IMG/VR virus record: IMGVR_UViG_3300002307_000164
Coordinates: 1-30,620 of that record
Strand: one strand, 5' to 3'
Origin: a virus
Lineage: Duplodnaviria > Caudoviricetes
Length of the DNA stretch: 30,620 nucleotides
The translations under genes were made by a program, and so were the position numbers. The notes under the pieces are model-generated. The model ran no database searches, was not told the origin of the DNA, and was given only the letters and a program-made list of their open reading frames with translations. Positions within the stretch are counted from its first letter, which is position 1; each line of letters opens with the position of its first letter. Below are positions 1 through 30,620 of the stretch, in pieces.

Positions 1-1540
1 GTTCAAGCGAATATTCACCTTCTTTTAATGCTGCTTCAACGGTAGGCTTGCTTGGTTTTTCCGGCTTGGTGGGTTCCGGTTCGTTAACGTTGAAGGAGTT
101 CTTTTTGTTAGTCAACAACGCTTTAAGTTCTGGGAACTCTGTAAACTTAGATTTCAATTCACCATATAACTTTACAACCGCTTCTTTTGAATCGCAACTT
201 TCAATACGTTCAACGTCTGTTTGATTACTGCCATTTTTAGACAATTCAATTTCACGGTTTGAAAATTCTTGGCGTATATCTTCACTTAATTCACCGTATT
301 GGTCACTAAGTTCTTTAAAATACTTTTCAAGGTCTTCTTTACTGCCGATAATTTCTATTGTGTTTATAACTAAATCTGTGTCAATTGATGGCTCATCAAC
401 AGAAATAGATTCTTCTTCAAGTTGTTGCGATTCGTTAAGTTGAAGTGTTGCAAGTGTCATATCTTCAACTTCTTGCGATTCTTCGACAACTTTAAGTCCT
501 GTCATTATTGAAACTTCTAAAAGTGAATCGCTAATAGGAGTTGGTGCTGGTATTTCTTCAATCGAAACAAAAGAAACTATGGATGCGGTAGTTAATTCTT
601 CAACCGGAACTTCTACTATTCCGTTTATTCTATTATACTCTTTTTTTGCATATTCATTCAACCATTTCCTAGCCACTTTAACCATTTCAATACCGTAGTT
701 ATACATTTCGGCACTAAAAGTAATGGTAGGAAATTTATATACACGTTCGGCTAGTGGTAAATGGTCGAAGTTGCATTTTTTCATAAATTCTGAAACTGCG
801 GTCTGGTACTCTTGGCTATCTTCCATATTAGAACCGTAATTCCAAAGCATACGTTTTAATTCATCTGCTATAAGATTTTCCGGCATATTCATAAGCGTAT
901 TGGCTATAACGAATTCACCAACACCCCACAAACCCATGTATCCACATCCTTGCCATTCGTATATGCGATTCATTTTTTCAACCGTCTTCTTTTGGAATGT
1001 AAACCTATCCCAACAGGCCTTGTTGTCTATAACCAGTTTGTTCTGATGAATAATATCACATTCGCCGCTTATGTATTCGTTTTCAAGACGTTCCGTGTTT
1101 TTGACATAGAATTCTCCGTCAACATCCGAAAGAAGTTCAATAGCTGCATCTTCAACAGCAAGACCTTTTTCGAAATATTTGGAATGAATGTCTTTTTTGA
1201 TTCCATCACGAACGCAGCAATATATTTCAATAAGATAAGAAATAGCCGTTTGTGAAAGTTGCGGAACTACTGGTTCATCCTTTTTAATAGATAGTTCACC
1301 ACGTTCAACTTCAAGTTCCGCTAGTTTCGTGCAAAGATTCTGGTACGTTTTTAATTTACGCCTATCTTCCGGTGTGTCTTGTATCTTTTTGTTTGTTTCT
1401 TCTATCGAAGCAAGACATTTTTCATAGTCTTTCTTAAATGGGGAAACTAAAGATTTTAAGTCACCCATAAGATTACCCCATGATGAACAACGGAATTTGT
1501 AGTTAGAGAAATCGAGTGGAGCGTTAAGTTGCTGTATCAT
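1..1540 (-). CDS. YqaJ/lambda-exonuclease-like PD-(D/E)xK nuclease with long acidic C-terminal extension (partial, runs off left edge)
   Basis: Not in the ORF track because there is no stop in the window. Manual translation from ATG at 1540 is open to the edge (about 513 codons): MIQQLNAPLDFSNYKFRCSSWGNL...KYFEKGLAVEDAAI...ISGECDII...VIDNKACWD...YEWQGCGYMGLW, matching YqaJ-type motifs. It lies near a RecT-like gene and an SSB. Confidence 0.8.
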   Translation of the reverse strand, partial: MIQQLNAPLDFSNYKFRCSSWGNLMGDLKSLVSPFKKDYEKCLASIEETNKKIQDTPEDRRKLKTYQNLCTKLAELEVERGELSIKKDEPVVPQLSQTAISYLIEIYCCVRDGIKKDIHSKYFEKGLAVEDAAIELLSDVDGEFYVKNTERLENEYISGECDIIHQNKLVIDNKACWDRFTFQKKTVEKMNRIYEWQGCGYMGLWGVGEFVIANTLMNMPENLIADELKRMLWNYGSNMEDSQEYQTAVSEFMKKCNFDHLPLAERVYKFPTITFSAEMYNYGIEMVKVARKWLNEYAKKEYNRINGIVEVPVEELTTASIVSFVSIEEIPAPTPISDSLLEVSIMTGLKVVEESQEVEDMTLATLQLNESQQLEEESISVDEPSIDTDLVINTIEIIGSKEDLEKYFKELSDQYGELSEDIRQEFSNREIELSKNGSNQTDVERIESCDSKEAVVKLYGELKSKFTEFPELKALLTNKKNSFNVNEPEPTKPEKPSKPTVEAALKEGEYSLE

Positions 1541-1543
1541 AAA

Positions 1544-1702
1544 TTAAGAAAGTTTTTTAGTTTCTACTTTAAGAAAGTCGTTAGTGTATGGTGTGTTTTT
1601 ATGATTGTCTGCCAATGATGCAATAAATTTGTTGCATAATTCACCTTCTTTAAATATAAGACAACCGGATTGATACTTTGATGTGAATGTTATTTGTATC
1701 AT
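1544..1702 (-). CDS. small hypothetical protein (probably 52 aa, MIQITFTSKY...)
   Basis: ORF track gives 1544..1792. The ATG at 1702 follows an A-rich leader and a hairpin region. The stop lies 3 nt upstream of the exonuclease start. Confidence 0.45.
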   Translation of the reverse strand: MIQITFTSKYQSGCLIFKEGELCNKFIASLADNHKNTPYTNDFLKVETKKLS

Positions 1703-1725
1703 CTTTATAGATTTGATTCGCAGCA

Positions 1726-1749
1726 CAAAATCCCACGTTTTATGGTGGG
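1726..1749 (-). terminator. hairpin (CCCAC...GTGGG) followed by a short U-rich tract on the minus strand; possible terminator or attenuator
   Basis: Minus strand reads aacccaccataaaacgtgggattttg, downstream of the RecT-like gene. Confidence 0.35.
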
Positions 1750-1807
1750 TTATTTCATGCATTAGATTGTGCCAGTTATAATCATACACCAATTCAATCC
1801 TAACTAA

Positions 1808-2671
1808 TTACTTATCCTTCAACTGTTCTTTAAGATGATTATACATATCCAAATTGAAAACTTGCATGTTTTCAAGTTTGAAACCTTTACAAACTTCACC
1901 AACTTTAGTTTCCAAGTCGGAAAGCGTTGTTGCCTTTTGTATATGTTTGTCGAATCTTTCTTGTTGTTGTTTAGATACGTTTACGGTTACTGGTAAACTT
2001 GCGGTTGTGGTATCTTTAACTTCTTGCGCATAACCACCATCAACAGTGTTTTCTTGTTCGCCGTCACCAACTTCCATTCCGGTAATATGTTCGATAAGCC
2101 ACGCCTTAGCTTTTCTTTCAGCCTTACCACGAATAGCGTCTTCGGTTGTTACCCCTTTATAAACTTTAATAGGGAATACAATTATTTTCTTTTCTGCTTT
2201 CCCATCTCTAACCCACTCTATCGTAGTAGTGATAGTTGTTATCCCATCAATTTCTTTTGACAATGAATAGGAAATGTCTGGGTGAACACCAAGTCGATTT
2301 TTAAGAATGTGACTAACGCCATTCTTGGTAATATAACAATTACCGCCAAGAATGTTAAATTGGTTATCGGTAGGTTCTACACCTTTAAGCGTTGCGGAAA
2401 CTAAGGCCGAAAGAACGGTTTCTTCGGGATATACTTCACCTTTTTTGCAATCGGTTTTAAATCCGAACTGTTCTCCTTGAAGTGACATTACATCCTTTAC
2501 GAATTCTTTATCTTTTTTGAATTCTTCTTTTATAAGTGATACCACTTTTGTTTTCGCTTTAAGCAAAGCGAATCCGGTTAGGCCGGAATTAAGAAGTTGC
2601 GAAACCGCTGTGTCAATTTTTTTTGCGCTTTCTATTTCGGTTTTGGATACTAATGTAAGTTCTTGTGACAT
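1808..2671 (-). CDS. single-strand annealing protein (RecT/Redbeta-like recombinase)
   Basis: About 287 aa from ATG 2671 (MSQELTL). Segments 'GVEPTDNQFNILGGNCYITKNG' and 'DAIRGKAERKAKAW' resemble the SSAP core. Position between SSB and YqaJ-like exonuclease fits. Confidence 0.6.
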   Translation of the reverse strand: MSQELTLVSKTEIESAKKIDTAVSQLLNSGLTGFALLKAKTKVVSLIKEEFKKDKEFVKDVMSLQGEQFGFKTDCKKGEVYPEETVLSALVSATLKGVEPTDNQFNILGGNCYITKNGVSHILKNRLGVHPDISYSLSKEIDGITTITTTIEWVRDGKAEKKIIVFPIKVYKGVTTEDAIRGKAERKAKAWLIEHITGMEVGDGEQENTVDGGYAQEVKDTTTASLPVTVNVSKQQQERFDKHIQKATTLSDLETKVGEVCKGFKLENMQVFNLDMYNHLKEQLKDK

Positions 2672-2690
2672 ATTAAAGGTTTGTTTTTGC

Positions 2691-2751
2691 AGCTCCAATT
2701 CCCGCCTAGTCTAGCTAGAGCGGGTTGAAGCCGTTAGGACGATACGCCTAA
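2691..2751 (-). promoter_or_regulatory. two GC-rich intergenic stem-loops
   Basis: Minus strand: ttaggcgtatcgtcctaa hairpin (2734-2751), then a long bulged stem ggcttcaa-cccgc-t-ctag / ctag-gcggg-aa-ttggagct (2691-2732). Confidence 0.55.
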
Positions 2752-2755
2752 TTCG

Positions 2756-3271
2756 TTAGAACGGAAGGTCGTCACCTTCCGGTTGCGGTATTTCTTCCAC
2801 CTTTGTTTCCGGTTTCGGTTCCGGTTTTGCTGTACGTGTTGGATTAGCAACCGCCAACGGGTCAATTTTGTAAATGTTCAAATTCGTGAAGCACGTTTTT
2901 GAATCTGGGTTTCCATAGTAAGATTCACCGTTTACTACAATTTTCTTTTCGGAATCTTTCAAAGTTCCACGCAAAGAAAAGTAAACGTTGATTGTATCAC
3001 CAGGCGAAAGGTTCAAAGATTCAACAAGGTCGCAGGCGTTTCCGGTAAGCTGGAAACTAACATTGTTTTTGTATTCTTCGCCATTTACAAATGATGTTAC
3101 GCAAAGTATAAGTTCACGCACAAAAAAGTTCTTTCCGGCAGTGGTCGATTTGTCAACCTTGGGATTGAACGCAACAATATCGCCTTCCATCATAAAAGGC
3201 TTGTTATCATATTTCTTTTCGGCTTGCTTTATTTGTTGCCGCAATGTCACTAATTCTTGTTCCGGTGTCAT
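2756..3271 (-). CDS. single-stranded DNA-binding protein, DUF3127-like
   Basis: OB-fold-like core (VRELIL...FQLTGNACDLV...GDTINVYFSLRG...FTNLNIYKID), Pro/Lys/Glu linker and acidic C-terminal tip DDLPF typical of SSBs. Confidence 0.8.
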   Translation of the reverse strand: MTPEQELVTLRQQIKQAEKKYDNKPFMMEGDIVAFNPKVDKSTTAGKNFFVRELILCVTSFVNGEEYKNNVSFQLTGNACDLVESLNLSPGDTINVYFSLRGTLKDSEKKIVVNGESYYGNPDSKTCFTNLNIYKIDPLAVANPTRTAKPEPKPETKVEEIPQPEGDDLPF

Positions 3272-3303
3272 AATTTTACGTTTGATTTTTAGTTAAGAAA
3301 GGA

Positions 3304-3311
3304 CAAAGATA
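3304..3311 (-). promoter_or_regulatory. Bacteroidota-type -7 promoter element TATCTTTG (leftward)
   Basis: Reverse complement of caaagata matches TAnnTTTG, about 32 nt upstream of the SSB ATG. Confidence 0.65.
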
Positions 3312-3359
3312 ATACCCCAAAACGACATTTCCTAATATTTATAAATATTTTTTTTAGAA

Positions 3360-3390
3360 TTTGGAAATTCAATTTATAGTAGTATATTTG
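3360..3390 (+). promoter_or_regulatory. Bacteroidota-type promoter TTTG-N19-TATATTTG (rightward)
   Basis: TTTG at 3360-3363, 19-nt spacer, TATATTTG at 3383-3390, upstream of ATG 3410. Matches the -33/-7 consensus. Confidence 0.75.
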
Positions 3391-3409
3391 CCTTTCAATC
3401 GGCTAAACA

Positions 3410-3658
3410 ATGGACAATAACAATATAGAATCAAGAACCCCGCAACAAGAATTTTCTTTTTATTTGCCTTGGTTTCAAGATAATATAAAAGGAAAAGACG
3501 TTACTATACTTTCTGAAAAAATAGGATGTTCCGTAGCTTCAATGTATAATTATCTTGGCGGCAACGTGCCGGATACTAGCAAATGCAAGTATATAGTAGA
3601 AGAAGCAATTAAATTGTTGAACGACAAAGGATTATTTTTTATAAATACTGAATTATGA
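3410..3658 (+). CDS. Cro/XRE-like helix-turn-helix regulator
   Basis: 82 aa with HTH pattern 'VTILSEKIGCSVASMYNYLGG'. First gene after the divergent promoter. Confidence 0.65.
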   Translation: MDNNNIESRTPQQEFSFYLPWFQDNIKGKDVTILSEKIGCSVASMYNYLGGNVPDTSKCKYIVEEAIKLLNDKGLFFINTEL

Positions 3659-4065
3659 AAACTTTTACTTGGTATATTTATCAAATTTTAATTAACGACA
3701 AAGTTGTTTATATAGGTAAAACAACAAATATATTAAATAGAATTGGTCAACATTTATCATGTTTTAAAAAACCAAATTTTTATTTTCAAATTTTTATAAA
3801 TCAACATATAAATAAAGGAATTTATCCAAAATTTGAAATTGTTTTCATTACAAAAAACGGAGCAGACGCGCATTGTAAAGAATTTCAATTGATAAAAGAA
3901 TCAACCACTTCTTTAAATGGAAGATTCAAAAAAATGTATAGCAATAAAGATGATGATTTCTTTAAATTCTATATAATTAAAAAATCTTTACAATATAAAG
4001 AATTTTGTAAAAAATCAAAAAAAGATATAGAAATTCAACTTTCTTCTTTACTTGAAAAACTGTAG
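3655..4065 (+). CDS. GIY-YIG nuclease (homing-endonuclease-like)
   Basis: YIY...VVYIGKT...RIGQH...E motif set. Markedly AT-rich relative to neighbours. ATGA overlap with the upstream gene. Confidence 0.75.
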   Translation: MKTFTWYIYQILINDKVVYIGKTTNILNRIGQHLSCFKKPNFYFQIFINQHINKGIYPKFEIVFITKNGADAHCKEFQLIKESTTSLNGRFKKMYSNKDDDFFKFYIIKKSLQYKEFCKKSKKDIEIQLSSLLEKL

Positions 4066-4070
4066 TTGTA

Positions 4071-5207
4071 ATGAAAAAAATAACCTTAAGCATATCCAAA
4101 CTTCGTGAATTCATAGTTTTTGCTGATAAAATTGAATCCGCAAAAAATATTGACATGCTTTCTACTAAGGATTATATTAAGCTTGAAATTGTAATGGAAG
4201 AAGTAATGTTGACTAAGCACAACGTTTACGCTTTCGTTAAACATTCATTCACACAAGCAGACCAGGACGATTTGGACGGTTTATTGATTAACGAAAAAAT
4301 ATTCTTTGATTACATTAAAACTTGTCCAGAATCATCAAAAAGTCTATATATACAGTACGAACAAAAGGAAAATTCAATGTTCGTTTCCATTTCCGACAAT
4401 GAAAAAATGAAAAACAAACAATCGTTTAACTATTCTACTGAAATGGTTAAGATTGAAAACTTTCCAAATACGGACGTACAAACCGGAGGTGTTCAAAAAA
4501 CCAGAATCTTACAAGACGTAATTTCATCAATAAACATTGCAAAAGGGTTTATTTCAAAAGACAATGGCGCTGGTTCATTATTCTGCGCATTATATATCAT
4601 CAACGACTGCATTTATGCTTCCGATAGATTTACTTTCTATTACAAAAAACTTATTTCCGCTAAATCGTTACCGTTTATAGCAATTACCACCGAACAAATA
4701 CGAATACTAAACAACGATTTGAATTTCATAGATTATTGTGTTACGCCAACGCACAACTTATATTACAAAGGAAACACCATATTTGGATATAGGCAAGAAG
4801 AAGGAATGAACGGTTACGACTATACACAATTCTTTGAAAAGTCACCACAGGATTACATAAAGGTTAGGGTTGATGATTTGATGTTGTTTTGCAATCGTTC
4901 AAAAAATCTTTCTTCTTTGGGTGATTTGCATTTCATACCAAGTAGATGTACGGTTGAAGGAAATGAGGCTATATTCAAATACATCGACACTGACTATGGT
5001 AATGAAAACATAAATGAAGTTGCAATACTTTCTAGTGGTGGTATCATGCAACCGTTTTCTTTGAATCATTCGCTTTGGTACGAATTGCTTAAGCCATTGC
5101 CGTACAAAGAAATAATTATCAATCACAATCCGAAAATGCCATTTATATCAATAACGTCTACCGAAGATAAGGAATTTTATTGTGTGGTATCAAAGGTTAA
5201 CTTATGA
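4071..5207 (+). CDS. DNA polymerase III beta-subunit-like sliding clamp (divergent)
   Basis: 378 aa (DnaN size), with 'ENFP' after the first domain, 'IYASDRFTF' resembling the DnaN ATDxxRL motif, and 'FSLNHSLWYELLKPL...FYCVVSKV' resembling the DnaN C-terminus. Confidence 0.65.
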   Translation: MKKITLSISKLREFIVFADKIESAKNIDMLSTKDYIKLEIVMEEVMLTKHNVYAFVKHSFTQADQDDLDGLLINEKIFFDYIKTCPESSKSLYIQYEQKENSMFVSISDNEKMKNKQSFNYSTEMVKIENFPNTDVQTGGVQKTRILQDVISSINIAKGFISKDNGAGSLFCALYIINDCIYASDRFTFYYKKLISAKSLPFIAITTEQIRILNNDLNFIDYCVTPTHNLYYKGNTIFGYRQEEGMNGYDYTQFFEKSPQDYIKVRVDDLMLFCNRSKNLSSLGDLHFIPSRCTVEGNEAIFKYIDTDYGNENINEVAILSSGGIMQPFSLNHSLWYELLKPLPYKEIIINHNPKMPFISITSTEDKEFYCVVSKVNL

Positions 5208-5566
5208 TACAAACCTACCAGAACGACCTAGAAATATTACTAAAAGGCGAAGGTTTTATGCGCCTCATTCTTGCTAGTATTATTGACGAAGCACAACCGA
5301 TACTTGAAAAAGGTATTGATTCCGCTAGGGTTTGTATTGTTTCAAAGTATAGTGAAAATGAAATTGGTAAACGGTTATGCATTGACGCTAACTGGGAAAG
5401 ATATTCTGACGAACGTTTAATAATACGTATAAACGAAGTAATTTCATTCGAAGAAATTGACGGTATGCCGGATTGCGTATTGGATAAGTATAACGAAATT
5501 AAAAAAGCATATGAAAGCGGTGAATTTAGCGAGTGTTTTGATTCAATAGGAGGGCTTCGGTTATGA
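5204..5566 (+). CDS. hypothetical protein
   Basis: 120-aa ORF with ATGA overlaps on both sides. Confidence 0.7.
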   Translation: MIQTYQNDLEILLKGEGFMRLILASIIDEAQPILEKGIDSARVCIVSKYSENEIGKRLCIDANWERYSDERLIIRINEVISFEEIDGMPDCVLDKYNEIKKAYESGEFSECFDSIGGLRL

Positions 5567-6315
5567 TTACTTTCTTCGATTTAGAGACTACCGGAACATC
5601 AACAACCAAAGATAGAATTGTATCGTTTAGTGCGATACAAACCGATAATAATTTTGTTAAAGTCGAAGGTTCTGAAAAATCACTTTTGTTTAATCCTGGT
5701 ACTGGAATACTAATACCAAAAGAAGCTTCCGATGTGCATGGGATTACAAATGAAATGGTTGCCGGAAAACCTACTTTTAAACAATATGCACCGAAGATTT
5801 TGGCGTATATGTATCTATCTGATTATCTTGGCGGATACAATATTTCGAAGTTTGACATTCCATTACTATTTGAAGAATTTTTTCGTTCGGACGGTATAAT
5901 TTTTGACATAGAACGTTTTAAAATACTTGACGGTTGTCAAGTGTTTCATAAAAAAGAACCAAGGGATTTAACGGCGGCTGTGAAATTTTACACAGGAAAA
6001 AAACTTGAAGGAGCGCATAATTCCGACAATGATACAATTGCTTCTTTAGATGTATTAGAGGGTCAAATGTTCATGTACGATATGTCGATTGAAGATTTGG
6101 TAGAATACAGCAAACAGAAAGGAGAATTTGTAGACTTCGATAGAAAAATAAAACGCAGGGAATCAGACGGTGTGTTTATTTGGGGTGATTTTGGAAAGAA
6201 TAAAGGTCGTCCGATAAAAGAAGACTTATCATACTGCGATTGGTTTCTTGGTGCGGATTTTTCTTCACATAGTAAAATTATTTTAAGGCAAATTATAACT
6301 AATAAAATTATATAG
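5563..6315 (+). CDS. DEDDh 3'-5' exonuclease (DnaQ/epsilon-like)
   Basis: ExoI DLETTG, 'ASDVHGITNEMV', ExoII YNISKFD, ExoIII AHNSDND, and C-terminal FGKNKG small domain. Confidence 0.92.
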   Translation: MITFFDLETTGTSTTKDRIVSFSAIQTDNNFVKVEGSEKSLLFNPGTGILIPKEASDVHGITNEMVAGKPTFKQYAPKILAYMYLSDYLGGYNISKFDIPLLFEEFFRSDGIIFDIERFKILDGCQVFHKKEPRDLTAAVKFYTGKKLEGAHNSDNDTIASLDVLEGQMFMYDMSIEDLVEYSKQKGEFVDFDRKIKRRESDGVFIWGDFGKNKGRPIKEDLSYCDWFLGADFSSHSKIILRQIITNKII

Positions 6316-6316
6316 A

Positions 6317-7213
6317 ATGAAAACGAAAACAATTGAAAAAATAATTTCAAAAAAGTTTAACGAATTTTTATCTTCAATAAAAGATGAAAACGTTAAATTG
6401 TTAGTTAAGAAAAATACTATCATTACTGGTGGTTGTATTTCTTCAATGTTTTTAAACGAAAAAGTAAATGATTATGATTTATATTTTACAAATTATGAAA
6501 CAACATTAGCAGTTGCTAAATATTATCTTAACGTATTTAACGAAAAAAATAAAACAAGTGGTTATGTTTTAGATTGGGATAAACATAATAAAGAACAAAA
6601 CCAATTTAAAGTGCCGGATTTGGTAGAAGAATTTAGGGTTAAAATAATGTTTGATTCTATGGGTTCGGCTAAAGAAGTTGGATTACAAGATGAATCGGAA
6701 ATACATGAACTTGGAGATACAATTGAAGTTAAAGATGACGAAGGTGAAAAATACAGACCTATTTATATTTCATCAAATGCGATTACTCTTTCTTCACAAA
6801 TACAAATAATAGTACGTTTTTATGGTGAAGCAAATGAAATTCACGATAATTATGATTTTTCACATTGTACTAATTATTGGTTGTCTGAAAAAGAAAAACT
6901 TTACATAAACCAAAAAGCTTTGGAATGTATTTTAACAAAGGAACTTTTTTATATTGGAAGCAAATACCCGCTTGCTTCCATTATAAGAATTCGTAAATTT
7001 GTTAAACGTGGTTGGCAAATAAACGCAGGGCAAATAGTAAAAATGGCTTTACAATTAAATACATTTAATTTACTTGACCCTAAAGTGCTTGAAGAACAAT
7101 TAACTGGTGTTGACTTGTCATACTTTGCGCAATTAATAGAAGCAATACAAAATGCTAGTCCAGAAAAACTTAACTATCTTTATATATCAGAAATAATAGA
7201 CCGTATATTCTAA
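6317..7213 (+). CDS. nucleotidyltransferase, CCA-adding/poly(A)-polymerase-like (Pol beta superfamily)
   Basis: GGCISS...NDYDLY catalytic motif. 'DNYDFSHC' and 'KYPLASIIRIRKFVKRGW' echo the RRDFT and EDPLRxxR motifs of class II NTases. Confidence 0.7.
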   Translation: MKTKTIEKIISKKFNEFLSSIKDENVKLLVKKNTIITGGCISSMFLNEKVNDYDLYFTNYETTLAVAKYYLNVFNEKNKTSGYVLDWDKHNKEQNQFKVPDLVEEFRVKIMFDSMGSAKEVGLQDESEIHELGDTIEVKDDEGEKYRPIYISSNAITLSSQIQIIVRFYGEANEIHDNYDFSHCTNYWLSEKEKLYINQKALECILTKELFYIGSKYPLASIIRIRKFVKRGWQINAGQIVKMALQLNTFNLLDPKVLEEQLTGVDLSYFAQLIEAIQNASPEKLNYLYISEIIDRIF

Positions 7214-7232
7214 ATCAAACATAATATAGTTT

Positions 7233-7769
7233 ATGCATAAACACATCAATAACTTCAGAAAATTACTTATCGCATTAAATGACAAAAATCTTGTATTATG
7301 CGGTACTTTAGCATTGAAAATTCACGGATTAAAAATGCATAGGGAATCCGGCGATTTAGATGTTGCCATATATAAACCTACCGATAAACAAATGTCTATA
7401 CTTAGAAATTTATCTATGTTACAGACAAGAGAAGACGGCTTTCAAGAAGGACACGATAAAATACAGGACGAAGACTACCCAATTGATAATATAATTTTGA
7501 AGTTTCAAAAAAGTGGATACAAAATTGATATTCATTTAACAAAAGATGAACTTCCAAAAAATGTAGAGTTTCTTTACTATGAATTTAATACAAATGGTAT
7601 TCATCATATACCTATGACTTTCTTTTTTAAAGTACAAAACATAGCTTTAAATATAGAAGCTAAGAATTCTTACGCAATAAGAAATCAAGACGGATTGCGT
7701 TTGTATCGTAGGATAAAAGACGCAAAAGATTTCCAAGACCTAAAAAATTCTAACTTCAACCTTGACTAG
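7233..7769 (+). CDS. minimal nucleotidyltransferase-fold protein
   Basis: LCGTLALKIHG...RESGDLDVA (G...DxD), third acidic residue in KIDIH, and C-terminal K...R-x-KD-x-x-D motif (RIKDAKD). Confidence 0.65.
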   Translation: MHKHINNFRKLLIALNDKNLVLCGTLALKIHGLKMHRESGDLDVAIYKPTDKQMSILRNLSMLQTREDGFQEGHDKIQDEDYPIDNIILKFQKSGYKIDIHLTKDELPKNVEFLYYEFNTNGIHHIPMTFFFKVQNIALNIEAKNSYAIRNQDGLRLYRRIKDAKDFQDLKNSNFNLD

Positions 7770-8113
7770 TGATAGCCACCACCAAAGCAAACATAATAAA
7801 CAAATACCGTGAACCAATTAAGGTATCCACGTACTACTTACATAAGTCAGGTAAGTATATGGTTGAAGAAGTTTCAACGGAACCAGTTTATTATTGCAAG
7901 ATAGGTGACGAAGTTGGATTGATTTCCAGAAATTTTTCAATTGGCGGATGGTTTTACGTTGTGATAAATAAAAAAGATGAAACGTTTTTAATAGATGAAA
8001 AAGATATAGATTGCGATTTTCATTTTTTACCACAATCCGTTACTGAAAAAATACCAAATTATAGAATGAATACGCATAAGTTTACCGATTTCCAAGAATT
8101 TAACTTTTTCTAA
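7769..8113 (+). CDS. hypothetical protein
   Basis: 114-aa ORF. The GTG start overlaps the upstream TAG. Confidence 0.6.
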   Translation: MIATTKANIINKYREPIKVSTYYLHKSGKYMVEEVSTEPVYYCKIGDEVGLISRNFSIGGWFYVVINKKDETFLIDEKDIDCDFHFLPQSVTEKIPNYRMNTHKFTDFQEFNFF

Positions 8114-8123
8114 AAATTAACCT

Positions 8124-8151
8124 TTCGGTGTAGGTCAACCGAATATTTTTT
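8124..8151 (+). terminator. stem-loop TTCGGT/ACCGAA followed by TATTTTTT
   Basis: 6-bp stem (8124-8129 with 8138-8143) and T tract in the intergenic gap, immediately before ATG 8152. Confidence 0.4.
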
Positions 8152-8586
8152 ATGAACAATACAAATTATGATGTAGAATTAAGAATACAAACTAAATTAG
8201 CAATAAAATGGTCTGTTTTGGGGCTATTAATTATTGTTGTTTTAGCTTGTACTTGTATGATTGGCTGTCCTTCATACAAAGTTTACACCTCTAAAAAAGA
8301 AGGTGAAGCTATTTTAGCACATGCTCAATCATCAAGAGAGGTTGCGGTTGCCGAAGCAAAAGCAAAAATGGAAAGTTCTGCTTTGCTTGCACAAGCAGAT
8401 ACTATAAGAGCGCATGGCGTAGCAAGGTCTAATGTTATAATAGGTCAATCTCTTAGTGACGCTTATCTTCATTGGTATTGGCTTGATAATATAGATAAAA
8501 ATCCAAATGCTGTTATTTATGTTCCAACAGAAGCAAATATGCCAATAATGGAAGCTGGAAAAAGAATTGATATAAAACAAAAATAA
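8152..8586 (+). CDS. membrane protein with SPFH/prohibitin-like coiled-coil C-terminus
   Basis: One TM segment (WSVLGLLIIVVLACTCMIGC), Ala/Glu-rich coiled coil, and 'ARSNVIIGQSLSDAYLHWYWLD...VIYVP' resembling band-7 C-termini. Confidence 0.6.
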   Translation: MNNTNYDVELRIQTKLAIKWSVLGLLIIVVLACTCMIGCPSYKVYTSKKEGEAILAHAQSSREVAVAEAKAKMESSALLAQADTIRAHGVARSNVIIGQSLSDAYLHWYWLDNIDKNPNAVIYVPTEANMPIMEAGKRIDIKQK

Positions 8587-8587
8587 T

Positions 8588-8637
8588 CACCCTTATGGTA
8601 AACTTCATTGTTCGATTCAATGAAGGGTGCAACTATA
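8588..8637 (+). promoter_or_regulatory. structured 5' leader of the methyltransferase
   Basis: Perfect 8-bp stem CTTCATTG/CAATGAAG (8603-8625). A competing or enclosing stem is CACCCTT/AAGGGTG. Confidence 0.45.
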
Positions 8638-8641
8638 TACA

Positions 8642-9583
8642 ATGGCTAAGAAACACCAAGGAGTAACTACAGATATTTTCAACCAAGGAGTGATACAAGA
8701 CGAACTTCTTAGAGACCGTTTTATAGAACCGCCATTTTCCGTATTGGATACAAAACAAGGTGGTTGGCAACGAAGGAAAAAACTTTGGAAAGCCAAGGGT
8801 TTAAAATCGGAAGTAGGACGTACCGCAACAACATTCAACATCAAGGAATGGGCTGATGACAAGACCGAATCAAAATCAACACCAATAGATATTTCAATAT
8901 TTGACCCAGCGTTATGCGAAGTTATATATCATTGGTTTTGCGAAAAAGGTGATTCAATACTTGACCCTTTCGCAGGTGGTTCTGTAAGGGGTATTGTTGC
9001 AAACTACTTAGGTTTTAAATATACCGGAATAGATATTAGACAAGAACAAATAGATAGTAACTATATCCAAGGTGGTGAAATTATACCTTCAGCGGTTCCA
9101 AATTGGATGTGCGGTGATAGTAATGAAGTTCTTGATTCAATATCAGAATCTTTCGACCTTGTTTTTTCATGTCCACCATATGCAGACCTTGAAGTTTATT
9201 CGGATTTACAAGGTGATATAAGCAACATGAAATATGAGGATTTCTTAGAAAGTTACGAATCTATAATAGAAAAAAGCTGTAGACTTCTAAAAACTGGCGG
9301 TCACGCTATATTCGTAGTTGGTGAAATTCGTGACAAGGATGGATATTATGTTGGTTTTGTACCGGATACAATACGTGCATTTGAAAAGGCCGGAATGAAA
9401 TTCTACAACGAAGGTATTCTTTTACAAGCCATTGCAACGGCTTCAATTCGTGCGGAAGGTAATATGAAGTATAAAAAGTTGGTAAAGGTTCATCAAAATA
9501 TACTTGGGTTTTATAAGCCTACGGGGAACGAAAAAGAAGATAGACAGAAAAAAACTTCATTCATAACAAACGATATTTGGTGA
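8642..9583 (+). CDS. amino (N4-C/N6-A) DNA methyltransferase
   Basis: SAM-binding ILDPFAGG, GIDIRQEQ, and catalytic SCPPY. Start is probably ATG 8642 (track gives GTG 8627). Confidence 0.88.
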   Translation: MAKKHQGVTTDIFNQGVIQDELLRDRFIEPPFSVLDTKQGGWQRRKKLWKAKGLKSEVGRTATTFNIKEWADDKTESKSTPIDISIFDPALCEVIYHWFCEKGDSILDPFAGGSVRGIVANYLGFKYTGIDIRQEQIDSNYIQGGEIIPSAVPNWMCGDSNEVLDSISESFDLVFSCPPYADLEVYSDLQGDISNMKYEDFLESYESIIEKSCRLLKTGGHAIFVVGEIRDKDGYYVGFVPDTIRAFEKAGMKFYNEGILLQAIATASIRAEGNMKYKKLVKVHQNILGFYKPTGNEKEDRQKKTSFITNDIW

Positions 9584-9906
9584 AAACACTTCTGGTTATT
9601 TCCAACAACTTAGACGATGCAATTGACAAAGCAATTGCAATAGGGGTTTGTTTTTATAATAGAAACGAAATAAAAAACCGTGTAACAGAAAGAACAAACT
9701 TAACAAAAGAAACTAAGTGTGTTATATTTCATTGTATGGGAATGGAGGGACTTAAGTTATTAGCAAATAAACACGATGACAAATATACTAGGATTGTTGT
9801 TGGAACATTTAAGTTACCGCCGGAAGAAGAAAGAAAACAATGGTTAACAAGGGGGTTTGTTATTATTAATTTACGTGAAGACTTTATAAGTAAAATACTA
9901 TGGTAG
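9580..9906 (+). CDS. hypothetical protein
   Basis: GTG 9580 overlaps the MTase TGA (GTGA). Its stop overlaps the next start. Confidence 0.6.
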   Translation: MKTLLVISNNLDDAIDKAIAIGVCFYNRNEIKNRVTERTNLTKETKCVIFHCMGMEGLKLLANKHDDKYTRIVVGTFKLPPEEERKQWLTRGFVIINLREDFISKILW

Positions 9907-10766
9907 ATTTCGAATTCGGTCTTGATAGCTTTTATTCCGGTTGGAAGCCAGTTTGCAAAGAAGTAATATTGGAACACAACCAAAATATTAAACAAGCCGA
10001 ATACTTCAATTCGTTTATATATCAACAATATAATGGAATGAAGTATAAATCGCTTGATGACGGTGAAATAGCCGTTATTCGTCTTGTTCCTATCATGGGT
10101 AACTATAACGCTATTCGTTATTGTGGTGGGTACGGTTCAAAAAGTTCATCTACGTTATCATATAACGGATTCACGCTTAGGGGTTCAGACATAACCGAAG
10201 GAGGAAAACCCGATGATTTCGGTAGTGAATTTGTTTATGATGCAAACGAACTTATTATGATGCATGGTAAGAAGTTTGAAAGAATAAGAAACACAATAAA
10301 CACAAGAAAATACAATAATGAATTTTCTTTATTATTTGAAGAAAAAGATATTTTATTAGTTATAAACGAATGGTCTAAAGCTACAAATTCAAAACATCAA
10401 ATAAAACTTTTTGAATTCATAAAGAAAAATAAAGAACTTTGTAATTTTTTAACTGTATATACTCCTGAAAAAGAAATAATTGGAATATCTATCGTTGAAA
10501 AAATAAACGAAACTAACGGAGTTATAATACAGCAACTTATAAACCCATTGATTAAAGATAAAATAAAAGAACCAAACATATTGATTCATTTTTATAATTG
10601 TCTACATCATAGTGGTATGAAGCTAAACATTGGCGGCGCAAGAAACGAACAGATACGTGTTGCCAAGTCTAAGCTTCAACCGTCACTAATGCTTCCAATA
10701 TACAGGAAAATATCAACTACGAAAAAACTATCTAAAACGGAATACGAACTATTAAAACATGGGTAA
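9900..10766 (+). CDS. DUF2156 / MprF C-terminal-like (Fem/GNAT-fold) aminoacyl-tRNA-dependent transferase-like protein
   Basis: 'EFVYDANELIMMHGKKFERIRNTIN' and C-terminal 'LNIGGARNEQIRVAKSKLQP' resemble the family signatures as I recall them (Y...L..L.GKK...KRN..N and N.....GLR..K..Y.P). No TM segments. Recognised by eye. Confidence 0.6.
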   Translation: MVDFEFGLDSFYSGWKPVCKEVILEHNQNIKQAEYFNSFIYQQYNGMKYKSLDDGEIAVIRLVPIMGNYNAIRYCGGYGSKSSSTLSYNGFTLRGSDITEGGKPDDFGSEFVYDANELIMMHGKKFERIRNTINTRKYNNEFSLLFEEKDILLVINEWSKATNSKHQIKLFEFIKKNKELCNFLTVYTPEKEIIGISIVEKINETNGVIIQQLINPLIKDKIKEPNILIHFYNCLHHSGMKLNIGGARNEQIRVAKSKLQPSLMLPIYRKISTTKKLSKTEYELLKHG

Positions 10767-12612
10767 GATAGGATTAGAAATACCTAAAACAATATTAGAA
10801 CCTTTTCAATCTAGGGCTAAACAAGAAACATACGACCTAATAAAAAATGGTTGCAAACGTATCTGCTTTGTACTGCCAGGCGGAGGCGGGAAAACTGTTA
10901 TGATGTCTGAATTTACTTATGACCTTATAAACGACCTAGAGGTTTTCTATCAATCCATTAATCCGCAATATAGGGATGTTGCCGTACTTGTTCACCGCCA
11001 AGAATTACTTGACCACTACCGGAATGAATTAAATGATGGATACGGTTTGTTTTCACATAGGATTGACGCAGAAACAAAAAATATACCACAAGGGGTAAGG
11101 TCTTTTGCTTGTATGGTTGAAACGTTTGATAGAAGAAGTAACGACCCATCATTTTTAAGCAATTTCAAAAACGTAGGGTTGCTTTTAACAGATGAAGCAC
11201 ATCTTAACCATTTCAAAAAAGTATTTAAACATTTTCCGAAAGAACGTATATCTATTGGTTTCACCGCTACGCCAATTAGTGCGGTTAAGTCAGACCCGCT
11301 TATAAATCACTATGATGAAATTGTAGTTGGTGCAACAATACAAGAACTAATTGAACTTAACGAAAGAAAACCAAATAGGGGTATAGTAACTTGTCAAGGT
11401 TTCGATTATAACCTTGGAGATGTAGACCTTTCAAAAGTTCGTAAGTCAAAAGGTGATTATGCTGAATCGGAACTTTCAACAATATTTTCAGCGGATAGAC
11501 AGATAGACAATACAATAGATGCATACGAAAAGTTTTGCGTTCCTAGGGGTCTTAAAACTTTGATATTCAATTGTGATGTTGAGCATTCGGTTAAGATGCA
11601 CGAAGCCTTATTAAAAAGGGGTCATGTATCGCAACATATTCATACCGGAAAGGTCAATACGGATAAGGTAGATGCGAAGTATAACTATAATGGTGGTAAG
11701 GCGCATCGAGAGTTCCTATTAGGGCGGGGTTCTAAGAAAGGTTGGGCGGATACCTACAACGGCGGGGCTTGCGCCATAAACAATGTAGGAATAGCCACCA
11801 TTGGAACGGATATAAAAAGCATACAATGTGTTATAATCAATCGTTCTACCGATTCATTTACTTATTTTTGGCAAATGGTTTATAGGGGTGATAGGGCTTT
11901 TGTTTGGCCAGATGGTTCGATAAAAACACACTTCTATTTATTGGACATGGGAAACAATATATTGTTCTCGGACGGTTCAATTCATCATGGAAGATTTGAA
12001 ACCCCTATTGATTGGAAGTTTATTTTTCATAATCCTAATCTTCCCAGACCAGGAGTAGGTGCAATAAAAAGTTGTCCAGAATGTGGTGCAATAAATCCGG
12101 CTAGTGCGTCATGTTGTTCGGCGTTAGTAGATGATTGGATAAGTGGTGAAGAAGTTGAATGTGGTTATTTGTTCCCAACCAACGATAATGAACTGGTTGT
12201 AGATGACCTTTCAATACGTGAAATGGTAAAGATTGATAATTTCTTAAAAGATTCAATAGACATTAGGGAAAACATAAAGTATTTCATTGAAAAAGAAGGC
12301 CGTCCGGCGGCAAGGGTATTTTACGAAACAATAAAGCAAGTTTGTAACATATACAAGAAACAATTAACAAACGGTGGATTCTTTTATATGATAGGACAAA
12401 AAGAATTCGAACTTCTTGCTAATGTATGTGTTGCAAAGGCTAAAGAATTTTTCCATGAAATGAAGATAGGTCACTACATGAATTACAAACTTACTATAAA
12501 GAAAGAACTGTGGTATTATCTACCAACGATAGGATTTGTATTTAATGGTATTACCGTGGACATAAAAGAAATTGAAGAAAAACTTTCACGAACATATTTA
12601 AAACTCACGTAG
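10759..12612 (+). CDS. superfamily 2 DEAH helicase with zinc finger (RadD/YejH-like)
   Basis: Walker A PGGGGKT, VHRQEL, DEAH, GFTATP, motif VI QMVYRGDR, and CPECG...C...C zinc ribbon. Confidence 0.9.
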   Translation: MGKIGLEIPKTILEPFQSRAKQETYDLIKNGCKRICFVLPGGGGKTVMMSEFTYDLINDLEVFYQSINPQYRDVAVLVHRQELLDHYRNELNDGYGLFSHRIDAETKNIPQGVRSFACMVETFDRRSNDPSFLSNFKNVGLLLTDEAHLNHFKKVFKHFPKERISIGFTATPISAVKSDPLINHYDEIVVGATIQELIELNERKPNRGIVTCQGFDYNLGDVDLSKVRKSKGDYAESELSTIFSADRQIDNTIDAYEKFCVPRGLKTLIFNCDVEHSVKMHEALLKRGHVSQHIHTGKVNTDKVDAKYNYNGGKAHREFLLGRGSKKGWADTYNGGACAINNVGIATIGTDIKSIQCVIINRSTDSFTYFWQMVYRGDRAFVWPDGSIKTHFYLLDMGNNILFSDGSIHHGRFETPIDWKFIFHNPNLPRPGVGAIKSCPECGAINPASASCCSALVDDWISGEEVECGYLFPTNDNELVVDDLSIREMVKIDNFLKDSIDIRENIKYFIEKEGRPAARVFYETIKQVCNIYKKQLTNGGFFYMIGQKEFELLANVCVAKAKEFFHEMKIGHYMNYKLTIKKELWYYLPTIGFVFNGITVDIKEIEEKLSRTYLKLT

Positions 12613-12615
12613 ACA

Positions 12616-12831
12616 ATGACAAACATAGAAATACTAGGCGAAAAGAACATAAAAATACCGGAAGGTTATCGTAAGCTTGAAGAGCAAGAAACGGTAAGAA
12701 TAGATGATATGATTTGTCATGTAACCGGAAAACATCTTGAAGTTTCTTGGTTAAAACCGGAAACTATAAGTGAAGTTGGAAAGCAAAGAAAATACTCGGG
12801 TCAACTTATAATCCGTAAAATTATGAACTGA
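12616..12831 (+). CDS. hypothetical protein
   Basis: 71-aa ORF in the operon. Its stop overlaps the next ATG. Confidence 0.6.
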   Translation: MTNIEILGEKNIKIPEGYRKLEEQETVRIDDMICHVTGKHLEVSWLKPETISEVGKQRKYSGQLIIRKIMN

Positions 12832-13040
12832 TGACAAAAGAAAGTATATACGAACTTCAAAAAATAGATTGCAATTGTAATAATTGCAAGTTTATGGAAC
12901 GGGATTTAAGTAAGCCGCCAACAAAGGGGCGAGCGGCAAAGATTAACTACGGTCATTGTAAAAAGTTCGACAAACCAGTAACATTCATTCCATCAATTTG
13001 TCAGTTAGATACTCAGGAATGTTTTGAACATAGAAAATAA
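12831..13040 (+). CDS. small Cys-rich (putative metal-binding) protein
   Basis: CNCNNC...HC...C...C in 69 aa. Confidence 0.65.
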   Translation: MTKESIYELQKIDCNCNNCKFMERDLSKPPTKGRAAKINYGHCKKFDKPVTFIPSICQLDTQECFEHRK

Positions 13041-13050
13041 AAGTAATATA

Positions 13051-13236
13051 ATGACAAAAGCTGAAGAAATACTCAAAAGACATATAAACCGACTTAACTC
13101 AATTAACCCAAAAGAATATGATGATTTCGAAACAATATCATATTGTCAACCGGATATAATAATTGAAATGCTTAATGCAATGGAAAGATATGCGGAATAC
13201 AAAATGTTAGAAAAAACAAAAAAGCCAACCAAATAA
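13051..13236 (+). CDS. hypothetical protein (MTKAEEIL...)
   Basis: ATG 13051 follows an A-rich leader. Last gene of the rightward operon. Confidence 0.6.
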   Translation: MTKAEEILKRHINRLNSINPKEYDDFETISYCQPDIIIEMLNAMERYAEYKMLEKTKKPTK

Positions 13237-13260
13237 AATTCGGAAGGCTTTTTCTGTTTT
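13218..13260. terminator. probable bidirectional intrinsic terminator
   Basis: AAAAAGCC...GGCTTTTT inverted repeat at the convergence of early (+) and late (-) transcription. The inner stem is imperfect. Confidence 0.55.
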
Positions 13261-13271
13261 ATGCAAATCAA

Positions 13272-13721
13272 CTAAAGTACAGAATCACTTGGAAGAACGG
13301 TTGAAACTTCAATAGGCAAAAAGTTTTGCTGTATAGCATCAACCGCTTCGTCAATTGAAATCTTTCCGTCTTTAACATATACAAGTATTTCTGCTGCAAT
13401 GTGATGTATCGCACCGTCAAAAAGTGTCTTGTCATCCGCAATAAGTTGCAATTTTGGCGCAACGCGATTAAGGATGGTTACAACACCATTCACATAAGAT
13501 GTAGCACCAAAATACGCCAATGCCATTTGTACAAGTGGATTTTTTGTATCGGCCGCTATTATCGGTTCCCATTTAGCACCTTTAGCACATAATTCGCAAA
13601 ACTTGTCAATCAAGATTGTAATATTATGTTCGGCACTTCCAACTATTCCTTCGATTTTTTGTTCGATGGAATCCATGTCTTTTTTTAATTGTGCCAAAAT
13701 CTGGCGTGGATTTAGTTTCAT
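13272..13721 (-). CDS. hypothetical protein at end of lysis cassette
   Basis: 149-aa predicted helical ORF directly after the endolysin. Confidence 0.7.
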   Translation of the reverse strand: MKLNPRQILAQLKKDMDSIEQKIEGIVGSAEHNITILIDKFCELCAKGAKWEPIIAADTKNPLVQMALAYFGATSYVNGVVTILNRVAPKLQLIADDKTLFDGAIHHIAAEILVYVKDGKISIDEAVDAIQQNFLPIEVSTVLPSDSVL

Positions 13722-13731
13722 TTTGTTTGAT

Positions 13732-14355
13732 TTATGATGTTAATTTATTATAAAATTCATTAGTATATTGTATCCTTTCTTGCAATCCAAGGATTCCGCC
13801 ATTTACCTTACGGCAAACAAGTTCGCAAATTGTATTAGAAATACCCTTGTCGCATATTTCAAAAATTCCTTTATTTTTAAAATATAAAACAGAAGAATCT
13901 AATCCAATTCCAATCATATCTGGATTATTTATATAATCTCTTCCTGTATCATGTGAAAGCTGTTGATAATTTACCTTTCCGGTAATTTGTACGCATCCCC
14001 TTCCACGATAAAGCCAACCTTCTCCCGATTCTTCCGAACCATTACCCATTCGATTAGAATAGATTCTATTTGCTATTTTTTGCGGATTATGTGCGTAATT
14101 ATTAGCATCTTCTATTCCATTGAAGTGAATTGGAAATATAGCTATTAATCTCGATGCTGAATAATTCAAATCTTCAACAAACTTAGTAAATCCTACAGAT
14201 TCTTCTTTACATTCACCAAGCAAATGACAAAGGCGAAATTCATTGTTTACACCTAAAGAATACAATATTGGACTAAGTTGTCCATCGTTATCTTTATCGT
14301 TAATTTCATTCCAAATATTTTCTGGAAGAATTTCAATTAAGCGAACTATATTCAT
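13732..14355 (-). CDS. endolysin, glycoside hydrolase family 19
   Basis: 'EES..F...EDLNYS', 'IANRIYSNRMGNG', 'YRGRGCVQITGKVNY', and 'VNGGILGLQER'. Confidence 0.93.
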   Translation of the reverse strand: MNIVRLIEILPENIWNEINDKDNDGQLSPILYSLGVNNEFRLCHLLGECKEESVGFTKFVEDLNYSASRLIAIFPIHFNGIEDANNYAHNPQKIANRIYSNRMGNGSEESGEGWLYRGRGCVQITGKVNYQQLSHDTGRDYINNPDMIGIGLDSSVLYFKNKGIFEICDKGISNTICELVCRKVNGGILGLQERIQYTNEFYNKLTS

Positions 14356-14987
14356 AATCCTTTTATAATTTGTATTGATGAAATACTGTCTATTTTAACA
14401 TCTGGACAATCACTCGATATATCCTGTTTGGTTACAATAGTTCCGGCTAAAAAAGAACGCAATCTAAAATGTGTTAAGTCATCAAAGTTACGTTTCTTCT
14501 TCCAATATATAGTTCCGGCAATATGTATATTTGTTTCTTCAATAAGCGTCAACGACTTTAAATCTTTAGAAACTTTTATAGTTCCATGTGAACATCCTGA
14601 ATTAATTGGAAATATTAGATTTTCACCAACCAAAACAATTGAATCTTTTACTTCAGCTTTAAATGAAAGTACATTAGAAATATGTTCATCATTTTTAAGA
14701 TTAAGTTGATTTTCACGTTGTTTTATTTCCGGTTTATAGAACGTATATACTTGTCTTTTCGTTCCGCTCGCAACCGTCTTTTCGGAATGTGACACACCTT
14801 TTATAATGGAATGAATAGTTGTATCGTTGTTCTTTATTTCACCAATAGTTTTTATTTGTTGAGCATCTTGTTTTATCAAGAATTCGGATTTGCTTTTACT
14901 TATTTTTTTATGGTTACAAGTCCATAAGAAATAACTAAGTGTTCCACAAATAGAAAGTACGATTAAAGCAGATAATAGTTTTTTCAT
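14352..14987 (-). CDS. membrane-anchored lysis accessory protein (spanin-like)
   Basis: N-terminal hydrophobic segment ending in ...FLWTC, beta-rich C-terminus, and ATGA overlap with the endolysin. Confidence 0.5.
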   Translation of the reverse strand: MKKLLSALIVLSICGTLSYFLWTCNHKKISKSKSEFLIKQDAQQIKTIGEIKNNDTTIHSIIKGVSHSEKTVASGTKRQVYTFYKPEIKQRENQLNLKNDEHISNVLSFKAEVKDSIVLVGENLIFPINSGCSHGTIKVSKDLKSLTLIEETNIHIAGTIYWKKKRNFDDLTHFRLRSFLAGTIVTKQDISSDCPDVKIDSISSIQIIKGL

Positions 14988-14989
14988 TT

Positions 14990-15451
14990 TTAAGATGGTT
15001 TTTGTGTAGTTTCAATCCATGAAGAACCATTGAAGTAATAGTTTTTTCCATCCGAAGTATTTACATATGCATCCCCTACTTTAGAATTTACGTGGTCTGG
15101 AACTTTTACTGAAAACGAACCAAGCCAATTTAATTTTTTAGGTTCAAATACTGTTTTTAAATCTACAACATCTGAATCTTTGTTTGGCGGTGTAGCTGCA
15201 ATAGCATCTGATATATTTTGTTGCGCTTGCGCTATCGTGGCATCTTTCTTTTGGCTACCTTCGGTGCTACCATAAAGATAAGAATACGCATCTTTGATAC
15301 ATACACCAAGTATGACACCCAAAATAACGTTAGCCATTTCGCGGTTTTCTGTTGGTATCTTACAGAATGTTAATGATAAAATGTATATAGCGGCAAATAT
15401 AAATCCACCTACTAAAAATCCAAACTTCTTACTTGGTTGTATGTTTTCCAT
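14990..15451 (-). CDS. putative holin (2 TM) with extra C-terminal domain
   Basis: Two hydrophobic helices followed by 'YLYGSTEGSQKKD', located in the lysis cassette. Confidence 0.6.
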   Translation of the reverse strand: MENIQPSKKFGFLVGGFIFAAIYILSLTFCKIPTENREMANVILGVILGVCIKDAYSYLYGSTEGSQKKDATIAQAQQNISDAIAATPPNKDSDVVDLKTVFEPKKLNWLGSFSVKVPDHVNSKVGDAYVNTSDGKNYYFNGSSWIETTQKPS

Positions 15452-15461
15452 ATTTATTTAT

Positions 15462-15857
15462 TTAAGGTTGACGAACTTGAATTGTATCATTTTTGTAAGC
15501 TCTTTCTTGATTCTTTTGATTTTGATTTTGAAATCTATTAGAAAGAATAAATTCATTTCTTAATTCTTTTATTGATGCATAAAAATTACTCATCATCTGT
15601 ATATGTGTGGAATCTTCAATTCTTTTATTGTTAGATACAATATTAGGAATGTTGCTTAATGTAATAAATATCTGCCTACCAGATTCTATCTTAGCACCTA
15701 CATATATTAAAGATAAACATATCGCTGCTCCAGCAACTATGATAGAATATGTAATATACCAACTACTTTTTTTATTTTTACCATCCTTATCTTTAGCCAA
15801 GTCGTTAAACCTTTCCTGCATTTCATCAAAGAAGGCTTTTTTTAAATCTTCGTCCAT
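15462..15857 (-). CDS. single-TM membrane protein (holin/antiholin candidate)
   Basis: One TM segment (YITYSIIVAGAAICLSLIYVG), upstream of the 2-TM gene. Confidence 0.5.
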   Translation of the reverse strand: MDEDLKKAFFDEMQERFNDLAKDKDGKNKKSSWYITYSIIVAGAAICLSLIYVGAKIESGRQIFITLSNIPNIVSNNKRIEDSTHIQMMSNFYASIKELRNEFILSNRFQNQNQKNQERAYKNDTIQVRQP

Positions 15858-15859
15858 GC

Positions 15860-16060
15860 TTATAACAATTTTACTTTTATAACAATGTTGTTTCGGTATG
15901 GTTCGGAGTGATAATCACTGACAAGATAAGACTTGGCAATCTGAGGATACCGTTGTTGGGCGTCGTCATAACCGGTAAAGGGGAATGCTGCTTCAATCCT
16001 CTCGACGAACTCAAGATTGCCATCTTCGGTAAAATTTACGTAGCCTATATTGTTAGCCAT
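15860..16060 (-). CDS. hypothetical protein
   Basis: 66-aa ORF tightly packed in the late operon. Confidence 0.6.
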   Translation of the reverse strand: MANNIGYVNFTEDGNLEFVERIEAAFPFTGYDDAQQRYPQIAKSYLVSDYHSEPYRNNIVIKVKLL

Positions 16061-16061
16061 G

Positions 16062-16286
16062 TTAAGGTTTTATAATTTCAGAATCATTTATGTAAATAAA
16101 TTGGCAACGGGTACTATCAGGATTGCCGACATAGAATAGCATCATATTGTATGCCATGATGCTATCTCCCCATTTTGCAGAAATAAGTATGTCTCCATTC
16201 GTGCGCTTCATTGGTTTCATAACCCAACCTTTCTGAATCAGAAAGAAGGAAATTAGGTAAAGCGATATTTTTATATAATAGTTCAT
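16062..16286 (-). CDS. small protein with hydrophobic N-terminus
   Basis: MNYYIKISLYLISFFLIQKG...; 3-nt and 1-nt gaps to neighbours. Confidence 0.55.
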   Translation of the reverse strand: MNYYIKISLYLISFFLIQKGWVMKPMKRTNGDILISAKWGDSIMAYNMMLFYVGNPDSTRCQFIYINDSEIIKP

Positions 16287-16289
16287 TGT

Positions 16290-17000
16290 TTAATTATGCC
16301 ATGCCGAAAAACCACTAGGTATAGAATGAGCGAATGCTGTTGCACCATAATTAATAGTTGTTCCCGCTGTTGAATAATGACTAACACAGGGAGCCCATGC
16401 CCCAGAAAGCACACTGCCGCCGTTCGTAGGGTTAGCGCCTGTGGAAGGGTTAGCGATTGGACTGATTCCTATCCATGTTCCTGATGCGTCAGATACCCAA
16501 AAGTTTCCGGTAGTAGCGTCGAAAGCTAATCCTATGACGCTACCGGCTACATTACTACCTGTTCCGTAGTTTCGCAGGTTACTTCCACCGTTCCATATAT
16601 AGCCACCGAGCCAACCCCATCCGGCAGCATCTTGACCGCAAAATATATTTAGACCTGCGGTGTTTTTTGCAAGTCCGTAAGCGTCAAACCCAGCCCACGT
16701 AGTAAGCGTAAATTCACAGTACCATTTACCACCGCCGCCACCAACGGTTTTATATGCTCCCGTATTGGTGGTCAGGACACAAGCCGACCCGCTACTATTT
16801 GTAGCCGTAAGATTGCCACCTGATAATGTTTCATTCGTTCCTTTCTTTGCAGGGTCTAGTGTTGGGTATGTGACAGGCGTGGAAACGCCAGTCCCTAATG
16901 GCAACGGGTGTCCACGCCGCCTGTCTGCGAAAATGCTTTTCGGTATCAGCAATCCTGATGCTAAAGCAATTGAATTTTTTATGAAGTCGTTTCTATCCAT
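16290..17000 (-). CDS. SPRY/B30.2 (concanavalin-like) domain protein with Tat-like signal peptide
   Basis: GKWYCEF...VIGLAFDATTGNFW...WAPCVS...INYGATAF...PSGF pattern. N-terminus is MDRNDFIKNSIALASGLLIPKSIFA. TAATG overlap with the fibre gene. Confidence 0.75.
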   Translation of the reverse strand: MDRNDFIKNSIALASGLLIPKSIFADRRRGHPLPLGTGVSTPVTYPTLDPAKKGTNETLSGGNLTATNSSGSACVLTTNTGAYKTVGGGGGKWYCEFTLTTWAGFDAYGLAKNTAGLNIFCGQDAAGWGWLGGYIWNGGSNLRNYGTGSNVAGSVIGLAFDATTGNFWVSDASGTWIGISPIANPSTGANPTNGGSVLSGAWAPCVSHYSTAGTTINYGATAFAHSIPSGFSAWHN

Positions 17001-19831
17001 TAGTAACTTTGGAATCCAGTTAAAATAAATTTAGAAAGACCGCTATTGTACTCGAATTGTATTATCATCATTGTGGTGGTTACTGTGGTTGATGGCTTAG
17101 TGAGTGTTGGTGTTGTTCCGTCCATGTAATTCGTGCCGTACGTCAATGCCCTTGCCGCTGTTCCCGTCACATAAAATACTAATGGTTGGTGGTTCGCCCA
17201 CGTTCCTATCGGATTATTAAACAGCAATGCACCAGCCTGTGCTGTTATGTTGTATGTGACAGGATATAGCGTTCCTGTTACCGGAGTAACAGGTGTCATG
17301 CTTGTAGTGAAATTAGTTGTTGTAGTATCTTTAAAATAGTTTTCTACATATGCAGTACTTGCAGCTTTAGTACTATTGTCACCATTAGTTTGTGTTCCAA
17401 CAACTGGATTTGTCATTGTTGGTGAAGTTCCAAAAATAATATTTCCAGTTCCGCTTGCGCCAGTTGTAGTAACACCTTCTAAAATATAATGTCCGGTTGA
17501 TAGAATTGATAAAACGGAAGTGTAACTTGTGGAATTATCCGCTTTGGTATAAAAATCTATTTGTCCACCATTTCCATTTGCGCCACCACTTCCGGTTACT
17601 TTACCAACCATACCGCACATATTGTAATACGCAGGAGTTCCGGTATTTGAATATCCCCAAAAGCCATTATTTCCAATTATGTCACCAGATTGAAGTATTA
17701 AAGGACTTACAGAAGTACCTCTAGATGCTGAAGTACTCGTTCCGTTCATTGTAGTACTATTTACCGCCCCTTGTGCGCTATTTAATTGGTACATATCTAT
17801 TTCGCCATAAACGTTTATTGCGTCAGAACCAGTTGTATCACCATTGCAATTAACGCTTAATTTATGAGTATATGGACTATAAAAATGATTTAAATTATCT
17901 TGAACCATAGATGTGTAACCAAAAGAAGCAACACTTCCATAAGTCCAAGAAGTAGAAGCGTTAGTTCCACCATTTGCATAAGGTAGAATACCCGTAACCA
18001 TTGAAGTAAGGTTAGTAGACATGGTTACATTTCCAATAGCGGTAATCCTTCCCTTTCCATCTACCGTTACCGTAGGGGTTTGTGTTGCGCTCCCCCAATT
18101 TCCGGTATTGCTATTTACTGTTGCAAGGGCAGCTACAAGTGTGTTAGAAGTAGTGAAATCACCGCTAAATGTATTCCAAGTTGGTTTTCCGCTTGTTGTT
18201 GCAACTAAAACCTGTCCACTTGTTCCATTTAGTATTTCATCCCATTGACCGCTTACGTTATGATAGAATAGTGCGTAAGAGCTTCCGCCAGATACGGGGT
18301 CGCCTATGGCTAAAGACGATGCTCCCCACTTAGTACCGTCATATTTTAAGTATGAAGGATTAGTAGGTGCTGTTGTGTATATAGCAACACCTTGAATAGA
18401 TGTTGCATTTGCGCCAGTAGGACTTCCTGTTGTAATGGAAGTAATTCGTCCTTTTGCATCGGTTGTAATTATCGGTATTAATGATGAAGAACCATAAGTT
18501 CCTGCCGTTCCTACATTTGGCAAAGATAATGTTACTGTAGAACCAAGCGTAGCCGTTCCGGTAACATCACCAGTGTATGTAACCGTAGGTAATGAACTTA
18601 TATTAGACCAAGAATAATCAATAGCAACATCACTTAACATAGACACCCTACCTTGTGCATCTGTTGTTATTTGTGGTACTATTTTAGATGTTCCATGAGT
18701 TGAGGCAGTACCTACATTGGGCATACTAACAGTTCCAGTAGTTGTAAAAGTTCCCCCACTTAATCCCGCTCCAGCAGATACACTTGTAACAGTACCAACA
18801 TTCCAAGTTCTATTACTAGACAGGTCAAATGTTGTTCCATTAATAGTTAATGTTCTTGTTAATGGTACATAGGTAAGTGCCGCTAACCAACTAGGTAGAT
18901 ATGGTGACAACATAGCCGCCGTATCTGAATATTTTACTCTTTGATTTATTCTAAAAGATAATCCACCAGTATCCGTAGCGTTAGATGAAACATAATTTGC
19001 AACCGCCTGCGTTGTAGGGTATAAAGTATTATTAAGTGTAGAAAAGTTTGTAGCTTTATTAGCAACGTTTTCCGGAGTGTATCCCAATACGGGTTGATAC
19101 AAAAGCGTAGCCAACCACTTCGGAAGATATATTGATAGCATAGAAGCCGTATCGCTATATTTAACACGTTGATTTATTCGATAAGAAAGACCTCCTGTGT
19201 CTGTGCTATTTGCCGAAACATAATTAACTACCGCTTGCGTGGTAGGATAATGAACATTGTCTATTGCGGTAAACGATGAAACCTTGTTAGCAACGTTTTC
19301 CGGAGTGTATCCCAATATGGGTTGATAAAGTAAATCCGCTAACCATTTTTGTATGTATGGCGAAAGCATACTTGACGTATCGCTATACTTTACCCTTTGG
19401 TTAATACGATATGATAATCCACCAGTATCAGTACCGCCACTAATGGTAGATATTTTAGACCATATACTTTTTGTAGAAGTGTCAAAATCGTAGTGTGTAG
19501 TATATCCAAGAAGACTATCCCAATAAGCAACCCTCTTAACCAACGAATCAATCATTTGCTGAAGTGGAACACCACTTGCTCCTTGCGCTGGCGTAGTAAA
19601 AGCAAATCCGTTCCAATAGTAAAATATGCCATTGAATATGCGAATTCCGCCAAGTTCACCCCAACAACAATTTTTTAACGAAGTATCCTTATTAGGAATC
19701 AACAAGTCACCCTTAACACAAAACACGCCATTATTAACCAAGATTTGATTAGGTTTTGTACCCATCGTATCGTGGCCTTGACCGAAACAAAATATCGGTA
19801 TTAAAAACAGAATGCTCAGTATGTATTTCAT
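17000..19831 (-). CDS. tail-fibre/adhesin-like repeat protein (943 aa) with Sec signal peptide
   Basis: Start ATG 19831 is supported by the TAATG overlap with the upstream stop. N-terminus is MKYILSILFLIPIFCFG|Q. Rich in Thr/Gly/Ser, with YTPENVANK, GTVTSVSAGAGLSGG and TDAKGRIT fibre-type motifs. Confidence 0.8.
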   Translation of the reverse strand: MKYILSILFLIPIFCFGQGHDTMGTKPNQILVNNGVFCVKGDLLIPNKDTSLKNCCWGELGGIRIFNGIFYYWNGFAFTTPAQGASGVPLQQMIDSLVKRVAYWDSLLGYTTHYDFDTSTKSIWSKISTISGGTDTGGLSYRINQRVKYSDTSSMLSPYIQKWLADLLYQPILGYTPENVANKVSSFTAIDNVHYPTTQAVVNYVSANSTDTGGLSYRINQRVKYSDTASMLSIYLPKWLATLLYQPVLGYTPENVANKATNFSTLNNTLYPTTQAVANYVSSNATDTGGLSFRINQRVKYSDTAAMLSPYLPSWLAALTYVPLTRTLTINGTTFDLSSNRTWNVGTVTSVSAGAGLSGGTFTTTGTVSMPNVGTASTHGTSKIVPQITTDAQGRVSMLSDVAIDYSWSNISSLPTVTYTGDVTGTATLGSTVTLSLPNVGTAGTYGSSSLIPIITTDAKGRITSITTGSPTGANATSIQGVAIYTTAPTNPSYLKYDGTKWGASSLAIGDPVSGGSSYALFYHNVSGQWDEILNGTSGQVLVATTSGKPTWNTFSGDFTTSNTLVAALATVNSNTGNWGSATQTPTVTVDGKGRITAIGNVTMSTNLTSMVTGILPYANGGTNASTSWTYGSVASFGYTSMVQDNLNHFYSPYTHKLSVNCNGDTTGSDAINVYGEIDMYQLNSAQGAVNSTTMNGTSTSASRGTSVSPLILQSGDIIGNNGFWGYSNTGTPAYYNMCGMVGKVTGSGGANGNGGQIDFYTKADNSTSYTSVLSILSTGHYILEGVTTTGASGTGNIIFGTSPTMTNPVVGTQTNGDNSTKAASTAYVENYFKDTTTTNFTTSMTPVTPVTGTLYPVTYNITAQAGALLFNNPIGTWANHQPLVFYVTGTAARALTYGTNYMDGTTPTLTKPSTTVTTTMMIIQFEYNSGLSKFILTGFQSY
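18041..18724 (-). repeat. three dispersed ~28-aa repeats (..G..G.....P.(I/V)T(T/V)D..GR(I/V))
   Basis: Copies near 18641-18724, 18440-18523 and 18041-18127. Confidence 0.8.
18870..19430 (-). repeat. tandem 228-nt (76-aa) repeat, about 2.5 copies
   Basis: DTGGLS(Y/F)RINQRVKYSDT starts at 19429, 19201 and 18973 (period 228). A 31-nt identical stretch occurs at 19059-19089 and 19287-19317. Confidence 0.9.
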
Positions 19832-20181
19832 TAGTTTCCTACGTATTTTTGCAAGTGTCTTCTTGTCCAACGATAAAGACTATCTGCGTTTGGAAAATTA
19901 CCATAACTTGCATCACCATTTTGATAGTTTGTATCCACCAAATAGTTGCTAGTTATTGGCAATATTGAAACACCATTTGTTGTACTTAGTTTCATTTGCG
20001 TATCACCTTTTGGTGAAATATAAAACGAAGCAACAACATTACCACGAGTATAATCCATTGGTGGATTTCCACGTTGATATACGGTTACATAACCGTTAGT
20101 TCCGGTTGTAAGTATATATTTTGACGACTGTGCGTAAACCAACACATTCGTAAGCAACAAAAGAAAAAATAACTTCTTCAT
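19831..20181 (-). CDS. exported protein (116 aa), Sec signal peptide
   Basis: Likely start ATG 20181: MKKLFFLLLLTNVLVYA|QSSK. Confidence 0.75.
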   Translation of the reverse strand: MKKLFFLLLLTNVLVYAQSSKYILTTGTNGYVTVYQRGNPPMDYTRGNVVASFYISPKGDTQMKLSTTNGVSILPITSNYLVDTNYQNGDASYGNFPNADSLYRWTRRHLQKYVGN

Positions 20182-20191
20182 ATATGTATTT

Positions 20192-20707
20192 TTAGAGTGT
20201 CCAATAGTTACCGTAAACATCAACGTATATAACTGCTTTCTTTATTGCGGCAGATGTTGCAGGTGAAAGAAGGTATGGGGTTGCGGTTGCGCCGTTAAAT
20301 GAATGGTCGTGAAATATAGCCAACGTATCATTTACAACACCATTTGCAAGTATTCTTATTATTTGACCTGGCTTAAGATATGTTCCAGACAAAGTTATAG
20401 AATCAAGTTGGTAACTTGCAGAATCTATGAACAACGGATATGTACCAAGAACCGTATAGTTTCTTGATGTTGTTTTTTCAACACCATAAAACAAGCCGGA
20501 ATTTTCGTAAGTCTTTCCGGTTGCGTTTATAGCACCTACTGTATTTACAACACCACGCATAATAGCAACAGATTTAAAAATCTGTGGCTGTGTTTGCGTA
20601 TTAGGTAATCCGGTTATTGTACTTCCGGTTGGTGTTACCGCTTGTGCGTTAGCCGAAATCGTTGACAAGCATACGAACATAGCTAAAAGAAATAATACTT
20701 TTTTCAT
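20192..20707 (-). CDS. exported protein (171 aa), Sec signal peptide
   Basis: MKKVLFLLAMFVCLSTISANA|QAVT with A-x-A cleavage site and a beta-rich mature part. Confidence 0.8.
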   Translation of the reverse strand: MKKVLFLLAMFVCLSTISANAQAVTPTGSTITGLPNTQTQPQIFKSVAIMRGVVNTVGAINATGKTYENSGLFYGVEKTTSRNYTVLGTYPLFIDSASYQLDSITLSGTYLKPGQIIRILANGVVNDTLAIFHDHSFNGATATPYLLSPATSAAIKKAVIYVDVYGNYWTL

Positions 20708-20726
20708 TTTATTTGGTTTTTGTTGT

Positions 20727-21062
20727 TTAAGATACTGCGTTATAGCCTATTGAAAATTCACATTCTCCTGATAGTTCGTATTTAATCCTGAAGTTTTTAG
20801 GTATTGATTGAAAAAATCTTGAATCTTCAATTGAAGGATAAGTATATTTTCCAACTTGTACAATTGTTGGTATTTTTGCAAAGTCAAAATATTCTTTGCT
20901 TGCTTCATCCAAACATTGAAGTGTTAAGTCAAGCTTTCCGGTAAGTTCTTTAACGTTTATCATAAACAAAGCTGAAATAGAATTTGCTATATCACCAATT
21001 TTTTCGGTGAATCCGTCTTCTTTTACAACTTTATTATGAAACAAAACTAATGAGTAACTCAT
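20727..21062 (-). CDS. hypothetical late protein
   Basis: 111-aa ORF with a beta-strand-like pattern in the late operon. No signal peptide. Confidence 0.65.
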   Translation of the reverse strand: MSYSLVLFHNKVVKEDGFTEKIGDIANSISALFMINVKELTGKLDLTLQCLDEASKEYFDFAKIPTIVQVGKYTYPSIEDSRFFQSIPKNFRIKYELSGECEFSIGYNAVS

Positions 21063-21066
21063 ATAT

Positions 21067-21321
21067 TTACCATTTATTTTCTGGACAATTTTCTTCTTTT
21101 ACTATTGATTTCTGGTGACACGGACACTTGCACTTCGAACAATATTTACCGTCCACATCTTCCGCATTTCCATTTATAAAAGCTAAAAAAGTTGAAGGTA
21201 AAGCAAATTCACAACTATCGCAAATTTTCAACCGCCTTTCGCTTTCCTCCTTGCCCTCCTTGCTTAATTCTAAAGCCCCAAGCCATGTACCCCACCCGAC
21301 TAAAACGTTCTTTAAATCCAT
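21067..21321 (-). CDS. small Cys-rich protein
   Basis: RRLKICDSC...CSKCKC...CPENKW pattern, common in phage structural regions. Confidence 0.7.
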   Translation of the reverse strand: MDLKNVLVGWGTWLGALELSKEGKEESERRLKICDSCEFALPSTFLAFINGNAEDVDGKYCSKCKCPCHQKSIVKEENCPENKW

Positions 21322-21336
21322 TGTATCGCAAATCTA

Positions 21337-22416
21337 CTACATTACTTGGGCATATAAAAATTCAAAATTATCACCATCCGAAAACCACGCACCACCCACG
21401 CTACCAAATTTACCCGTGTTAGTATCAAATGGTATATTTACCGGATTCCCGTTCTTGGTCATACCAGCACTGTTTACATAAGCACCTACAAGATTTGGTA
21501 ACGTAATAAAATCACCGTCTTTTGAAAGTGGATTTAACGGGTCTGCAATTGAAGGTGAATATTGTAAAAGTATTGTTTGAAGATTACAAAGTTGGTACAG
21601 TTGATTTGGGTCTGGGTTCGACACTACTTCAATGCTAATAGTACAAGTTAGCTTAAATGGATTTGGTGTTGGCGGAACTGGAAGTATTTGCTGTCCACTC
21701 CATTCATTTTTCCTGCATCCGCAATCATCATCAGAATAAATATTAATAAATTCGGTAGTTCTTTTTTCCATCGTTTCCCTATTCCACTTTTGACATTTTT
21801 TAGATGGATATAATGGAAGTGAAGAAATGTTGGCGCAAAGATATTGTTCCAAATAATCCTGAAATGGATTTATTCTATCAAGAAGCCACCTGTCGTTTAG
21901 ATAGCGCAAATCTTTTAAATCTATTCCAACACTAGAAGAAGCCTTTTCACCTACCAACGAGCCAATAGGATTATTTTTTTGTATTCCTTGATTAGTAAAT
22001 TGTGCGTAGTTTTCACTTAACGCAATAAAATAAACACAATTAAAAACAAAATCCCATAAAGCCGAATTCCACAAAGCAACATAAGGTGCGCCTACGGTTA
22101 CAAGACTTATAGAATTTACATAGTCTCCAATGTTAAGCAAAACTTTTGGATTTCCGGCTTGGTCTGTTCCAAATGTTTGATTTATAAAACCTTGCAAAGT
22201 TGCTTGATTTCCACTAGTAACTTGTACGTTTTTTTGATTACAAATATCGTTATATAGATTGTATCCAAGAACCGGAATAATCAAACGAACCTCTGCAATA
22301 GGTATTGCTGAAATCCATTTTTTACTATCTAAAGACGCAGCTGGTAACCGTGACGTACATTCGTCAGGTGTTATCAACATTGGCCTAGATAATGGATTTA
22401 CTGCGTACCTTCCCAT
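21337..22416 (-). CDS. putative head-tail adaptor/neck protein with C-terminal extension
   Basis: Immediately after portal. Helical N-domain (IIPVLGYNLYNDI...TNQGIQK...LPLY), then a Pro linker PVPPTPNP and an extra ~110-aa domain. Confidence 0.5.
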   Translation of the reverse strand: MGRYAVNPLSRPMLITPDECTSRLPAASLDSKKWISAIPIAEVRLIIPVLGYNLYNDICNQKNVQVTSGNQATLQGFINQTFGTDQAGNPKVLLNIGDYVNSISLVTVGAPYVALWNSALWDFVFNCVYFIALSENYAQFTNQGIQKNNPIGSLVGEKASSSVGIDLKDLRYLNDRWLLDRINPFQDYLEQYLCANISSLPLYPSKKCQKWNRETMEKRTTEFINIYSDDDCGCRKNEWSGQQILPVPPTPNPFKLTCTISIEVVSNPDPNQLYQLCNLQTILLQYSPSIADPLNPLSKDGDFITLPNLVGAYVNSAGMTKNGNPVNIPFDTNTGKFGSVGGAWFSDGDNFEFLYAQVM

Positions 22417-22417
22417 A

Positions 22418-23992
22418 TTATACGGTTTCTATAACTGATGAAGTTTTATTCTTTGGTAAAATAACTTTTATTCCGTTTACTAATCCTTCTGCGATATGCT
22501 TTTCCATACCGAACTTTAATACAAGAAAGTTTACCGCATTTGCATGTGGCAATATTCCGTTTCCAACTTCTTTAAGTACATTCAACAAAAGAACACCGCC
22601 GTTAACAGTAGTGCTCGCTTCTGTAGTATCATTAAAAAGATTAGAAACTTGTATGTCAAGATTATCACTATCCCAATCAGTACCAAGCCAATCGTTAGCA
22701 ATCTCGCATAATGGAACAATAAATCCGTCTTTTATAACCCTATGAATTGGCTTAATTACTGTTTTAATTTTTTGTTGATAAAGCTCGTTAAGATATGCAC
22801 CAGACTTTGCCTTAGTCATTCCATCCTTGTTTCCAAGAAACGCACCATCCCACTTATTAGCCATTATTATTTTATCCTTAATAGTAGAATCAAGTTCTAG
22901 GTACGAACCCTCTTGGTGTGTGCTGAACGGTTCCCACTTTGAATTAGTTACATTATCGTTGCTTGCAACAACCATAGTACGAAGACCCTTACCTTTTCCG
23001 GTAAAAGTATTAACCAAATCCCTTGCAAATTTCTTTTTTTCATCCGGCGTAATATTTCCGGCTATATGAAGCATACCGCCAATATGCATACCGTTTTTAA
23101 GATTATCGTGATTATAAACGGAACCAGCGTATTCAAGTTCTGCATCAATCATTGATTCAATCCAATCAGGCAATCCATAATGGTCGTATCCTGGAAAATC
23201 ATTTTTTAACCATAATGCGGTTCTCCATACTGGCGGAACTGGAACATTTTGATTATTAGTCTTGTCTTGAATCCAACACCCGCTTTCGTCATTTGCGCCG
23301 TCACCCATTTCGTAAAAAGGTATCCGAATGTTGTATTTTTGGGTAAGGTTCATATATCCACGTTTACGAAACCAACGTGATATTATCATAGCCTCTGATT
23401 CGTTATTTCCGTCAGGCCATGATTTACGACAATCTAATTGATTCTTGGCATAAACGTGTAGCCACCTTTCTCCACCCGTTTCACCCCTAACTATTTCAAT
23501 AGGGGAATTTCCGAAATTAAGATAGTTTACTACAATTTTTTTAAGTAATGAATTCGCAGATTCTTTTGGGTTTATACGCTTGTAAAAAGACTTCCATTCT
23601 TTGTCTTTTTTCTTGTCGTCTTCACCCTTCCAATAGAAACCGTCACCTATAATAAAATCGGTTTTGGAATTTAATACAGAACCTAAAGTGGAAGATTGAC
23701 TTCTTAATGCCAAAAGAAGATTAAAAAAAGTATCAAATCCGTAACAATCGTCATTTTGTTCTGTCAAAAACGGTATATACTTATTTCCACCTGGTGAAAA
23801 AGCATACCTATTTTCTAACTCTAATGGTACTGGATTTCTTACATTTATGTTTACTTCGTTCGTAACATCGGAAGTTCCGGTATCGCTAATTGCGCTTACC
23901 GGAACGTCTATTGATTTTTTTGCGGATTGTCTAGGATTTCGTTTTACAATGACCGCCTTTTTTGTATCTTGTATTTTTTTTGCGGTGGACAT
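22418..23992 (-). CDS. portal protein
   Basis: 524 aa; 'QSSTLGSVLNSKTDFIIGDG', 'NYLNFGNSPIEI', 'HYGLPDW', 'NLKNGMHIGGML' and 'VIKPIHRVI' follow the order of PBSX/HK97-type portal motifs. Confidence 0.8.
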   Translation of the reverse strand: MSTAKKIQDTKKAVIVKRNPRQSAKKSIDVPVSAISDTGTSDVTNEVNINVRNPVPLELENRYAFSPGGNKYIPFLTEQNDDCYGFDTFFNLLLALRSQSSTLGSVLNSKTDFIIGDGFYWKGEDDKKKDKEWKSFYKRINPKESANSLLKKIVVNYLNFGNSPIEIVRGETGGERWLHVYAKNQLDCRKSWPDGNNESEAMIISRWFRKRGYMNLTQKYNIRIPFYEMGDGANDESGCWIQDKTNNQNVPVPPVWRTALWLKNDFPGYDHYGLPDWIESMIDAELEYAGSVYNHDNLKNGMHIGGMLHIAGNITPDEKKKFARDLVNTFTGKGKGLRTMVVASNDNVTNSKWEPFSTHQEGSYLELDSTIKDKIIMANKWDGAFLGNKDGMTKAKSGAYLNELYQQKIKTVIKPIHRVIKDGFIVPLCEIANDWLGTDWDSDNLDIQVSNLFNDTTEASTTVNGGVLLLNVLKEVGNGILPHANAVNFLVLKFGMEKHIAEGLVNGIKVILPKNKTSSVIETV

Positions 23993-23998
23993 TGTGTA

Positions 23999-24253
23999 TT
24001 ATATTAACGGTTTTGCTGGTGTAGGTGGAGGCTGTTGTAATATTGTTTCTTCTTCTACTTCTGCTTTGTTTAGTCGCAATTCTTCAATTGTAGGCAACTT
24101 ACCAACGAAGCAACGTAAAAGTATAGGGTTATTGGAAGATAAAGCCAAAATTGCAAGCTCTAATAATTCTTCCTGTGTGTAATCCTTAAGCTTTTTACTT
24201 ATATTACCATGACCCATGTGCTGGTAATGGTAATCTGGATTTGATTTTAACAT
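23999..24253 (-). CDS. hypothetical protein
   Basis: 84-aa ORF between the tail-tube-like gene and portal. Confidence 0.6.
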   Translation of the reverse strand: MLKSNPDYHYQHMGHGNISKKLKDYTQEELLELAILALSSNNPILLRCFVGKLPTIEELRLNKAEVEEETILQQPPPTPAKPLI

Positions 24254-24271
24254 CTTATTCCGTATTGGTGA

Positions 24272-24868
24272 TTAGTTCGATAAAGCAACAATTGTTGACA
24301 AAGCACCTGTGTATTGAATCAACGGCCTTGGATATTCACAACTTTTCAATACCACGTTAACGGTGTTTTTGTCTGTTGCTTTCTTTCCGGTATTACCCTT
24401 TGTTCCGTCCTGCCATGTGTAGAATATCGGAGAAAGAGGAGAAGCGTTAACGCTTGATTCACCCATGATATTGATAATGTTGTTGTTGTCAACAAACACG
24501 ATACCGATACCGCAACAAAGACCCATGATGTTTATAAGTTGCGCCCACTGGCTTGCTTTCATGTCGTTCCTTGGAACCGAAAACATAACTTCATGTGAAT
24601 AACCAACGGCTACACCGTCATCATTCTTAAGCGTGAAGCTGTATTCTGCCGACATACGCTCGAAACCAATTTGATACAAAGGCAATCCCGCACCAAGAAG
24701 GTTTGTAACCGCCGTGTATGGTTGAACAACACCACCAACAGGTGCGGCTTGTGTAAAGTCAACCAACGTTGCATCAAATACCCACAATTTGCTTATGCCA
24801 CCGCTTGTGGTTAAACATGAAGTAGGTAAGTAGTTTATCATTGTCGCACATGCGGTAAGACCTGCCAT
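24272..24868 (-). CDS. structural protein, putative major tail tube
   Basis: 198 aa, beta-rich, with 'C...SGGISKLWV' N-terminus and 'DNN....MGE'. Directly after the major capsid gene. Confidence 0.5.
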   Translation of the reverse strand: MAGLTACATMINYLPTSCLTTSGGISKLWVFDATLVDFTQAAPVGGVVQPYTAVTNLLGAGLPLYQIGFERMSAEYSFTLKNDDGVAVGYSHEVMFSVPRNDMKASQWAQLINIMGLCCGIGIVFVDNNNIINIMGESSVNASPLSPIFYTWQDGTKGNTGKKATDKNTVNVVLKSCEYPRPLIQYTGALSTIVALSN

Positions 24869-24891
24869 AATATAAAGTTTTATTTTGCAGC

Positions 24892-24924
24892 TACAAGACC
24901 CGCTGTGTTATAGCGGGTTTTGTA
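24892..24924. terminator. strong hairpin after major capsid gene
   Basis: TACAAGACCCGCT / AGCGGGTTTTGTA stem with a 7-nt loop. The U-tract is weak in the minus (sense) direction, so it is likely leaky or a stability element. Confidence 0.65.
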
Positions 24925-24948
24925 TTTTATATCTGTGTGGTGGCGATA

Positions 24949-26022
24949 CTAGTTCGACCAACCTGCCGTAATAAATTCCGGTAGGATTATCTGGCTTCCA
25001 CCAAGCAAGAACTGCTGGTAGTACCATGAACGGTTCAAACGCCTCCACCATATAACCAATGATTCCCTGTCCTGTGCTCCTTCCGCTCCGGATTCAAGAC
25101 CCGCAGGGCCTTCTCCGTAAGTCTTGTCGGTAGCAAAGATAAAGTTACGACGAACTGTCATCAATACTGCGTGGTGGAAACCTGCGCCAAGTATGTCGCT
25201 AAGAACCGGCTCCCATAATGGAACAACAACTATTGGTGTTCCTTGGTAAGCTGGCATTTTGCGGCCTTCACCCAACCATGTAACAATTACTTCGGTACTT
25301 GTACCAAGTGTGTTCATGTAGTTGCTAAAGCCATCCAAAGTTGCCTGGTCGCAATAGATAACCTTGCTTGCTGCTGGCCATGCCCTCATCAAAACAGGCT
25401 GCGCTCTCCATGCTGCGTCAATTGCATTGAACGCATCTTCATAGTGCGCAGGGTCACGGTAGTCTGTAGCCGCCGGAGTATATATTTGTGCGCTTGGAAT
25501 AAGGTTTCCGGCATACGTAGCAATCCATTTCCATATACCATTGAACACGGTAGAAGAAAATTGCAAAGAAGCTGTGTTGATACGACTTGTATCACCAAAC
25601 CACAAGTTTGTAGCAAGGTCGGTGCGGGTAGCCGCCAAGAAGAAAGGCGTGATTTTGTTTTCGAAAACTTCTGGGTTATCACGGAAATCACGCAATGCAC
25701 CCTGGTAGAATTCGTGACGGCAATGCTGCGTAGCACCGTACATCTGGTCTGTTTCAACATACCTTAAAGCGGTTGTACCGATACGCTTGTAGATAAGTTC
25801 GCAGTTCTTATCTTCACGCTGAAGTATGTTAAACTTCGGTGTAATATCAATAATTGGCCTACGATTAGGGCAATTATCCATTATCGTAAAGTCGGCAATT
25901 GCGCCATCATAAACACCATCACCTTCTCCAACAAGTGAAGTAAATGAAGGATGTACTATAATGTCGTACATGCTTAACGGGTCGATAATCGCTGTCTTAT
26001 TATTAATTGCTTCTGAAGCCAT
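24949..26022 (-). CDS. major capsid protein
   Basis: About 357 aa from ATG 26022; 'DLATNLWFGDT', 'FNGIWKWI', 'YQGTPIVVVPLW'. Follows the protease and decoration genes, has an A-rich leader, and is followed by a hairpin. Confidence 0.8.
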   Translation of the reverse strand: MASEAINNKTAIIDPLSMYDIIVHPSFTSLVGEGDGVYDGAIADFTIMDNCPNRRPIIDITPKFNILQREDKNCELIYKRIGTTALRYVETDQMYGATQHCRHEFYQGALRDFRDNPEVFENKITPFFLAATRTDLATNLWFGDTSRINTASLQFSSTVFNGIWKWIATYAGNLIPSAQIYTPAATDYRDPAHYEDAFNAIDAAWRAQPVLMRAWPAASKVIYCDQATLDGFSNYMNTLGTSTEVIVTWLGEGRKMPAYQGTPIVVVPLWEPVLSDILGAGFHHAVLMTVRRNFIFATDKTYGEGPAGLESGAEGAQDRESLVIWWRRLNRSWYYQQFLLGGSQIILPEFITAGWSN

Positions 26023-26072
26023 GACCAAAGTTTTTATTTGTTTTTTTTTAAATGTTGTGTCTTTTTTTTTTA

Positions 26073-26504
26073 CTATTCAGGATTATTATTAGGATTTGTA
26101 TTGGTAGTGAAATCCTGAATCCAATACCCTATTGCGCCGGAAGCATTTGAAGCATTTACGAAGTTAACTTCGCCATCACTTTGAACTCCAAGCGTGGAAA
26201 CATCTGTTACCTTTATAGTAAGAGGGCCTGCAAGCGCAAGACCGCTTACGTCCAACGCTCCGGTATTTCCGTGATAAGTTGGCAAATGACCATAAACTGT
26301 ACCGCCCTGGTTATCAACAATTTCTACATTGGTTGATTTCCATGAATCCGGTGCAGTGTATGTTCCAGCTCCGGTTACGGTTACGGTTTTTGCACCCGAA
26401 TCATAAGCCCATGTAACGGAAGGTACAACCAAGGCAATATTAACTGGTGGAATACCAATTCCTGCTGTCGGGCTAATCAAGTTTGCATTGTCAATGGCTA
26501 TCAT
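26073..26504 (-). CDS. putative capsid decoration protein
   Basis: 143 aa, beta-rich, between the protease and major capsid genes. Confidence 0.5.
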   Translation of the reverse strand: MIAIDNANLISPTAGIGIPPVNIALVVPSVTWAYDSGAKTVTVTGAGTYTAPDSWKSTNVEIVDNQGGTVYGHLPTYHGNTGALDVSGLALAGPLTIKVTDVSTLGVQSDGEVNFVNASNASGAIGYWIQDFTTNTNPNNNPE

Positions 26505-26553
26505 AAAATATAGTTTTTAAAGTTTAAGTTTGTTTGTGTTGTTGTATTTAAGA

Positions 26554-27759
26554 TTAGTCTGTACCACCTGAAGAAAACTTCATCCTTCCGGCGAAAGTTT
26601 TAACATTTTTACCGCCTACTCCTGTTTCTCCTTCTTCTTTATCGTCACCGATAGAGTTTGAAGGTTTACCCATCAATGTACGAACATTTGCTTTCAACGC
26701 TTTTATAGTCTTAGACTGTTCGTCAATTGTGTTTTTCTGTGCTGTATTTATTTCTTCTTGCGAAGTTATTTTTTCCTCCTGCTCTGTTTGTTTGGTTGTA
26801 AGCGCAGTGATTGATTCTTTCAAACCATTCATTAACCCTTCAAATTCGTTACGTATTTCCGTTACCTTGTTAGTAACCGAATCCGTAACCAATGTCTTTT
26901 CGGCTTCTATACTCGAGTTTATCGAGTTTAAAATACCTTCAAGTGGTTTTTCAAGAACCGCAAAAATGTTGTTCTGAACTTCAACCGGAACCGCCGAATT
27001 TTTGATGGACAATTTGAATTCTTCCATCATATTTTTTACTTCCATAATAGCGTTATTTAAAATATTAATGTCTGTTTGTGGTACAAGGTTCTTTATGTGC
27101 GCCGGAACTTTACCGTAATTTTGTTCTGCTAAGTTTATTGAATTCGTGATAGTTACCGATTCATCATTGTAAATATCATCAACAAAACCCATTTCCTTAG
27201 CTTGCGTTCCGGTCATCCAATAATCACCGTCTTTTATAAGGTCGAAAATTTCATCCCTTGTTTTTCCTTTGCGATTGTTTTGAACGTAAACATCAAGAAC
27301 ATTTTCTGTGTAAACATCAATAACATCCGCAGCTGTCCTTAATTCATCCGCAGTTCCACTTGCCTGCCCGCTTGCTTTGTGAATAACCATAATTCCGTTA
27401 CGTGGCATTGTGATATATCCGTTTTCTCCTGCGCAACACATTACGCTTGCTATACTGGCGCAATTGTTAAGTATTTTTGATTCAACACGTTTTGCTTTAT
27501 GCGCTTTCTTGTCCTTGAAATAATTATAGATTCCAAGTCCAACTGGTGCGCTACCACCCCAAGAATCAATACACTGACGAATTATTGTAGGTTTAGTTTC
27601 ATTTACTTTGTCTATAATTTGACCAAGCATAGAATCTTCTTCACCAGTGAACCAATTTACTTCGTTTTGTATTGTGTCCATGAAATAGAACTCCAAAACG
27701 TTATCTTCACCGTCATTGGATTGTATTCTATTGCCTATATGGAATTTCTTTGGTTGCAT
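26554..27759 (-). CDS. ClpP-type head maturation protease with C-terminal coiled-coil scaffold
   Basis: IDSWGGS, CASIAS (catalytic Ser), MVIHKA (His), 'YWMTGTQAKEMGFVDDI', and a heptad-rich C-terminus. Likely start ATG 27759. Confidence 0.9.
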   Translation of the reverse strand: MQPKKFHIGNRIQSNDGEDNVLEFYFMDTIQNEVNWFTGEEDSMLGQIIDKVNETKPTIIRQCIDSWGGSAPVGLGIYNYFKDKKAHKAKRVESKILNNCASIASVMCCAGENGYITMPRNGIMVIHKASGQASGTADELRTAADVIDVYTENVLDVYVQNNRKGKTRDEIFDLIKDGDYWMTGTQAKEMGFVDDIYNDESVTITNSINLAEQNYGKVPAHIKNLVPQTDINILNNAIMEVKNMMEEFKLSIKNSAVPVEVQNNIFAVLEKPLEGILNSINSSIEAEKTLVTDSVTNKVTEIRNEFEGLMNGLKESITALTTKQTEQEEKITSQEEINTAQKNTIDEQSKTIKALKANVRTLMGKPSNSIGDDKEEGETGVGGKNVKTFAGRMKFSSGGTD

Positions 27760-27767
27760 TGTTAGCA

Positions 27768-27775
27768 CAAACTTA
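27768..27775 (-). promoter_or_regulatory. Bacteroidota-type -7 element TAAGTTTG for head operon
   Basis: Reverse complement of caaactta, 8 nt upstream of ATG 27759 and just downstream of a terminator. Confidence 0.55.
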
Positions 27776-27836
27776 CAACCATATAAACTATAAATAATCA
27801 AGAACATATAAAAAATGTACCCTATATGGATACAAT

Positions 27837-27862
27837 AAAAAAGGCGTGATAGAAATCACGCC
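27837..27862 (-). terminator. intrinsic terminator
   Basis: Perfect 8-bp stem GGCGTGAT/ATCACGCC, 4-nt loop, followed by TTTTTT on the minus strand. Confidence 0.85.
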
Positions 27863-27892
27863 ACTTGTTAACCGTACACATCAAATCTTCGT

Positions 27893-28105
27893 CTAATTAG
27901 GACATATCTTACATACAGTATTTTGAACCCTCTTCGGGGATATTCCTGTGTTGGAAGCAATTTGTCTTATTGATTGACCTTTCTTTTTACGTTTACAAAT
28001 TTCGAAGTTGTTCAAATCAAGTCCGGTAAGTTTTAAAAACTCGTCCATATCTTTTTTTGCCAATTCTAATAATTCTTCTCTTATCTTTTCTTCTTTCTCT
28101 GTCAT
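27893..28105 (-). CDS. small helix-turn-helix protein
   Basis: 'KKGQSIRQIASNTGISPKRVQN'. Confidence 0.75.
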   Translation of the reverse strand: MTEKEEKIREELLELAKKDMDEFLKLTGLDLNNFEICKRKKKGQSIRQIASNTGISPKRVQNTVCKICPN

Positions 28106-28106
28106 C

Positions 28107-30620
28107 TTACGCCTTATGTGTTTTATAGTAAAGTTTCTTATTTGCCGCAGTAGCTTTCTGTGGTTCGTAAACTATCTTTTGATTAGCCAAGTGTTTTCCC
28201 ATTTCACCTATTATACCATATAGATTTGAAATAGCTTTTTCATGAACGTCTATTTGACCACCGCCGCCGTTTCCATTTGATGAACTATATGAAGAACTAG
28301 AAAATCTTGGTGGTTTCAATTCGCTACCCATGTTTCCTAACTTAGAAAATGGTATAACTTGTGAACCTTTCTGTAAATTCATTAACGTAGGAACATTTGG
28401 TGACACGATAAGTTCATGTTCGTATTTATCACCTAACCATGCAAGACCTCCTGGATGCCTACCATCTCCAGTACCTTCACCGTAAACAGGAGCTGACTTC
28501 AACATATTTTCCTTAGCCAAGAATATAGCCGCTAGTGCTGATTCTTGTATAACAACCGAAGCAACACCACCCGTTTTAACCGCAACCGGAATTAATGATA
28601 TAGCCGCACTAGCATAATCAATCAAGGCTTGTTGTTCCGCACGTTTTTGGTCGGTTTTCATCTTTTCTTTTGAAGCCGCCAATTGCGCTATATAAAAAGC
28701 CTTGTCTTGATTTAAACGTTCATTATTGCTTTGCGTTTCGGAATCAAGAAGACGCTTATTCCAATCCATTGAACGTTTCTGAACTTCTTGTTTATACGCA
28801 TCCTGCTTTTCTAGTAATTGCATATAATCATTAGCAATCGAAGTTCCAACTTTAACCAATGCGTCTTTTAATTCTTGTGCGTCAATAATTTCTTTTTTGT
28901 TCGCTACGGCCTTATTATTTTTAGCCTTTGCTATTTGATTGTCGAGTTCTATTTGTTTTGCTTTAACAACATTCAATGCTTTTTCTGCTTCAATTATTTT
29001 ATTTTCATCACCAACTATTTTAGCTGCATCAAGATTTTTTTGCGACCTATCTACTTGGTCATTTATTCCACCTTCTTGCTCAAGTTGCGTTCTTGCTTTT
29101 ACAATATCTTCGTTTGCGGTGTTTATTATTTCATTTTTATTTATTTTTTCAATCTTTCTGTCCTTTTTACCTTGAGAACCTCTGCCGTTTAATACTTTAG
29201 TTATAGCATCAAGAGATATAGTATTAATTTGTTTTAATACTATGTCAGAAGTTTCAGCCATAAGTTTAGAAATTTTTTCAAAATAAGACATTCCTAAATT
29301 AAGTAGGTCACGATATTCCGCATCGTTTATTTGTTTTATTTTGTTTTTGCGCTCCTCTTCAATTTGTATTAATCTCTTGCTCAACTCTTTTTGTTGGTCT
29401 TCTTTTGTTTTACCATACGCAATTGTGTTAGATTCCGCTTCGGCTTGTTGTTTATCTTGTAATGCCTTTAATTCGGTTTGCTTACGTTGCGCTTCCGAAC
29501 CTTGCATTAAAGCATTAACCGAAAATCCATAATCGCTAGTTCCATATTCGGAATAGAACTTAGAATTTGAAGCTTGTTCACTTGCTTGCTTGGATAAATA
29601 TTGTGCGGAAGAAACATCAGCTTTTCTTTTATTTTCAATAAGTTTATTAAGCTTATCAATAGTTTCGTTGCTATGTGTTTTTCCAAGTATGCTATCAAAC
29701 AAAGATATTGATTTGTCATAGTCTTCACCATTACGATTTTGCGGCGCAATAGATTGAATAAAATCATCCTTGTCTTTTCTTATTTTTTTGTAAAATTCGG
29801 AATACTGGTTTTCGTTATCCTTTATTATCCTATCCGTACTTTCAAGTTGTTCTTTTTCACCAAGTAAAGTATTTTCGGATTTAACTTGCCTAAATTGTGA
29901 TTCAAGTTCTATTCTTTTTTTGTAAGAAGTTTCTTCGTTCTTACTTTTTAGTTCGGTTGAAAGATTTTGTTGCGCTTCGGTGTTTGTTTTCAACTCCTGT
30001 TCATTCTTCTTCAATTGTTCACCAACATCCAAAAGATTTTTATGGTATATTTCTAACAAGTTTGCACCTTTATCATATCCTTTATTTAATTCTTCAATAA
30101 ACTTAGTTTGTAAAGCAAAAGGTATATTAGAGCGACTTACTGCGGTTGAAAGCTTATTATACAATTCATATTGAACATTTATATTACTTTCAGGTTCGCC
30201 ATGCCTAAGCATAACTTGAGTTTCTGGTTTAGCAACAAATTCTTCTGCGTCCTTTTGACCTTTCTCTAATATACTAACATTTTCTTTAAGTATTTTATTG
30301 TGATTATCAAGAATGTGTTCTTCGGCTTGAAGTGTTCTCATTCTAGCTTCCGCCATCCTTACATCAGCTTCACCTTGTTTATTCTTTTCAATACCCAAAG
30401 CCTTTATAGCCGCTTCGTTGCGTTTTGCACCGTCAACGCCTTCGTCCATACCTTCGTATAATGTATTCTGTTGGTCACGAAGTTTAAGCATTTCATCGTT
30501 AAGTTCTTTGAATGACTTAATTAAAGCTTCGTTTGCGGCTTGAAGTTTTTCTTGCGCTTGTTCATAAGCCTCTGTTCCTGGTATTGCTGCTTTTATAGCA
30601 TCAGTTACTTTAAATATAGC
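28107..30620 (-). CDS. tail tape measure protein (partial; open at right edge)
   Basis: The frame stays open for 43 further codons from 30491 to the window end. Long Lys/Glu/Ala/Gln-rich coiled coil, with C-terminal 'YGEGT...HPGGLAWLGDKYEHELI...LQKGSQVIP' typical of TMP ends. Confidence 0.8.
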   Translation of the reverse strand, partial: AIFKVTDAIKAAIPGTEAYEQAQEKLQAANEALIKSFKELNDEMLKLRDQQNTLYEGMDEGVDGAKRNEAAIKALGIEKNKQGEADVRMAEARMRTLQAEEHILDNHNKILKENVSILEKGQKDAEEFVAKPETQVMLRHGEPESNINVQYELYNKLSTAVSRSNIPFALQTKFIEELNKGYDKGANLLEIYHKNLLDVGEQLKKNEQELKTNTEAQQNLSTELKSKNEETSYKKRIELESQFRQVKSENTLLGEKEQLESTDRIIKDNENQYSEFYKKIRKDKDDFIQSIAPQNRNGEDYDKSISLFDSILGKTHSNETIDKLNKLIENKRKADVSSAQYLSKQASEQASNSKFYSEYGTSDYGFSVNALMQGSEAQRKQTELKALQDKQQAEAESNTIAYGKTKEDQQKELSKRLIQIEEERKNKIKQINDAEYRDLLNLGMSYFEKISKLMAETSDIVLKQINTISLDAITKVLNGRGSQGKKDRKIEKINKNEIINTANEDIVKARTQLEQEGGINDQVDRSQKNLDAAKIVGDENKIIEAEKALNVVKAKQIELDNQIAKAKNNKAVANKKEIIDAQELKDALVKVGTSIANDYMQLLEKQDAYKQEVQKRSMDWNKRLLDSETQSNNERLNQDKAFYIAQLAASKEKMKTDQKRAEQQALIDYASAAISLIPVAVKTGGVASVVIQESALAAIFLAKENMLKSAPVYGEGTGDGRHPGGLAWLGDKYEHELIVSPNVPTLMNLQKGSQVIPFSKLGNMGSELKPPRFSSSSYSSSNGNGGGGQIDVHEKAISNLYGIIGEMGKHLANQKIVYEPQKATAANKKLYYKTHKA

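Follow-up and report, generated by a model that had tools for sequence, protein, structure and literature searches.

Results

The window, i.e. the whole stretch of 30,620 nucleotides analysed here, comes from a virus record (IMGVR_UViG_3300002307_000164) rated 47% complete. An open reading frame (ORF) check of the window verified the coordinates of four plus-strand genes, which are given below with the segments discussed in the text.

8642..9583 (+), methylase-like SAM-dependent transferase of the phrog_12517/phrog_498 family, 313 aa from ATG (318 aa from a GTG at 8627); motif I precedes motif IV, and a ParB domain is absent
8963..8992 (+), SAM-binding motif I, DPFAGGSVRG, termed G/R type from sequence and alignment tallies
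9170..9181 (+), motif IV variant CPPY, catalytic motif, the same in 23 of 23 aligned sequences
9577..9906 (+), small ORF, 109 aa from TTG; alternative GTG start at 9580 (107-109 aa)
9900..10766 (+), free-standing DUF2156/Fem-fold (double GNAT) aminoacyl-tRNA-transferase-like protein, 288 aa, putative second enzyme; PF09924 E 1.8e-5
10266..10289 (+), basic segment G123-R130 (GKKFERIR), putatively equivalent to the tRNA-binding alpha(+) helix that lies between the two GNAT halves
10626..10682 (+), C-terminal N-x-G...K-x-K-L-x-P segment (N243-P261), predicted active-site wall
10759..12612 (+), superfamily-2, ResIII-like DNA helicase, 617 aa; Pfam ResIII E 2e-13, phrog_16 E 5e-41

The original prediction regarded these four genes as one modification system, as they overlap at their stop/start junctions. 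The overlaps are present (7, 7 and 8 nt), but half of the remaining junctions of this plus-strand block (6 of 12) overlap as well and 3 further ones are spaced by 1-5 nt. Junction overlap was therefore dropped as a sign of a system. The small ORF is probably a real gene, with a codon score of 0.159 compared to 0.06-0.22 in five held-out genes and negative scores in its five other frames. It had no Pfam match below E 0.06 and none in PHROGs or NCBIfam, and relatives were absent from the viral scan, the related loci and the local profile search (best Atlas value 0.85); it is a passenger outside the conserved module. The helicase was also dropped as a component, because its orthologue directly follows a methylase gene without a transferase at one locus (L007) and it was not found at any other transferase locus of the viral locus scan. 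It belongs to the operon backbone and is likewise a passenger. Hence, the four-gene system was not supported: the chain is not conserved, and its sole recurring unit is the pair of methylase-like and transferase genes. Promoter and terminator counts in the window were near shuffled levels, and no tRNA genes were found in it. GATC does not occur in the window, while about 143 sites were expected with both strands counted. This absence suggests that the DNA is not generally shielded and, with regard to the restriction evasion considered in the original prediction, counts against a blanket shield.

The product of 8642-9583 matched Pfam N6_N4_Mtase (E 2e-12) and phrog_12517 (E 1e-87), and it has a class I Rossmann fold with an FxGxG-type motif I, as in N6-A/N4-C DNA amino-methyltransferases. 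By sequence, its nearest solved structure is 2ZIE (E 3.5e-13) and its relatives are DNA amino-methylases, namely 2ZIE, N4-C methylases, CcrM and PvuII. The predicted model is also class I Rossmann, with TrmN, PrmA and Trm11 as top Foldseek rows. Motif IV of canonical amino-methylases is (D/N/S)PP(Y/F). CPPY departs from this, and the S/T ahead of it agrees with the TSPPY of 2ZIE. The CPPY family is large and widespread in phages, the viral collection containing roughly 2,300 stretches, and many members carry a ParB-like domain. Among the 90 nearest relatives of the window methylase, 82 are of the G/R type with none of the tested partners nearby, which plain methylation would also explain.

For the third gene, a soluble DUF2156/MprF-C-like protein lacking a flippase domain had been proposed, and our data agree. 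Peak 19-residue hydropathy was 0.93, and there is neither a membrane segment nor an N-terminal flippase domain. The AF2 model of 9900-10766 (pLDDT 79) had 2HQY as best Foldseek match (E 3.6e-10). In VIA, 2HQY aligned over 254 residues (Z 21.0, rmsd 3.1), followed by MprF/LPGS (Z 14-16), FemX (13) and Sbb17/Sba18 (Z 13), and Atlas structures matched with TM 0.76-0.80. 2HQY is a BT protein to which no function has been assigned. In the model, the transferase, a putative aminoacyl-tRNA-dependent enzyme, has a DUF2156/Fem double-GNAT fold over its full length. Mom was not among the structure matches listed by Foldseek and VIA. A search of solved-structure sequences returned 2HQY alone (E 0.47), matches in the viral structure library were limited to distant GNAT rows (TM < 0.5), and cultured phages in the collection showed no match to the window transferase or to the transferase P0044. 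The PF09924 score of 24.4 bits lies below the curated cut-off of 27.5. Because the relatives P0031, P0038 and P0054 exceed this cut-off, the window protein represents a divergent viral branch.

A helix with positive charge that separates the two GNAT halves has been described as a feature of DUF2156 enzymes (PMC7334510, PMC8913301). Judged from its sequence, the transferase has this helix: G123 and R130 of the basic segment each recur in 48 of the 49 family members, although the segment aligns weakly to residues 118-157 of 2HQY (E 0.47) and model confidence is low at 122-141. Conservation is also high in the C-terminal segment N243-P261 (K256 in 49/49; G245, L259 and P261 in 48/49), which likely forms a wall of the active site.

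A linkage of the transferase to a DNA-modification gene, as the original prediction had anticipated, was observed at 17 of 29 loci non-redundant at 90% identity, 8 of the 17 being related phages of one subfamily reached via a methylase search (L210). At these loci the CPPY-family methylase lies within 33 nt (14 loci), one gene away (2) or at 5.5 kb (1). The pair occurs in both gene orders, in phages as well as in two giant-virus-like contigs (L017, L018), and the paired methylases are just 25-45% alike. Moreover, in one protein from a single assembly (P0064) the transferase is inserted between motifs I and IV of a G/R-type methylase with a ParB domain, which suggests sequential action. A PLP enzyme occupies the same methylase junction in gp70 of the cultured phage Pam4. 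Longer fused forms were not found by a word-based search, a weak method; an exhaustive profile search returned one. The methylase-like and the transferase gene are thus a real, recurrent two-gene unit.

The DNA examined around the remaining 12 loci contained no CPPY methylase. Of these, 7 are giant-virus-like and 1 is a short contig pair that shares their branch, while 2 belong to phages and 2 are fragments; the giant-virus loci L001-L003, like L018, were judged from locus DNA. The transferase can exist without this partner, because a giant-virus bin rated complete holds an ordinary methylase only. At L047 and L022 unrelated small methylase-like genes adjoin the transferase, and the giant-virus copy at L001 lies amid glycosyltransferase and GDP-mannose dehydratase genes. 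The link is one-sided, as a transferase was present at 0 of 90 methylase loci in a first set and 2 of 80 in a second (2/170).

Other partners of the CPPY family are a SAM decarboxylase or a PLP enzyme. The latter is a full-length homologue of gp52 of phage M6 (hhalign 98.8%, E 5e-17, 219 columns), a relationship reached by profile comparison and not by tblastn. M6 gp52 is reported to remove the carboxyl group from an amino acid attached to a base in DNA (PMC8989533); a merely methylated base would presumably offer such an enzyme no substrate. The methylases paired or fused with the PLP decarboxylase are of the G/R type. Relatives linked to a SAM decarboxylase have FAGD[TAS]VFG as motif I instead of the FAGGSVRG of the window. 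In the second methylase set, a SAM decarboxylase gene lies beside the methylase at 71 of 73 Asp-form loci and at 0 of 6 of the G/R type, and the sole decarboxylase of the first set (90 loci) adjoins a second, Asp-type methylase copy (L077). The SAM decarboxylase of phage P2559S, reported to be experimentally active (PMC9992855), is encoded by a gene overlapping that of an Asp-type methylase. Aminopropyltransferases are described with hhhhGGG(D/E)G in the region binding decarboxylated SAM (PMC11107197), and in our reading of the register the Asp of motif I would coincide with the (D/E) position. The rule is not absolute, because 7 loci with Asp/Lys motif I have no decarboxylase nearby and are instead followed by a PP-loop-like gene; in 2 of them a SAM-synthetase-like gene adjoins. 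The window methylase does not show the marks of the decarboxylated-SAM subtype, as it has an FAGGSVRG motif and no decarboxylase match; neither a SAM nor a PLP decarboxylase was found in the 47%-complete record.

Discussion

Our analysis suggests that 8642-9583 and 9900-10766 form a two-step DNA-hypermodification module which places an amine handle on DNA and then aminoacylates it from aminoacyl-tRNA, a reading we regard as evenly poised. Instead of the methyl group, the methylase-like enzyme would move the 3-amino-3-carboxypropyl arm of SAM onto a DNA base, at its exocyclic amine (N6-A or N4-C). The primary amine created in this way would in turn be acylated by the DUF2156-fold enzyme, with a host aminoacyl-tRNA donating the amino acid. 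In relatives with a SAM decarboxylase the handle would be 3-aminopropyl. What we observed are both folds, the recurrent adjacency, the fusion protein and the interchangeable partners of the methylase family; each chemical step is inferred, and so are the role of DNA as substrate, the choice of base and amino acid, and what the modification is for. Since the partners are either a SAM decarboxylase, along with an aminopropyltransferase-like Asp, or a homologue of the M6 decarboxylase, the family probably transfers an aminocarboxypropyl or aminopropyl arm. Accordingly, the earlier idea that the transferase acts with the methyltransferase is supported by the pairing, but in place of methylation the latter probably installs the amine-bearing group to be acylated. 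Residue R248 of the transferase accompanies all Arg-type methylases compared (4 of 4) but is lacking wherever the partner is Asp-type (5 of 5), a pattern reflecting one split in the tree and not independent events. This co-variation would be expected if the acceptor carried a carboxylate with the Arg type and none with the Asp type.

A comparable scheme was described for CmoA/CmoX/CmoY of Synechococcus phage S-B43, where cytosine C5 receives a carboxymethyl handle and an ATP-dependent ligase acts (PMC12783734). According to that account, in S-B43 as in our prediction a phage methylase-fold enzyme uses a SAM-type cofactor to set a non-methyl handle on a DNA base, and an amino acid is added by a second enzyme, whereas the window has an N6/N4-type family member, a predicted amine handle and aminoacyl-tRNA as predicted donor. 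Mu Mom is reported to act alone on unmodified adenine, placing glycine from Gly-tRNA on N6 in DNA (PMC13219725). Like Mom, the window transferase would be a viral GNAT-superfamily enzyme working from charged tRNA to DNA; unlike Mom, it best matches double-GNAT DUF2156/Fem proteins and has a SAM-dependent partner. With 2HQY, MprF/L-PGS/A-PGS, fungal ErdS/ErgS, FemX and Sbb17/Sba18 it shares the whole-length fold, the putative basic helix and the C-terminal lysine region. It differs from these DUF2156/LPG_synthase_C transferases, whose described acceptors are lipids, sterol, peptidoglycan precursors and small amines, in its 7-16% identity, lack of a flippase, sub-cut-off Pfam score, viral origin and DNA-methylase-like neighbour. 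In thymidine hypermodification by gp51-54 of Pseudomonas phage M6, base adducts are tailored in a similarly modular way, and a gp52 homologue partners the methylase family elsewhere; M6 is described to begin with 5-hydroxymethyluracil, a kinase and free glycine (PMC8989533), and no such genes are annotated in the window. The cultured phages Croceibacter phage P2559S (gp66-67), Stutzerimonas phage ZRG1, Mycobacterium phage Vincenzo (gp1-2) and Pseudanabaena phage Pam4 (gp70) carry the same methylase family with a SAM decarboxylase or PLP enzyme but, unlike the window, no transferase. Our literature search found no description of their DNA chemistry, of a phage DUF2156/methylase system or of aminocarboxypropyl-DNA. 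Parts of the proposed module may already be predicted in the computational survey by Iyer et al. (2013) of systems that modify DNA bases.

The G/R-type enzyme could also be an ordinary N6-A/N4-C DNA methylase beside a transferase that acylates the base directly, both serving as parallel anti-restriction tools. Mom provides a precedent, most G/R-type methylases have no tested partner, the neighbours at L047 and L022 are unrelated methylase-like genes, and the giant-virus copies are solitary. We nevertheless consider this not very likely, as G/R-type members pair or fuse with a PLP decarboxylase that needs an amino-acid-like group, the insertion in P0064 speaks for sequential action and CPPY is non-canonical. 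Alternatively, handle-then-acylate chemistry could be directed at a substrate other than DNA, such as an aminoacylated polyamine-like small molecule, tRNA or protein. The sequence relationship to DNA amino-methylases, the ParB-like domains in the family and the homology of the PLP partner to a DNA-acting enzyme make this unlikely, even though the methylase finds its best fold matches among enzymes that methylate RNA and protein, the Fem-fold enzymes Sbb17 and Sba18 aminoacylate the small amine streptothrisamine and SAM decarboxylases are reported to usually supply polyamine synthesis (PMC9992855).

Besides, the transferase might aminoacylate host membrane lipid or cell-envelope material like MprF and the free-standing fungal ErgS, its place beside the methylase being due to hitch-hiking. 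Its nearest characterised folds are lipid aminoacyl transferases, free-standing DUF2156 proteins are reported to glycylate sterol (PMC8913301), and the surroundings of the L001 copy would fit; this reading accounts less well for the window than for the giant-virus copies that lack the partner. For the window it is improbable, since the protein lacks a membrane segment, the adjacency persists across changes of gene order and methylase subtype, and a fusion exists.

Returning to the two-step module, a test would be cheap because both genes are small and soluble and the first step is carried by cultured phages. A primary amine set on DNA by an enzyme would be of use as a handle for labelling. More broadly, we tentatively propose that the large phage 'DNA methylase' family comprises DNA aminocarboxypropyl/aminopropyl transferases, and that here a Fem-fold enzyme builds an aminoacyl-amide side chain on the base from charged tRNA, which would be a new substrate class for DUF2156 common to phages and some giant viruses. 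If true, the set of DNA bases would grow by one and two enzyme activities would be new, namely transfer of the SAM side arm to DNA and acylation of DNA by a tRNA-dependent DUF2156/Fem enzyme, and a common phage 'methylase' family would need re-annotation.

The four overlapping genes in their genomic context

The record is linear, 30,620 bases long and about 47% complete, and belongs to a tailed phage whose portal, head protease and endolysin are annotated on the minus strand. Within this structural region, the protein encoded at 24949-26028 (minus strand) had no match among cultured phages. The DNA-metabolism block lies on the plus strand (3410-13236) and includes four genes:

8642-9583, plus strand, methylase-like protein
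9577-9906, plus strand, small ORF
9900-10766, plus strand, transferase
10759-12612, plus strand, helicase

All four ORFs were confirmed, with junction overlaps of 7, 7 and 8 nt. The original prediction took these overlaps as a sign of one system. Overlap is found at half of the remaining junctions in the block too (6 of 12), which makes the coupling uninformative with respect to a common pathway. The idea of a four-gene unit was not supported either. In the viral locus L007 a helicase orthologue (E 5e-80) lies directly 3' of the same methylase without a transferase, and the helicase was absent from all other transferase loci in the locus scan. The small ORF has gene-like codon use, and no relatives were found in any search made. 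Upstream of the four genes lie a phrog_4400 protein of unassigned function (6317-7213), a homologue of which is located 5' of a methylase-PLP-methylase trio in locus L009, and an ORF that is weakly nucleotidyltransferase-like (7233-7769; AbiEii/DUF4269, E ~1e-3).

The transferase has a DUF2156-type fold

The fold proposed for the third gene was borne out by structure comparison. The AlphaFold2 model (pLDDT 79) matched 2HQY best (Foldseek E 3.6e-10; Z 21, rmsd 3.1, 254 residues), followed by MprF/L-PGS/A-PGS (Z 14-16) and by FemX and Sbb17/Sba18 (Z 13), while acyl-CoA GNATs reached Z 11 at most. In Pfam, LPG_synthase_C was matched below the cut-off (E 1.8e-5). At E 1e-30 the profile search yielded 22 clusters, at 1e-3 it yielded 201, and the set merges gradually into the Pfam family; most of the closest Atlas clusters are of viral origin. 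We class the transferase as a divergent viral protein of the DUF2156 fold rather than as an MprF. An alignment of 49 members revealed a conserved basic segment (G123-R130) and a conserved C-terminal N-x-G...K-x-K-L-x-P segment. A basic helix is described as the tRNA-binding element in ErdS and ErgS (PMC7334510, PMC8913301). As a distant architecture, the proteins P0097 and P0118 carry LPG_synthase_C domains fused to ATP-grasp domains, in P0097 additionally to PGA_cap.

Linkage of transferase and CPPY methylase

In fold and sequence the methylase-like protein resembles methylases that act on exocyclic amines, yet its motif IV variant, CPPY, is invariant among the 23 family sequences aligned. 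The 58 transferase ORFs from the fetched loci formed 29 groups at 90% identity, window included. A CPPY-family methylase was present in the locus in 17 groups, eight of which represent one related subfamily. It lies within 33 nt of the transferase in 14 of them, one gene apart in the window and in L237, and 5.5 kb away in L022; it is found upstream (L005, L017-L020 and L057 among others) or downstream (L041, L210 and L227-L238 among others). The predicted linkage of homologues to DNA-modification genes thus stood for these groups but not for the remaining 12, which had no CPPY methylase in the fetched DNA (seven giant-virus-like, L025/26, L034, L047 and two fragments). In the giant-virus bin from which L004 derives, rated complete, the single weak match was an ordinary methylase. 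Conversely, the transferase occurred in 0 of the 90 loci nearest the window methylase (88 contigs) and in 2 of the 80 loci from the Asp-type search, and is therefore an optional add-on to the methylase.

In P0064 (1,097 aa; a single sequence from a single 47.8-kb assembly contig) ParB is joined to a methylase of the same G/R type as that of the window, and the transferase sits inside this methylase, after motif I and before motif IV. At the same methylase junction, Pam4 gp70 carries a PLP enzyme. The annotation of gp70 (L050 973-3462) mentions the PLP enzyme alone, but the protein is methylase-like and its PLP domain is flanked by motifs I and IV, into whose interval it is inserted. Of the 90 nearest methylase loci, 6 contain the PLP enzyme, and cultured phages with this partner are Vincenzo, Mae-JY30 and Pam4. 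Over its full length the enzyme is homologous to M6 gp52, whose substrate for decarboxylation is glycine attached to a DNA base (PMC8989533).

Several further arrangements were observed. Close relatives (38-48%) of the phage transferase occur in giant-virus-like L001-L004, L017, L018 and related contigs; a diverged CPPY methylase adjoins the transferase in only two giant-virus-like contigs. In L057 (4863-5294) the transferase gene encodes just 143 aa, its middle having been lost so that the N-terminal start runs directly into the C-terminal half; even so it is flanked by an Asp-type ParB-methylase and a SAM decarboxylase, and P0039 is near-identical to its product. Several phages have two CPPY methylase copies within 4 kb (L007 3732-7130, L009 3322-5818, L077, L098); in L077 one is G/R-type and the other Asp-type with a SAM decarboxylase.

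Proposed chemistry

In the set from the Asp-type search, a SAM decarboxylase was present in 71 of 73 loci with an Asp-type motif I, compared to none of 6 G/R-type loci. The loss of a positive residue was likewise confirmed; motif I reads DPFAGGSVRG in the window methylase and FAGD[TAS]VFG in relatives linked to a SAM decarboxylase. Aminopropyltransferases contain a GGG(D/E)G motif (PMC11107197), and in our reading of the register the Asp of the Asp-type motif would fall at this position. The P2559S SAM decarboxylase was reported to be experimentally active (PMC9992855); its gene overlaps an Asp-type methylase gene. An Asp/Lys motif I subtype without decarboxylase (7 loci) does not fit a simple Asp-decarboxylase rule. 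Here a PP-loop-like gene follows, with a SAM-synthetase-like gene alongside in two of the loci. The L227-L238 subfamily (L227 3892-8719, L237 4989-9706, L229, L233, L235, L236, L238) combines a transferase, a ParB-methylase (FAGDT[QY]KG) and a PP-loop-like protein of 382-394 aa, joined in two of its loci by a gene resembling SAM synthetase, and is possibly a further altered-cofactor variant.

As the simplest joint reading of the partner genes, we infer two routes to one product: SAM would be decarboxylated and aminopropyl transferred, or aminocarboxypropyl would be transferred and then decarboxylated on DNA. Since the window enzyme belongs to the G/R type and the search for a decarboxylase gave none in the 47% or so of the genome that the record covers, it would leave a 3-amino-3-carboxypropyl group. 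The alpha-amine of this group would be a good acyl acceptor, which the transferase would cap with an amino acid drawn from a charged tRNA. Transferase residue R248 occurs alongside 4 of 4 Arg-type partners and is missing with 5 of 5 Asp-type partners, a pattern that would fit carboxylate recognition, but represents a single split in the tree. In P0064 an Arg lies one position after the R248 equivalent. The two-gene module is real and recurrent, and a new DNA hypermodification is its most likely predicted function, for which we see about an even chance.

CmoX/CmoY follow the same logic of a handle and then an amino acid (PMC12783734), and the donor in the proposed pathway would be Mom-like; the window module belongs to neither system. 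A literature search, with one likely relevant survey outside its reach, found no description of such a module.

Possible role of the proposed modification

DNA modification usually protects from nucleases. This role is established for Mom (PMC13219725). The window shows strong restriction-site avoidance: GATC is absent on both strands (0 versus ~143 expected), and CGCG is nearly absent (3 sites). The complete avoidance of GATC together with the strong avoidance of CGCG suggests that the DNA mark is site-limited. As ParB-fused methylase relatives are often located directly 5' of terminase genes, the modification may possibly also serve charge neutralisation for packaging.

Follow-up and report, generated by a model that had tools for sequence, protein, structure and literature searches.

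Gene organization of the module

The window analyzed here, a whole stretch of 30,620 nucleotides (IMGVR_UViG_3300002307_000164, positions 1 to 30,620), contains 41 genes; those relevant to this analysis are listed in Table 1. The preliminary description placed four open reading frames with export signals (starts at 20707, 20181, 19831 and 17000) between portal/neck and lysis genes. All four are found on the minus strand, with genes for a portal (PF04860), a DUF6712-like protein and a Clp-type head protease upstream and a GH19 endolysin gene (phrog_181, E 9e-45) downstream. The TAATG overlaps reported there are real at 19831 and 17000; the 171-aa and 116-aa genes are separated by 10 nt and the 236-aa and 74-aa genes by 3 nt. 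The fifth small gene with a hydrophobic N-terminus encodes 74 aa, though without a Gln site, and its product is possibly exported or membrane-bound. The holin-like and spanin-like genes of the lysis cassette are putative, as these labels were assigned by hydropathy.

Table 1. Genes of the module and its surroundings in the window
Feature	Position	Strand	Remarks
Lysis cassette: two holin-like genes, one spanin-like gene, leaderless GH19 endolysin gene	13732..15857	-	
74-aa gene	16062..16286	-	Hydrophobic start, three D-S motifs, no Gln site
236-aa SPRY-like gene, likely receptor-binding tip	16290..17000	-	Weak leader, Tat-like but non-canonical
943-aa mosaic fibre gene	17000..19831	-	Sec leader of 17 residues, then Gln
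116-aa PH-like gene, candidate anchor	19831..20181	-	Sec leader of 17 residues, then Gln
171-aa knob-like gene	20192..20707	-	Sec leader of 21 residues, then Gln
111-aa leaderless gene directly upstream of the 171-aa gene	20727..21062	-	Candidate cytoplasmic adaptor
Portal (PF04860) and DUF6712-like adaptor genes, leaderless	21337..23992	-	PF04860 E 1e-11; PF20459 E 1.4e-5

From portal to endolysin, all intergenic gaps are at most 19 nt, and scans place promoter-like motifs and terminators at chance level. The module lies in the late structural operon, like the tail fibres of Caudoviricetes. The five proteins of the module (the four leader genes and the 74-aa gene) have no Pfam matches, and the 111-aa protein has none in Pfam, PHROG and NCBIfam searches. 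Three DNA runs compared with the window differ from it at 12 single letters and show no joints; a short piece of another contig (14466-14595) accounts for nine of the differences. No RNA data set is listed as carrying the sequence. Searching viral contigs with the fibre or the portal protein alone gave no matches; among cultured phages, the portal likewise found none and the fibre found only a generic Acinetobacter fibre segment. The portal profile matches two of 401 class-level genomes, one of them the seed, so that the host is placed by phylum-type signatures only.

Signal peptides and their conservation

All signal peptide calls in this work rest on a rule of our own, namely, a basic N-region, a hydrophobic core of 8 residues and a small residue followed by Gln. 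The rule passes exactly 3 of the 41 window genes, those for the 171-aa, 116-aa and 943-aa proteins, and none of 51 portal proteins; with these controls, chance hydrophobic starts are ruled out. The same three genes, and not the 236-aa gene, combine a tripartite leader with Gln at +1, the Q-rule signature of signal peptidase I (SPI) substrates in Bacteroidota according to PMC5837995. In the 236-aa gene, the leader is built around a weak core (mean hydropathy of 2.29), is followed by Asp at +1 and shows R-N in place of R-R; the protein has no NCBIfam match, scanning related loci brought up no further Tat-like start, and the gene's slot in two related loci (L002 and G403) holds genes with ordinary Sec leaders followed by Gln. 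Thus, of the four signal peptides originally proposed, three stand as Sec leaders with Gln; the fourth is weaker, and its Tat label is unproven. Upstream TTG starts were rejected, since they would break the TAATG coupling and the homologues begin at the leader. The absence of a T9SS C-terminal sorting domain is borne out for all five proteins by a library that detects this domain in control proteins, which rules out T9SS secretion; in the four leader-gene proteins, no lipobox or membrane anchor was found either.

The leaders are retained in homologous fibres, a point on which the preliminary description had called for a check: 33 of 53 homologues pass the rule, all with Gln, and four more carry an N-terminal extension followed by a leader and Gln. 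Leader-plus-Gln genes occupy the same slot in four related phages (L001, L002, L004 and L010), and in another relative, L006, the slot has no gene. All three same-slot homologues of the 171-aa protein have a leader and Gln, and all five close homologues of the 116-aa protein have leaders, four of them with Gln. The sequon repeat of the fibre (see below) defines 57 distinct viral ORFs with an intact 5' end, of which 49 have a leader and Gln, one a leader with Thr at -1, and five an extension and a likely leader, the other two being ambiguous. These genes occupy the fibre position in sipho-, myo- and other phage types. The generic GYTPENVANK-type fibre repeat was rejected as a marker of exported fibres, with a leader and Gln in only 1 of 71 cases (41 short-flank loci set aside).

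Seven complete or near-complete siphophage records were mapped for ORFs of at least 130 aa (except 80 bp of G407 and 890 bp of G409), and in these maps the long G/S/T-rich ORFs are exclusively leader-bearing. In the six records scanned with PHROGs, every tail-fibre or spike match falls on a leader-bearing gene, and in two records an S74 chaperone match lies within such a gene; G414 is covered by the ORF map only, and G411 was mapped over L216 only. Small leaderless genes precede leader-bearing fibres in L010, L149, L168 and Cellulophaga phage phi10:1 (gp090), a similarity of position. The myophage G403 has the module plus a leaderless 552-aa tail protein after its baseplate genes. In G002, the tail-tip genes are located upstream of that for the tape measure; the window phage probably has its own past the end of the contig, and hence a leaderless fibre may exist there as well. 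Hub proteins of 685-839 aa, which have no leader, could themselves bind receptors. Rather than serving as the sole receptor-binding device in the lineage of the window, the module probably forms an accessory neck or side fibre.

O-glycosylation sequons

The motif D-S/T-hydrophobic is described as the Bacteroidota O-glycosylation sequon in PMC12871550 and PMC8729774, the former restricting the modification to non-cytoplasmic proteins. In their first 300 residues, the 33 leader-bearing fibres contain 173 sequons vs 47.5 expected (observed/expected 3.64) and 70 leaderless viral fibres contain 113 vs 110.5 (1.02; Mann-Whitney p 2e-9, where, as for the p values below, the mutual relatedness of homologues leads to overstated independence). 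With the search repeat deleted, the ratio is 2.74 (78 proteins). The reversed, N- and E- control motifs show no difference between the two groups, and the G-S/T-hydrophobic control differs mildly (1.47 in leader-bearing vs 1.11 in leaderless fibres).

In the window, the 171-aa and 116-aa proteins and the N-terminal part of the fibre together have 9 sequons vs 2.0 expected (p 2e-4), and the cytoplasmic structural proteins 2 vs 4.9. The 171-aa protein alone has 3 vs 0.5 expected; residues 18-320 of the fibre have 11 D-S/T motifs vs 3.0 (p 2e-4) and the rest 2 vs 6.2; the 74-aa protein has 3 vs 0.4 (p 0.004, uncorrected), and the SPRY-like protein has none. Such above-chance sequons in predicted exported proteins are a feature expected of Bacteroidota O-glycoproteins, and sugar-attachment motifs are found on three of the module's genes. 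Judging from these sequence features, the likely purpose of export is O-glycosylation by the host.

Predicted folds and contacts

The proteins have the fibre-type modules and knob folds of Caudoviricetes tail fibres. The 171-aa protein resembles T4 gp9/10 or a tail-fibre C-terminal knob (viral clusters of the Atlas, TM 0.54-0.73), and its D-S/T positions D102 and D127 are invariant among homologues at 20-28% identity. The PH-like domain of the 116-aa protein (model pLDDT 86.7) is the N-terminal domain of leader-bearing fibres in L002 and L004. Its fold matches are a 343-aa Gundel_1 phage protein that has no leader (E 5.9e-4, TM 0.67) and a Harreka_1 tail fibre (E 0.026); the best PDB match (Z 5.6, rmsd 3.4 over 82 residues) reflects no more than a common arrangement, and all PDB matches are below Z 8.

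The 943-aa fibre consists of a sequon-rich N-terminal stalk (residues 18-320, three repeats), a G/S/T-rich shaft and a C-terminal beta-sandwich knob, and has a repeat in common with leaderless phage fibres. The knob region is modelled with pLDDT 75-96, the first 225 of the 334 modelled residues being unreliable; the best Foldseek matches are the Pa223 capsid spike (E 8.8e-5) and the N-terminal part of CBA120 TSP4 (E 5.9e-3), with a weak match to the C-terminal domains of Bd1334 (E 0.37) as the only fold hit bearing on Bdellovibrio MAT fibres. The 236-aa protein, which has 4 Cys, matches phrog_10080 (E 9e-16); both homologues found are leaderless, and homologue P0108 carries PF00622. A predicted complex of three knob copies with this protein, scored for the latter partner only, reaches 0.51 (best control 0.02), with runs agreeing in at least 84% of contacts and partner pLDDT of at least 86. 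Of 157 solved pairs, 116 reach the mark for such scores, as do 2 of 215 mismatched ones; these counts are only roughly valid here, and 18 of the 157 solved pairs and both mismatched pairs that reach it score at most 0.60. The model weakly suggests that the SPRY-like protein binds the fibre knob.

Relationship to known systems

Known tail fibres lack leaders, and both their synthesis and their attachment take place in the cytoplasm. The module shares repeats, knob fold and late-operon position with Caudoviricetes tail fibres and spikes, such as T4 gp9/gp10-like knobs, the N-terminal docking part of CBA120 TSP4 and S74-chaperoned fibres, but differs from these leaderless proteins in its conserved leader and Gln. 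Three other systems are partly comparable. The filamentous phage pIII is a leader-bearing receptor-binding protein that stays membrane-anchored in a virion that is extruded; Shiga toxin is a late cargo assembled in the periplasm and released by lysis, and never becomes part of a virion; the P22 tailspike attaches late and spontaneously, and can be added to heads in vitro, but is a cytoplasmic protein. In the literature on tailed phages, we found no description of exported fibres joining the virion at lysis. Q-rule SPI processing and general O-glycosylation are described for host proteins, whereas here the same signatures are on phage genes. Q-rule genes of Porphyromonas phages have no assigned function in PMC10367356, where one example is 144 aa long and has no fibre annotation.

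The closest cultured counterparts are gp091-094 of Cellulophaga phage phi10:1 and gp085-087 of phi18:3, which resemble the module in leader, Gln and position, with lysis genes on one side and tail or structural genes on the other. All seven are annotated as structural from experimental MS/MS, the core virion proteins of both phages have no leader, and the records do not mention the leaders. They differ from the module in having no sequon excess, and those compared show no BLAST homology to it at E 1e-4. Co-purification with virions may be an alternative source of the annotation.

Alternative explanations

The module could be a host-surface adhesin cassette: its fibres would be exported for display by an infected or lysogenic cell, would be exchanged with fibre clusters on chromosomes and would not enter virions at all. 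One chromosomal cluster, G687:C20, does encode leader-plus-Gln fibres with the same repeat, next to two T9SS type A cargo genes and fumarate hydratase. The module is dispensable in L006 and additional in G403, and PMC10769870 describes cell-encoded Bdellovibrio MAT fibres with a signal peptide, a conserved N-terminal domain, a phage-like fibre and, in some, S74. The MAT fibres, however, are chromosomal and cell-displayed, whereas the module sits in a virion operon with gaps that would probably be too small for a separate promoter or terminator. The repeat is found in one of 401 Bacteroidota genomes vs an estimated 500 viral stretches, and the module is the sole fibre-like gene set in seven near-complete phages. 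With the four proteins also lacking T9SS domain, lipobox and anchor, we regard such a cassette as unlikely.

A role of the proteins as late periplasmic cargo, set free at lysis as decoys, receptor blockers or inhibitors of competitors much as Shiga toxin is released, is also quite unlikely. Their position just upstream of the lysis genes and the predicted solubility of the anchorless mature proteins suit this role, and the presence of the module in unrelated virion types strains the notion of a single docking site. Yet, two cultured phages have leader-bearing proteins annotated as structural by MS/MS, the domain of the 116-aa protein also heads leaderless phage proteins, one named a tail fibre, and some phages have no other fibre-like gene. 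Finally, virions could contain ordinary cytoplasmic fibres, made from an internal start or with the leader uncleaved. The fibre has a Met at residue 23, six residues past the predicted cut; the Atlas record of the 171-aa protein begins at residue 10; and among 78 leader-bearing fibres, 22 carry a Met no more than 10 residues from the cut, the background being 15%. The other 56 have none, and Gln at +1 and the sequon excess, missing from leaderless fibres, would be useless in the cytoplasm, making this explanation very improbable.

Exported fibres, likely glycosylated by the host, that join virions at lysis are, in our judgment, the best reading of the sequence evidence, and probably the correct one. 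Leader conservation, the Q-rule and the confinement of sequon enrichment to leader-bearing fibres make the proposed periplasmic export of the fibre apparatus well supported, the suggested Tat route being the part that is unproven. Attachment to the virion is indirectly supported by the complete genomes and the MS/MS-annotated proteins of cultured phages.

A proposed model of virion completion at lysis

Under the favored scenario, the late genes for fibre, knob and tip, which carry host-type signal peptides, would direct Sec export of their products to the periplasm. There, the leaders would be cleaved, Gln at +1 converted to pyroglutamate and the N-terminal stalk O-glycosylated by the host; the fibre would trimerize and the SPRY tip would join its knob. 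Docking onto finished virions would occur once lysis opens the inner membrane, after the holin hole forms and before the outer membrane breaks, with either the PH-like domain of the 116-aa protein or a small adaptor from the cytoplasm possibly providing the link. Large holin holes would be needed because the endolysin is leaderless.

Generalizing, many Bacteroidota phages might build their virions in two compartments: heads and tails would form in the cytoplasm, and fibres and receptor-binding tips would be exported, pyroglutamylated and coated with host O-glycan on the periodic sequon repeat, to snap on during lysis. We put this forward tentatively, as a close call.

Missing signal peptides are taken as a sign of phage origin in PMC6199706, and signal peptides serve to call such genes bacterial, so that annotation is affected. 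If the scenario is true, it breaks the rule of cytoplasmic completion of tailed-phage particles, and host secretion and glycosylation become part of virion maturation. Mutants in Sec, glutaminyl cyclase or glycosylation would then be predicted to resist the phage, and cytoplasmic expression of these receptor-binding proteins to fail. Each virion would bear the glycan of its last host, giving virion surfaces that are host-dependent and non-genetic.

Late operon and leader-bearing genes

The window is one whole viral contig of 30,620 bp, and freshwater metagenome runs contain its sequence; two of these runs may be where it came from. The late operon, on the minus strand, runs from a tape-measure-like gene, truncated where the contig stops, through a small HTH gene, a Clp-type head protease, three genes without family assignment (putatively for decoration, capsid and tail-tube proteins), the portal, a DUF6712-like adaptor, an 84-aa Cys-rich gene and a 111-aa gene to a module of four genes, followed by lysis genes including a GH19 endolysin. 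No terminase or tail-tip genes were found within the window; tail genes of such type sit upstream of the tape measure gene in the related genome G002.

The ORFs, leaders and TAATG overlaps of the preliminary description are all present. Leaders were called by a simple rule of our own, which is passed by exactly the 171-, 116- and 943-aa genes among the 41 of the window and by none of 51 portal proteins. The leader of the 236-aa protein, previously considered Tat-like, persists as a weaker leader with Asp at +1; the twin-arginine assignment is unproven, with R-N in place of R-R and no parallel found in the related loci scanned. This protein is likely to be exported, by whatever route, and sequence signatures make export of the module proteins as such highly probable. 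The Atlas record of the 171-aa protein begins at residue 10, which hides its leader.

Coordinates of the module and of additional features in the window and in other phages
Feature	Location	Observation
171-aa gene	window 20707-20192, minus	knob-like
116-aa gene	window 20181-19831, minus	PH-like
943-aa gene	window 19831-17000, minus	fibre
236-aa gene	window 17000-16290, minus	SPRY-like
Variant, run X3	window 20668	within hydrophobic core of 171-aa leader; residue stays hydrophobic
Tape-measure-like gene	window 27893-30620	upstream of head genes; same order in genomes G002, G404, G408, G409, G412, G413, G414
Spanin-like and holin-like genes	window 14352-15857	sequons above expectation (3 vs 0.7; one holin-like gene, 2 vs 0.3); p 0.03 each, uncorrected
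Phage gene	window 9900-10766	weak PF09924 match (phosphatidylglycerol lysyltransferase C-terminal domain), E 1.8e-5, below cut-off
144-aa membrane-anchored gene	window 8152-8586	early region; phrog_11227
phrog_4400 gene, then nucleotidyltransferase-like gene	window 6317-7769	the latter with weak DUF4269 and AbiEii matches
100-aa lipoprotein-like gene	L001:1168-1470	many D-S/T motifs; between tail hub and tape measure genes
142-aa leader+Gln gene	L174:15042-15467	immediately 3' of capsid-like gene, myophage
Fibre, lectin-like and small genes	G403:C1:16034-18932	unrelated 80-kb myophage; all leader+Gln; between head-tail genes and sheath gene
Gundel_1 gene 81	L318:6512-7360	cultured phage; leader+Gln start amid leaderless fibre-like genes
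Extension-type fibre, G409	L289:4347-7982
Extension-type fibre, G414	L294:6665-10228
Extension-type fibre, G416	L296:2335-5997

Protein identities

For the 171-aa protein, the structural matches are viral models of gp9/10-like proteins and of the tail-fibre C-terminal knob (TM 0.54-0.73). The PH-like domain that constitutes the 116-aa protein stands at the head of longer fibres in the related loci L002 and L004, and is similar to the N-terminal portions of a leaderless protein from Gundel_1 and a tail fibre from Harreka_1 (UniProt entries paired with GenBank entries by length). The 943-aa fibre has a mosaic make-up: one repeat belongs to a generic module of phage fibres, and 70 of the 71 viral ORFs that contain it have no leader; the C-terminal knob resembles a capsid spike and the docking part of CBA120 TSP4. 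The relatives of the SPRY-like protein are leaderless. On these identities, the phage has placed leaders on standard virion modules. The predicted knob-SPRY complex scores 0.51 (best control, 0.02), with contact agreement of at least 84% and partner pLDDT of at least 86, hinting that the two might bind; the score mark is reached by 116/157 solved and 2/215 mismatched pairs, but at a score of 0.60 or less by just 18 of the 157 solved pairs and by both mismatched ones.

Conservation and genomic setting

Many homologous fibres keep their signals: 33 of 53 pass the leader rule, all with Gln at +1. Among the 20 that fail, four carry a basic extension ahead of leader+Gln, three appear truncated and the remainder are ordinary leaderless proteins. 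In one fibre family (see the table; also P0047, P0051, P0052 and P0054), a conserved basic extension of ~40 residues precedes an ordinary leader+Gln; it may represent a variant of the two-arginine signal, serve to time translation or anchor the fibre to the virion. In four phages identified by way of their portal genes (L001, L002, L004, L010), the same slot is occupied by leader+Gln genes that include homologues of all four module proteins; L006 has none there, and the sequences of L005, L008 and L009 stop before the slot and are uninformative.

In 12 mapped loci, spanning sipho-, myo- and other phage types, the leader-bearing fibre lies after tail or head-tail genes, mostly directly ahead of lysis genes. 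The core genes are leaderless; in L174 the capsid-like gene has a leader gene directly behind it, whose product is possibly an exported head decoration. No baseplate-J-like gene is evident in the mapped L174 stretch.

Glycosylation signature

In Bacteroidota, D-S/T-hydrophobic motifs (sequons) are glycosylated only on non-cytoplasmic proteins, usually near-fully, according to portions of PMC12871550 and PMC8729774. Residues 18-320 of the window fibre contain 11 of its 13 D-S/T pairs (3.0 expected, p 2e-4); the cytoplasmic structural proteins of the window contain 2 full motifs versus 4.9 expected. Over the first 300 residues, the observed/expected ratio is 3.64 in leader-bearing and 1.02 in leaderless fibre homologues (p 2e-9; kinship among the compared proteins inflates the sequon and leader statistics). 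Reversed, N- and E- control motifs show no difference, and G- a mild one. A repeat with one sequon per 13-16 residues occurs in 24 of 54 hits, every one leader-bearing, extended or truncated, and in 0 of 70 leaderless viral fibres; even after deletion of this repeat, a ratio of 2.74 remains. A separate IMG/VR scan for this repeat returned 140 stretches of an estimated ~500. Of its 107 ORF hits, 43 whose 5' end is open were set aside along with 7 duplicates, which left 57: 49 leader+Gln, one near-miss leader, five extension type and two ambiguous.

Proposed route and alternatives

The module genes would be expressed late and their products exported by Sec, with leader cleavage yielding a pyroglutamate N-terminus, as PMC5837995 describes for Bacteroidota. 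The host would then glycosylate the stalk; fibre, knob and tip would assemble in the periplasm and dock onto virions after the holin opens the inner membrane. We consider this whole route fairly likely, and infer its steps beyond the sequence signatures. The sequon excess is absent from gp091-094 of phi10:1 and gp085-087 of phi18:3, cultured Cellulophaga phages in which these proteins start with leader+Gln and annotation derives from experimental MS/MS; no homology to the module was found for those proteins compared. Glycosylation is therefore not the general reason for export. Also against the proposed route, the genome G403 has the module plus a separate leaderless tail protein, and L006 lacks the module.

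That the module is a cell-surface adhesin seems unlikely. In its favour, and against the proposed route, a chromosomal cluster of G687 (G687:C20; L315, L316) has leader-bearing fibres with the sequon repeat next to T9SS cargo. The fibres are very large, and a single ORF can hold as many as 56 sequons; the cluster also contains a pair of T9SS type A cargo genes and further leader genes, adjoins fumarate hydratase, and is a cellular counterpart of the phage module. Neither a T9SS domain, as the preliminary description had noted, nor a membrane anchor was found in the module proteins. A role as free cargo or decoy is quite unlikely. In seven genomes (G407, G408, G409, G412, G413, G414, G416; three with terminal repeats, the rest 98-100% complete, the CheckV value for G407 being only 60%), the sole long G/S/T-rich ORFs are leader-bearing or extension type, as are all tail-fibre or spike hits in the scanned siphophages of this set (43 chosen proteins). 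It is very improbable that the leaders are unused, a reading favoured by the Met shortly after the predicted cut in the window fibre and 22 of 78 relatives.

In the open-licence PMC and bioRxiv literature, no account was found of tailed phages whose virion fibres are exported. The nearest cases, from partial texts, are Porphyromonas phages with Q-rule genes without known function (PMC10367356), Bdellovibrio MAT fibres (PMC10769870) and a phage tail protein methylated by a host enzyme (PMC13445384); 'signal peptide' is absent from the available portion of PMC8776804, which describes Gundel_1 and Harreka_1. The leader-bearing fibre module is real, conserved and widespread, and apparently so far undescribed; docking of exported fibres at lysis would be a plausible mechanism.
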